33,801 bases of DNA, taken from a virus. The position numbers and the translations under genes were made by a program. The stretch lies in the IMG/VR virus record IMGVR_UViG_3300029130_000029, positions 1-33,801 of that record. The stretch is one strand, 5' to 3'. Shown here in pieces: positions 1 through 33,801 of this stretch (position 1 is the stretch's first letter; each line of letters opens with the position of its first letter). A model generated the notes under the pieces. It was not told the DNA's origin. It made no database searches and saw nothing but the letters and a program-made list of their open reading frames with translations.

Positions 1-212
1 GTGGCTGCGCTATAGTCGCCGGTGTTGGTGGCTGCGCTATAGTTGCCGGTGTTGGTGGCTGCGCTACAGTCGCCGGTGTTGGTGGCTGCGCTATAGTTGC
101 CGGTGTTGGTGGCTGCGCTACGGTAGCCGGTGTTGGTGGCTGCGCTATAGTCGCCGGTGTTGGTGGCTGCGCTATAGTTGCCGGTGTTGGTGGCTGCGCT
201 ACAGTCGCCGGT
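1..212. repeat. 27-bp tandem repeat array, start-of-window part (8 units)
   Basis: Unit ggtgttggtggctgcgctNNNgtNgcc repeats with exact 27-nt period. Units differ only in a 10-nt core: tatagtcgcc, tatagttgcc, tacagtcgcc or tacggtagcc. The array is in frame with the minus-strand CDS. Confidence 0.95.
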
Positions 213-539
213 CTGATTTTTGCTGCTCTCTGCTTTTTCTTTTATGTACTCAACCGCAGCTTTTACGACGCCTGCAATCCCGATCTCCGCCCGGAGCTTT
301 ATTTTCGTTCCGGCTCGCTTGGTGTCGCAGCTTTCTCTTTCGTCCGACACACCATCGAGGTCAGCCACGAAAAACCGACTGTCGGCCGGGGCGTAATGGG
401 CGAACACATCCAGCGGGTACTCGCAGCCGTGGAATCCTTTTTCGCAGAGTTTGGCTTCTGCTTCTTCATATTCCTTGCCGATTTCGAATTGGAAATCACG
501 GCACTTCATGTCCTTATCTGTGCCTTTGTATACGAGCAC
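1..539 (-). CDS. N-terminal part of a tandem-repeat early protein (DUF7666-like N-domain followed by nonapeptide repeats); continues across the window junction into 33801..33371
   Basis: Absent from the ORF track because it runs off the window edge. The minus frame is open from 539 to 1. GTG at 539-537 follows AAGGAGG (554-548), and there is an in-frame ATG at 509-507. It translates to VLVYKGTDKDMKCRDFQFEIGKEYEEAEAKLCEKGFHGCEYPLDVFAHYAPADSRFFVADLDGVSDERESCDTKRAGTKIKLRAEIGIAGVVKAAVEYIKEKAESSKNQ followed by NTG[D/N/Y][Y/C/R]SAAT repeats. From memory the N-domain resembles an uncharacterised phage family annotated DUF7666. Track ORF 299..499 is in a different frame. Confidence 0.75.
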   Translation of the reverse strand, partial: MLVYKGTDKDMKCRDFQFEIGKEYEEAEAKLCEKGFHGCEYPLDVFAHYAPADSRFFVADLDGVSDERESCDTKRAGTKIKLRAEIGIAGVVKAAVEYIKEKAESSKNQTGDCSAATNTGNYSAATNTGDYSAATNTGYRSAATNTGNYSAATNTGDCSAATNTGNYSAATNTGDYSAA

Positions 540-553
540 TTGACATTCCTCCT

Positions 554-910
554 TTAATCCTGTATAGTTGTGGTGGTGGTTGGGTCTCCGTCTCTGACGG
601 GGGCCTTTCTTTTTTTGTATTCCTCCTGTTGGCGGCGGATACAGCGCAGAACCCATGCTGTGAAGTTGCAGTAACCCATTTCGATAAGCTGCTGACGAAA
701 CTCCGCCATATTCACATAACCCAAAGGAATACGCACAGACAGCTTATAGTTTGCTTCCCGCTTCCTACCGGGCTTGTCCGCTATCAGCGCTTCCGCTTCG
801 GCAGTACGCCGGATGCCATAATACTCCGGCTTCTTGCACATACTGTCCAGCGGCTTGGTGTAACCAGGGAACTTCTCCCGGATAACTGCTATCCTCTCAT
901 TCTGCTCCAT
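554..910 (-). CDS. Early protein of unknown function, possible ribbon-helix-helix C-terminal region
   Basis: ATG at 910; the stop overlaps the RBS of the downstream repeat-protein gene. The segment KLSVRIPLGYVNMAEFRQQLIEMGYCNFTAWVLRCI looks RHH-like. No confident family match. Confidence 0.6.
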   Translation of the reverse strand: MEQNERIAVIREKFPGYTKPLDSMCKKPEYYGIRRTAEAEALIADKPGRKREANYKLSVRIPLGYVNMAEFRQQLIEMGYCNFTAWVLRCIRRQQEEYKKRKAPVRDGDPTTTTTIQD

Positions 911-914
911 GGCC

Positions 915-1010
915 TTACCTCACCAGCAGCAGGATAGCCGCTGCTGTGAATATGGCTCCCATTCCGAGGACTACGGCCAAGGCTTCCTGCAGCCACTCCT
1001 TTTTACTCAT
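915..1010 (-). CDS. Small single-pass membrane peptide (31 aa)
   Basis: Internal ATG 1010 of track ORF 915..1193, with GGAGG about 9 nt upstream. Its start overlaps the upstream stop (ATGAGTAA). Sequence MSKKEWLQEALAVVLGMGAIFTAAAILLLVR is one TM helix. Confidence 0.45.
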   Translation of the reverse strand: MSKKEWLQEALAVVLGMGAIFTAAAILLLVR

Positions 1011-1236
1011 CTTCCTGTACCTCCTTTTGCGGAAGCTCCGGCAGGAATGCCCACCACTGGACCTCGATAGCGCAATCCACATTGTCTTTGCTGACATTGA
1101 ACACCTGATGCTTGGTGCTGAATGGCAAGGTTGCGTATCTTCCCGGATTTGTCTGGCACAGGTAATGCCCGTCCTTGCTGGGTACGATCTCATCCGAGTT
1201 AAACCACCGGATAAAGGTGTTGGTTGTTGCTTCCAT
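1003..1236 (-). CDS. Hypothetical early protein (77 aa)
   Basis: Track ORF 1003..1287 trimmed to ATG 1236, which follows AAGGAGG. Sequence begins MEATTNTFIRWFNSDEIVPSKDGHYLCQTNPGRY... Function unknown. Confidence 0.6.
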   Translation of the reverse strand: MEATTNTFIRWFNSDEIVPSKDGHYLCQTNPGRYATLPFSTKHQVFNVSKDNVDCAIEVQWWAFLPELPQKEVQEDE

Positions 1237-1477
1237 GTTGTTCCTCCTTCTTTTCCACCCCGTTTGGCGGGAAAAACTTCTTGACATCTTTTATTGGAAT
1301 AAATAATGCATCGCAGACCTTATAGACTTCCTCCAATGTCCATGGGGTCTTGCATATCATTCTGTCGCTGATCTGCTGGCGGCTCATACCGGTGCGCTTC
1401 CCAAGGCTTGTCTGGTCGTGGCCAAGTTCCAGCATCAGCGCTCGCAGTTTGCGGTATGTATCAATTTTTTTCGGCAT
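1199..1477 (-). CDS. Helix-turn-helix DNA-binding protein (early regulator)
   Basis: ATG 1477 follows GGAGGAGG. LRALMLELGHDQTSLGKRTGMSRQQISDRM is an HTH motif. Confidence 0.65.
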   Translation of the reverse strand: MPKKIDTYRKLRALMLELGHDQTSLGKRTGMSRQQISDRMICKTPWTLEEVYKVCDALFIPIKDVKKFFPPNGVEKKEEQHGSNNQHLYPVV

Positions 1478-1847
1478 TTTCCTCCTCCATCAGCCCAAAC
1501 CGCTCTATCAGATCAACGAGTGCTATCATTGCATTTGTGAGAGATGTGAGTTCATTCGGACCGTATTTTTCCCATTTTTGATAGGCGTTTGTCACCGCGG
1601 CCAATTGTAGGCGTAGCATTCTTCGCAGTTCTCGTTTCCCGATGGGACTGCCGGATTTCGCATACTCTCTTGCGATTTCCCGCGCAGACTTCGGGCGAGG
1701 TGGAATGTAGGGTGGGTCTGGCACTATTCCTTTCCGCTCCGGCAGCTGATATCGCTTTTGCTCCTTATGGTTATTGATTGCGATAAATACGATGGTTGCT
1801 ATTGACATCACAGCAAGGGCGATGATTGTGATCGTTTTATCTTCCAT
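1461..1847 (-). CDS. Membrane-anchored early protein, unknown function
   Basis: N-terminal TM helix (ITIIALAVMSIATIVFIAI), a Pro-rich linker and a helical C-terminus. The ATG at 1847 lies directly after the upstream stop. Confidence 0.6.
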   Translation of the reverse strand: MEDKTITIIALAVMSIATIVFIAINNHKEQKRYQLPERKGIVPDPPYIPPRPKSAREIAREYAKSGSPIGKRELRRMLRLQLAAVTNAYQKWEKYGPNELTSLTNAMIALVDLIERFGLMEEENAEKN

Positions 1848-2042
1848 TTACTCCTCCCTTTCCTTAATAAGCTCGTCCAATGCAGCGTTAAAGCGCTGTT
1901 CTGCTCCCTTTGGGCTGCGGCGGCCATTTAATATCGCACACACATACGCTTTCCCAACGCCGAGTTTTTCTCCGAGCTGAGCCATTGTAATCTTGTTATT
2001 GTGCATCTTGCCGACCACATCGCCAGTCCATTGTGCAGGCAT
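1848..2042 (-). CDS. Cro/XRE-like HTH regulator, first gene of the leftward early operon
   Basis: ITMAQLGEKLGVGKAYVCAILNG is an XRE-type HTH. The gene is divergent from the repressor gene. Alternative start at ATG 2006. Confidence 0.7.
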   Translation of the reverse strand: MPAQWTGDVVGKMHNNKITMAQLGEKLGVGKAYVCAILNGRRSPKGAEQRFNAALDELIKEREE

Positions 2043-2073
2043 CTAAACTTTTCCCCCTTCTTTATATATTGTG

Positions 2074-2102
2074 TTGCAAAAGTTTACACAAAGTGTTATC
2101 AT
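2074..2102 (+). promoter_or_regulatory. Candidate sigma-70-type promoter reading toward the repressor gene
   Basis: TTGCAA (2074-2079), a 17-nt spacer, then TATCAT (2097-2102) with TG at 2094-2095 (extended -10). Sequence-only prediction. Confidence 0.4.
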
Positions 2103-2174
2103 ATCCTTGCGAGGAAAAATGAATCATGGCACATTGAGTGCCCGCTTTGTGTTGCGCTTGTTGCTTATGTTTTC

Positions 2175-2203
2175 ATTATAGTGTAAACAAACGCAACAGT
2201 CAA
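2175..2203 (-). promoter_or_regulatory. Candidate early lytic promoter reading toward the cro-like gene
   Basis: On the minus strand: TTGACT (2203-2198), a 17-nt spacer, then TATAAT (2180-2175), which is near consensus. The spacer contains an operator-like repeat. Confidence 0.55.
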
Positions 2204-2210
2204 GACGCAG

Positions 2211-2579
2211 TTGTTCCTTTTGTTTACTTTCTGCTATTTGCACAAAAAGGGTGTGTTGCGTTTGTTCTATATCAACTATGTTGCTCTTTGTAATAAAATT
2301 GGGAAGTCCCCGTCTGCTGTCGCCGAAGAAATGGGGTTTATGCGTTCCGTGGTTACGCGGTGGAGCAAAGGGACAATTCCAAGGCAGGCAACATTGCAAA
2401 AGGTTGCTGACTACTTCGGCGTAAGCGTGGATTACCTTTTGGGGAAAGAAAAACAGCCCACCGAAGGCGAGCTGTCCGGTATTCGGAAAGACCTTATGGA
2501 TTTCGCAGATACTTTGACAGATGAGAAAATTGAGAAATATCTTCGTCTAATGAAAACTTTAGAATCCGAAGATATTTAA
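2211..2579 (+). CDS. XRE-family repressor (CI-like)
   Basis: VALCNKIGKSPSAVAEEMGFMRSVVTRWSKGTIPRQATLQKVADYFGVSVDYLLG is a canonical HTH_XRE domain. The gene heads the plus-strand lysogeny module. The track start 2211 is TTG; the real start is more likely GTG 2253 or TTG 2262, after AAAAAGGG. Confidence 0.75.
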   Translation: MFLLFTFCYLHKKGVLRLFYINYVALCNKIGKSPSAVAEEMGFMRSVVTRWSKGTIPRQATLQKVADYFGVSVDYLLGKEKQPTEGELSGIRKDLMDFADTLTDEKIEKYLRLMKTLESEDI

Positions 2580-2825
2580 CAAGCTGCTCGTCAGACATCC
2601 GTTCCACCGCCTTTTTGAATTCCTCCTTTTTCTCCATTGGTGTTCCTCCTCTTTTGTCGATTATTGTCAAATAAAAATCCTTCCAAATTCAGTAGGTATT
2701 TGGTACAATTCAATTGTAACAAATTGCATTGCCGATATGTACTGACAAATGTTGCGGTTTCGGCGTAAAAACTGTCATGTTCTTCGGGCAAAAGTGTCCG
2801 GTAACAAAAAACAGGAGATGAGTTT

Positions 2826-3236
2826 GTGAATTCAGACGAAGAAAGGAATTGGGAAAACTTTTTATTGGAGGTAGCCGCAAAACGGCAGGAGCATGGAATG
2901 ACCCACAAGGATTTGGCCGACAATGCCGGGACGGTTGAGAGGACGATCTCCCGGCTGCTTTCGGAGCCGACCAAGAATCCGAGCCTTTTTCTCGTTGCTT
3001 CCATCTGCCAAGCGCTGCACATATCTCTCGACAAGCATTTTGTTAAGGAAGTCTATAACAAAACAGACAGCCAGAACAGCGAAGAAATGATAGAGGTTCT
3101 GAAAGAGCAGGTGCGCCAGCGCCGGAAGCTGTCCAAAACACTCTTCGCAGTTATTTTTGTCCTGCTGGCGATGATGATTTTATACCTCGTCCTAATCGAT
3201 GCAAATAACCTTAACTACGGTTTGATTCGGGATTAA
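2826..3236 (+). CDS. Membrane-anchored XRE-type HTH protein
   Basis: GTG 2826 follows AGGAGA. It has an HTH motif (MTHKDLADNAGTVERTISRLLSEPTKNPSLFLVASICQALHISLD) and a C-terminal TM helix (TLFAVIFVLLAMMILYLVLI). Confidence 0.7.
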   Translation: MNSDEERNWENFLLEVAAKRQEHGMTHKDLADNAGTVERTISRLLSEPTKNPSLFLVASICQALHISLDKHFVKEVYNKTDSQNSEEMIEVLKEQVRQRRKLSKTLFAVIFVLLAMMILYLVLIDANNLNYGLIRD

Positions 3237-3307
3237 GAACAGATGTTCTTTCCAAATATAATCGTACACAGTAATGTGTACAATAATCAGTACTGGAGGA
3301 GAAGACT

Positions 3308-3856
3308 ATGGAGGAAATGGAGAAAACAACACCAGAGATCAAGCCAAAGAAGAAAAAAACGATGGTAACAGCAATAATCCTAATTGTTATCATAATTGCA
3401 ATCATCGGAGCGCTTGCCGGCGGAGAAAAGGATAAAGACAAACAGGACAATCAGCAAAATCAGCAGCAACAGCAAGAGGAGCAAAACGCAGAAGTGGATA
3501 TGTCCGTAGTCGCTTCGGCCATAAAAACTGTGCTTGATAAAAATGCGGAGGGCACAGGGATTGAGTACTCTTTAGAATACGATGACACCGGTCTTGTTAT
3601 AGCAGCAAAAGCGTCAGGAGTAGCTGCAGAAGTGGCGCAAGCAAAAGCGGACGGATACGACGAGACATACGAGCCATGGGTAACAATGCGTGAAAGCATG
3701 GTTAAACTGTGCAATTCGGTATCTGATGCTGTTGATACGCTTGGCGCCAAGGATAAATATGTAACAGTCACAGTAGTCAACGATGCCAATGAGGACAACA
3801 CCCTCTTGACGATTATGAACGGCGTGGTTGTATACGATGTAATGGCAGAAAAATAA
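3308..3856 (+). CDS. Type-II membrane protein with Q-rich linker; candidate superinfection-exclusion protein
   Basis: ATG 3308 follows GGAGGAG. It has a Lys-rich N-terminus, a TM helix (MVTAIILIVIIIAIIGALAG), a low-complexity linker (DKDKQDNQQNQQQQQEEQN) and an extracytoplasmic domain of about 120 aa. It lies between the repressor-side genes and the integrase. Confidence 0.65.
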   Translation: MEEMEKTTPEIKPKKKKTMVTAIILIVIIIAIIGALAGGEKDKDKQDNQQNQQQQQEEQNAEVDMSVVASAIKTVLDKNAEGTGIEYSLEYDDTGLVIAAKASGVAAEVAQAKADGYDETYEPWVTMRESMVKLCNSVSDAVDTLGAKDKYVTVTVVNDANEDNTLLTIMNGVVVYDVMAEK

Positions 3857-3862
3857 AAAAAC

Positions 3863-3886
3863 ACCGCCCCCGGCAACGAGGGCGGT
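3863..3886 (-). terminator. Intrinsic terminator oriented for the minus strand
   Basis: Stem ACCGCCC (3863-3869) pairs with GGGCGGT (3880-3886) around a 10-nt loop. On the minus strand it is followed by GTTTTTTTATTTTT. On the plus strand no U-tract follows. Confidence 0.45.
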
Positions 3887-3906
3887 TATCTATCAGGAGG
3901 AGAAAA

Positions 3907-4992
3907 ATGAAAGAAAGGACAAATACGGCAAAGTGGCTTGAGAAGCAGAACCGCTGGCAGATCGCCGTCCAGAAAGATGGCGTAAGAAAAACATTTACAA
4001 GCAGTCGGCCGGGAAGGGAAGGGCAGAGGGAAGCAAACCGAAAAGCAGATGATTGGTTGGCATCAGGCATCTGCGGGACGAAGCTGCACCTATCGGAGCT
4101 GCACGAAAGCTATATGGAGCAGCTTAAAATTCGGACTTCGCAATCGAATTGGCGACCGCAGGAAAGCCGCTGGAAAACATGGATTGACCCAAGGATAGGC
4201 CACCTAAAGGCAGATGCACTTTGCGATGGGATTTTGCAAAAGGTTATCGACTATGCATACAATAACGGGAAATTGTCGAAGAAGTATCTGCAAAGCATCC
4301 GTGCTGACATGGTTTCTTTCTGCAAATATCTGCGGAAAATGAAAGTAACCGGCTTTGCCCCGGAAGACATAACAATTCCAAAGGGAGCCCCCGTTGGCGT
4401 TCGCAACATTTTGCAGCCGGAGGACATTGTAACGCTTTTCTCCGTTGATACGACGATCTACAAGGGTAAATTGGTAAAAGATCCATATATAAATGCTTAT
4501 CGCCTTGAGGTTTTGACCGGACTGCGGCCGGGGGAATTGCGTGGCATCATGCGAAACGATTTCAAACAGGGCAGATTGGAGGTAAGGCGGTCGATAAACG
4601 AGGATAACGAAATCACTACAGGCAAAAATGAAAATGCGATACGCAGCGTTTATTTGGGCGAAATCGCAGAGGCGATTGTAAAAGATCAAGCATCCAAGTC
4701 AAACGGCCTGTATCTATTCCAAATGCCGACAACGGAAACCTATCGGAAGTTTTTCCAAAGATATTGCAAAGCAAACGGAATTCCGAAAACGACACCATAC
4801 GAGCTGCGACACACTTTCGTTTCTCTTGCACAGTCCCTCCCGGAGGGATGGGTAAAGCAATTGGTCGGCCACTCAAAAAGCATGGACACATTCGGGGTTT
4901 ACGGCCACGCTGTATCGGGGATGGATCGGCAAATAACCAGCGCACTCGATGGCGTGTTTATATCAATTCTTGGGCGGCAAGAAAAAAAGTGA
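3907..4992 (+). CDS. int: Tyrosine site-specific integrase
   Basis: ATG follows AGGAGGAG. The C-terminal catalytic region contains LTGLRPGELRGI, YELRHTFVSLA and GHSKSMDTFGVYGH (the R...HxxR...Y signature). It is adjacent to the attP-like site. Confidence 0.95.
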   Translation: MKERTNTAKWLEKQNRWQIAVQKDGVRKTFTSSRPGREGQREANRKADDWLASGICGTKLHLSELHESYMEQLKIRTSQSNWRPQESRWKTWIDPRIGHLKADALCDGILQKVIDYAYNNGKLSKKYLQSIRADMVSFCKYLRKMKVTGFAPEDITIPKGAPVGVRNILQPEDIVTLFSVDTTIYKGKLVKDPYINAYRLEVLTGLRPGELRGIMRNDFKQGRLEVRRSINEDNEITTGKNENAIRSVYLGEIAEAIVKDQASKSNGLYLFQMPTTETYRKFFQRYCKANGIPKTTPYELRHTFVSLAQSLPEGWVKQLVGHSKSMDTFGVYGHAVSGMDRQITSALDGVFISILGRQEKK

Positions 4993-5025
4993 GTTATTTT
5001 GTGAGTTTTTTTGCAAAAGAAAAAA

Positions 5026-5058
5026 GCCAGTAACCCTCATGGTTACTGGCTTTCTCGT
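5026..5058. terminator. Bidirectional intrinsic terminator between integrase and the lysis/att region
   Basis: A 10-bp stem, GCCAGTAACC (5026-5035) with GGTTACTGGC (5041-5050), encloses a 5-nt loop. It is followed by TTTCTCGTT on the plus strand and preceded by an A-run, which becomes a T-run on the minus strand. Confidence 0.7.
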
Positions 5059-5090
5059 TGGTGCGGAAGATGGGACTTGAACCCACACGC
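5059..5090 (-). other. tRNA 3-prime fragment (T-arm, acceptor 3-prime strand, discriminator, CCA) = probable attP core
   Basis: The minus strand reads GCGTGTGGGTTCAAGTCCCATCTTCCGCACCA: T-stem GTGGG/CCCAT, T-loop TTCAAGT, acceptor CTTCCGC, then A and CCA. Sequence further 5-prime does not fold as the rest of a tRNA. Identity is undetermined (the ending resembles Leu). Confidence 0.7.
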
Positions 5091-5203
5091 AAAATTATGT
5101 TATTGCCGTAAAGTGTAGGAATCAAGCGGTTTTTCCGACTTTTATTCCGCTGAAAAAAGCATGAAAAACTCACTTTCGGAACAAAAGTGAGTTGCAAAGT
5201 GAG

Positions 5204-5947
5204 TTATTTTGCCACCGTATCGTACTGCTCAATAGCTGCCAAAATTCTCCCGCGCAGCGCCTGCGCACTGGCGTGTTCGGTTCTGTATTTCTCTTTGATG
5301 TCTTCCAGCTCGGCGACCAGCTTATCATAATCGCTCGGAACCTGCGTATCGTCATTGAGATACTGCCGCACCAACGCCAAAAACGCGCTCCAGTGCGGTC
5401 TGATATAGACAGGGCAGTCTTTCCTTGCGTACCAGTCATGGTGCTGGTAGACTGCGGTTTCATCCAAACCGTGCCGTTTTAGAATAGCAGCGCAAAGTCT
5501 TGCACCGTTATCTTCGGCAATCCGATTGTACTCGGCATCAGTGCCGTCCATGATGATCTCGATGGCGATGGTAGTGCTGTTGCCGGGGCCGTAGTTTCCA
5601 TCGGCAGCGTGCCAGCCGACCTCGCCCTCGTCAAGGTTCTGCCATGCTTCGTTCTCGTCCACATAGTAGTGGACACGAACGGATCCCATATTGCAGTTCG
5701 GGTAGGTCGCGCGGGTGTACTGCTCCGCCATTGTGGTTCCTTTCGGGATTTTGATCCTACCTGTATTATGGATCGTGACGCCTTTAATCGCAGAAAGCGG
5801 ACGATTGGCCTTATAGGTCGTTCCCTTTCGGTAGGTGTAACCACCTTCCTTAACATCACGGTTCCACACCGCAGAATCCGGGATTATCTTCTCACAGATT
5901 TTTACGCCGTTATCATAGCGTACATTATCGGGAGAGAGGAAAGCCAT
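5204..5947 (-). CDS. Endolysin, N-acetylmuramoyl-L-alanine amidase (Amidase_2/PGRP-type)
   Basis: Motifs VTIHNTG, HYYVDENEAWQNL, WHAADGNYGPGNSTTIAIEI and HHDWYARKDCP. It is the last gene of the late operon, directly after the holin. Confidence 0.9.
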   Translation of the reverse strand: MAFLSPDNVRYDNGVKICEKIIPDSAVWNRDVKEGGYTYRKGTTYKANRPLSAIKGVTIHNTGRIKIPKGTTMAEQYTRATYPNCNMGSVRVHYYVDENEAWQNLDEGEVGWHAADGNYGPGNSTTIAIEIIMDGTDAEYNRIAEDNGARLCAAILKRHGLDETAVYQHHDWYARKDCPVYIRPHWSAFLALVRQYLNDDTQVPSDYDKLVAELEDIKEKYRTEHASAQALRGRILAAIEQYDTVAK

Positions 5948-6270
5948 TAGGCTTCCCCCTTTCCTTCGGCATCCAAAATAGCCGCATCAGTGTGTTTGAC
6001 CATGCCGGTGGTGGCTGCGTCATATGTACCATTAGCAGCCAAAGCGACAATAACAGCGTTCAGCAGGCACAGCACCACGCCCTGTACCGTCAGAGCAGAG
6101 CCGTTAAAGGCTTCGGCTCCGATGAGGATGGCCACAGAGATGATGTAAGCAAGCAGCTGGGTGTTGATGTTCTTGAGGGGGGTCTGCTTGAGGAACTGGG
6201 TAATGATTGTGACCATCATTACAGCGCCTGCGTAAGTACCAAGGGAAGTCCAAGTTACAAATTCGTTCAT
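5947..6270 (-). CDS. Holin (multi-TM small protein)
   Basis: 107 aa with hydrophobic helices (YAGAVMMVTIITQFL, LLAYIISVAILIGAEAF, VVLCLLNAVIVALAA) and a charged C-terminus. Its stop overlaps the endolysin start. Confidence 0.65.
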   Translation of the reverse strand: MNEFVTWTSLGTYAGAVMMVTIITQFLKQTPLKNINTQLLAYIISVAILIGAEAFNGSALTVQGVVLCLLNAVIVALAANGTYDAATTGMVKHTDAAILDAEGKGEA

Positions 6271-6282
6271 TTTATGTCCTCC

Positions 6283-6675
6283 TTAAAGGAATTTGAGTTC
6301 CCCACGAATACAGCGGTCGTGGACGCTCTTAATGTTGCGGATCGCTGCATCCGCTTTGGAATTGATATAGACATCTTCGTGCTCCACACAGTACTCTGTG
6401 TAGTTGTCGATATCCTCCAGCACATTGTTGAAGGATTCTTCGCTGTGGTTCACCCCACGGCGCAGCTCGTCCGAAAAGCGCAGGATGCGGATGCGGCACA
6501 TATCTGTCCGGTAGCGTTCGTCAGAATCAATATGCTGTTGCAGCTTATTGTCCAAGGCTGACATACCGGAGATAATCTGATCCTGCTTGTCCTGCTTGCG
6601 GTCAATACGATGCAGCAGCCAGCTAATGACGGTAGCCAATGCGCCGGAGCCGAGGAGGGCCAGTGCAATTTCCAT
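6283..6675 (-). CDS. N-terminally membrane-anchored protein, unknown function (lysis-proximal)
   Basis: TM helix MEIALALLGSGALATVISWLL followed by a helical soluble domain. No recognised family. Confidence 0.55.
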   Translation of the reverse strand: MEIALALLGSGALATVISWLLHRIDRKQDKQDQIISGMSALDNKLQQHIDSDERYRTDMCRIRILRFSDELRRGVNHSEESFNNVLEDIDNYTEYCVEHEDVYINSKADAAIRNIKSVHDRCIRGELKFL

Positions 6676-6678
6676 GGG

Positions 6679-7113
6679 TTATGCCTCCTCAAAATACTGG
6701 CCTACAAGCTCGTGCGGGAGGTACTGCAGCACGATGGTGCCGGTCTCATTCAAACGCTTGCAGAGGTAGGTTTTACTGTCCTCCGGGTCGAGGTAGTACT
6801 TGCCGTACTCGTATTCCATACCCCTCGATGCCTGGATGGGGTCATCAATCGTTCCGGGAGAACTGGTGTTGACTACCACCCACAGAGCAGGAACAGCCGG
6901 GGGTTCCCAGTCTGCCTGCGATGTGTGGGCCTGCAAGCACTTGTACACCTTGCCATCGTGTCGTCTGCGGTCACCCACCGCATACTTGGTGCCAGTTTCC
7001 CATGGTAGGAACAGCATGGGGTTCTTTGCTGCATCAGCGTCAGCCATGGCACCAGTCACGCTGTCAATGCTCGTCCGAATCTCCTGCGCCTGCTCTAAGA
7101 TGTCATTCCGCAT
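6679..7113 (-). CDS. Protein with CBM5/12-like (chitin-binding type 3) carbohydrate-binding motif
   Basis: WETGTKYAVGDRRRHDGKVYKCLQAHTSQADWEPPAVPALW matches the pattern W..G..Y..GD.V...G..Y.C...H.S...W.P.....LW of CBM5/12 domains. Confidence 0.6.
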   Translation of the reverse strand: MRNDILEQAQEIRTSIDSVTGAMADADAAKNPMLFLPWETGTKYAVGDRRRHDGKVYKCLQAHTSQADWEPPAVPALWVVVNTSSPGTIDDPIQASRGMEYEYGKYYLDPEDSKTYLCKRLNETGTIVLQYLPHELVGQYFEEA

Positions 7114-7234
7114 TGGCTGCTTCCTCCTTTTCTTCGGTTTCTACGCCGAGGGTTTGAAGAGCTGCTTTCAGATGTTCCAGCTCTGCTTCCTGCTTTGCTT
7201 TTACTTCTTTGGCTTTTTCTGTGTAATAGCCCAT
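7103..7234 (-). CDS. Small charged coiled-coil peptide (43 aa), below the ORF-track cutoff
   Basis: ATG 7234 overlaps the TAA of the upstream fibre gene (TAATG). Its stop TGA 7105-7103 overlaps the ATG of the next gene. Sequence MGYYTEKAKEVKAKQEAELEHLKAALQTLGVETEEKEEAANAE. Confidence 0.4.
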   Translation of the reverse strand: MGYYTEKAKEVKAKQEAELEHLKAALQTLGVETEEKEEAANAE

Positions 7235-8523
7235 TAGTTCACCCCCATAATGTTAAGAGCATTAAGTGTATCAAGGATATAACTTTCGCCAGAAAGTGTT
7301 TTCCACTGATTTGTAGTTGTATCGTAAATATAAGCATTTGTGAGTTGAGCGATGTTGTTTGAATCTCCGATGTAAGCATTTCGTAAGTAGGCTTCAAATT
7401 CGGATTTTTGACCTTTTACGACTGTGAATGGATTGTCAAAACCAAAGTCTGCTTGTAGAAATAAATGATTTTGTTGCAAAACAGTCGATTGTGTAAATGT
7501 TTCTACTGAAGAAACTCCAGAACCACCAAGAAGATAAAATTTATCACCAACAAATCCACAGCAAGCTGATACTCTACTTGCGTGCAATTCAGACTCAAGC
7601 ACGTCAACGGCCAAGTTATCTAAATTTACACGAATTATCTTTTTTTGATACTGAGTAGAATCTATATTTCCAAAGATATATGCATAGCTACCGATTCTAC
7701 AGCACCTATTTGCTTGGTTCACCATATAAGGTAGTACATTGTTATTCTGAGTATATTCTTGTGTATCGACATCAAATGTCTGTATAGACTTCCGTGGGTC
7801 AAATGAGACTCTTGTTGTGCCTCCAAATACATAAACTTTGCTTCCTACTGCAACACAAGCTGCATTATAGGTTCCTTGAGCTTGTACTGGCATATTCCCA
7901 TGATAAGTAAATTTTTCTGTTGTTACATCGAAAACTGATACAGTAGCAGAGTTTATACTTCCAACATATGAACCAACAAGAAATATTTTATTGCCACTAA
8001 CACAGCCACTTGAAAAATAGTATACTTGCGTACCGGGAAAGGGATAAGAAACATTTCTTAGTGTAGTTTTTTCTCCTGTTTCCAAATCAAACTTATCTAC
8101 ATACTCGGAATCTGCTCCAACATTATGATTAAAAGTATATATGTATTTGCCAACAGTAAATGCGAGTACATAATATTGGTAAACCAGGTCTGAATAAAAA
8201 GTCGTTTTTTCTCCCGTTGTTACATCATATCTATATATATCATTTTGCTGGCTACCTGTATATGGACAAACAGAATAAATATAATTACCGTATGAACACA
8301 TTTGCGGGTAGTCATTTCTAAGCTGAGAAAAACCAACTGTCCAATTCTTTGTCTCCGTGTATTCATTTCCATAATTCAAAACAGGACTGCATTTCACGAA
8401 GTCTGGCTTACTTACCAACGGAACCCATAGTTTGCTTGTATCTACGGGAGGGGTGGAACCAAAGTCAATGTTCAAATCAGCTCCACCACCACCCAATGTA
8501 ATAGGATTTCCTAAAATACTCAT
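7234..8523 (-). CDS. Kelch-like beta-propeller tail fibre / receptor-binding protein, paralogue 2 (intact)
   Basis: About six blades carry the pattern G-x-x-[IVF]-Y-[IVL]-[FLV]-G-G/N followed by [IV]xx[FY]D[VL]xTxxxT. Examples are GSKVYVFGGT...IQTFDVDTQEYT, GDKFYLLGGSG and IYRYDVTTGEKTT. The N-terminal 45 aa or so and the C-terminal 35 aa or so are shared with paralogue 1. The likely start is ATG 8523; the track start 8529 is GTG. Confidence 0.75.
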   Translation of the reverse strand: MSILGNPITLGGGGADLNIDFGSTPPVDTSKLWVPLVSKPDFVKCSPVLNYGNEYTETKNWTVGFSQLRNDYPQMCSYGNYIYSVCPYTGSQQNDIYRYDVTTGEKTTFYSDLVYQYYVLAFTVGKYIYTFNHNVGADSEYVDKFDLETGEKTTLRNVSYPFPGTQVYYFSSGCVSGNKIFLVGSYVGSINSATVSVFDVTTEKFTYHGNMPVQAQGTYNAACVAVGSKVYVFGGTTRVSFDPRKSIQTFDVDTQEYTQNNNVLPYMVNQANRCCRIGSYAYIFGNIDSTQYQKKIIRVNLDNLAVDVLESELHASRVSACCGFVGDKFYLLGGSGVSSVETFTQSTVLQQNHLFLQADFGFDNPFTVVKGQKSEFEAYLRNAYIGDSNNIAQLTNAYIYDTTTNQWKTLSGESYILDTLNALNIMGVN

Positions 8524-8547
8524 ATTCACCCTTTCCGGGGTGATGTA

Positions 8548-9836
8548 TTAGGTCACCCCTAAGATATTCAATGCTGTCTGCATATCGTCTACATAGCTTT
8601 CGCCAGACAGCGACTTCCATTTATTTGTTGCTGTATCAAACAAATATGCTGTTTGTTCTTGAGCCGTTCCATTAGTATCTCCAAGATATACAGCAAGCGG
8701 ACAAGCGTACAAAGAAGTGTCTTTCCCTTTTACGGCTTCCCATACATCATCTGTATAGTCTGTGTTCACCAGCAAGGTTCCTGCTTCAAGTTCAAAGTTG
8801 AACTTCGTATAGACTACGCCAGCGTTGCCAAACCATGATGTATGATTTCTAAAAGAAGAAGCACCAATTACAGCAGTCGTAGGCGGTTGCCCAAGAGTTG
8901 CTGCTTTTGTCTGTGTGTATGTTTCAGGGTGCCACTGTAACAACGAAGAAAAGTCACCCTGCTTAATGTAATAAGAATTGTTGCTAATTAGCCAATGACG
9001 ATACGGTATGGAATTTCCCAGCCATCCAGAAGCAGATGTTGCATTTGTCCACTCTTTTGTGTTCAAATCAAAGATATAAATATTTGCAGTGTCGTTTGTG
9101 GTTGCAAAAACAACGGTGTCTTTTGTGTAATACACTGGATGACCCTCGACTGGACATTGGTAAAAAGTTATCCCATTTGAATCAGTGTCAAAAATTCTTA
9201 CGAAACGCTGTGAACGAACATTATATCCAGATTCGTTACCTGAAGGACTACCGCCAATAATAACAATCTTATCGCCCCACAAAAAAGCATCACAATATTC
9301 CCAGCTTTCGATGTTGTAGTTTACGGGTGCTTTTTGATAGACAACTGTTGCAGTGTTAGTAGATAAATCTACTTTCATTATTTGTTCATGTCGGCTGTAT
9401 TTCTGCGTAGTGTATGACACAGCACCACTAATAATATAAATGCAATTATTGTAATAAACACAAGGAGCAGCACCACCTGGATTTGCTGGAAGTGTTATTT
9501 GCGAAGTAATATTTTCTTGTGACCATGTGCTTTTACTTATTCGATTGACTACTTTTGTCACATATATGTATTCAGATGCAATGCCACCAAACGCATAGAT
9601 ATAATCTTCTGTTTCGCAAAGTGCCATACCATTTACCATGTTCGCTGATGTTACAGGGTGGTGTTCCTGCGTTATACTGCCAACATCGGTACGAAAGTCA
9701 ACCTTTACTGCATCCGGTTTTTTCTCCAAAGGCACCCATAGTTTAGTTGTGTCTGTCGGAGGGGTAGAACCGTAATCAATGTTGAGTTTTACCCCCCCCC
9801 GTTGGTAATAATTGGATTCCCATAGATGATGCTCAT
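8548..9836 (-). CDS. Kelch-like beta-propeller tail fibre / receptor-binding protein, paralogue 1, reading frame interrupted at a G9 homopolymer
   Basis: Track ORF 8548..9735 starts at a GTG that has no RBS. Upstream, ATG 9836 overlaps the stop of 9833..10705 (ATGA) and encodes MSIIYGNPIITNGGG before TAA (9791-9789). One frame over, VKLNIDYGSTPPTDTTKLWVPL runs into the ORF. The joined sequence aligns with the paralogue-2 N-terminus. Kelch-like blades are present (DYIYAFGG, GDKIVIIGGSPSG). Confidence 0.7.
9792..9800. repeat. C9 (G9 on the coding strand) homopolymer at the frame junction of the fibre gene
   Basis: Plus strand reads tttt-a-ccccccccc-gttgg. G10 or G7 would restore a single reading frame. 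Confidence 0.9.
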
Positions 9837-10705
9837 GCGGTTACCTCCGTTATCGTTACCTGTACCGCCATATCCGCATTGGGCTTTTCGCCCATTGCTT
9901 TGGCGGTAAGGGTACCATTGTTGTTCTCAATCCAAAGGGCAGATGTGCCGCTGTCTATGATAACGCCAAGAGCGGTTGCGTCCATCTGGATATCCACCTT
10001 GCTGTTGGCCGTAGTTCCAAGCCCGCTGATGGTTTGGCTGTACGGACTTTCGGAGCCGAGCCAAGATGCCGCAGGAAGCGAAAGCTGCTTAATAACAACC
10101 GCACGGTTTATCTTGTACTCCATCTTTCCGATGGCCTGCGTTACCGTATCTGTTGTGGTTACATTCTGCCGGGAGGTTGCCTGCTTGTAGCCGGGGATTT
10201 TGATTTGGCTGCCGGTGTAATCGCCGGTTTGCGGTGTCACCGCTCCGGTGCGGCCGTTAAAGCTCGCAACAGTACCAGGGCTGATGGTGTGCGCTACATA
10301 CTGCAAATCGGAGATCATTGTGGGCTGGGCTGTGTAAGTGGCTATCGGCAGCTGGTACACAGTACCGCTTGCATTGATATCCTCCTGCACCAGCGCCGGA
10401 AGCGGGTCTTGCGCCTGTGTCACAAAAGAAATCGGTGCTTCGGTGTTTGCCATGTCAATTTGGATAAGCAATCGACCGGGGACAGAGCCGCTGGTCGGAA
10501 GCGTCGCATTGATCGTTTGGGCTTCCACAACAAAGTTTCGGCCGAGGATTATACCACGGCCATCGGAAACATTTATGATGTTACCACCCTGTGTAGTTAC
10601 TTCAACGCCAGTAAAGATGCCGCTGTCGTTGATAATGTGGTTGTACAGATACGCATCATCCGTTGGAGTTACGATAGATGCGTTATACTGGAGCAGCGTT
10701 ATCAT
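9833..10705 (-). CDS. Tail fibre / baseplate-distal protein
   Basis: The motif FNGRTGAVTPQTGDYTGSQI recurs in phage tail-fibre proteins. It lies between the Tal-like gene and the receptor-binding genes, and both neighbours are joined by ATGA overlaps. Confidence 0.6.
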   Translation of the reverse strand: MITLLQYNASIVTPTDDAYLYNHIINDSGIFTGVEVTTQGGNIINVSDGRGIILGRNFVVEAQTINATLPTSGSVPGRLLIQIDMANTEAPISFVTQAQDPLPALVQEDINASGTVYQLPIATYTAQPTMISDLQYVAHTISPGTVASFNGRTGAVTPQTGDYTGSQIKIPGYKQATSRQNVTTTDTVTQAIGKMEYKINRAVVIKQLSLPAASWLGSESPYSQTISGLGTTANSKVDIQMDATALGVIIDSGTSALWIENNNGTLTAKAMGEKPNADMAVQVTITEVTA

Positions 10706-11757
10706 GCGTTTGCCCTCCTTTCAAGGATCAAAATTTTGGTAAGATCGGCACGGACAACGCCGAAGGTCATTTTTGTAACATCCTGCGACCTTGCATAGCC
10801 GGTAAGGATAGATTTGTAACTACTGTCGCCATCAATGACCAAAACCTCTGTGCCGATGGCCATTGAGGTATCAAGTACGCCACAGTCGTTTCGGGCAGTC
10901 AGCTCGATCATGTTGTCATACTTTTGCGGGCTTAACGCTTCGTAAGCCTTTTTGTATGCAGCAGATTCAAAATTGATATCCGTTTCCAAAAACTGCGCCG
11001 CAAAAAACACAGGTGTAATTCTGTCCGTGTTGTTTGTGTCGACATTGCCGTTAGGATGTAGATAGTAGGTTATGCGCTGCGTCTCATCGGCCTTGTTGTA
11101 GATGGTTACCTTGTTCAGCTGGCCTGTGCTGTCGCCGATGATGATGTTTTTGTCAACGATAGCCTGTAGGTTTGTTTCTATGACAGCAGTCTCGCTGACC
11201 TTGCCCACCTTAACAGAGATTGTCTTTTTCTGCGGGTCAAAGCTCATGTTGACAGCTACGCCATAAGCCGTCAGCGATTTCGTGATGATTTCGTAAAAGC
11301 TGTGGATGTTGTCCTTTAGATTGAGCGCCCCGGTCGTTTCGGAGGTCGTTTCCACCGTCATACCGGATATGTTTTGCAAAGCATCTCCAGAAGAAACAAA
11401 GTTATCTCGGATGATTGAAGCAATAAAAGGCTCGATCTTTGCAGAGGTCGTGCGATCGAAATATACCTCGGTGTCAAAAAGCGACATAAGAGGCTGCGCC
11501 GAAATCGTTACGCCCGTTTTATCTGTTTCCACATCGTCAACGATTCCCTGATAAGCTACATTCCCGTTTTGGTCTGTAACGCTTATAAAGTCGCCCTTTT
11601 TTGCATCCAGCTTTACAGCCCGGAGAGTAGTTTTTTCTACGGTCAGGTAGTCAAACTGTATCTCCGGGCTTTCAATCGGAGCAAAACTTCGGAATGTGAA
11701 ATCCCTTGCGAATACTTCGCACTTAAACAGAGTATGCAAGTTTCTCCACCTCCACAT
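10702..11757 (-). CDS. Tal-like tail tip / baseplate hub protein (siphovirus Gp37-like, short form)
   Basis: Assigned from its position directly after Dit and its size. The start is uncertain: ATG 11757 lacks an RBS, while TTG 11739 follows GGAGGTGGAG. Confidence 0.55.
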   Translation of the reverse strand: MWRWRNLHTLFKCEVFARDFTFRSFAPIESPEIQFDYLTVEKTTLRAVKLDAKKGDFISVTDQNGNVAYQGIVDDVETDKTGVTISAQPLMSLFDTEVYFDRTTSAKIEPFIASIIRDNFVSSGDALQNISGMTVETTSETTGALNLKDNIHSFYEIITKSLTAYGVAVNMSFDPQKKTISVKVGKVSETAVIETNLQAIVDKNIIIGDSTGQLNKVTIYNKADETQRITYYLHPNGNVDTNNTDRITPVFFAAQFLETDINFESAAYKKAYEALSPQKYDNMIELTARNDCGVLDTSMAIGTEVLVIDGDSSYKSILTGYARSQDVTKMTFGVVRADLTKILILERRANA

Positions 11758-12544
11758 ATGCTACGATATCCGATGTGCCGTCGTGCGAAAATGTCAAAGT
11801 GCTTTCTCCCGGCGGAGCATAGATAAATCTTCCGGTCGAAAAGTCGCTGGACTGGTACAGGTTTTGGATGTATGTCCCGTCGAGCGCATACTCTGCGATC
11901 TCCATTGTTGCAGGGTCAGCATCAACAACGAGTTTGTGTCCGTCAGGGATTGTTGCGGTTACTTTTCCGACCGCTACACGGGTACCGGCCTTGATAAGCG
12001 CCCAAGCAGGATTGACGACCGGGCCGAAGATTTGCAGTTTGCACGGTGATGCCAAATCCCCGTTTCTTATTTTTGCAGTTCCTGTTGCTGTTTCTGCGTA
12101 GTAATAAGGATAAGTGTAACTGTACCTTTTAATTCCTTGGTCTGGCGCTTGACTTTGTGTTACCTTAACAGCTTCGTGCCAAGTCCCGAAGCAGAGGAAT
12201 GTAATCGGTACTGCCAAATAGCCGGATTTCAGTTCCGACTTATCCGCAGACTGCACTTCACACTTGATTTTGTACCATGTGTCCAGCGGGGAATACATCA
12301 GGTAAAGCGGGCCTTTTGTCACGAACGAAATAAACGCCTGATACCGGGAATAGTCGAAGAATATCATTTCGCCTGTCACGGCATACTGGTTAAGGAATTC
12401 ATCCGATACCAGCCATGCGCTTCCGGCTTGGATGGTGGAGTAGGTTTTGCCAAAGCCTAATCCACCTGGCGCATTGAAGTACGCCGTTTTGTCCATCAAA
12501 TCCCATTCGGCGCCGACACCGTTCTTGAGCTTAAATTTTCTCAT
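11723..12544 (-). CDS. Distal tail protein (Dit)
   Basis: Immediately follows the tape measure gene, with its ATG overlapping the TMP stop (TGATG). The size is typical, and the beta-rich sequence resembles siphovirus tail-component family proteins. Confidence 0.7.
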   Translation of the reverse strand: MRKFKLKNGVGAEWDLMDKTAYFNAPGGLGFGKTYSTIQAGSAWLVSDEFLNQYAVTGEMIFFDYSRYQAFISFVTKGPLYLMYSPLDTWYKIKCEVQSADKSELKSGYLAVPITFLCFGTWHEAVKVTQSQAPDQGIKRYSYTYPYYYAETATGTAKIRNGDLASPCKLQIFGPVVNPAWALIKAGTRVAVGKVTATIPDGHKLVVDADPATMEIAEYALDGTYIQNLYQSSDFSTGRFIYAPPGESTLTFSHDGTSDIVAYVEVEKLAYSV

Positions 12545-14883
12545 CAGTAAGCCCTCCCAAGCGCACGGTTGACCGCCTGTACCAAGTTCCTTGCGGCAGC
12601 TTCACCGGCTGCGTTATCGTAGCCGTTAAATGTGTTGTTCATTTCGATGGTGATGCCGCCACGGTCGTTTCCGTTCAGTGGCATAACATGGGCACGGCCA
12701 CCGGCCATGGTAAGCAGCTCCGGCCCGGCTTCGCCGACGATGGCGCTGCCGGAGGACAAAACTCCGCCCTTGGCAAGATAAGCAATTTTTCCGATGGTCG
12801 GAATATTAAATCCGAGGGACTTACCGCCCAAAACAGGAACCCAATCCGGAACATCAAAGTGAATGCTGTTAAGGCCGTTTATCATCCAGTTAATGGCGTC
12901 AATAACCATGTTGATAAGGCCGATGATTCCATTAAGAGGAGCCTTTGCAATCGCCACAAGGGCTGTAAAGATGCCCTTAAAGATTTCCTGAACACCTGTC
13001 CATGCTCTTTCCCAGTCCCCCGTGAATACGCCACGGATGAAATCGATAATACCGTCAAAAACGGCCTTTATGGAATCCCAAATAGATTTTACTGTTGCGA
13101 AGAAGAAATTTAAGATTTCCCCCAATATTCCGAACGATTCCGACCAATCCGTCGTAAATACGCCCTGCAAGAAATCATCCACACGCTGGAGAATGGCTTG
13201 TATCTCGTCTCCACTTGTTGCAATCCAAGCAACAAGTCCTACAATGGCCGCTATGAGCAGCACGATAGGATTTGCAATTATGAAATTTATGGCCGTTATC
13301 AGCGCCGGGATAACCGTTCCAGTTATAAAACTGATGGCTCCGGCAATTCCCGAAATAATGCCTGCAATCGGGGAAATCGCCGCAATAAGACCGCCGACAA
13401 TAAGGATTGTCTTTTTGACCCCATCGTCGAGGTTTGAAAACCAATCGATTGCATTTTGAAGCCCTGCGACGATTTTATTGATAATCGGCAGCAGGATATC
13501 ACCGATAGAGATTGCCAAGTTATTGAGCCCGTTTCGGAGTATTTTCATCTGGCTTTCGGTCGTTGCGTATCTTTTGCTTGCCTCGTTGGAGAGGGCAATA
13601 TTTTCGTCCCACGCAGTATTTGCGGTTGTAACAGCATCGTCCAATACATCGGACGCAAGGGCTAACGCACGAAGCATATTGGACTGGCGAATCCCGGAGA
13701 GCCCCAATTTATCCAATACAGAGATTGTGTCCTCTCCATTTTCGTTCATCTTCCCAAGCCCGCCGATGAAAGCACTGATTGCGTCCATCGGTTCATTGCC
13801 CCACATATCTGCGAATTCAGAAGCAGATGCACCAGCGATCTTTGCAAATGTTTCAAGATCATCACCGCCAGCAGACACAGCCTTGCTTATTGCGGTCATT
13901 GTTTGGGTCATTGCCGTACCGCCTGCCTCTGCGTTGATGCCAACAGAGGACATTGCGGTGGACAATGCAAGGATATCCTGTTCGGACAACCCGGCAACTG
14001 TACCAGCAGACGCAAGGCGGGTAGCCATCTCAACAATATCGCGCTCTGTTGTGGCGAAGTTGTTGCCAAGGTCAACGATGGTACTGCCGAGTTTGGAGTA
14101 TTCATCAGCGGTCGTTCCGGTAATGTTGGCAAATTTGGCAAGTGCAGAGGCAGCTTCATCAGCGGAAAGGTTTGTTGCTTCGCCCAAGTCGATCATAACG
14201 CGGGTAAAGTCAAGTACATCATCGGTGGCAATACCCAACTGTCCAGCAGCTTCCGCAACCGCCGCAATCTCCGTAGTGGACGCAGGAATTTCTTCTGCCA
14301 TGTCCAATATGCCCTGCCGGAGTGCCGCAAGCTGCTCTGAAGTGCCGTCTACTGTTTTTTCAACGCCAGCAAAGGCGCTTTCGAATTCTACAGCCGCTTT
14401 TGTGGCTGCCACTCCTGCTCCTGCAAAGGCCAAAGATGCCGGTGCAAACTTCTTTGCAATGTTCCCGGACTTTTCGGCGATCTCGCCGGTAACTGCGGAA
14501 ACCTGTGCAAGCGCCGCACGGCTCTTGGATGCTTCTGCCTGTAGGTCTTTCAGTTTCAGCTCGGCGCTGGTCAGTTCCTGGACTAACTCACGGTATTGTT
14601 TTTGGTTGACCTCCGTTCCTGCGGCCATTTCTTGATCCGCTTGCTTTTTGGCGTTCCGGAGGCTTTCAACCTTGTTTTCTGTATTTTTGATTTGATCCCC
14701 GAGCAATTGTTCCTTTTGTTTGAGCAGGTCAATATTGGTCGGGTCGAGTTTCAGCAGGCGATTGACCTTATTAAGCTCCGATTGTGTTCCACCGATTTCT
14801 CTGTTCAGCGAGCCGAGCGCTTTTGACAATCCCGTTGTATTGCCGCCGATTTCAACAACGATGCCTTTAACCTTTTCAGCCAA
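12544..14883 (-). CDS. Tail tape measure protein
   Basis: The longest gene. It has a helical N-terminus, an Ala/Gly-rich core and hydrophobic segments (ILIVGGLIAAISPIAGIISGIAGAISFITG). The likely TTG start at 14883 lies 8 nt after AGGAGG and overlaps the stop of the chaperone frameshift product. The track start 14910 is GTG. Confidence 0.9.
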   Translation of the reverse strand: MAEKVKGIVVEIGGNTTGLSKALGSLNREIGGTQSELNKVNRLLKLDPTNIDLLKQKEQLLGDQIKNTENKVESLRNAKKQADQEMAAGTEVNQKQYRELVQELTSAELKLKDLQAEASKSRAALAQVSAVTGEIAEKSGNIAKKFAPASLAFAGAGVAATKAAVEFESAFAGVEKTVDGTSEQLAALRQGILDMAEEIPASTTEIAAVAEAAGQLGIATDDVLDFTRVMIDLGEATNLSADEAASALAKFANITGTTADEYSKLGSTIVDLGNNFATTERDIVEMATRLASAGTVAGLSEQDILALSTAMSSVGINAEAGGTAMTQTMTAISKAVSAGGDDLETFAKIAGASASEFADMWGNEPMDAISAFIGGLGKMNENGEDTISVLDKLGLSGIRQSNMLRALALASDVLDDAVTTANTAWDENIALSNEASKRYATTESQMKILRNGLNNLAISIGDILLPIINKIVAGLQNAIDWFSNLDDGVKKTILIVGGLIAAISPIAGIISGIAGAISFITGTVIPALITAINFIIANPIVLLIAAIVGLVAWIATSGDEIQAILQRVDDFLQGVFTTDWSESFGILGEILNFFFATVKSIWDSIKAVFDGIIDFIRGVFTGDWERAWTGVQEIFKGIFTALVAIAKAPLNGIIGLINMVIDAINWMINGLNSIHFDVPDWVPVLGGKSLGFNIPTIGKIAYLAKGGVLSSGSAIVGEAGPELLTMAGGRAHVMPLNGNDRGGITIEMNNTFNGYDNAAGEAAARNLVQAVNRALGRAY

Positions 14884-15094
14884 TCTTACCACCTCCTGCG
14901 AAGAAATCACGCAAGCCGCCGGGTCTGCCCTTTATGGCATACTGTTCTGCATCATTGGCCTTTTCGATCATTAAATCGTAGACCATTCCGCAGGTCATGT
15001 CCTCCAGCGCTTCATCGGATAACCCGAGTTCAGCGCAGCGGAGCATAAAGGTTGACCCGGTGGGCTCACGCACGGTTTGTTTTATTTTTTTTTT
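14876..15094 (-). CDS. gpT-like extension of the tail assembly chaperone, reached by a -1 frameshift (fusion product 15423 to 14876)
   Basis: The -1 frame is open through the A10 run and continues ...KIKQTVREPTGSTFMLRCAELGLSDEALEDMTCGMVYDLMIEKANDAEQY... to TGA 14878-14876. The track shows it only as an RBS-less GTG ORF, 14876..15073. Confidence 0.7.
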   Translation of the reverse strand, partial: KKKIKQTVREPTGSTFMLRCAELGLSDEALEDMTCGMVYDLMIEKANDAEQYAIKGRPGGLRDFFAGGGKIG

Positions 15095-15423
15095 GGAACA
15101 GCGGTAGTCTTGTTGTTAAGGCTCCAAAGCTCCAAAATGGCAGGAAGCACTTTATAGATGGAGAACATCTCAAACTGCTCCAGCCACTCGTCAACATTGT
15201 CCGGGATGGATCCGTCATATTGCCGAGCCATGATAAAAGCGACATCCTCAAAGATTTCAAGATCGCTTACGGAAAAAGATCCGTCCTCGGATGTCGCTGC
15301 CGTTTGTAGCTTTTGAAGGTCACGCACAATGTCCCGACCCACTTTGTGGCGGTAAATTCGTGGGGTAAGCGCATTAGCGCATAACCCTACGCTTTTTCCG
15401 TCGATCTCGATTACTTTGTTCAT
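15082..15423 (-). CDS. Tail assembly chaperone (gpG-like)
   Basis: Lies between the major tail protein and the tape measure. It ends ...TTAVPKKK-TAA within a slippery A-run. Confidence 0.75.
   Translation of the reverse strand: MNKVIEIDGKSVGLCANALTPRIYRHKVGRDIVRDLQKLQTAATSEDGSFSVSDLEIFEDVAFIMARQYDGSIPDNVDEWLEQFEMFSIYKVLPAILELWSLNNKTTAVPKKK
15085..15094 (-). promoter_or_regulatory. Slippery A10 run (T10 on the plus strand) for -1 programmed ribosomal frameshift
   Basis: The minus strand reads CCA AAA AAA AAA TAA, which contains A_AAA_AAA heptamers immediately before the 0-frame stop. Confidence 0.7.
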
Positions 15424-15424
15424 T

Positions 15425-15982
15425 TCAGCCTCCAGTCGTCGGAGTGAATACGGCGGTGTACCAGCCGTTCACGGTCGCCTCCGGGGTCTCCGCCGTAGTG
15501 TAGGCAAGGGAGTTGCCGTTTGCCAGCGGGGAAGCGGTGATGCTGACGGTCTGCGTCTGCGGCTCTACGCTCTCGGTCGTGGTATTCAGCTCACGAGTGG
15601 GGCGGGTGCAGGTGCAGTTATAAAGAACAAACTTCGTTCCGTTCACATCGCCCTCCTCTTGGAACAGCAGGGCGAAGGACTTGGGCTGAATGTTCGCATT
15701 CTCGATCATCACCTTGCTGGTGGTGTCAAGAGTGTAACCGAAAACATCCTTGAGGAATGCCTCGGGGAAAACGGCGACTTCGAGATCGCCGGTGTAGCCG
15801 CTGTTCGCCACGGCTACGAAATACTGAATGTTGTCCGCATAAAACGGGGTGGTATCGCCGGAAGGCTCCAAAGACAGGCTAACTGCGCCGGGGATGGCTA
15901 CGGGAGTGCCGTAGGTGTTATTTTCCCCGTCGAGGATAGCGTAATGGACATTCGAGATACCGAATTTAACTTTATCAGCCAT
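15425..15982 (-). CDS. Major tail protein (phi13-type)
   Basis: N-terminus MADKVKFGISNVHYAILDGENNTYGTPVAIPGAVSLSLEP... The size and the position upstream of the chaperone pair also fit. Confidence 0.8.
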   Translation of the reverse strand: MADKVKFGISNVHYAILDGENNTYGTPVAIPGAVSLSLEPSGDTTPFYADNIQYFVAVANSGYTGDLEVAVFPEAFLKDVFGYTLDTTSKVMIENANIQPKSFALLFQEEGDVNGTKFVLYNCTCTRPTRELNTTTESVEPQTQTVSITASPLANGNSLAYTTAETPEATVNGWYTAVFTPTTGG

Positions 15983-15984
15983 TT

Positions 15985-16290
15985 TTACACCTCGATTTCA
16001 TAAACTACTTGGTTACATTGTTGATCCTCAATGTAACTTTCGGACTTTTGCCAAAACAGAGAGGACAAAGCCTGTTCGACTTTGCCCTCTGCTGTTAGGT
16101 CTTTATCTTTTGTGTAAAGCTCAACCTGTATATGGTTGATGTGGTGATATACCACATTGTCAGCGCCAAAATTATTGGAGTAGGAGACGCGATAGAGGAT
16201 ATACGGTAACTTTTGCGGCTTATTGAAGTAACCGTAAGCTACGGGCATCCTCGTCCGTTTTAACAGGGAATTGACCTCTTGCAGTGTCAT
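15985..16290 (-). CDS. Tail terminator / tail completion protein (position-based)
   Basis: A 101-aa gene between the gp10-like gene and the major tail gene. ATGA overlap with the upstream gene. Confidence 0.5.
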   Translation of the reverse strand: MTLQEVNSLLKRTRMPVAYGYFNKPQKLPYILYRVSYSNNFGADNVVYHHINHIQVELYTKDKDLTAEGKVEQALSSLFWQKSESYIEDQQCNQVVYEIEV

Positions 16291-16679
16291 CCTTTCTTAA
16301 TCACCACCTTTACACGGGTTAATAGTTTCTGCTCTGCCTTTTGCTCCGCTGGGCCGATGTGGGGGAATGGGCGGGCAGAGCCTTTTGCGGTTCCGCCTGG
16401 GCCTGCGTGACCATGTTCCAGCAAGTGCGTGAGCTGGTAATCCGTTTTGTTGAAAATTCGCATACGGATATCGCTGTAGCTCTCATATGCGACCTTGTCA
16501 CGCCAACCGGCCTTATAATCGCCGGTCTGTACCGGGCTGCCGGTCACAATGTCTTGGCGGCATTCCTTTGCCACCTGCCGAACCTCTTTTTTTACGCCAT
16601 CCGTAACGGCCTGGTCATAGTTTTTCAGTTCGGACAGGATTGCCGTTGCCAACTCATCCGGTCTAACCGTTTTCGACAT
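16287..16679 (-). CDS. HK97 gp10-family head-tail joining protein
   Basis: Sequence MSKTVRPDELATAILSELKNYDQAVTDGVKKEVRQVAKECRQDI...HLLEHGH. ATG 16679 follows AAGGTGG. The track start 16700 is TTG. Confidence 0.7.
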   Translation of the reverse strand: MSKTVRPDELATAILSELKNYDQAVTDGVKKEVRQVAKECRQDIVTGSPVQTGDYKAGWRDKVAYESYSDIRMRIFNKTDYQLTHLLEHGHAGPGGTAKGSARPFPHIGPAEQKAEQKLLTRVKVVIKKG

Positions 16680-17001
16680 CGTTGCCCACCTTTTCCTCAA
16701 GGTACAACTCTATTTCATCGCTGCCTGTTGCAAAATAGGTGCGATAAATGGAATAGCGTGTGCCGCGCCACTCGGCTAATTTCTGCCCAGCATAGTTGGC
16801 GATAGGAGTAACCGCCACAAGGGACGGCTGCAAGCCGTTTTGACCGGCGGAATAGAACTCCGCCCGTGTAGCGGACTGCAGCCGCGCCCAGACCTGTGTT
16901 GTGGTTTCTGTGGCAATCTGTACCCCGATATCGTTCTGCTCAAAGGTTTGGGAGATTAATGTAATGAGATCATCCAAATCAATCACCCACCTTTTGCTCA
17001 A
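16663..17001 (-). CDS. Head closure / head-tail adaptor protein (SPP1 gp16-like)
   Basis: 112 aa, with typical position and sequence character (ITLISQTFEQNDIGVQI...VWARLQSATRAEFYSAGQNGL). Confidence 0.7.
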   Translation of the reverse strand: MSKRWVIDLDDLITLISQTFEQNDIGVQIATETTTQVWARLQSATRAEFYSAGQNGLQPSLVAVTPIANYAGQKLAEWRGTRYSIYRTYFATGSDEIELYLEEKVGNDVENG

Positions 17002-17251
17002 ACAGCCGGTTGTTGAGTGCCCACCGGAGCATCCGGGGCATTGCTACGACCTTTTCCCGGCGTTGCCGGTAAAGGTAGGCGGCGTACATCTCCACCAGCA
17101 TAGCATCACCGGTGCTGGTGGAAAGTACGATTCCCTCGGTAGCGATATACTCCTTGGCAGACGCGATCAACGCTGACAGGTAATCGTCAAGCGCTGTTGT
17201 GGAAAGTTGCAAATCAACCTTCAAGATCACGAGGATATCAGCGTCTGTCAT
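16979..17251 (-). CDS. Head-tail connector (gp6-like, DNA-packaging/QLRG-type)
   Basis: 90 aa, directly after the capsid gene. MTDADILVILKVDLQLSTTALDDYLSALIASAKEYI... is typical of gp6-like connectors. Confidence 0.7.
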   Translation of the reverse strand: MTDADILVILKVDLQLSTTALDDYLSALIASAKEYIATEGIVLSTSTGDAMLVEMYAAYLYRQRREKVVAMPRMLRWALNNRLFEQKVGD

Positions 17252-17265
17252 GCTTTAACCCCCTT

Positions 17266-18951
17266 TTAGGAAGCCTTGGTTACATTGACTGTGTAAACAA
17301 CGGTCTCGTTGCCATTCTTGACAGTAACGGTCAGAGGATGGGCAGCGCCATCAGCCAGCCAGGTAACAGAGCCGCCGTTCTTCACATTGGCGTTGTTGTA
17401 GGCAATAGCGACCTGCGCACCGGCAACCTCGGTAGTGGCGTTTACTGCAGCAGTCGCAGCGGAAGCGGTAGCGGTGTAGCTCAGCACATCGCCATCAAAA
17501 GCAGGGCTGAGGGACAGGTTCCCAACGGTCAGAGCGGACAGCTTGGCGTTGTTGGCGGTATCAGCCGCAAAGGTCATGGAGGTGGTTACGGAAGCGCCGT
17601 TAATGTTGATCGCCACAAAAGCGCCGGGGATAACGGGCATACCGTCAGCACGCTCTTTGCCGCGGAATACGGTGTTGTCCTGAATGAACTGAACCTCGCG
17701 GGATGCTTCGATGGTCATGCCGGAGCGCTGCGCCCACAGGTACAGGTCGCCATAGCCGCCAACGATGTCGCCATCGGGGATAAATTCGAGGATTTCCACA
17801 TCACCGCCGATGATGGGCATGGTCATACCGTCAAAGGTGACATACCGGCCCAAAGCGGTAGCAAGGATTGCCTTGGACTGCAGAGTAGCCAGGGTCTTGC
17901 TATTCATAGCCCAGAAGCGCTCGCCGCGGGAATAGCGGGTGAAGGTGTTACCAGCAGCAACAGCCAGCGCAGCCCAGAAAGTCTCGCCGGTGGAAGCGGT
18001 GGGAATGGTGATGATGTTGGAGGTGTGCAGGTCAACCCAAGCAGGAGCATTGGCCGGGTAATCGCTGGGTTTGCTCTCCTGCGCCAGACGCGTCACAATA
18101 CCGAGAGGCATCTTCTGACCAGCGCCCTTGCCGTACAGGATGGCCTTATCCTTGGCAAGGCCGATAGCCTCGGACAGCATCTCGACAATCCAGGAGGCGA
18201 GGTTTACATCGTTATCCTCCAGCAGGGAATTACAAACAGGAACATAACCGGCAACCTTGAAGCCGTCAAGAGTGATCTGGTTAAAGCTGAAGGTCAGCTC
18301 ATTGATGGCACCGCACATTTCAGTCCAAACGGCCTCGGGGACAGTACCGGCAATGGTCTGACGGGCTTCGCCATTGACATTGCGGATGCGGACCCGACGC
18401 ATCAGTTTGGAGTAGCGATACATATTCTCGGCAATGAGGTCGAGGAATACAACAGGGATGGTCAGCTCACCACCGGTGATATCTCTCTTGCTGCGGGCAG
18501 CGTTACGAAGCTCCGCAAAGAAGGTCTGCACATCGGGCTGGGCTACGATAGCGTCACGCTGCTCTTTGGGAAGAGCGTCAAAGGCGCGCACATTCATGGG
18601 GAGGGAGCGAATGTTGATGGTATTCATGGTAAAATCATTCCTTTCGTCTTTCTTTTCTGCTTTGGGTTCAGCCTTGGGAGGATCCTTTTCGGCATTTTCC
18701 AAATCTTCCTCAAGGCCCTTGATTTCTGCGGACAGTTTTTCTTTTTCGGCGTTGTGGGCATCCTGTTCCTCGGTAAATTTGTTCATGGCGTCCTCAACAG
18801 CCTGCTGCTCCTCATCGGTGGTAGCTTCGCCGATTGCTTTTTCGATTTCAGCGGAGCGTGTTGCAAATTCTGCGTCTTTAGCTACCAGCGCCTCAAAAGC
18901 TGCTCTTTTCAGTTCCAGCTTTTTGGCAATCATAATGGATTTCAGTGCCAT
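17266..18951 (-). CDS. Major capsid protein, HK97 fold, with N-terminal coiled-coil delta region and C-terminal cadherin-like/Ig-like domain
   Basis: The core resembles HK97-family MCPs (...ELTIPVVFLDLIAENMYRYSKLMRRVRIRNVNGEARQTIAG...). The N-terminal 110 aa or so is charged coiled coil. The last 92 aa or so (KLSALTVGNLSLSPAFDGDVLSYTA...VVYTVNVTKAS, nt 17269-17544) match the cadherin-like beta-sandwich pattern. Confidence 0.9.
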   Translation of the reverse strand: MALKSIMIAKKLELKRAAFEALVAKDAEFATRSAEIEKAIGEATTDEEQQAVEDAMNKFTEEQDAHNAEKEKLSAEIKGLEEDLENAEKDPPKAEPKAEKKDERNDFTMNTINIRSLPMNVRAFDALPKEQRDAIVAQPDVQTFFAELRNAARSKRDITGGELTIPVVFLDLIAENMYRYSKLMRRVRIRNVNGEARQTIAGTVPEAVWTEMCGAINELTFSFNQITLDGFKVAGYVPVCNSLLEDNDVNLASWIVEMLSEAIGLAKDKAILYGKGAGQKMPLGIVTRLAQESKPSDYPANAPAWVDLHTSNIITIPTASTGETFWAALAVAAGNTFTRYSRGERFWAMNSKTLATLQSKAILATALGRYVTFDGMTMPIIGGDVEILEFIPDGDIVGGYGDLYLWAQRSGMTIEASREVQFIQDNTVFRGKERADGMPVIPGAFVAININGASVTTSMTFAADTANNAKLSALTVGNLSLSPAFDGDVLSYTATASAATAAVNATTEVAGAQVAIAYNNANVKNGGSVTWLADGAAHPLTVTVKNGNETVVYTVNVTKAS

Positions 18952-18952
18952 G

Positions 18953-19525
18953 TCAGCACTCCTTTCTTAGCTTTTTGAGGGCTTCGGCCCTCCATTGGTC
19001 GAGCTTGCGCTCGTTGATCTTTTCAAGGTCTTTTTTCCGAGCCTCTACCATGGTGTCCTCGTAGGCCGGGAAGGTAACGACCGATACCTCATACAGTTTG
19101 ACTTTGCGAATAGTCCACACGGTTGTGCCATCTGGCCGGATTTCGGTTTCCTCGTCAAGGATGTCAAAGCCGAAAGAACATTGGGAAACATCCCCACGCT
19201 TTACGCGCTCATAGGCGTTCATGGCATCCTGATCCGCTTGATTAATGAGGATGGACCCCCAAAGGCCCAAATCGTCAACGCGGAGGGTCAGTGTACCAGC
19301 TGTTGTTCTGCCAAGCACGATTGTGGTATCATGGTTAACCAGCGCCCGAATATCATCACCGAGGGTACCATCAAAGGCTCCTCGGTCAATGCGCTCGATG
19401 GCTTTATCCCACATCCGGTATTCGCCGGTAAAGGTGGCGAAATAGCCCTCAATGTAGAGGTTTCCATCAGCAGCGCGGGTTTTGAAGTCGCCACTGCGGC
19501 TGATTGCCTGTCTTGCTCCTACCAT
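18953..19525 (-). CDS. HK97-family prohead protease
   Basis: YIEGYFATFTGEY..., RGAFDGTL and RALVNHD are typical of S78/U35 prohead proteases. It lies between the portal and the MCP. Confidence 0.9.
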   Translation of the reverse strand: MVGARQAISRSGDFKTRAADGNLYIEGYFATFTGEYRMWDKAIERIDRGAFDGTLGDDIRALVNHDTTIVLGRTTAGTLTLRVDDLGLWGSILINQADQDAMNAYERVKRGDVSQCSFGFDILDEETEIRPDGTTVWTIRKVKLYEVSVVTFPAYEDTMVEARKKDLEKINERKLDQWRAEALKKLRKEC

Positions 19526-20719
19526 TTACTCACCTCCTCCGTTTAGTTTTTTCTGATCGCCAAGGCGGTCCGCGGGAATGTAGTTTTCAAGGGCCAAAAG
19601 CTCATCCATTCCCTCGTGCGGAGTAAGCCCAACCCAACTGCGCCACTCGTTCCGTGTCATTGCCATGCGGTCAACCATTTCCGCGCCAGCTTTGATGGTT
19701 TCCTCCAAGGAATAGTTGTAGAGGGAGCGGACATTGAAGCGGAAAAAGTAATCCGGAGATACGAGCAGCTTTCGGCTAAACTCCTGCTCCAAAATCTGTG
19801 CAATCGGCATGATACGGGAAGAAATAAAGTTGTTCCATTCGTCTCGCTTGAACTCGCCAACGCCCAAAACAAAAGGCGGCACGCCAAGAATGGTTGCCAC
19901 CGTCGTTTTATCCAGTTTTACGAAGTCTGCCAGCGCAAGATCAGATAGAGTAAGGGGCCTTACCTGTTCCACCGAGAATTGCTCGGCAGGAATCAGCCAA
20001 GGTTCCCCGGCTTTATTGCTTGCAACAAAATCGCCAAGGAGCTTTGCACGCCCCTCCGGGTCAGAAAACTCGTCCGTCAGCGAATCCACCTTCACGATAA
20101 GAGACGGTTTCCATTCACTGGCCATGAAACCATTTTCTGTTTTCGCCGCTTGCTTGAGGTTATTTGCCACATCGGCCAGCGCAATGCTGTACCCAGTGCC
20201 TTTCCATGGGTAGTAATTGCTCGGATTTATGGCAAAATGCAGCACATCCTTCGGGTCATAGGGTTTCCCAGATATTTCGATGCTATAATACCGTTCCCCA
20301 TTCGGTACAAATGCTACAAACGCCGCCGGAATCGGGTCAAGACGCCGGAGCAGCCCCTTCCGGGTCTTTGGGAGCACTACAGCGTTCCCCCGGCCATCCA
20401 GCAGCATTGTTTTGATGATCCACTGGATAAAGTTTGACCGGCCCATGTAACTGTTCGGCTCGATATCAACCACACGAGACAGCCCATTTTTAACCCGGAT
20501 ATCTCCACTATCGGTGTTTTGCATCAGATAGATTGTCATGCTTCCAATTAAAGACGCAATCCTATCAACAGCGGCACAGATTTCCGGGTTGTGCGCAAGG
20601 TCTGTATAGCCGGAACAGGTTAGGTCTTTCCAGCCGGTTCCATCACACAGGCATACAGCGCTCCGCGTTTGGGGCTTATCCCGAGAGCGGAAGCGCTCAA
20701 AAAAATTTGCCATGCTCAT
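19526..20719 (-). CDS. Portal protein (HK97 family)
   Basis: 397 aa, with an ATGA overlap with TerL. The sequence character is that of HK97-type portals. Confidence 0.9.
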
Positions 20720-22476
20720 TTATCACCCCACCATTTCTTTCCTGCTTTAGATTTATCCAAAGCCTCCAAGTACCGCACCGTGGCGAATACGGAGGCATCG
20801 AATACATCAATTCGGTTTGTCGGTCTTACCTTGTCGTACTGGATCATATCGTCTGTCTTTTCGACGGCCGAGACATTCCCAACACAATACTCATATGCTT
20901 CGGAATGCATATAATACAGCGTCCCATTTTTGGCGCTCTGCTCGATATGCCGGAAACCTTCTGATTTCCTGTAAAAATACTGCGGTTGGTCGATAATGTT
21001 AAACCCAGCCGATTTCATGCCAATGAAATACTCTCGGCAGAATTTACGGTCATGCCCCACCTGTCGTATTCGGAAACCGCGCTTTCGCATTGTAACAAAC
21101 CAGTTGACAACATCGGCGTGGTTTACGGTTGGACTGTTGCACATGGTCAAAAGTCCATCATCGGCCCAGCCGAAAAGCGGTATACCATCCTCGTCGGCCT
21201 TAACATGAGCCTGCACCACAGGGAACCAAGCGTGACTGATGATGATATCCACGCCTTTGTAATTTCCAAAAAGCGCAGCCGCCGTTAGGTCGTGCATTTT
21301 TGAGAGGTCTGCACCACCGTACCAGTCTATTGGGAGCTTGGAAAGCTCGTCCAGCGTCCAGTTGTATTTTTCATCGCTTCGCCGGAATTCGTCGAGGTTG
21401 AAATAGGACTTGATAGCCCCGGTATAGACATTGAGAGACTTTGCGAAGAAATCTTTCCGCTGCTGCGGGTCATTCTGCGCCTGCAAGCTATCGTTTAGAA
21501 TTTCCTCCGGCCGGATGGAAACGCCATAGGCCGGATTGGCCATCTCATGTACCAGTGGATTGGTATAGTCGATATTTCCCTCCTCATCCGGATTGGCGCA
21601 GCACATAAAGATAAAATATTGTTCGTCCTTGATGGTGCCATCCAGCACCTTTCGGCAGTATTGCAGCCGCTGCCCAAGGAAGCCCTGTTCGTTATCGCCA
21701 GCCGTGGAAATACCTATCAGCAGCTTGTTGGTGTAGGCTTTCATGGCTTCCTTAAAAAGGTTGTACTGCTTAGGCTTGGTAAAAGCGTGGATTTCATCGC
21801 AGATCGCAATATTGCAGTTAAGAGAATCCTGCGCATCCGGGTTTGCAGCCAGAGCGCGGATAAAAAACGAGCCGTCTGGAAGCTCTGCCTCCATTGAGTG
21901 CTCGTTGTTGTTGTCAATGATCTTTACACCGCCGCCATGCTTCTCGTCCTCGCCCATAAGCCGGATGTTATAATCCAGAAAATTAAAGCTTTCAAGGGAC
22001 TGCATCAGAGCCGCTGCCGATATGTAGGTTTTGGAACCGCTGCGCCGGTACCACAGGGACAGCGCCCATGCGAGGGAAGCGGCAAAACTGGTTTTGATGT
22101 TCTTTCGAGGGATAAAAATAAGGGCTTCATGAAACCGCACCACATCGGTGCCTTTCAACTTAAACCCAAGAAGATTGTATATGATGAATTTGTGAAACGG
22201 CTCCAACAGGAACGGCTTTCCCCGGAGCGGTGTACCGTCCAGCTTTTCCCCCTGCTGGTGGCAGAGGGTTTTTTCGATGATTTGAATACAGAACTCCGGC
22301 CCTTTCGGCGCGAAATCGTACTCGTCATTATCGAGGTCAGCAAAGAAACGGTCAACAGCCTGCCTCAATTCCTTGCAAGCGACCTTTCTCCCGTCTCTGA
22401 TGCTTTCGGCATACTCAAGGACTACGGGCCAGTTCTTACCCTTAATCTGTCTCAAGGCTGGCAAGAGCAGCGGCAA
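20716..22476 (-). CDS. terL: Terminase large subunit
   Basis: Walker A-like [13 protein letters not shown] and Walker B-like NIAICDEIH, followed by a nuclease-type C-terminal half. The start is uncertain: the track start is TTG and overlaps TerS. Confidence 0.9.
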
Positions 22477-22807
22477 GGCCGCCCTTTTCCTCCTTTTCCT
22501 TCACTCCGCCGGTCATTTTGCGGAAACTCGATGGAGTAAGCCCCAATTCGCGCCAGTATGCCAGTGCGCTCTTGTTGAGGTCGTCCCACAGAATCAACAG
22601 AGGGTTTTTTACCATGTTTGTGGCGTTCCCTTTGTTGGTATATTCGATGACGGACTTACCGCCGGACTTTTTGAACTCGGCCTTGGTCTTATCCCGCTGT
22701 TCCAGTATCTCTGCAAGCGTTTCTACCGCAGATTGATAAGATGGGTCGGCCGTACCGAGTTTTTCCATCTGTTTTTCGATAGTTTCAACCCATTTTTCCT
22801 TTGTCAT
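22442..22807 (-). CDS. terS: Terminase small subunit (P27-like)
   Basis: Track ORF trimmed to ATG 22807. The 121-aa sequence [39 protein letters not shown]...[13 protein letters not shown] is typical of P27-family TerS. Confidence 0.8.
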
Positions 22808-22905
22808 GGCTTCCCCTTTCTCAAAAATATACCGTAGAGTTGGAAAAAGTTCCCCCCGCCGGTCCCCATAGACAGGCGGAAGGCGCAACGGATAGGGGGG
22901 GGGTA

Positions 22906-23160
22906 TCAGTAACGGCCCCTTGCTGCTGTTGCTTTTTCCGGGTGCTGCTTGTTATGGCAGCCCTCACACAGGCTTACTAAATTTTTATCTTCGTAAGCCA
23001 GCTCCGGGTACTCATCTGCGTGTTTGATATGATGCACCGTTGTAGCCTGTACCGCCTTTCCGTACCTCTTGCAGTGCTGGCACATATATCCGTCACGCCT
23101 TAATATCTGTTGGCGCTTCCTCCGCCACCTGGGAGAATTATAATCAAATACAATGTTCAT
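22906..23160 (-). CDS. HNH endonuclease (packaging-associated)
   Basis: CQHCKRYGK...HHIKH...LVSLCEGCHNKQH. It lies directly upstream of TerS, as in HNH-assisted cos packaging modules. Confidence 0.9.
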   Translation of the reverse strand: MNIVFDYNSPRWRRKRQQILRRDGYMCQHCKRYGKAVQATTVHHIKHADEYPELAYEDKNLVSLCEGCHNKQHPEKATAARGRY

Positions 23161-23209
23161 TACCCGCCCTATCCCTCCCGGTGTCTACTATGCCGGGCTA
23201 CCAATATTG

Positions 23210-24001
23210 TTACCAAACCGTGGTTATCCGCTTAGTGCCTGTCTTGTTCCCGCACAGCAGGAGCGTCTGCGGCTGCTCATGGTCGCTCTCGCTGCTGGGC
23301 AGCAGCATCTTCCGGGCTGCGTAGCCTCCGTACTGCTGCCATGCGGTACAGCTAACCACTACCAGCTGCTTGGTACGGATAACATTGTTGTTACTGTCCA
23401 CCACGATCTTTTTGGGCTTACTGATGGTGCCTTTGTGGGTATGGCCAACAATCAGAGCGTCAATGCCCTCTATGGTGTAGCCGAAGCGCTCATTACGGTT
23501 GACCGTTGCACCGGTGTAAATGCCGCCGCCGGAGCCATGGGTAACAGCCATCGTATAGCTGGTGATAGGGATATCTCTTGTTACCCTGCGCCCAATCTCC
23601 AGTTTGAGGAATGCTATGTCCTCGGCGTAGTAGTCCTCCATGTCCAGCTTGCACATGATATCGCCCATAATGTCTTGGTCGGTGTCCCTGGCTGTCCTCG
23701 CTTCGTGGTTACCGGATACCGCGCAGAGTATCTTATCTTTGATGGGCGTTAGCATTTCCACCATCATCTTTTTCTGCTCCCGCGGGCGGATATAATCCTC
23801 AAAGGGGCTTCCCACCGCGTTCCGGGTATTGTTGTTGATGAGATCGCCGCCAAGGATGAGATAAGCATCCTCCCGCTCTACCCGGCGGCAGAATGCTTGC
23901 CAGCCCTCTTTATCGTGTAGGATGCTGCCCAAATGCACATCAGATACCGGATATACCTTGATGGTGTCGCTCTGCGGGATTTTTCGGACTATTAAATCCA
24001 T
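23210..24001 (-). CDS. Metallophosphoesterase (calcineurin-like)
   Basis: The ordered motifs SDVHLG, LGGDLINN, SGNHEAR, VTHGSGGG and VGHTHKG form the metallophosphatase signature. ATG 24001 follows AAGGAGGGG. Confidence 0.8.
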   Translation of the reverse strand: MDLIVRKIPQSDTIKVYPVSDVHLGSILHDKEGWQAFCRRVEREDAYLILGGDLINNNTRNAVGSPFEDYIRPREQKKMMVEMLTPIKDKILCAVSGNHEARTARDTDQDIMGDIMCKLDMEDYYAEDIAFLKLEIGRRVTRDIPITSYTMAVTHGSGGGIYTGATVNRNERFGYTIEGIDALIVGHTHKGTISKPKKIVVDSNNNVIRTKQLVVVSCTAWQQYGGYAARKMLLPSSESDHEQPQTLLLCGNKTGTKRITTVW

Positions 24002-24020
24002 AGGTATCCCCTCCTTTATG

Positions 24021-24056
24021 GCATAAAGAAAGAGAGCGCCTTTCGGTACTCTCTGA
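24021..24056 (-). terminator. Intrinsic terminator-like hairpin just upstream of the late-operon RBS
   Basis: The minus strand reads AGAGAGTACC-GAAA-GGCGCTCTCT followed by TTCTTTAT (stem at plus 24031-24054). It ends about 15 nt before the RBS of 23210..24001. Confidence 0.5.
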
Positions 24057-24192
24057 CTGCTTTTTTGTAAGGCAGACTATTGCGAACTTGCGGCCTGCCA
24101 GCGCGGCACCTTTTTTACGAAGGTCATGTATCTTCGGCCGATGGGATAACGGGGCATCGGCGACCCCGTAAGAAAGAGGTAAAACATGAAGG

Positions 24193-24267
24193 TGGAGCAC
24201 CAGATAGGGCTTGAACCTATAACCCGCTGCTTACAAGGCAGCCGCTCTACCATTGAGCTACTGGAGC
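24193..24267 (-). tRNA. tRNA-Thr(UGU): tRNA-Thr (anticodon UGU) with encoded CCA
   Basis: Minus strand reads GCTCCAG-TA-GCTC-AATGGTA-GAGC-G-GCTGC-CTTGTAA-GCAGC-GGGTT-ATAGG-TTCAAGC-CCTAT-CTGGTGC-T-CCA. This is a full cloverleaf with one U3-U70 mismatch in the acceptor stem. Confidence 0.85.
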
Positions 24268-24388
24268 AGATCGCCGGGATTAGGGGCCCGGCTCCCCATC
24301 AGGAGGAATGTCAAGGGAAGTCTGTGTTTTACCACACTATCAGTATACACTGTATATGCATCTTATTTCTGCAATGTTTCTGCAAACT

Positions 24389-24829
24389 TTACAGTTCGGT
24401 CAACCCATACCGGCAAAGGGCATATCTCCGGAGGGCTTCGTCCTTATCGTAGTAGATTTGCCGCTCGCTCTCGTTGAACTCCTGGCAAAGCCGCTGTATG
24501 TAGCCGTATTCCCGGCGGATGTAGAACAACTCAAGGATGCGCCGCTGCTTTTCCGTCAGGCAGTCCAGTCCTTTCTCAACCTGGGAGGTCTGCCACTTGA
24601 CTACCGCAAGGTTTGCCGAGAGCGCATCCCGGCGGGAGATTGCGTTAATCAAATGATCTTCCCGGCCGCAGCCACCGCCCTTTACTGGTGTAGCATCGCT
24701 GGTAGCGGACCGAATGCCGTCCATCTGCTCATTGTAGCGGCGGATTTCTTCCGGCAGGCTTTCCAACGACCGGAGCTTATAGCTATGACACTTCAGCTCG
24801 TCAATGCAGATGCGCTTGTAGTCAATCAT
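24389..24829 (-). CDS. Putative late-gene transcriptional activator, sigma-70 region-4-like HTH (ArpU/RinA class)
   Basis: LTEKQRRILELFYIRREYGYIQRLCQEFNESERQIYYDKDEALRR resembles a sigma region-4 HTH. It is the last protein gene before the packaging module. Confidence 0.55.
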   Translation of the reverse strand: MIDYKRICIDELKCHSYKLRSLESLPEEIRRYNEQMDGIRSATSDATPVKGGGCGREDHLINAISRRDALSANLAVVKWQTSQVEKGLDCLTEKQRRILELFYIRREYGYIQRLCQEFNESERQIYYDKDEALRRYALCRYGLTEL

Positions 24830-25161
24830 ATTTCTCCCTCCTCCATCAGCTCTTTATAGCTTATCCCGTTTTTAAGGCCTGGGCTTTCATCGCTGCCTGT
24901 TGCCCGGAAATGGGCCTGCGGGTGGCTGGGGTACATATACTCGATCATGGCAAAGTTGGCGAGGTCAACCAGCCATTCCGTATTTCCAGTTTCCCGGTAC
25001 AGCCGCAGCCGTTCCTCTGCGCTGTCTATCGCCTTGGCCAGCTCCGGGTAGTTTTGGCTTATCCAGCCGTATTTGTAGTGAGATACAATAATCCTGTTCT
25101 GCATGAGGTTTATAAATCCCTTGCTCCAATCCCGCTGGAGGATATCGTTTACATTATCCAT
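24826..25161 (-). CDS. Hypothetical protein (111 aa)
   Basis: Track ORF trimmed to ATG 25161, which follows GGGAGG. Sequence MDNVNDILQRDWSKGFINLMQNRIIVSHYKYGW...WLVDLANFAMIEYMY. Function unknown. Confidence 0.6.
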   Translation of the reverse strand: MDNVNDILQRDWSKGFINLMQNRIIVSHYKYGWISQNYPELAKAIDSAEERLRLYRETGNTEWLVDLANFAMIEYMYPSHPQAHFRATGSDESPGLKNGISYKELMEEGEI

Positions 25162-25423
25162 CTTTGTCCTCCCTGCATTCTCCATAGCTGCAGAAATCGT
25201 CCTCGTGCATCTGCGCACAAAGTATATTCGGCTGCCCCGGTGTTCCATCTCTGTACTTGCAGTCTTTGCATCTGACCACCGGCACAGCATCAACAGATTC
25301 CCCCGCCAGCATCTTCATCCACTCACAGTCGGCAGGCTCACAGTCCATTCCCGGATACATTCTGTCGCAGATACTACAGATAATATCCACTGCAGTTTCA
25401 TTTTTGATGTATGGCTTAATCAT
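25154..25423 (-). CDS. Cys-rich small protein carrying the VVRCKDC motif
   Basis: Start at ATG 25423 or 25429. CSIC, CEPADC, VDAVPVVRCKDCKY and FCSYGEC suggest zinc binding. Confidence 0.6.
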   Translation of the reverse strand: MIKPYIKNETAVDIICSICDRMYPGMDCEPADCEWMKMLAGESVDAVPVVRCKDCKYRDGTPGQPNILCAQMHEDDFCSYGECREDKDG

Positions 25424-26030
25424 AGACATCCCCCTTTTCGTCCATCTTTGCACCACAGTTGGGGCAGAGCATCGTGTTCACAATATATTTGCTTCTGACC
25501 TTGCAAGCGGAACAAGTCCCACACATACAATCTGTAACTAATCTATTTGGCCCAAGCCATTCCCACCGCCCATGCACCACCGGAGCTACATCGGCAACGG
25601 GCATATCAAGAATATCCCCTACATCGACAACTTGAACATAGCCTATGCGAGTGTCGGCGTCCCATGCCTTTTGAAGCAGTGCTTTCCTGTTAATGTATTC
25701 AGCCATTGCCACCCCCTCATCAAGGCCAACACTTCGGCGGAATTCGGCTTTCTCTTCCGGTGTTTTGTAAGGCTCTGCCTCAGAGCAAAATTGAGAACCC
25801 ATTACTTCCCTATTGTAATAATTGCATACCTCAAAATCGTCACCATCATCGTCAACCGATTGGTACCAAGAGCAATCTTTACAGCGTACCACGGAAGCTA
25901 CATCTGCCGTTGGCATATCATGCAATACACAGATTGCTTTAGCCCATGTTCGGCAGTCTTTGTCTTTCCCGTTTACCGCTGCTATTGTCATTGCTTTCTC
26001 CAACGCTTCCCGGTCAATGTATTCAGCCAT
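25416..26030 (-). CDS. Cys-rich protein with internal duplication (AEYI[DN]R[EK]AL ... DMP[TV]ADVA[SP]VV)
   Basis: Track ORF trimmed to ATG 26030, which follows GGGAGG. It has two homologous halves and a C-terminal CMCGTCSACK...LCPNCGAKM zinc ribbon. Confidence 0.65.
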   Translation of the reverse strand: MAEYIDREALEKAMTIAAVNGKDKDCRTWAKAICVLHDMPTADVASVVRCKDCSWYQSVDDDGDDFEVCNYYNREVMGSQFCSEAEPYKTPEEKAEFRRSVGLDEGVAMAEYINRKALLQKAWDADTRIGYVQVVDVGDILDMPVADVAPVVHGRWEWLGPNRLVTDCMCGTCSACKVRSKYIVNTMLCPNCGAKMDEKGDVYD

Positions 26031-26226
26031 TGTAATTCCTCCCATAAAATTTCTCCAAGTCATACTGCGCATTTTTGACAAAATCGGGGCAAGCCAAGCA
26101 TTCCGGTAACGGGTCATCCGTCATTTGGTCAACCCATCCGAGACAGTAGGTGCGGTCTTTCTTACCGTCGTTCCATTCATGGGACGGGCGTCCTCGCTTG
26201 CCCAGCGCACACTTAACAGTTGCCAT
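26023..26226 (-). CDS. Small Cys-containing protein (67 aa)
   Basis: Track ORF trimmed to ATG 26226, which follows GGAGGG. Sequence MATVKCALGKRGRPSHEWNDGKKDRTYCLGW...PECLACPDF. Confidence 0.55.
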   Translation of the reverse strand: MATVKCALGKRGRPSHEWNDGKKDRTYCLGWVDQMTDDPLPECLACPDFVKNAQYDLEKFYGRNYNG

Positions 26227-26431
26227 TGTCAGCCCTCCTATTCCAAAATCCGACCAGCTTGTCAATGTCTTTGCTTCTCGGCGATGCCATAGCGCCAATC
26301 ATGCACCCATCCTTATGCCGAGGATTCCCAACAAGCAAAGCAGTTTCGATATGATCGATCGTTACAGCTTCGATTTTCATGTCGCATCCGCAAAACGGGC
26401 ATGTTTTGAGTTCTCGTTCAGCTTCAGCCAT
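26213..26431 (-). CDS. Lar-family restriction-alleviation-like protein
   Basis: Track ORF trimmed to ATG 26431, which follows GGAGGAG. LKTCPFCGCDMKIE ... KLVGFWNRRADN matches the CPFCG ... WNRRA pattern of the Lar family, as recalled from memory. Confidence 0.55.
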   Translation of the reverse strand: MAEAERELKTCPFCGCDMKIEAVTIDHIETALLVGNPRHKDGCMIGAMASPRSKDIDKLVGFWNRRADNGNC

Positions 26432-26714
26432 CGTTTTCTCCTCCTTCCGGCAGCACCACCAGCCGCCCCTCCTTGTCTGCCTCGGCCAGCTCGCGTAAGC
26501 GGCCATAACCTCCGCCGATGCTGTTCAGCACAGTCATCATTGCGTACCACTCGCCATGCATACTGAGTACTTCTGTCGGCTCCAGCCCTGTGTCCTCGTA
26601 GGCTTTCAGCCGCTCCCACACTTTACGCTGGGAGCACGCGCCGTTATACGGGCACGGAATCTCCCTGCATTGCGCGATGTCGCAGAAGTTCCCCTCAAAT
26701 GTCATTCGTTCCAT
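26424..26714 (-). CDS. Cys-cluster protein (96 aa), unknown function
   Basis: Contains FCDIAQCREIPCPYNGACSQRKVWERLKAYEDTGLEP. Tightly coupled to its neighbours. Confidence 0.6.
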   Translation of the reverse strand: MERMTFEGNFCDIAQCREIPCPYNGACSQRKVWERLKAYEDTGLEPTEVLSMHGEWYAMMTVLNSIGGGYGRLRELAEADKEGRLVVLPEGGENDG

Positions 26715-26845
26715 CGCTCCACCTCCTCTTTCAGTTCGTCATACAACTCGCTGAAGCGCTTGTTCCACATCCTTAGCCCTAAGAAACAGTACACGCCCAA
26801 CACGATCCACAGCCCGCTGGCGATGTTTTGCAACAAATTTTCCAT
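26702..26845 (-). CDS. Small membrane peptide (47 aa), below the ORF-track cutoff
   Basis: ATG 26845 lies 7 nt after GGAGG. Its stop TGA overlaps the next start (ATGGAACGAATGA). Sequence MENLLQNIASGLWIVLGVYCFLGLRMWNKRFSELYDELKEEVERWNE. Confidence 0.45.
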   Translation of the reverse strand: MENLLQNIASGLWIVLGVYCFLGLRMWNKRFSELYDELKEEVERWNE

Positions 26846-26856
26846 CACTCTACCTC

Positions 26857-27051
26857 CTAACATCCAGTCCCAACGCCATAATCGGGATTATTGGTATTCT
26901 TTGCGATTTCGTCTGCGGTCAGCGTATGATTGCTTGCAGTATATGTAACAGGCCCTTTGCACCTGTTCTGACACGCCAAGCACTCACAACAGTTACAGTT
27001 ACTTGTTGTATTCTGACGGAATTCACAAAGATGATTGAAACAGTCCATCAT
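26857..27051 (-). CDS. Highly Cys-rich small protein (64 aa)
   Basis: MMDCFNHLCEFRQNTTSNCNCCECLACQNRCKGP... has ten Cys. Its start overlaps the upstream stop. Confidence 0.55.
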   Translation of the reverse strand: MMDCFNHLCEFRQNTTSNCNCCECLACQNRCKGPVTYTASNHTLTADEIAKNTNNPDYGVGTGC

Positions 27052-27395
27052 TCTACCTCATGCATCCAGAACTTGTAGAGACAGTCAGCGCACGACCGAT
27101 TTGTACAATCCGCGTTTCCATTCCGGTAATTAGCGGAAATGCGTTTGGGGCATATCGCCAAGCACCCGTTTACGAGTTCCGCCTCCGGCCAGTGCTCCAA
27201 AAACACATCTTGCCGTGTCTTTCGCGGATGTGCAGCAGACCAGTCCTCGACCATAGCAACTTGCTCTTTGGCGTCCAGCGTTGACGCACTACTAACCACA
27301 CAGCGCGACTCATTATAAGCAGGACATCCTATACATCCAGCACCAAAACTCTCGCACATTCTGTTGCGTTCCTTAATAAATTTCACAGCATCCAT
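27048..27395 (-). CDS. Cys-rich protein (115 aa), unknown function
   Basis: Track ORF trimmed to ATG 27395, which follows AAGGAGGG. Sequence MDAVKFIKERNRMCESFGAGCIGCPAYNESRC...CTNRSCADCLYKF. Confidence 0.6.
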   Translation of the reverse strand: MDAVKFIKERNRMCESFGAGCIGCPAYNESRCVVSSASTLDAKEQVAMVEDWSAAHPRKTRQDVFLEHWPEAELVNGCLAICPKRISANYRNGNADCTNRSCADCLYKFWMHEVE

Positions 27396-27408
27396 GTTAT
27401 CCCTCCTT

Positions 27409-27756
27409 TTATTTTTGGAACAGTTCCAAAATATCGTTATAGACCTGAATAACAACATCTTTTGCAGCGTCTACGGCATCGTATGTTACATTCTTTGCTA
27501 TGGCCATCTTCACCAAAGTGTCAGACGAAGGGATTAACACGCAAATAAAACACCCAACAAGAAGTACAGCAAGCCCAATCTTTTTCTTTTTTTGACACTT
27601 TTTCTTTACACTTTCATCATAAGTACAATCACTATCAAATCGTCCTGAAATAATAAGGACAAGCCCAATCGCAAAGCCAAGGCCGCCAAATACAAGTTGT
27701 AATCCGTCTGCCAGTTCAATCAGGTAAAACAACCACGGGTTAATTACAGGTTCCAT
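27409..27756 (-). CDS. Two-TM membrane protein, unknown function
   Basis: Hydrophobic helices LQLVFGGLGFAIGLVLIISG and IGLAVLLVGCFICVLI are separated by a Lys-rich loop. Confidence 0.6.
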   Translation of the reverse strand: MEPVINPWLFYLIELADGLQLVFGGLGFAIGLVLIISGRFDSDCTYDESVKKKCQKKKKIGLAVLLVGCFICVLIPSSDTLVKMAIAKNVTYDAVDAAKDVVIQVYNDILELFQK

Positions 27757-27974
27757 CAGTTTATCCCCCCAAAATTCTCAAGATAATAATTCTTTCCGTC
27801 CTGCCAACCCTTGTAATAGGCTGACTGCTCCCGGCGTTCCTGTTCCTCTGCGGTGATCTCCGCCTGGGCCACTTTATCCAACTGATTCCACCTTTCGGCC
27901 GAAATAGCCGATAGAACCATTATGCAGAAAGCAGCTAAGATTATCGTAACTGCCGCTGCCGTCCAGTTCCTCAT
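27756..27974 (-). CDS. Single-TM membrane protein (72 aa)
   Basis: AAAVTIILAAFCIMVLSAI is a TM helix. Start and stop codons overlap on both sides. Confidence 0.55.
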   Translation of the reverse strand: MRNWTAAAVTIILAAFCIMVLSAISAERWNQLDKVAQAEITAEEQERREQSAYYKGWQDGKNYYLENFGGIN

Positions 27975-28615
27975 AACGAATCCCTCCTAAATCCGAAGAA
28001 TGCCTTTATTTGCGGCAGGGTCTCCAGCCTATGGCCATCTACCGTTATCAGCGCTGCGTAGCCCCGGCCTATCCAGCCGTCGTGCCAAATCTCCCTGGCC
28101 TCGTAGTAGTCCACGCTCTCCCGGCGCTCTGTTGTTTTGCCGCAAACCCTTATCTCGATGTCGATTTTCCCATCCCGGCGCTTTATCCAATTCTTGGGAC
28201 GCTTATACTTACCGGATGCCGCCGCATCCTTGTAGCATTGTTTGGAGCAGTACTTTTGTCCCGGCTGTCCGAAATAGTCCTTCCCGCAGTATTCGCATTT
28301 CTTCGGCTCGGCTTTTTTCATACTGCTTTTGCGGGCCCGGATGCTGTCCATGGCCTTTTGGCAGTCTTTGCAATACAGCTGCCGGGTGTTGGTGCTGCCT
28401 ATCGGCCCTCCGCATCTCTTGCAGGGCCGGTTTGGGTCTCTCTTGATTCCATAGCGATACAAGATCGATGCCACAGAGCCGTAATCAAGATCAAGAATTA
28501 AGGCAATCTTCCTGTTGGTCTTGCCCTCCCGCACCAGTTGTTCCAGGAGCTCCGGGTCATTTGATTTAGAACAGCCGATTTTGGCGTTAGGAGACGCTTT
28601 ATCGTATGACATCAT
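27971..28615 (-). CDS. HTH protein with tandem zinc-ribbon motifs, unknown regulator
   Basis: N-terminal HTH-like region (LVREGKTNRKIALILDLDYGSVASILYRYG) followed by CKRCGG...YCKDCQK and CEYCGK...YCSKQCYK. Confidence 0.6.
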   Translation of the reverse strand: MMSYDKASPNAKIGCSKSNDPELLEQLVREGKTNRKIALILDLDYGSVASILYRYGIKRDPNRPCKRCGGPIGSTNTRQLYCKDCQKAMDSIRARKSSMKKAEPKKCEYCGKDYFGQPGQKYCSKQCYKDAAASGKYKRPKNWIKRRDGKIDIEIRVCGKTTERRESVDYYEAREIWHDGWIGRGYAALITVDGHRLETLPQIKAFFGFRRDSL

Positions 28616-28760
28616 AACTCACCACCTTTTCCTGCTCGGCCATCTCTGCGCGCATTTTTATGGCTTTGGTGGCAGCGTTCCAGCGCTTGATAAATTCCTC
28701 GGCACTTTGTCCCTCAAAAACCGGATTCTCCCGCTCTATTTCCGTTCCGCGTTTACCCAT
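28599..28760 (-). CDS. Small hypothetical protein (53 aa), below the ORF-track cutoff
   Basis: ATG 28760 follows GGAGGTAACACA. Its stop TAA 28601-28599 overlaps the start of the next gene. Sequence MGKRGTEIERENPVFEGQSAEEFIKRWNAATKAIKMRAEMAEQEKVVSYDVIR. Confidence 0.4.
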   Translation of the reverse strand: MGKRGTEIERENPVFEGQSAEEFIKRWNAATKAIKMRAEMAEQEKVVSYDVIR

Positions 28761-29101
28761 TGTGTTACCTCCTCTATGTCAATTTCTGTTCTTGGGTTTT
28801 TTGGGTCATATGCCCCACGCAGCCGCAGCTCGACATGGTCAAAGCTATCATCGGCGATTACTCCCCGGTGTACCAGCCCGTCCATCAGCATCTTGCCGTT
28901 GTAGTTGTCGGGGTCGTGCCGGTGCCGGGTCGGGAAGTAGTAAGTTATCGTCACTATCGCCCTGTCCATCGGCTTACACTTGGGGCAGTACGCCAGGAAC
29001 AGCTGCAGCCAGCGCTGTTTTTCCGCTCGGTAGTCCCAGGCGTTCGCCCGCCCGGCGTATTTGTTCAGCGATGGGGGGATTTCTGGGATTGTTATTTTCA
29101 T
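28736..29101 (-). CDS. rusA: RusA-family Holliday junction resolvase
   Basis: IPPSLNKY...ITYYFPTRHRHDPDNYNGKMLMDGLVHRGVIADDS matches the RusA pattern of conserved D, N and D residues. Confidence 0.85.
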   Translation of the reverse strand: MKITIPEIPPSLNKYAGRANAWDYRAEKQRWLQLFLAYCPKCKPMDRAIVTITYYFPTRHRHDPDNYNGKMLMDGLVHRGVIADDSFDHVELRLRGAYDPKNPRTEIDIEEVTQWVNAERK

Positions 29102-29520
29102 GGCGTTCCATCCTTCCGGTAAATAACCAGCATTGATGGGAATGGTGCGCTATTCTTGCTGTTACCAAACTTCAACCGACCTCGGATAAACCTTATTTCC
29201 GCCTTTCCAAGTACAAAATCGTGAAACCATTTGGTGTCCGTTCTTGCTGGCACTAAACAAACCACCGTTGCGCTGCTTTCGTATGCCTTCTTCATCCATT
29301 TCTCAATTCCCCTGCCATAAGGTGGATTGCACCAGCACACTCCTGTCCAGATCTGTTTAAGCCCGTTTTGCTCCGGGGTGTAGAAGCGCTTGCACTTTGC
29401 ATTTTGCTTGATGGCACACACATCTGTTTGAAATCCAAATTCTTCATCAAGCTCATCAAACAAATCTTTCGGTGTTTCCCACATATCCGTAGTGCTTGAA
29501 AAAAGAGCATTGTTTATCAT
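29098..29520 (-). CDS. dam: DNA N6-adenine methyltransferase (phage Dam family)
   Basis: Track ORF trimmed to ATG 29520, which has an ATGA overlap and follows GGAGGAG. WETPKDLFDELDEEFGFQTDVCA and CWCNPPYGR (the NPPY motif) are typical of the phage Dam family. Confidence 0.85.
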   Translation of the reverse strand: MINNALFSSTTDMWETPKDLFDELDEEFGFQTDVCAIKQNAKCKRFYTPEQNGLKQIWTGVCWCNPPYGRGIEKWMKKAYESSATVVCLVPARTDTKWFHDFVLGKAEIRFIRGRLKFGNSKNSAPFPSMLVIYRKDGTP

Positions 29521-29966
29521 GCATTCTCCTCCATCTCCCATCGGATTTTCATTTGAGCTGGGCAAAGATCAACCTCTGGTCGGCGCTTCCCTGTCCAACG
29601 CAAGCCACCAGCCTGACCCACGCACTTCCATCCGCTTGCCTTCAGACTCGTCCCGCTTTCCGTGTCGAGTATGTATGTTACGAGTTTTTTGTAGCCCATT
29701 GCCCTCGCAGCTCTCCAGCAAGCAGCGTAAAGCATAGAGCAGGCGTTTTTTGCACCATCCGTGCAAAGCCTGTTGACCTCAAGCGTCCAACCATCATCAA
29801 GATGCCGTGATACCGGTCTACCGACAATGGCCACGCCTACAATTTTTTCTCCGTCCGTGCAGCCGATGGAAAACTTGTGACCGACAACAGGCTTATGGTG
29901 TCTGTGATGCTGCTCAACAAACGCATTTGCCTCCTTCAGCGTCATTGGGCAAATATCAAGGCTCAT
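29517..29966 (-). CDS. XF1762-family-like protein (GNAT-like fold), unknown function
   Basis: ANAFVEQHHRHHKPVVGHKFSIG...VGVAIVGRPVSRHLDDGWTLEVNRLCTDGAKNACSMLYAA...GYKKLVTYIL matches, from memory, the family annotated XF1762. Confidence 0.6.
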   Translation of the reverse strand: MSLDICPMTLKEANAFVEQHHRHHKPVVGHKFSIGCTDGEKIVGVAIVGRPVSRHLDDGWTLEVNRLCTDGAKNACSMLYAACWRAARAMGYKKLVTYILDTESGTSLKASGWKCVGQAGGLRWTGKRRPEVDLCPAQMKIRWEMEENA

Positions 29967-30547
29967 TTCGCATTCTCCTCCATCGTCCGCTGCGCCAGCT
30001 CTATGTCATAGCTGGGCAGCTGCTTTACCTCGGCCATACCGGCCAGCTTTTCCCGGATATCCGCAGGCAGGGCTTGCATTTTGCGCTCACTCTCCTGCCT
30101 TGCCCGGTAGCTGCGCATAAAGTTGGACTGCACCACGCTCTGCACTGTCCCGGTGTCCATGCTGGCCCATTCCCGCAGCTGGGATGGGTGTCCTACCAAC
30201 CGTTGTAGGTTCTCCGGCAGGGCTGCAAACTCTTTCTCGCTGTTGTAGCCGCTGTTCCGCAGGGCCTTTGCAATCAGCGCCCATGCTTCCCCCTCGGAGA
30301 GTTCCGCCGGTCTGTTGATCTCACCAATAGCGGCTATGATAGCCCCAATGTGTGGAGGGAAGCCCTTGCGGTCGCTGGCAATGTGGGACTTAACCGCCGC
30401 TGCCACAAGGTTAGCCGGGTAGTCTGCCAGCATCTCCGCCCACAGATTTACCACCGCTTCGGCATCCTGCCGCTTCATGTCCCGGTAATAACCGGGGTAT
30501 GCAGCCTTCAAAATCGACATGATTGCAAGTGTTTCAGATCGAGTCAT
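29963..30547 (-). CDS. Replicative helicase loader/inhibitor (SPP1 G39P-like)
   Basis: ILKAAYPGYYRDMKRQDAEAVVNLWAEMLADYPANLVAAAVKSHIASDRKGFPPHIGAII resembles the G39P loader family. It follows the replisome organizer gene. Confidence 0.6.
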   Translation of the reverse strand: MTRSETLAIMSILKAAYPGYYRDMKRQDAEAVVNLWAEMLADYPANLVAAAVKSHIASDRKGFPPHIGAIIAAIGEINRPAELSEGEAWALIAKALRNSGYNSEKEFAALPENLQRLVGHPSQLREWASMDTGTVQSVVQSNFMRSYRARQESERKMQALPADIREKLAGMAEVKQLPSYDIELAQRTMEENAK

Positions 30548-31295
30548 GCTCTCCCTCCTCCCTCAACATCTGCAGGAACACATTGTCGGTTCCGTCCTGT
30601 GCCAGCTCGTCCTCCCACCTGCGCTGGTTCAGCCATGTCGCAGGGTTTGGTATGTACTGGCCGTTATTCTCCCGCCATTGGCGGCTCTGCTTCTGTGCAT
30701 TCACAGCGGCTATCATGCGGTCAAAGGTCTGCTTGTCCGGCTTGATGCGCTCAAAAGCCTTTTCCGCTGCGCCTTTGCCGACTTTCTTGGGATATTGCGC
30801 CCAAAATTCGGCAAACCGGCCCCCTTGGGGGGCATGGGGGGTACTTGGATTCGGATTCGGATTCGGATTCGGATTCGGATTGGATTCAGGCCGCAGCTCG
30901 CCGCAATCCGCCGCAACTTGCGGCAACTCGCCGCAGATTTCCGCAGACGGTGTAGAGCCGCTGCTTTTGGGCGGGTCGGGATATTTGGGTTTGCATTCTC
31001 GTATCCTTTGATGTTCGGCCCAAGTCGGGAACCAAAAGTAGGGCTTCCCGTCCACCTCGTAGAGGGAAACGCAGCCTTTGGCCGCCAAACCGTGGAGCGC
31101 ATCGTTGATATCTTTTGCAGTAACCCGTTCCCGAAGCGGGAATGCGTTGCCTTTGATGATTGCAGGTCGGGCATCTCCTCGTCCTGCATCGTCTACCGAA
31201 ACAATAAGACTTACCCAAAGCCGAAACTCGAAATCCGTTAAGGATGCTATCTTGTCGCTTGTGCGGAAGCTATCCTTTATCAATCTATTCGGCAT
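30534..31295 (-). CDS. Replication initiation / replisome organizer protein
   Basis: The N-terminal winged-helix-like region and the C-terminal FAEFWAQYPKKVGKGAAEKAF...IPNPATWLNQRRWEDE motif are common in phage replication organizers. They are joined by an (NP)6 linker. Confidence 0.65.
   Translation of the reverse strand: MPNRLIKDSFRTSDKIASLTDFEFRLWVSLIVSVDDAGRGDARPAIIKGNAFPLRERVTAKDINDALHGLAAKGCVSLYEVDGKPYFWFPTWAEHQRIRECKPKYPDPPKSSGSTPSAEICGELPQVAADCGELRPESNPNPNPNPNPNPSTPHAPQGGRFAEFWAQYPKKVGKGAAEKAFERIKPDKQTFDRMIAAVNAQKQSRQWRENNGQYIPNPATWLNQRRWEDELAQDGTDNVFLQMLREEGEHDSI
30846..30884. repeat. Hexanucleotide microsatellite (CGGATT)5 plus degenerate units, encoding (NP)6
   Basis: Plus strand reads tggatt cggatt cggatt cggatt cggatt cggatt gga. 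It is in frame within the replisome organizer gene (ESNPNPNPNPNPNPS). Confidence 0.9.
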
Positions 31296-31311
31296 TCCTC
31301 CTCACCTCCCG

Positions 31312-31707
31312 TCAGAATGGGAGGTCGTTAGGGTCGCCCTCGACTTCTTCAAATCCGCCCTGCTCGCTCTCTGCGGGTTTTTCCTCTGCCTTTCCGGTAG
31401 ATTTGCTGCCACCGAAAAGGGCTTCCTCTGCGATAACCTCGGTGGCGGTGCGCTTATTGCCGTTCTTGTCCTCATAGTTGCGAACTTCGATGCGCCCCAC
31501 AATGGTAATGAGGTCTCCCTTGCCGAACCACTGGTTCACGAATTCGGCGGTCTTGCCCCATGCTACGATGGGTACGAAGTCAGTCTTTTCCCGGTCACGG
31601 TTGCGGTCTACGGCGATGGTAAAGCCGCACACGCTCTTGCCGCTGTTGGTCTGCTTCAGTTCGGGGGCTTTGGTCAGCCGCCCATTAAGGATTGCTTTGT
31701 TCAGCAT
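31312..31707 (-). CDS. ssb: Single-stranded DNA-binding protein
   Basis: Track ORF trimmed to ATG 31707, which follows GGAGG. It has an OB-fold N-terminus (MLNKAILNGRLTKAPELKQTNSGKSVCGFTIAVDR...) and an acidic C-terminal tip DPNDLPF. Confidence 0.9.
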   Translation of the reverse strand: MLNKAILNGRLTKAPELKQTNSGKSVCGFTIAVDRNRDREKTDFVPIVAWGKTAEFVNQWFGKGDLITIVGRIEVRNYEDKNGNKRTATEVIAEEALFGGSKSTGKAEEKPAESEQGGFEEVEGDPNDLPF

Positions 31708-32048
31708 TCTGTTTCCTCCAAATAGTTCGTGTAAAACTCCTCCCGGAACATCGGGATCGTAAAATCGTAGTTGTCGATGCAGGCTTGCTCTCCCAGCCTG
31801 TGCAGCCAGTCCATCACCTCGGCACAGCCGTGTGCGTGTGTCAGGTGGCATGGCGTGTGGCACAGGGACACCCAAAGGCCCATGCGCTTGCTTTTGCTCC
31901 GCATGGCGTTGCCGAAGATTTCGTGCCGGTCGAGCTTTACGCCGGAGCGCTGGCACAAAAAGCACTTAGATGTGTCGGCCTGTACGATGCTCGGAGCGTA
32001 ACCGTTTCGGTCAAGCTCTGCGCCCCATTCGTTTTTCATTTGCCCCAT
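31701..32048 (-). CDS. Cys/His-motif phage protein (HNH-like zinc-binding), function unknown
   Basis: Contains CFLCQRSGVKLDRHEIFGNAMRSKSKRMGLWVSLCHTPCHLTHAH. Confidence 0.55.
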   Translation of the reverse strand: MGQMKNEWGAELDRNGYAPSIVQADTSKCFLCQRSGVKLDRHEIFGNAMRSKSKRMGLWVSLCHTPCHLTHAHGCAEVMDWLHRLGEQACIDNYDFTIPMFREEFYTNYLEETEC

Positions 32049-32572
32049 TCCTCCTTTAGCAAGGCCAGCTCTGCCGGTGTTGCGGTGTCTATGCCTTGTT
32101 CTTTACAATCCTCTACGACAAGGTCAATCAGCCGGGACATTTGTTTCGTATCATAGCAGCTGGAACCGTAGTAGAGGATTACATTGGTGCAGCCGGGCAA
32201 CTTACTCGGGAAAGCGTCCGTCAGCCAGCCGAGGCCATGCTTGCACCATGCTGCCTGCATTGTTTCTGCCGCTTCGGATTTGATACAAACTACATCGCTT
32301 ACACCGATCTCTCGGATATAGTGCCGGTAAATTTCCTCTCTCGGTTTTTCGAGGGCTTCCGATAGTTTCCCAATCAAAAGCCACGCCATGGCATTGGCGT
32401 CAAGGGAGCGCCGGTTCCTTTCCTCTACCAGCTCGGCAGCGTATGTCTTGCCAGTTTCCATGCTGTCCATGAAGCCTTGGGCGGCTGCGGCATCTTTGGT
32501 ATACAGGGTGATTCCGTAACCGTTCCGGTCTCTTGTCCAGTCGGCAGAATCAAACCGGAGCCTTGTTTTCAT
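32036..32572 (-). CDS. Recombination-associated protein, tentatively NinB/Orf-like
   Basis: Track ORF trimmed to ATG 32572, which follows AAAGGAGG. RNRRSLDANAMAWLLIGKLSEAL resembles the RS..QN...W motif of NinB-type proteins. Its position between the SSAP and SSB genes fits. The functional call is weak. Confidence 0.4.
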   Translation of the reverse strand: MKTRLRFDSADWTRDRNGYGITLYTKDAAAAQGFMDSMETGKTYAAELVEERNRRSLDANAMAWLLIGKLSEALEKPREEIYRHYIREIGVSDVVCIKSEAAETMQAAWCKHGLGWLTDAFPSKLPGCTNVILYYGSSCYDTKQMSRLIDLVVEDCKEQGIDTATPAELALLKEEWGK

Positions 32573-33149
32573 TCTTCTCGGCCTCCTTTTCGGCGGCAAA
32601 GGCTTTCTTCTGGCAGTTCGGGCACAGCTTGCGGCCGAACCGCTGGACGCTGTAGGCTGCGATCTCGCTTACCGGCCAATACTCCCCGTTGCGCTTGTTG
32701 ATACCGGTGATCTGCTGCCCGCAGTCGATGCAATACTCGGTAGGCTCCGGTTCTCTTTCTGCGCCCTCCGGTAAGTCCTCGCCAGCGTAGATATACAGGC
32801 CGAGGCCATGACGGGCGCAGGCTTTTGTAAGGGAACGCTGGATTGCCTTATTGGCATCGAATGAGGTAACATCACTGGCCGGGATTGAGCGGTTGCGGTT
32901 ATCCATGACCGGCAGATACTCAATGTGCTCAATGCCGTTGACGGTTACGCCAGTCTTAACCCAGCAGGTCTTACCGTCTGTGTGGTAAAACAGGCCGTTA
33001 GCATCCTCGTAGATGGTATAGGTGGCATCCGGGTGCAGCTTCTTGATTTCTCCCCAGGCCCATGCCCAAGAAAGGTATGTAAGGCCATTCTTCTTCTCTG
33101 TCTTGTCAGAGCAGTTGATGCTGTTCAATTCTCGAAAGTAGTTCTCCAT
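32550..33149 (-). CDS. sak: Sak-type (Rad52-like, DUF1071) single-strand annealing protein with C-terminal zinc ribbon
   Basis: LNSINCSDKTEKKNGLTYLSWAWAWGEIKKLHPD...FDANKAIQRSLTKACARHGLGLYIYAGEDLPEG closely follows the lactococcal phage ul36 Sak pattern. The C-terminus carries CIDCGQ...CPNCQKK. Confidence 0.85.
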   Translation of the reverse strand: MENYFRELNSINCSDKTEKKNGLTYLSWAWAWGEIKKLHPDATYTIYEDANGLFYHTDGKTCWVKTGVTVNGIEHIEYLPVMDNRNRSIPASDVTSFDANKAIQRSLTKACARHGLGLYIYAGEDLPEGAEREPEPTEYCIDCGQQITGINKRNGEYWPVSEIAAYSVQRFGRKLCPNCQKKAFAAEKEAEKNENKAPV

Positions 33150-33158
33150 AGCTCCTCC

Positions 33159-33374
33159 TTAATATCTGTCTGGTTCTTCATCAAAGTACCTGTTAGCATC
33201 CGCATCGCTGGCGTCAAAACGCTTAACACAGTTTTCGCATCCAATGACCATTCCGTCCTTAATGTAAATTGTCTCGTTGATCTCGCAGCCGCACTCCGGG
33301 CAGATGTGCGGCTTATCATCGTAGTTATCCACCCAGCTCGGGATGGGCCTATCCGGGATATCGTATGGGTTCAT
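33159..33374 (-). CDS. Small zinc-ribbon protein (71 aa)
   Basis: Contains CPECGC...CENC. Its ATG overlaps the stop of the repeat-protein gene (ATGA). Confidence 0.6.
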   Translation of the reverse strand: MNPYDIPDRPIPSWVDNYDDKPHICPECGCEINETIYIKDGMVIGCENCVKRFDASDADANRYFDEEPDRY

Positions 33375-33801
33375 GCTTCCACGACCTCCCCATTTTCCAG
33401 TTTGTAAAATACCCCGGGTTTTATGGTCTCACCATCTACCTTTACAGCTCGCACCTCTTTAATGGGGAAAGTATCACCGTTCCAGCCACCCCTATCGGTT
33501 AGGACGAGCCAGCATCCAAGGGCGCCGGATGCATTACTATCAACTCCGGTGACGATTGCAATAGACTCCTTTCCATCAACGGTGGCTGCGCTACGGTAGC
33601 CGGTGTTGGTGGCTGCGCTATAGTCGCCGGTGTTGGTGGCTGCGCTACAGTCGCCGGTGTTGGTGGCTGCGCTATAGTTGCCGGTGTTGGTGGCTGCGCT
33701 ACGGTAGCCGGTGTTGGTGGCTGCGCTATAGTCGCCGGTGTTGGTGGCTGCGCTATAGTTGCCGGTGTTGGTGGCTGCGCTACAGTCGCCGGTGTTGGTG
33801 G
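33371..33801 (-). CDS. C-terminal part of the tandem-repeat early protein (continues from 539..1 across the junction)
   Basis: Open to the window edge, so absent from the ORF track. It is in the same frame as the repeats and ends ...SAATVDGKESIAIVTGVDSNASGALGCWLVLTDRGGWNGDTFPIKEVRAVKVDGETIKPGVFYKLENGEVVEA-TGA (33373-33371). With the 85-nt overlap collapsed, the joined CDS is 885 nt (294 aa), an exact multiple of 3. Confidence 0.75.
   Translation of the reverse strand, partial: TNTGDCSAATNTGNYSAATNTGDYSAATNTGYRSAATNTGNYSAATNTGDCSAATNTGDYSAATNTGYRSAATVDGKESIAIVTGVDSNASGALGCWLVLTDRGGWNGDTFPIKEVRAVKVDGETIKPGVFYKLENGEVVEA
33581..33801. repeat. 27-bp tandem repeat array, end-of-window part (8 units)
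   Basis: Same unit as nt 1-212. The last three units plus 11 nt (33717-33801) equal nt 1-85 exactly. Confidence 0.95.

Follow-up and report, generated by a model that had tools for sequence, protein, structure and literature searches.

A gene that runs across both ends of the 33,801-nucleotide viral stretch analysed here (the window: positions 1 to 33,801 of IMG/VR record IMGVR_UViG_3300029130_000029) encodes an array of nonapeptide units in which the diversity of two adjacent residues greatly exceeds that of neutral sites, although their alphabet is narrow. The window represents a temperate siphovirus-type phage of 33.7 kb in its circular form, and the gene belongs to a family that is catalogued but uncharacterised. 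Its arrays are homogenised at the DNA level and change by the in-frame gain or loss of units and blocks, together with single substitutions in two codons of each unit. We consider this anatomy and this mode of evolution to be established. What appears to be new is the repeat-variable dipeptide that the whole family carries on a nonapeptide solenoid, together with its evolutionary signature: the pattern is undescribed in the searchable literature, in which queries with DUF7666, PF24703, SAATNTG, ES18 gp53 and YdhT returned nothing relevant. As to function, we lean, on balance, towards a recognition solenoid shaped by diversifying selection and concerted evolution, which would act early in infection and possibly in counter-defence.

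One gene across the window ends

The limits of the junction gene were read directly from the sequence and are those given by the first-pass annotation. It starts on the minus strand at GTG 539-537, behind a ribosome-binding site AAGGAGG (548-554, minus strand) that overlaps the TAA stop (556-554) of an upstream 118-aa ORF; the frame is open to nt 1, picks up again at 33801 and ends at TGA 33373-33371. All parts of the gene lie on the minus strand. The start codon, the N-terminal DUF7666 domain (Pfam PF24703) and a linker, together residues 1-111, occupy positions 207-539. The 5' half-array (1-206) consists of seven full 27-bp units, which by their variable residues run DC NY DY YR NY DC NY, and of 17 nt belonging to a DY unit; the 3' half-array (33572-33801) reads ...DC NY DY YR NY DC DY YR, with VDG ending the last unit. 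Positions 33371-33571 encode three degenerate cap units and then, at the C-terminus, a beta domain of ~40 residues, up to and including the TGA, as delimited from an alignment of homologs (A2), the AlphaFold model and PHROG 4433. Tandem Repeats Finder (TRF) placed the half-arrays at 1-212 and 33581-33801, with a period of 27. The units had been described as identical outside their two variable codons, and this is what we find: the backbone 21-mer AGCGCAGCCACCAACACCGGC is perfect in 14 of 14 complete copies, and the variable slot is filled by just four hexamers, GACTGT, AACTAT, GACTAT and TACCGT.

Direct concatenation of the window ends was rejected because it breaks the reading frame after 186 aa. 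Two exact overlaps exist between the ends, one of 4 bp and one of 85 bp; the longer, between positions 1-85 and 33717-33801, marks the circular junction and the break of the contig within the array. Trimming 4 bp gives 16 units and 321 aa, while trimming 85 bp gives a protein of 294 aa composed of the DUF7666 N-domain, 13 xxSAATNTG units, the three degenerate caps and a small C-domain. After the 85-bp merge the units follow exactly the order proposed earlier, DC NY DY YR NY / DC NY DY YR NY / DC DY YR.

Independent evidence for the junction comes from L001, a 55.7-kb contig in which a phage is integrated beside host genes and the gene is in one piece. Since L001 carries the gene uninterrupted, the two halves in the window are one gene and the window is a circular form; together with the 85-bp merge, this supports the claim that the gene crosses a circular junction. 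To both sides of the gene, over more than 11 kb, L001 matches the window at 99.9% identity, with one 135-bp block as the sole structural difference: the protein encoded on L001 (P0004, 249 aa) lacks five units of the window protein, and so has 8. L001 is the product of a k=119 assembly, and because the exactly repeated stretch exceeds this length, neither 8 nor 13 units is trustworthy. The GenBank phage collection contained no near-identical DNA; among species-representative genomes, the nearest relative of the window phage is an Absicoccus sp. assembly.

It is extremely unlikely that the gene is an artefact of assembly, consisting of unrelated partial genes at the contig ends or of a chimeric array. 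Such an origin would account for a contig that terminates within a repeat, for an 85-bp overlap shorter than the 135-bp higher-order unit and for the different unit number in L001, but not for the contiguous gene in the prophage copy, for a full-length architecture common to PHROG 4433 and thousands of homologs, or for the presence of such genes in complete bacterial chromosomes. With respect to contiguity we consider it largely refuted, the uncertainty being limited to the number and order of units. The array does disrupt assembly, as the first-pass annotation had supposed: of 80 related IMG/VR loci, 32 have the gene at the end of a contig, and twice, in the contigs L063/L075 and L012/L019, its halves occupy both ends in the manner of the window.

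The genes around the junction identify its product as part of an early operon. On the plus strand lies the lysogeny module, comprising a CI-like repressor (2826-3236), an ORF (3308-3856) and an integrase (3907-4992), which attP adjoins near position 5088. The early operon diverges from it on the minus strand, beginning with cro-like helix-turn-helix genes at 1848-2042 and 1199-1477, followed by two small ORFs and then by the junction gene. The 118-aa ORF immediately upstream (554-910, minus strand), in the same operon, is without a family match. Downstream, a 71-aa zinc-ribbon ORF with a CxxC...CxxC motif (33159-33374, minus strand) has an ATG that overlaps the stop of the junction gene (ATGA), and on account of this overlap the two are probably translationally coupled. 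Beyond it are genes for a Sak annealase, NinB, SSB, a replication initiator and a G39P-like helicase loader. The position between cro-side regulators and a recombination module, noted previously for the window, recurs in three distant phages: in Salmonella phage ES18 the family member gp53 is flanked by the N-like gene 24 and by cIII/kil/erf, and in Paenibacillus and Anaerovorax prophages the family gene likewise separates early regulators from recombination and replication genes. A reading of the array as iterons or an origin was rejected, given that the translated frame is conserved across thousands of homologs and that the backbones of subfamilies differ. Likelier iterons are located within the replication-initiator gene.

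Family, domains and predicted fold

Residues 1-93 match Pfam DUF7666 (PF24703) at E=1.4e-28, with 99.6 bits against a cut-off of 27 and over profile positions 1-94 of 95, confirming the family that had been guessed for the N-domain. Almost the entire protein, residues 3-293, matches PHROG 4433 (E=8.8e-94, profile positions 15-309 of 312), for which no function is recorded. Among the matches listed, the database names of members are 'hypothetical' or 'DUF7666' only. A PADLOC search of the array protein and four neighbouring ORFs gave no match at E up to 0.1, and neither PADLOC nor NCBIfam supplied a functional name for the array protein.

The family is large, comprising at least 8,000 clusters at 90% identity by profile and sequence searches, and at least 3,386 clusters at 50% identity (E up to 1e-3) in a search with the N-domain run without a prefilter. 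It is found in early operons of temperate phages from Firmicutes, Bacteroidota and Proteobacteria, with hosts in the Erysipelotrichales (Absicoccus, 80% identity), Clostridia, Paenibacillus, Bacteroidales, Salmonella, Pseudomonas, Vibrio and Acinetobacter. The SAATNTG backbone is kept down to 45% overall identity, whereas the two residues after the Gly are not. Other DUF7666 subfamilies have 8- or 9-residue backbones of different sequence (xxSALTGG, xxGAATAG, xxGAASATG, xxSANSATG and xxAQIGSSG) built on a common design, in which Gly is followed by one or two variable residues, often with D, N or Y first, and then by small residues. Copy number had been expected to vary, and it does: homologs range from 239 to 348 aa in increments of 9 aa, the window and its related prophage differ (13 units against 8), and across arrays the count runs from about 3 to 41. 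Salmonella enterica by itself accounts for 67 distinct alleles within the best 120 profile matches, most of them with 17 units.

Four residues of the N-domain may form a CCHC metal site, to judge from their conservation: none of C13, C32, H37 and C39 varies among the 16 sequences of alignment A2, and among the 57 sequences of a larger alignment (A3) C13, H37 and C39 are again invariant and C32 is conserved in at least 90%. The N-terminus (MLVYKGTDKDMKCRDF...) shows, by eye, no hydrophobic stretch resembling a signal peptide. At the other end of the array the degenerate cap units read KESIAIVTG, VDSNASGAL and GCWLVLTDR (alignment A2).

An AlphaFold model based on 57 diverse homologs reached a mean pLDDT of 83, compared with 47 from 30 close homologs; by region, pLDDT was 85-94 in the N-domain, a moderate 67-85 in the repeats and 89-94 in the C-domain. 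Each unit in the model contributes one strand of 4-5 residues (AATNT), which places G-x-x-S in the arcs between strands, and the prediction for the array as a whole is accordingly a thin parallel beta-solenoid to which every unit adds one strand. The model thus agrees with the beta-solenoid suggested from the repeat pattern. The accompanying suggestion of one variable dipeptide per coil is uncertain, since coils of two strands, as in the closest structural analogues, would carry two dipeptides each; the order of units holds no period-2 signal of the kind that two ladders per coil would leave. Exposure of the dipeptide is read from the secondary-structure string of the AlphaFold model, and an intertwined oligomeric beta-helix would be compatible with this monomeric model.

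Foldseek comparison with the PDB retrieved parallel beta-helix folds only, headed by a CAP/CARP domain at a non-significant E=0.29. The two-sheet parallel beta-helices of CAP/CARP domains and the RTX beta-roll share with the predicted solenoid a short strand per roughly nine residues and small core residues, and RTX repeats are nonapeptides. Against this, Foldseek values were 0.29 or worse and the array consensus, xxSAATNTG, is not the GGxGxDxUx calcium motif; the HemolysinCabind (RTX) model of Pfam gave no match at E up to 1. At the same limit there was no match to the pentapeptide-repeat models of Pfam, and none that would substantiate the similarity to YadA/Hep_Hag raised in the first-pass annotation. 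Sequence searches of the PDB, with the single sequence and with a profile, produced as their sole match the nonapeptide TPAWNSGSK of the S. pombe Spt5 C-terminal region, a low-complexity match that was judged to be due to chance.

When the search was made against viral models, Foldseek returned many DUF7666 proteins, some of them from giant viruses, and six T4-type RIIB proteins aligned over ~100 columns (E=6e-3 to 8e-2, rmsd 2.3-3.7 Å). The last ~100 residues of T4 RIIB and the DUF7666 domain both contain the motifs YKG and C-x2-G-[FL]-H-x-C. A hidden Markov model of 138 diverse N-domains scores the T4 RIIB motif at P about 2e-5 (hmmsearch), and hhalign aligned the N-domain with RIIB over 81 colinear columns at a score of 23.5 (P=0.002, with a probability of only 14%), the maximum among 21 reversed or shuffled controls being 16.5. 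Set against these similarities, a Pfam scan of T4 RIIB gave no DUF7666 match, the domain is C-terminal in RIIB and N-terminal in the array protein, and RIIB is without a repeat array. We therefore treat the weak resemblance of the DUF7666 N-domain to the C-terminal domain of RIIB as a lead. Homology to RIIB, whose annotation is protection against prophage-induced early lysis, would, if real, point to counter-defence.

A further likeness is to E. coli YdhT (b1669), in which 9-residue units of degenerate sequence, G-xx-ARI-xx-G, are combined with the same C-terminal cap. The YdhT equivalog model of NCBIfam, NF007410, matched at E=4e-10 with 39.7 bits, below membership at its cut-off of 300, and in the hhalign comparison (83%) the C-terminal half alone is supported as homologous, as a diverged form of the solenoid and its cap. 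Unlike the array protein, YdhT has diverged and not homogenised repeats and a different N-terminus, and it is encoded on the chromosome, in the ydhYVWXUT operon.

Variation within and between arrays

Diversity was analysed at the DNA level in 89 arrays (877 units) and at the residue level in 266 arrays (3,834 units). Within arrays, the six nucleotides of the dipeptide have diversities of 0.57, 0.07, 0.03, 0.42, 0.23 and 0.24, while backbone third codon positions have diversities of 0.02-0.08. The first codon takes the form NAC (GAC 355, AAC 248, TAC 188 and CAC 8 times), and the second the form YRN, represented by TGT, CGT, TGG, TAT, TGC, CGG, CAG and others, with CAT occurring 11 times. In the proteins, position 1 of the dipeptide is D, N or Y in 95% of units and position 2 is R, W, C, Q or Y in 95% (Cys in 19%), such that the 15 combinations of these residues cover about 90% of units.

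A simple local mutation hotspot does not explain this pattern, because the synonymous third base of codon 1 is quiet (0.03 against 0.57 at the first base), as are the synonymous CpG sites of the backbone (0.02). CpG deamination as a cause was rejected on the evidence of the same CpG sites. Histidine is nearly absent although it lies one transition away at both positions, which argues for selection on amino-acid identity. The alphabet nevertheless equals the NAC and YRN codon sets minus His, and so must be shaped in part by mutational accessibility.

Were the array a structural rod or spacer without a specific ligand, its arc positions would be unconstrained and their variation neutral. The wide range of unit number, about 3 to 41, and the quite different backbones tolerated in other subfamilies would sit comfortably with such a role; neutral sites, however, should equal the synonymous level of 0.02-0.08, and the dipeptide exceeds it 5- to 20-fold, with a narrow alphabet that omits His, Gly, Ala, Val and Glu, each of them one mutation away. 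We think this explanation improbable.

Concerted evolution had been proposed from the identity of the window repeats, and the wider comparison bears it out. Synonymous diversity is 0.05 within arrays, 0.10 between the arrays of related phages and 0.21 in the flanking domains, a rise of the kind expected under concerted evolution. The arrays evolve more quickly than the sequence that surrounds them. Among 127 pairs of alleles with 100% identical flanks, the array is the same in 3, in a sample of 90%-identity cluster representatives that is biased towards differences; proteins with 95%-identical flanks have unrelated arrays. The small steps that separate alleles are single transitions in codon 2 (DW to DR, NQ to NR, NC to NR) and in-frame loss of units. 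Larger changes are block duplications, exemplified by the 135-bp unit of the window, by a 28-unit YR run in locus L054 and by a four-fold block in L062. Across the 266 arrays, the order of units looks near-random.

Confinement of the variation to 4 of 27 nucleotides might suggest that a diversity-generating retroelement (DGR), or some other targeted mutator, carries out programmed hypermutation. In that case a template and a reverse transcriptase should accompany the array; yet the backbone 21-mer has 0 copies outside the array in the window (0.01 expected by chance), and no reverse transcriptase was seen around the prophage on L001 or among the 10 largest ORFs that lack an assignment. Codon 1, moreover, varies at its first base alone (NAC), not in the NNC manner of adenine mutagenesis, codon 2 is YRN, and His is depleted. 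The missing template copy, the lack of a reverse transcriptase in the regions searched and the NAC/YRN pattern together make a DGR very unlikely. The variation agrees with ordinary point mutation together with unequal recombination or slippage inside the array, and diversifying selection would maintain the differences between units.

A probable recognition surface and its possible targets

That the array presents a recognition surface is probable. In the predicted fold the arcs would form a ladder of exposed residues constituting that surface, and recombination inside the array would reshuffle it, following the same logic as the repeat-variable diresidues (RVDs) of TAL effectors and the repeats of fungal NLR proteins. 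By a weaker line of reasoning, the protein would act early in lytic growth on a component of the host or of a rival phage, and the conserved RIIB-like N-domain would be a constant effector or adaptor, making the whole a counter-defence or host-takeover factor. A counter-defence role is plausible.

The parallel with TAL effectors extends to many features: near-identical DNA repeats, two adjacent hypervariable residues with a small alphabet, degenerate terminal repeats, conserved N- and C-terminal domains, shuffling of repeats and the defeat of short-read assembly. There are also differences: TAL effectors are secreted effectors whose units of 33-35 residues form an alpha-helical superhelix, whereas the array protein is a phage early-operon product without known DNA binding, with units of 9 (or 8) residues in a predicted beta-solenoid.

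In fungi, the WD repeats of het-d and het-e undergo concerted evolution, are polymorphic in number and show positive diversifying selection on the interaction surface (PMC1805685). The ANK and TPR repeats of fungal NLR proteins evolve by the same process (PMC4986451), and fungal NLR alleles are reported to need long reads for their reconstruction (PMC12222747). Homogenised repeats, variable repeat number and a few diversified positions per repeat are common to these proteins and the phage arrays. Fold and organism are different, and the array protein has no NACHT or NB-ARC domain. As in recognition repeats of the fungal NLR type, a few positions, here the dipeptide codons, greatly exceed synonymous sites in diversity (0.23-0.57 against 0.02-0.08), selection being deduced here from diversity ratios rather than from a codon model.

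The fungal systems also suggest that the arrays might serve in discrimination between phages or between prophage and host (superinfection exclusion or kin recognition), where differences between arrays would set specificity as in het-d/het-e. Alleles with identical flanks and different arrays are common within Salmonella enterica, the evolutionary mode matches that of fungal allorecognition repeats (PMC1805685), and in ES18 a putative terminator directly follows gp53. We consider such a function rather unlikely, however, for a gene that sits in the lytic early operon, downstream of the cro-like and antiterminator genes, and not in the lysogeny module, and whose product has no match to a defence family in PADLOC.

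Host-specific protein targets agree poorly with an alphabet that is found in three bacterial phyla. The ligand could instead be chemically universal and periodic, such as single-stranded DNA or RNA or another solenoid, with each dipeptide, from a set of about 15 letters, reading one of its elements. The array would then amount to a programmable code comparable to TALE, PPR or PUF repeats, though on a beta-solenoid scaffold, and phages would rewrite it by the shuffling of units. The alphabet is rich in D, N, Q, R, Y and W, whose side chains commonly contact nucleic-acid bases; in addition, two adjacent residues vary in otherwise identical units, the small alphabet is common to several phyla, unit order is near-random and the gene adjoins the recombination and replication module. 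Other properties weigh against sequence reading: no nucleic-acid-binding domain was detected with Pfam or NCBIfam, the protein is acidic (pI 4.8, and 4.05 for the array), and Cys, at 19% of position 2, would be unusual for reading bases. This makes it an unlikely alternative to the recognition of a host or rival-phage component.

For genomics, the arrays break short-read phage assemblies and give rise to false calls of terminal repeats or of 'circular' contigs, and they could be high-resolution markers for prophage typing. In one phage record such arrays are annotated as CRISPR spacers.

The array family is one of the larger uncharacterised families of early genes in temperate phages, with members that include ES18 gp53 and proteins of many prophages in Salmonella, Pseudomonas, Vibrio and gut Firmicutes. 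Its rungs are identical but for two hypervariable residues, the alphabet of these is fixed, and the alleles are different even where prophages are otherwise identical; such a design is the signature of a recognition module in an arms race. Should the sequence-reading alternative prove true, the family would add to the alpha-helical TALE and PPR/PUF proteins a third way of modular recognition, unrelated to them in structure and widespread among temperate phages of at least three bacterial phyla. On the reading that we favour, a recognition solenoid deployed early in infection, the array offers a handle on an early-infection interaction and, if the link to RIIB holds, on the long-unexplained function of rII.

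Integration boundary, candidate origin and virion genes

The boundary between prophage and host (attP/attL) lies just past the integrase gene (window 3907-4992, plus strand), at about position 5088 of the window and about position 1452 of L001, the contig carrying a nearly identical integrated prophage, in which the host flank contains genes for a Peptidase_M42 protein and an acetyltransferase. Two short tandem arrays, with units of GGATTC (7 copies) and GCCGCAACTC (4.6 copies), occur at window 30847-30935 within the replication-initiator ORF (30534-31295, minus strand). These arrays probably represent an iteron-type origin, and their position resembles that of the lambda ori, which is likewise located inside a gene, O.

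Two genes encoding Kelch-repeat beta-propeller proteins stand side by side on the minus strand (7234-8529 and 8548-9735), downstream of the gene for the distal tail protein (Dit; 11723-12544), and their products are likely to be receptor-binding or tail-tip proteins. The major capsid protein (17266-18951, minus strand; Phage_capsid, E=3.7e-40) has a Cadherin-like beta-sandwich domain at its C-terminus, which may serve as a capsid decoration domain.

Neighbours and homologs of the DUF7666 gene

The DUF7666 gene ends in a stop codon that overlaps, in an ATGA at 33371-33374, the start of a 71-aa zinc-ribbon ORF (CxxC...CxxC; 33159-33374, minus strand), and this overlap suggests that the two are translationally coupled. 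In a Paenibacillus prophage, the gene directly upstream of the DUF7666-family gene encodes a 61-aa DUF7667 protein (L104 5767-5952); no DUF7667 match was found among the ORFs neighbouring the DUF7666 gene of the window.

Many database homologs are out of frame within the array, producing for example RVAQHPPPA repeats (P0247, P0259, P0266, P0269, P0315 and others), which reflects either frameshifts introduced into the repeats by sequencing or assembly, or copies that are truly inactivated. The homologous array of Vibrio phage 1.185.O (MG592551.1) is annotated 'CRISPR_spacer_1-4', and looks like a misannotated coding tandem repeat.

Possible relatives among RIIB and YdhT proteins

DUF7666 and the C-terminal ~100 residues of RIIB (T4 rIIB, L103 2966-3904; further RIIB loci, L107-L116) have in common the motifs YKG and C-x2-G-[FL]-H-x-C, as well as a predicted fold, a likeness with weak but consistent statistical support. 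The C-terminal 130-180 residues of E. coli K-12 YdhT (L102 5748-6560) comprise a diverged 9-residue solenoid and the same C-terminal cap as the phage family (NCBIfam E=4e-10; hhalign 83%), and this ties a member of the ydhYVWXUT operon that is still unexplained to the DUF7666 phage family.

Follow-up and report, generated by a model that had tools for sequence, protein, structure and literature searches.

Tandem Kelch-propeller genes as a candidate modular, phase-variable receptor-binding cassette in a temperate gut phage

Little is known about which hosts gut prophages can infect, and predictions of host range usually start from intact tail-fibre open reading frames. Two adjacent, AT-rich, Kelch-type genes lying between the tail and lysis genes of one such human-gut phage raise the question of what they contribute to the tail tip, and whether both are expressed. 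The window (the whole 33,801-nucleotide stretch that was analysed) belongs to a temperate phage of siphovirus type, the host of which is a Gram-positive (Bacillota) gut bacterium. On balance, the pair is judged to be a modular receptor-binding cassette in which one head (A) is always made and the other (B) is phase-variable and off in the window.

The gene pair and its predicted fold

The open reading frame listing of the window places two adjoining genes on the minus strand, as the original prediction had done: gene B in first position (8548..9836) and gene A in second position (7234..8523). Gene A is an intact reading frame encoding a 429-aa protein with an N-terminal adaptor (~47 aa), a six-bladed Kelch propeller (residues ~50-345) and a conserved C-terminal module (~80 aa), and gene B has the same architecture. 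The proteins are 27% identical overall (E 1e-32), with similarity mainly in the first ~40 and last ~45 residues, which bears out the predicted combination of conserved termini and diverged cores. The motifs on which that prediction drew (GSKVYVFGGT, IQTFDVDTQEYT, GDKFYLLGGSG, DYIYAFGG, GDKIVIIGGSPSG and both C-terminal strings) are all present in the translations.

Gene B, however, had been taken as one gene product, a reading that ran across a frameshift; no one open reading frame spans 8548..9836. The frame that starts with the ATG at 9836 has 15 codons (MSIIYGNPIITNGGG*; 9789..9836, minus strand) and ends in a TAA (9789-9791) directly after a run of nine G's, and the remainder of the gene (VKLNIDYGSTPP...) lies in the -1 frame. 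Because of this frameshift, the listing gives only 8548..9735 (395 aa) for gene B, which is therefore OFF as sequenced. Either 10 or 7 G's would join the two parts, and with 10 the product would be 429 aa.

Kelch membership was judged by scores of curated Kelch HMMs against their gathering cut-offs, and both proteins scored above them. Gene A matched PF24681 at 90.4 bits (cut-off 50), with Kelch_6 (53.6), Kelch_1 (44.8) and Kelch_2 (35.1) all above cut-off; gene B matched Kelch_6 at 39.0 bits (cut-off 25.3), Kelch_1 at 30.6 (20.1) and Kelch_2 at 29.6 (21.3). AlphaFold2 monomer models, which give no view of how the termini assemble, had a core pLDDT of 84-97 and low-confidence termini for A, and a mean pLDDT of 82 for B. 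Foldseek searches of the Protein Data Bank returned LZTR1, KLHDC3 and KLHL structures for A (best E 1e-14) and LZTR1, KLHDC10 and Keap1 for B (best E 2e-12); the best matches were six-bladed Kelch domains (LZTR1, KLHDC3/10, KLHL3/12/20, Keap1) with target-normalised TM scores of 0.63-0.74. The Pfam search and the structure comparison thus agree with the Kelch-type assignment first made from the letters, and both proteins are predicted to be six-bladed Kelch propellers with four-stranded blades. The eukaryotic BTB-Kelch and F-box-Kelch ubiquitin-ligase adaptors can be set aside, as the Pfam search found no BTB, BACK or F-box domain in A or B and the fold alone is shared; outside the propeller, A and B carry family-specific modules of ~47 aa and ~80 aa. 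The further suggestion that Kelch propellers are not a standard class of receptor-binding protein is partly sustained. No paper describing this Kelch tail-protein class was found, and neither was a PHROG or NCBIfam family for it, but propeller receptor-binding proteins are known and structural annotations of Kelch proteins exist.

A length-variable poly-G run in the first gene

The homopolymer that sets the frame of gene B (9792..9800, minus strand; G9 on the gene strand, C9 on the plus strand) begins 36 nt after the ATG. Lengths of 7, 10 and 13 are in frame, and both other frames meet early stops: G9 leads to TAA at once, and the G8/G11 frame reaches TGA five codons past the last complete Gly codon (GGT AAA ACT CAA CAT TGA). 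Gene B therefore has the structure expected of a contingency locus, namely a homopolymer of at least 7 bases within an open reading frame and near its 5′ end. Nearly every first-position gene among the relatives has a poly-G run, in a set collected without reference to the run. In the second-position gene A the corresponding Gly run is encoded as GGT GGT GGT GGA, with no homopolymer; mixed codons for this Gly run are the rule in the second-position gene, and other lineages too encode it in a form that lacks the homopolymer. The two genes are not equivalent, given that B is out of frame in the window at a run that is length-polymorphic across relatives. Across 1.15 Mb of related loci, the only other G or C runs of at least 8 were contig-end junk in one locus (L040) and an intergenic run at 22895-22903 of the window, which is C9 on the gene strand.

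Run lengths, all taken from short-read assemblies, were tallied at 70 non-redundant sites: G7 at 4, G8 at 11, G9 at 30, G10 at 14, G11 at 9 and G13 at 2. The reading frame is kept at 20 of these and lost at 50; the in-frame fraction (29%) is no different from the one-third expected without selection on frame (p = 0.45), and the modal length, G9, is itself out of frame, so that ON is never shown by these data to be favoured. In five groups, sites with 100% identical flanks (400+400 nt) differ in run length (8/9, 8/9, 10/11, 8/9 and 7/8/9). The fourth is the group of the window, where G9 is found against G8 in locus L044. Protein calls for the allele identical to gene B of the window are 429, 425, 424, 395 and 363 aa long. 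The 429-aa call, from one contig (P0178), reads in frame from the usual start codon; those of 424 and 425 aa begin at a second ATG and match G8 (or T+G7) and G11, and the 395-aa call is the truncated frame expected for G9. Only 1 of ~30 contigs with this exact allele is in frame from the normal ATG, and T+G7, which is out of frame from that ATG, occurs in this allele in 8 independent samples; gene B could be undergoing silencing in the lineage of the window. Three contigs (L002, L005 and L038) break exactly at the run, a hint of switching within a population.

Instead of slippage during replication, the run could serve programmed recoding, in which the ribosome, or RNA polymerase, shifts by -1 where the G run meets the stop codon (AAC GGG GGG GGG TAA). 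A small, fixed amount of full-length B would be made, and the B:A ratio in the tail tip would therefore be low. This reading draws on G9 being the commonest length (30/70), on the formal fit of G GGG GGG to the X XXY YYZ slippery pattern, and on the arrangement of a homopolymer, TAA and an open -1 frame, which recurs in the phage's own tail-chaperone G/GT site (CCA AAA AAA AAA TAA at 15085-15094). However, G9 accounts for only 43% of sites, whereas a designed -1 site should be conserved; 29% of sites are already in frame, and a further 29% (20/70; G8 and G11) would need a +1 shift. Furthermore, the 112 nt downstream of the run fold no better than shuffled sequence (MFE z = -0.75), and translation in the zero frame yields a 15-residue peptide that has no plausible role. 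Recoding is accordingly regarded as unlikely.

Sequencing or assembly error is a further candidate, according to which the true run is in frame everywhere (e.g., G10) and both genes are intact paralogues. Errors are common in long G runs, the lengths form a bell-shaped distribution around 9, and the three contig ends at the run would fit such error. Yet this requires 50 of the 70 consensus sequences to be wrong, although they are independent and derive from several assemblers and projects. In addition, runs interrupted by substitutions are fixed in both states, which miscalling does not produce: a GGT+G7 variant is in frame in two loci (L014 and L037), and T+G7 is out of frame in 8 independent samples. 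The run at 22895-22903 is intergenic and therefore provides no test of miscalling inside a gene. Taken together, error is an improbable source of the observed lengths, and replication slippage is the preferred account of the polymorphism.

Tail context, base composition and exchange of propeller cores

The cassette lies in the late operon, after TMP, Dit and Tal-type genes and before the lysis genes, which is the position expected of receptor-binding proteins. The gene order is TMP, Dit (PF16774), a phrog_7064 tail protein, a 290-aa protein, B, A, a 43-aa open reading frame, a CBM5/12 protein, holin and amidase. It is from this order that baseplate docking and receptor binding are inferred for the Kelch proteins. 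The 290-aa tail protein (9833..10705, minus strand) comprises a receptor-binding-protein-like N-terminal domain, an NGRTGAV fibre repeat and a C-terminal domain of ~100 aa; phmmer matched it to PDB chain 30yz_W, a 'receptor-binding protein' (E 4e-6), and also to FtbO. Its C-terminal domain travels with the Kelch cassette, and in other phages ends a 164-aa protein or a ~725-aa collagen-repeat protein directly upstream of the first Kelch gene. Downstream, the 43-aa frame (7103..7234, minus strand) overlaps the stop codon of gene A (TAATG) and contains AALQTLGVE, which resembles the Kelch C-terminal ALNILGV. A gene of 42-44 aa occupies the same place in 9 of 10 related loci (L041-L050), the exception being L050, which stops short of the site.

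GC content in 200-nt windows is 0.54-0.58 at 6600-7199, 0.32-0.44 from 7200 to 9599 and 0.53-0.57 by 9900-10399. The drop is sharp and limited to genes A and B. GC at third codon positions (GC3) falls to 0.25 in A and 0.32 in B; in eleven other genes of the window it ranges from 0.52 to 0.68. The abrupt change reported from hand counts (20/60 at 7261-7320 and 38/60 at 10021-10080, both exact) is thus real and confined to the pair. Family genes (n=109) average 39.3% GC compared with 47-52% in their flanks, and one contig of 37% GC (L025) carries the gene pair in a compositionally matching context. These data support a compositionally foreign cassette. The low GC and GC3 indicate a lower-GC pool of phages as the source from which the cores circulate.

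Comparison with about 130 related gut-phage loci divides gene B into three minus-strand segments. The conserved 5′ end (9707..9836, ~43 codons) encodes the adaptor and serves as the upstream recombination handle; the propeller core (8658..9706) is replaced by unrelated DNA in phages with 95-97% identical flanks; and the conserved 3′ end (8548..8657) encodes the C-terminal motif (...WKSLSGESYV.DMQ.ALNILGV) and serves as the downstream handle. In blastn comparisons with L008, L004 and L015, the stretch of 95-97% identity covers the tail genes and breaks off at 9707. Homology downstream of the core returns at 8657/8656 (L008, L012) or at 8622 (L004, L015, L022, L036). In some phages that are 95-97% identical elsewhere, the gene B core is the sole difference, with the breakpoints inside the conserved ends. 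Two alignments of the family, with 51 and 49 members, show no variation in the C-terminal columns, and family termini as a whole are invariant, with cores only 27-40% identical. Core types are found in either gene position, and in L014 a single fused gene replaces the pair. The adaptor is carried by 95 clusters (50% identity), nearly all of 420-455 aa, and its first 14 residues are common to a non-Kelch Gly_rich_2 protein in the same slot. As these alignments show, recombination exchanges the propeller cores, with its breakpoints inside the conserved stretches at the two ends of the gene. A and B have the combination of a conserved attachment module and an exchangeable head expected of peripheral baseplate proteins. 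The earlier picture of alternative heads on a common adaptor fits the gene B core swaps, the occurrence of cores in either position and the adaptor on the Gly_rich_2 protein. The related view of a laterally acquired, duplicated module is only half retained: its foreign origin agrees with the composition, but 'duplicated' is too simple, because the cores are only about 27% identical and are shuffled between phages.

Foreign composition at the end of a late operon, a typical moron position, could also mark AT-rich moron cargo or tail-associated enzymes or chaperones (e.g., sugar mutarotase-like), with B as a decaying copy. Weak matches of family members to NanM/mutarotase models, the mostly out-of-frame gene B in the lineage of the window and the pair in L025, which is not preceded by recognisable tail genes, point the same way. 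Decay is nevertheless at odds with dN/dS values of 0.07-0.16 for gene B, with the reading frame intact in all copies seen of B-type cores; gene A gives 0.10-0.22 against its orthologues, and both genes are under purifying selection. Independent cargo is hard to reconcile with a gene B ATG that shares bases with the stop codon of the tail gene before it (ATGA) and has GGAGG 9 nt upstream, or with consensus scans, in themselves weak evidence, in which promoters and terminators showed no excess over shuffled sequence and none at the cassette edges. Neither N-terminal sequence resembles a signal peptide (judged by eye), the adaptor is shared with a fibre-type protein, the C-terminal domain of tail-fibre proteins accompanies the cassette, and both phiERICV and PhiPA3 have Kelch proteins with structural annotations. 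There is thus a slim chance that the pair is cargo.

Proposed model and comparison with known systems

The cassette is proposed to encode two modular tail-tip proteins, each with an adaptor of ~45 aa, a variable Kelch propeller and a C-terminal module of ~80 aa. The propeller would most likely be the receptor-binding head, probably glycan-binding, and its most likely docking site, reached through the conserved ends, would be the C-terminal domain of the tail protein encoded upstream. The same ends would double as homology arms, by which cores are swapped, duplicated or deleted between phages. In the first-position gene, the codons of the Gly run would have been turned into a G homopolymer, the length of which (G7-G13) is altered by replication slippage, with 7, 10 and 13 ON and 8, 9 and 11 OFF; the second-position gene, with its Gly run in mixed codons, would always be ON. 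With G9 in the window, head B would be OFF and only head A made. Some of the genomes in a population would make head B as well, a form of bet-hedging on host range. The rate of switching and its adaptive value are, like virion location, parts of the model and not observations.

A broader proposal is more tentative: that in widespread temperate phages of the human gut, a slippage switch stochastically adds a second Kelch head and heads are freely exchanged via conserved ends. If so, one phage genome would yield a mixed particle population with one or two heads, and gene callers would systematically mis-annotate the switchable gene, for which database products range over 355-430 aa. Kelch propellers would join the phage receptor-binding folds as a large uncharacterised class of at least 95 clusters (50% identity), and the conserved cassette ends would offer a natural scaffold for swapping receptor-binding heads. 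Phage contingency loci would be extended from Campylobacter and T-even phages to temperate human-gut phages, with the first such control of host range in Gram-positive gut phages.

Kelch proteins annotated as virion or structural are found in PhiPA3 (gp080), Noxifer, PS119XW and EL, and in Paenibacillus phage phiERICV (ERICV_05142), where the 'phage structural protein' gene occupies the tail-fibre slot after a gpI-like baseplate gene. These share 26-28% identity over part of the propeller, without the N- and C-terminal modules, the tandem cassette or the poly-G run. In phi11, 80alpha and NF5, propellers sit in stem-platform-tower trimers of roughly 600 aa. The likeness is that a beta-propeller is the receptor-binding domain of a baseplate protein in a Gram-positive siphophage, but those propellers are five-bladed and non-Kelch, whereas the present ones are predicted to be six-bladed Kelch domains in proteins of ~430 aa with other terminal modules. 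Such 'platform' receptor-binding proteins include phi11 Gp45, that of 80alpha and Brochothrix NF5 gp18 (PMC4901313, PMC7048315, PMC12917162).

The baseplates of TP901-1 and Tuc2009 (BppU, BppA, BppL) and the receptor-binding protein of lactococcal p2 resemble this locus in the order of Dit, Tal, an adaptor-like protein and one or two peripheral proteins, and in a peripheral protein with an N-terminus conserved for docking and a variable head. In Tuc2009, one adaptor bears two peripheral proteins that differ from each other. The heads there are C-terminal beta-sandwiches, in contrast to Kelch propellers with conserved sequence on both sides. The role of BppU is summarised in PMC12917162. No sequence match to BppU or BppL was found, and only the 290-aa protein matches the N-domain of a solved 'receptor-binding protein'.

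Hypermutable poly-G tracts in Campylobacter (Fletchervirus) phages are reportedly the subject of work by Sorensen et al. from 2021 (Cell Rep 35:109214). The parallel is a G homopolymer in a host-recognition gene of a phage, the length of which toggles the frame and yields mixed populations. Those phages are lytic myoviruses, and their Gram-negative host has poly-G switches of its own; in the present case the phage is temperate, of siphovirus type and infects gut Bacillota, and its run lies in the Gly linker of a Kelch-propeller protein, where it would control only the first of two tandem heads, the second being hard-wired ON. Poly-G tracts in Campylobacter phages are also cited in passages of PMC12823448 and PMC10877375. 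Contingency loci in T2/T4 and other phages (Gomez, Barrick and Waters 2025 preprint, PMC12633550) similarly involve simple-sequence repeats in phage genes, reversible frameshifts and bet-hedging, but concern agt and rIIA of lytic coliphages and defence evasion, and that preprint describes neither a tail-tip cassette nor a paired constitutive/variable arrangement of the present kind. Finally, the invertible segments of Mu (Gin) and P1 (Cin) and the diversity-generating retroelement of Bordetella phage BPP-1 are host-range determinants (PMC12823448) in which a stochastic switch gives one genome alternative receptor specificities. The former act by site-specific inversion and the latter by mutagenic retrohoming, whereas here slippage would add or remove one head.

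Kelch propellers of a probable tail-tip cassette

The original prediction of tandem Kelch-like fibre genes in an AT-rich cassette was largely right as an observation but missed a frameshift, and its interpretation as alternative receptor-binding heads on a common adaptor is supported in part. An AT-rich, recombining Kelch-propeller cassette is real, as is a length-polymorphic poly-G run in its first gene. The adjacent minus-strand pair was confirmed at the coordinates first reported, and all peptide strings quoted from it are found in the translations. The second-position gene (gene A; 7234..8523) is an intact open reading frame (ORF) of 429 codons. The first-position gene (gene B; 8548..9836) had been described as one ORF, which it is not; read in frame it would encode 429 aa.

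Both proteins match Pfam Kelch families above curated cut-offs, and no BTB or F-box domain was found in either using Pfam. AlphaFold2 models, built from alignments of 51 and 49 family members, predict the propeller core with confidence (pLDDT 84-97 for A, mean 82 for B), and the top Foldseek matches in the PDB are six-bladed Kelch domains (LZTR1, KLHDC3/10, KLHL3/12/20 and Keap1; E 1e-14 and 2e-12). The propeller is flanked by an N-terminal module of ~47 residues and a C-terminal module of ~80 residues, both with many invariant columns across the family alignments. The shared termini proposed for A and B show up as similarity that falls mostly within ~40 residues at the start and ~45 at the end, with 27% identity overall (E 1e-32). 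Searches of PHROGs and NCBIfam matched no family for A or B; the family itself comprises 370 matches at 90% clustering, nearly all without a name and 420-450 aa long, encoded on 20-46 kb contigs. Exhaustive phmmer with the N-terminal 47 residues returned 95 clusters at 50% identity, and the same query in a homologous-protein search returned fragments only. B-type relatives were absent from IMG/VR in the related-locus search with in-frame B and were found through the protein database only. Both core types are under purifying selection (dN/dS 0.07-0.22).

In minus-strand order, the pair follows the tape measure gene (12544..14910), Dit (11723..12544; PF16774 in relatives), a tail protein (10702..11757; phrog_7064) and, directly before B, a 290-aa protein (9833..10705). 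The latter matches the N-terminal domain of a ‘receptor-binding protein’ of solved structure (E 4e-6) and contains a fibre repeat, NGRTGAV. Its last ~100 residues adjoin the first Kelch gene even where the rest differs, and the proteins sharing this C-terminus upstream of the Kelch gene are either 164 aa long or a ~725-aa collagen-repeat fibre. Direct adjacency is not universal, given that three related loci (L026-L028) carry four small ORFs (110, 89, 194 and 132 aa) at ~4360-5960 between the 290-aa homologue and the first Kelch gene; the two tested had no Pfam match. Elsewhere, the Paenibacillus phage phiERICV encodes a 598-aa Kelch ‘phage structural protein’ in the tail-fibre slot, immediately behind a gpI-like baseplate gene, and several jumbo phages have Kelch proteins annotated as structural components of the virion. 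Taken together, gene order, the 290-aa protein and these Kelch proteins are explained most economically by a tail-tip receptor-binding role, which is plausible from position and architecture.

Downstream, a 43-aa ORF (7103..7234, minus strand) overlaps the gene A stop and contains AALQTLGVE, resembling the C-terminal ALNILGV motif of the Kelch proteins. In L023 (8173-8415) and L027 an 80-aa ORF ends in ...ADMQEALEILGVT; thus, the C-terminal motif is also present as a separate small protein. A 144-aa CBM5/12 protein (6679..7113, minus strand; CBM5/12 E 1e-16, phrog_27545) follows, and then a 130-aa protein, the holin and the amidase. The CBM5/12 gene, between the Kelch genes and the holin, is retained in nearly all related loci, and its product may be an additional cell-wall-binding accessory of the tail or of lysis. 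In consensus scans, promoter- and terminator-like sites show no excess, and none was seen at the cassette edges.

The poly-G run of gene B

The start codon of gene B, the ATG at 9836, shares bases with the stop of the preceding gene, and GGAGG lies 9 nt before it. This ATG opens an ORF of only 15 codons (MSIIYGNPIITNGGG), which ends in a TAA directly after a run of nine G’s on the gene strand (9792..9800). The remainder of gene B is in the -1 frame, and a run of 10 or 7 G’s would join both parts.

Thirty-five loci were collected by homology to protein A, without reference to the run. A G-rich run occupies the same place in every locus covering the first-position 5′ end of this phage type; the exception, L025, has another genomic context and encodes its Gly run in mixed codons. 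In nearly every locus this is the sole gene-strand run of at least seven G’s. Eleven loci are in frame (including L025) and 19, the window among them, are out of frame. A pattern scan of viral and metagenome collections added 79 contigs and, after conservative de-duplication, gave 70 sites: four G7, 11 G8, 30 G9, 14 G10, nine G11 and two G13, hence 20 in frame and 50 out. Run lengths differ within five groups whose flanks (400+400 nt) are 100% identical; one pairs the window (G9) with L044 (G8), and another holds G7, G8 and G9. Protein-database calls for the identical B allele measure 429 aa (one contig), 425, 424, 395 and 363 aa; of these, the 429-aa call reads in frame from the usual ATG, and the 395-aa call is the truncated ORF expected at G9. 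Substitution-interrupted runs occur in both states, as GGT+G7 in frame (L014, L037) and as T+G7 out of frame in eight independent samples. In the second-position gene, the corresponding Gly run is written GGT GGT GGT GGA, and more distant lineages likewise use mixed Gly codons. In three loci (L002, L005 and L038) the contig ends exactly at the run (position 1 of each), which would fit mixed lengths breaking the assembly graph or poor local read quality.

Other G/C runs of at least 8 in 1.15 Mb of related sequence are limited to spurious sequence at a contig end in L040 and an intergenic run of the window (22895-22903; G9 on the plus strand, C9 on the gene strand). An 84-aa HNH endonuclease gene (22906..23160, minus strand) stops 2 nt before this second run, which lies upstream of a small-terminase-like ORF and possibly within the cos/packaging region.

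A second ATG, 13 nt downstream of the usual one (9821-9823, within ATC TAT GGG), is the start of the 424- and 425-aa calls, which correspond to G8 (or T+G7) and G11. This second ATG, present in the sublineage L041-L050 and in protein P0121, keeps G8, G11 and T+G7 open as MGIQLLPTGG... and is chosen by gene callers (424 aa, 13 contigs). It is considered an improbable start because it lies ~21 nt from GGAGG, is missing in lineages reading MSVIYGNP and would drop invariant N-terminal residues.

The main rival to a DNA switch at this run is programmed -1 slippage at G9 and TAA, which we consider unlikely. The same layout occurs in what looks like a conventional tail assembly chaperone G/GT site of this genome: the putative gene G ORF (15082..15423, minus strand) ends ...CCA AAA AAA AAA TAA at an A10 run (15085-15094), and the -1 frame stays open for ~65 more codons to a stop at 14878-14880, ~30 nt beyond the called start of the tape-measure ORF (14910). 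However, the out-of-frame arrangement of gene B is not conserved among relatives, a +1 shift would be needed at G8 and G11, and no RNA structure lies downstream of the run (z = -0.75). Miscalled run lengths are less probable still, given that most of 70 independent consensus sequences would need to be wrong and the substitution-locked variants would be left unexplained.

Exchange of cores and base composition

Against phages with 95-97% identical tail and lysis genes, DNA homology extends ~130 nt into gene B (as far as 9707), is absent across the core, and returns at 8657 or 8622 for the final 75-110 nt. Identity to a human-faecal phage contig is 95% across the lysis module up to 7254-7257, ~20 nt within the 3′ end of gene A. 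A-type cores occupy the first position in L014, L015, L017 and L022, and protein P0123 joins a B-type core to a second-position N-terminus. In L014, a single gene fuses the first-position 5′ end to the A core, the product that unequal recombination between paralogous 5′ ends would be expected to give. Furthermore, the second slot of L023 and L027 holds a Gly_rich_2 protein whose first 14 residues are those of the Kelch family, and its gene is followed by the 80-aa ORF ending in the family C-terminal motif.

The abrupt compositional change first reported from two hand counts (20/60 and 38/60 G+C, both exact) holds across the window, with the drop limited to genes A and B. GC in 200-nt windows is 0.54-0.58 at 6600-7199, 0.32-0.44 at 7200 to 9599 and 0.53-0.57 by 9900-10399. 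GC3 is 0.25 in A and 0.32 in B vs 0.52-0.68 in eleven other genes, so codon choice is affected and not amino-acid content alone. Across the family (n=109), genes average 39.3% GC (sd 1.9) vs 47-52% in the flanks, a pattern that fits cores circulating from a lower-GC phage pool. The Kelch pair of L025 (IMGVR_UViG_3300045988_115180; 105.6 kb, 37% GC) lies at 5995-8635 in a background of matching composition, with no recognisable tail genes upstream; L025 may be the compositional ‘home’ of the cassette or a different kind of element. By eye, ORFs upstream of its pair resemble a ClpP-like protease and a metallo-beta-lactamase-fold protein.

That the Kelch genes are a non-virion moron, or that B is a decaying copy, would fit the foreign composition and the scarcity of in-frame copies of the window’s B allele, but is improbable given the coupling of the gene start to the upstream stop, the shared adaptor, the linkage of the cassette to fibre C-termini and purifying selection; dN/dS of 0.07-0.16 and ORFs intact in every copy likewise speak against reading B as a pseudogene.

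The large terminase has its closest matches in Geobacillus and Bacillus phages (65%), with Ruminococcus gnavus phages at 50%. The closest genome match is titled Helicobacter pylori, which was rejected as host: the contig is almost certainly a contaminant, since the phage GC is ~50% and that of H. pylori about 39%. Other genome matches are Absicoccus, Angelakisella and Ruminococcaceae MAGs at 28-38% identity. L037 (NZ_JAHXLB010000019.1, 23.6 kb), from an assembly titled H. pylori strain SHZY19, carries the same phage type with an A-type gene 91% identical and GGT+G7 in frame, and is probably a contaminant contig, not an H. pylori prophage.

A candidate contingency locus among known systems

The simplest account of these sequence data is that a Gly linker has been recoded to a slippage-prone G homopolymer, creating a putative contingency locus. 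Such a locus would switch the first head between on and off, with the second permanently on, and the window would have its first head off. Adaptive phase variation is plausible. The in-frame fraction of 29% is the level given by no selection on frame (p = 0.45), and G9, the commonest length, is out of frame; nothing in the run-length data shows ON to be favoured at any point. Poly-G tracts of Campylobacter are likewise centred near G9, through mutational bias; for prophages not selected on tail function, a neutral bell shape would thus be no surprise.

In line with the original remark that Kelch propellers are not a standard described class of siphophage receptor-binding protein (RBP), no paper on Kelch RBPs of siphophages was found, and matches to ‘Kelch’ in the phage RBP literature were author names, not domains. 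In mechanism, the proposed switch resembles the hypermutable poly-G tracts of Campylobacter phages, according to the passages citing Sorensen et al., 2021 (PMC12823448, PMC10877375), and the T2/T4 contingency loci (PMC12633550). The invertible fibre segments of Mu and P1 and the BPP-1 retroelement achieve a similar outcome. In architecture, the baseplates of TP901-1 and Tuc2009 are similar, with one adaptor and one or two peripheral proteins, and the present arrangement recalls the five-bladed propeller platforms of the phi11, 80alpha and NF5 RBPs (PMC4901313, PMC7048315, PMC12917162). It differs from these systems in fold, a six-bladed Kelch propeller with conserved modules on both sides; in host and lifestyle, a temperate phage of gut Bacillota; in the origin of the proposed switch within a Gly linker; and in combining one variable head with another that is constitutive.

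Follow-up and report, generated by a model that had tools for sequence, protein, structure and literature searches.

The Fletchervirus phages of Campylobacter are virulent myoviruses of a Gram-negative pathogen with polyG phase-variable receptors. In their receptor-binding protein (RBP) genes Sorensen et al. (2021, Cell Rep 35:109214) reported hypermutable polyG tracts of 7-11 G; each phage has several RBP genes, only some of which contain tracts, and a change in tract length shifts the reading frame and gives subpopulations with different RBP repertoires. The locus described here, located in a viral stretch of 33,801 nucleotides (IMG/VR record IMGVR_UViG_3300029130_000029; the whole stretch is called the window below), resembles this arrangement in having a G homopolymer in one of two putative RBP genes. 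In contrast, it belongs to a temperate siphovirus of what is predicted to be an uncultured Gram-positive gut anaerobe, its tract lies in a conserved leader/linker module common to ~20 interchangeable Kelch-propeller bodies, and switching is deduced from sequence. Neither megablast of positions 7200-10800 nor tblastn of the frame-repaired protein against GenBank phages gave any match; there is no sequence relationship with the Fletchervirus genes, and the likeness is an analogy of mechanism only. A poly-G switch of RBPs was known from Campylobacter phages but not from prophages of gut Clostridia.

Phase-variable polyG tracts of C. jejuni have a mode of 9, which is attributed to an insertion bias at G8 and a deletion bias at G11 (Bayliss et al. 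2012, PMC3401435). The present locus shares with bacterial contingency loci (Campylobacter jejuni, Neisseria, Haemophilus; PMC3401435) an intragenic homopolymer close to the 5' end, one ON class and two OFF classes with early stops, a mode of 9, a narrow range (7-12) and interrupted 'locked' alleles. The difference is that those loci are bacterial surface or modification genes, whereas this one encodes a structural protein of a phage and is replicated by the host machinery in the prophage state as well as during lytic growth. Gomez, Barrick and Waters (bioRxiv 10.1101/2025.10.21.683753) have reported contingency loci in T2/T4 (agt, rIIA) and in other lytic phages, where short homopolymers in ORFs likewise lead to reversible frameshifts and population heterogeneity. 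Those repeats are mostly A/T-type, of at least 6 nt, and reside in defence-evasion and other genes, whereas a long conserved G run in a tail gene is described here; in the same study SSRs were under-represented in coliphage tail fibre genes.

A homopolymer at the meeting point of two tail-module frames also occurs at the tail chaperone G/GT frameshift site of the window (A10, 15085-15094). That site, however, is a canonical A_AAA_AAA slippery run with the same length in all relatives, and it gives two functional products, a 113-aa G and G with a 69-aa T extension (the -1 frame has 69 open codons before the tape-measure start). The G tract, by contrast, is of variable length, and its 0-frame gives only 15 aa. 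Phage adsorption is also diversified by DNA inversion, as in the G segment of Mu and the C segment of P1, and by diversity-generating retroelements in gut prophages. These devices likewise diversify adsorption proteins within a population, but they employ a site-specific recombinase or a reverse transcriptase, and neither component adjoins this locus.

The source genome is that of a temperate siphovirus, approximately 33.7 kb in size. Matches in PHROGs and Pfam identified an integrase (3907-4992), TerS, TerL, portal, protease, capsid, major tail protein, chaperone, tape measure, Dit and a tail protein, the last being followed by a 290-aa protein, two Kelch-repeat genes, a CBM5/12 protein and an amidase endolysin. 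The window looks like a circular (excised) assembly of ~33.7 kb, because it begins and ends within one 27-nt tandem array with an 85-nt terminal direct repeat and because the integrase adjoins the endolysin; in two related contigs, L071 and L072, bacterial genes come after this integrase. A CoA-transferase in the host flank is 98% identical to that of an uncultured Ruminococcaceae MAG and 89% identical to those of Angelakisella MAGs, and the samples with related loci are human-gut metagenomes. The predicted host is an uncultured Oscillospiraceae bacterium of the human gut, an Angelakisella-like, Gram-positive anaerobe. The features of the tail module that are referred to below are, in the direction of transcription:

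12544-14910, minus strand: tape measure (PHROGs and Pfam matches)
11723-12544, minus strand: Dit (PHROGs and Pfam matches)
10702-11757, minus strand: tail protein (PHROGs and Pfam matches)
9833-10705, minus strand: 290-aa tail gene, ATGA-coupled to the leader ATG and always directly upstream in relatives
9844-9848, minus strand: Shine-Dalgarno (SD) sequence GGAGG, 7 nt 5' of ATG 9836, read from the sequence and kept in all related loci
9789-9836, minus strand: leader ORF in the G9 state, MSIIYGNPIITNGGG followed by TAA (9791-9789)
9776-9823, minus strand: ORF of a third-frame ATG (9823-9821), which stops at TGA 9778-9776 in the window
9792-9800, minus strand (C9 on the plus strand): poly-G tract G9, the Gly linker between leader and body, out of frame
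8548-9792, minus strand: slot-1 body, 414 codons from GTA 9792, in the -1 frame relative to the leader
7234-8523, minus strand: slot-2 paralogue, a Kelch propeller of 429 aa starting at ATG 8523, directly downstream of slot 1

The original prediction had the start codon and the body of the first Kelch gene in separate frames that meet inside the G9 run, with ATGA coupling to the preceding gene and a TAA after 15 codons, and all coordinates were confirmed. The ATG (9836-9834) overlaps the TGA (9835-9833) of the 290-aa gene, to which neither PHROGs nor Pfam assigned a family. It is followed by the codons AGC ATC ATC TAT GGG AAT CCA ATT ATT ACC AAC GGG GGG GGG TAA; the first 12 codons of the ORF are the conserved N-terminal leader of the protein family, and the tract forms codons 13-15, near the 5' end of the ORF and with the TAA immediately after it; its nine bases exceed the 7-8 G/C from which such runs are unstable. 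The body comprises a conserved segment (VKLNIDYGSTPP...KLWVPL), a six-bladed Kelch beta-propeller and a conserved C-terminal part of ~90 aa. The open frame of the body runs from 9840 to its stop codon at 8550-8548, with GTG 9735 as the first canonical start (395 aa). Adding one G (G10) or removing two (G7) gave a single ORF of 429 or 428 aa, as had been predicted, with the N-terminus MSIIYGNPIITNGG(G)VKLNIDYG.

The tandem Kelch proteins have a common N-terminus, consisting of MS-I-x-GNPI-, a Gly linker and -LNIDYG-. In the slot-2 paralogue, which encodes MSILGNPITLGGGGADLNIDFG, the GGGG linker is made up of the codons GGT GGT GGT GGA, whereas the slot-1 linker is a pure G homopolymer. The claim that the homopolymer is specific to the first copy held throughout the comparison: the slot-2 linker was unchanged in 22/22 loci, and in distant relatives slot 2 always has mixed Gly codons, which drift between lineages, and never a pure tract.

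The two Kelch genes follow the tape measure, Dit and tail protein genes and precede the lysis genes, and these neighbours place them at the distal-tail/baseplate end of the module. The slot-1 protein has Pfam Kelch matches above the curated cut-offs (PF13964, PF01344, PF07646 and PF13418), and a match to PF24681 (E 4e-12, 46.4 bits) that falls under the 50-bit cut-off of that family; no PHROG family matched it. An AlphaFold model (pLDDT 85, pTM 0.77) shows a six-bladed propeller. Its structure matches in the PDB are the Kelch domains of KLHDC10, LZTR1 and KEAP1 (E~1e-12), its best viral matches (BFVD) are uncharacterised gut-virome proteins and virion proteins of jumbo phages, and no characterised phage RBP was among the top matches in either database. 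In an alignment of 51 family members the N- and C-terminal ends are conserved and the middle is variable; the same leader precedes ~20 different bodies, and in some relatives a DUF6273 protein fills the same slot. From its position, fold, conserved ends and cassette-like diversity, it is a reasonable inference that the slot-1 protein is a putative receptor-binding/tail-fibre protein. Of the label originally given to it, the Kelch fold and the distal-tail position were thus borne out, but a characterised RBP homologue was not found.

The window contains three homopolymers of at least 9 bases, and G9 on either strand occurs twice against 0.27 expected (2 was reached in 5/100 shuffles). Among the Gly codons of the late genes GGG is used least (51/366, 14%), and on this codon usage a row of three GGG has p = 0.0027. 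The excess of G9 together with the rarity of GGG makes the observation non-random. Around the tract the four-fold sites are saturated with synonymous change: the Gly6 codon upstream of it is GGG (38), GGT (15), GGC (12) or GGA (1), and all four codons are used for the nearby Pro. Despite this, the linker is pure G except in a few interrupted alleles, and pure runs occur also with other leader variants (AGC-G10, AAC-G7 and GGA GGG GGG GGC, i.e. GGA-G8-C). Residues M, S, I, G, N, P and I of the leader are at least 90% conserved among the 51 family members, which indicates that the native protein has its leader and body in one frame. The tract thus appears to be upheld against synonymous drift, and drift does not explain its purity. 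Part of its purity could come from recombinational homogenisation of the leader module at the nucleotide level, and not from selection for mutability, since the module flanks exchangeable cassettes.

Comparison of the tract in related phages, proposed with the original prediction, was made with loci obtained by exact-protein look-ups and with a gapped DNA pattern; the tract lengths refer to consensus assemblies compared between samples. The tract was read in 66 related loci of independent human-gut assemblies and has 7, 8, 9 (the mode), 10, 11 or 12 nt, and G13 is implied at the protein level, giving an overall range of 7-13. A search with the repaired protein as query in IMG/VR and GTDB species genomes confirmed no relatives. 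In the protein search a 100%-identical body was found in a gene call starting MGIQLLPTGG-VKLN at the third-frame ATG 9823, which is possible only with a tract of 8 nt and therefore reveals that length. The 90% cluster of the slot-1 body contains gene calls of 424, 425, 395, 363, 423 and 429 aa, and the 429-aa member, from another sample (P0124, L026), is the predicted G10 product verbatim. In 28 other, independent assemblies with the same body the tract reads TG7 (8), G8 (2), TG8 (6), G9 (8), G10 (1), G11 (1), G3TG7 (1) and G12 (2), and none of the 29 copies of this allele has a disrupted body. Relatives anchored by the portal gene, with other propeller bodies behind the same leader, have G10 (3), G9 (3) and an in-frame G8TG.

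A gapped pattern with only the flanks fixed, run on IMG/VR and ENA/JGI contigs, gave 31 further loci with lengths of 7 (1), 8 (3), 9 (17), 10 (6) and 11 (4). The length distribution is unimodal with its peak at 9, and this mode is consistent with a contingency tract because phase-variable polyG tracts have been reported with a mode of 9 that arises from mutational bias (PMC3401435). The in-frame share in the unbiased sets was 7/31 (p=0.25) and 11/38 (p=0.61), indistinguishable from 1/3. The particular body of the window is in frame in about 1/37 contigs, but as these share ancestry little weight is placed on the figure. A gene that is mostly silent or not needed could explain this rarity, and so could expression by another route.

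Tract length varies inside every multi-member class of the ~20 distinct bodies behind the shared leader, showing that the changes are recurrent. In 31 contig pairs with at most 2 substitutions over more than 2.5 kb, the tract differs in 17/31, and no indel column occurs anywhere else; some contigs that match fully over more than 2.5 kb can be told apart by the tract alone, and such otherwise identical phages come from different people. Polymorphism of the tract among close relatives is thus far above the background indel rate, and the tract is exceptionally mutable compared with all other sites. The N-termini of 104 family representatives comprise in-frame linkers of GG (14), GGG (48) and GGGG (1), interrupted variants, 8 alternative-frame calls and 7 truncated calls. 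Length classes map to reading frames, 3n+1 giving the full ORF and both other classes early stops.

The reading we consider likely from these observations is slipped-strand phase variation: the G9 run would act as a contingency locus by which the first of the two putative RBPs is toggled, the window representing an OFF genome. This was the first of the three readings originally offered, and it is strongly supported by the G10 product found in another sample and by the lengths of 7-13 among relatives. Slipped-strand mispairing in DNA replication would add or remove G's. Tracts of 3n+1 (7, 10 or 13) would be ON, with the SD-driven, ATGA-coupled leader joined to the propeller body; tracts of 3n (9 or 12) would be OFF, with TAA directly after the tract, and so would tracts of 3n+2 (8 or 11), with a TGA stop five codons later. 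The window would correspond to the modal OFF state. Within a phage population some genomes would make protein 1 and others would not, whereas all would make protein 2, with its mixed Gly codons, and the outcome would be a diversified adsorption specificity as a form of bet-hedging. We infer that replication slippage proceeds at a high rate within the population and that the switching is adaptive.

A second explanation is that the tract is a neutral mutational hot-spot in a dispensable, decaying gene, with protein 2 sufficing, OFF copies becoming pseudogenes and no adaptive switching. The frame counts are compatible with it, in-frame alleles being no commoner than the chance 1/3 and present in only ~1/37 contigs for this body. 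Extra lesions were found in a few OFF alleles, a second frameshift in L063 and truncations in L053 and L057, but these are also as expected if long-term OFF copies decay. Homopolymers are in addition under-represented in coliphage tail fibre genes (Gomez et al., bioRxiv 10.1101/2025.10.21.683753), so the tract need not be beneficial. On the other hand, a neutral or deleterious tract should soon be interrupted, but the slot-1 tract is pure across ~20 divergent bodies and at least three leader variants, despite saturated synonymous sites and with the rarest Gly codon, and it is never found in slot 2. Furthermore, the leader peptide is conserved at the protein level, and the great majority of OFF bodies are full-length ORFs of 407-441 codons. 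We therefore regard neutral decay as improbable.

The second of the original readings was a programmed -1 frameshift. As a rival to switching, it takes recoding for the principal route of expression. G9 would then be the functional wild type, and full-length protein would be made at a low level, setting a low stoichiometry of protein 1, either by -1 slippage of the P-site tRNA-Gly on G_GGG_GGG with a slow TAA in the A site or by slippage of RNA polymerase on the G run. It draws on the fact that G9 is modal (17/31 in the unbiased scan, and 8/28 plus the window for this body), on OFF genomes in seemingly complete circular assemblies, including the window with its 85-nt terminal repeat, and on OFF bodies that are mostly intact. 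The stop immediately after the G9 run also means that a -1 P-site slip (GGG-TAA to GTA) would give exactly the G10 protein; G_GGG_GGG plus TAA permits P-site re-pairing in the -1 frame, although it is not a canonical X_XXY_YYZ motif of known efficiency. However, the length of the site is 7-13 nt and unconserved even among otherwise identical contigs, with all three frame relationships represented, whereas the true frameshift site of the phage (A10, G/GT) is invariant. The common 8- or 11-nt alleles would need the opposite shift, and the wider family has abundant alleles that are in frame (G10 and G7). No significant stimulating structure was found at or after the tract (z=-0.92 for the downstream 102 nt; the only notable pairing, z=-1.67, uses the G run itself), and an SD-like stimulator is absent upstream. 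The 0-frame product is a 15-aa peptide, which leaves no two-product logic, and the mode of 9 is accounted for by the mutational bias of polyG tracts (PMC3401435). Recoding as the main route is on these grounds disfavoured and, in our judgement, distinctly improbable.

Phase variation and slippage in expression could also be combined, in a two-layer control of the RBP that we put forward as speculative and rather unlikely. Replication slippage would set ON (G10/G7), LEAKY (G9) and NULL (G8/G11) states, and with G9 a little full-length protein would come from -1 slippage, either of the ribosome at GGG-UAA or of RNA polymerase on the G run; programmed frameshifting, although disfavoured, may still act as such a leak. 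The leader would be a portable element that can be recombined onto any Kelch cassette in a large prophage family of human-gut Clostridia. If true, RBP stoichiometry on virions would be graded rather than binary.

Although 9-10-base homopolymers are error-prone in library PCR and on some platforms and G9 is one base short of an in-frame length, a sequencing or assembly error, with a true genome of G10 and an artefactual G9 in the window (the third original reading), is essentially refuted and highly improbable, since G9 recurs in many independent assemblies across studies and assemblers, including two at 339x (L015) and 1203x (L064) coverage, longer tracts (G10-G12) were assembled in others, the interrupted TG7 and TG8 alleles vary likewise, and the A10 run at the G/GT site (10 nt in 11/11 loci of the same assemblies), the paralogue linker and all other homopolymers of the same contigs are without length change. 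The second G9 run of the window (22895-22903), considered as a neutral poly-G control, has two lineage-linked alleles, C7 and C9, and is a partial control only.

Slipped-strand switching of the slot-1 protein would carry the idea of a phage contingency locus, developed for lytic phages of Campylobacter and for T-even phages, over to the temperate phages that infect gut commensals; the devices previously discussed for prophages are diversity-generating retroelements and invertible segments. The candidate switch is present in dozens of human samples, on a family of swappable propeller tail proteins, with a switchable slot 1 next to a constitutive slot 2. Temperate gut phages whose Clostridia hosts are uncultured are very hard to investigate, and the candidate switch may bear on how they cope with variation of the host surface. 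Tract length in virome versus bulk reads would be a testable marker of phage adsorption states in vivo.

The original prediction did not include the second ATG (9823-9821), which lies in the third frame and reads into the body only with a tract of 8 or 11 nt. It has no SD sequence in front of it, as read from the sequence, and is absent in 18/67 loci (TAC instead of TAT), and it is probably incidental. A 'three-level' switch through this ATG, as in Haemophilus lic1, was rejected on the same two observations. Re-initiation downstream of the tract was also considered; the only in-frame candidates are an ATT 11 nt past the run and GTG 9735, and it was judged non-functional because the conserved LNIDYG...KLWVPL segment would be deleted. 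ATG 9823 is nevertheless the start used by gene callers in P0001 (MGIQLLPTGGVKLN...) and P0126, and truncated or alternative-frame 'hypothetical proteins' annotated at this locus would be states of the switch, not separate genes.

In some relatives, the first of the two tandem tail genes does not encode a Kelch propeller. This exchange, and the other features considered with it, were located as follows (window coordinates unless a locus is named).

L036 and L037 (20883 onward) and L073 (13466-14461): DUF6273 protein replacing the Kelch propeller in the first tail-tip slot
9745-9800 (-): possible RNA stem between the G run and a downstream CCCCUCC
22895-22903 (+): second 9-base G/C run, C9 on the minus strand, in the HNH-TerS interval
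15082-15423 (-) and 14876-15094 (-): tail-assembly-chaperone G/GT, with a slippery A10 where the frames meet
1-212 and 33581-33801: single 27-nt tandem repeat array containing both window ends
L071 and L072, 11087-21086: integrated prophage flank with neighbour genes

The DUF6273 protein of L036 and L037 carries the same MSIIYGNPII leader as the propeller gene, followed by mixed glycine codons (GGT GGT GGC GGC), and the leader is thus a docking/recombination module common to unrelated distal domains. Six related contigs (L019, L020, L024, L025, L026 and L028) end no more than about 10-20 nt from the start codon of the paralogue in the second slot (...GAATATGAGTATTT), which points to branching of the assembly graph at this position, as expected if several strains in a sample have common cassettes with different flanks, that is, a recombination boundary. 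Further damage was observed in a few alleles whose G-tract length puts leader and propeller body out of frame: L063 has a second frameshift in the body, about 35 codons past the tract, and in L053 and L057 unrelated sequence takes the place of the body after codon 226.

At the RNA level, base pairing is possible between the G run and the CCCCUCC downstream of it (Thr-Pro-Pro codons), giving a stem of 9 bp and a spacer of 25 nt. The conserved TPP motif constrains the CCCCUCC side of this stem. The stability of the fold across this segment was not significant (z=-1.67).

The second 9-base run is intergenic: it follows an HNH gene and precedes the small terminase gene, as called in relatives, by about 90 nt; this interval is the usual place of cos sites. 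The window and L034 have C9, nine other relatives have C7 (one with an extra T in front), and the two alleles are lineage-linked.

The G/GT locus is a textbook programmed -1 frameshift of the tail assembly chaperone. The G ORF (113 aa) ends in CCA AAA AAA AAA TAA, with the A10 at 15094-15085 (-). From this run the -1 frame is open over 69 codons, and its stop lies at the start of the tape-measure gene. The length of the A10 was constant in 11/11 related loci.

Both window ends lie in one 27-nt array (about 8 copies per end, 92% matches) and share an exact terminal direct repeat of 85 nt, suggesting that the window represents a circular assembly broken within the array. The 27-nt period would correspond to 9 aa if coding. 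The integrated prophage in L071/L072 adjoins Rex and a KsgA-type rRNA methyltransferase gene, and the flank also holds CoA-transferase and crotonase genes, from an uncultured Ruminococcaceae/Angelakisella-like bacterium.
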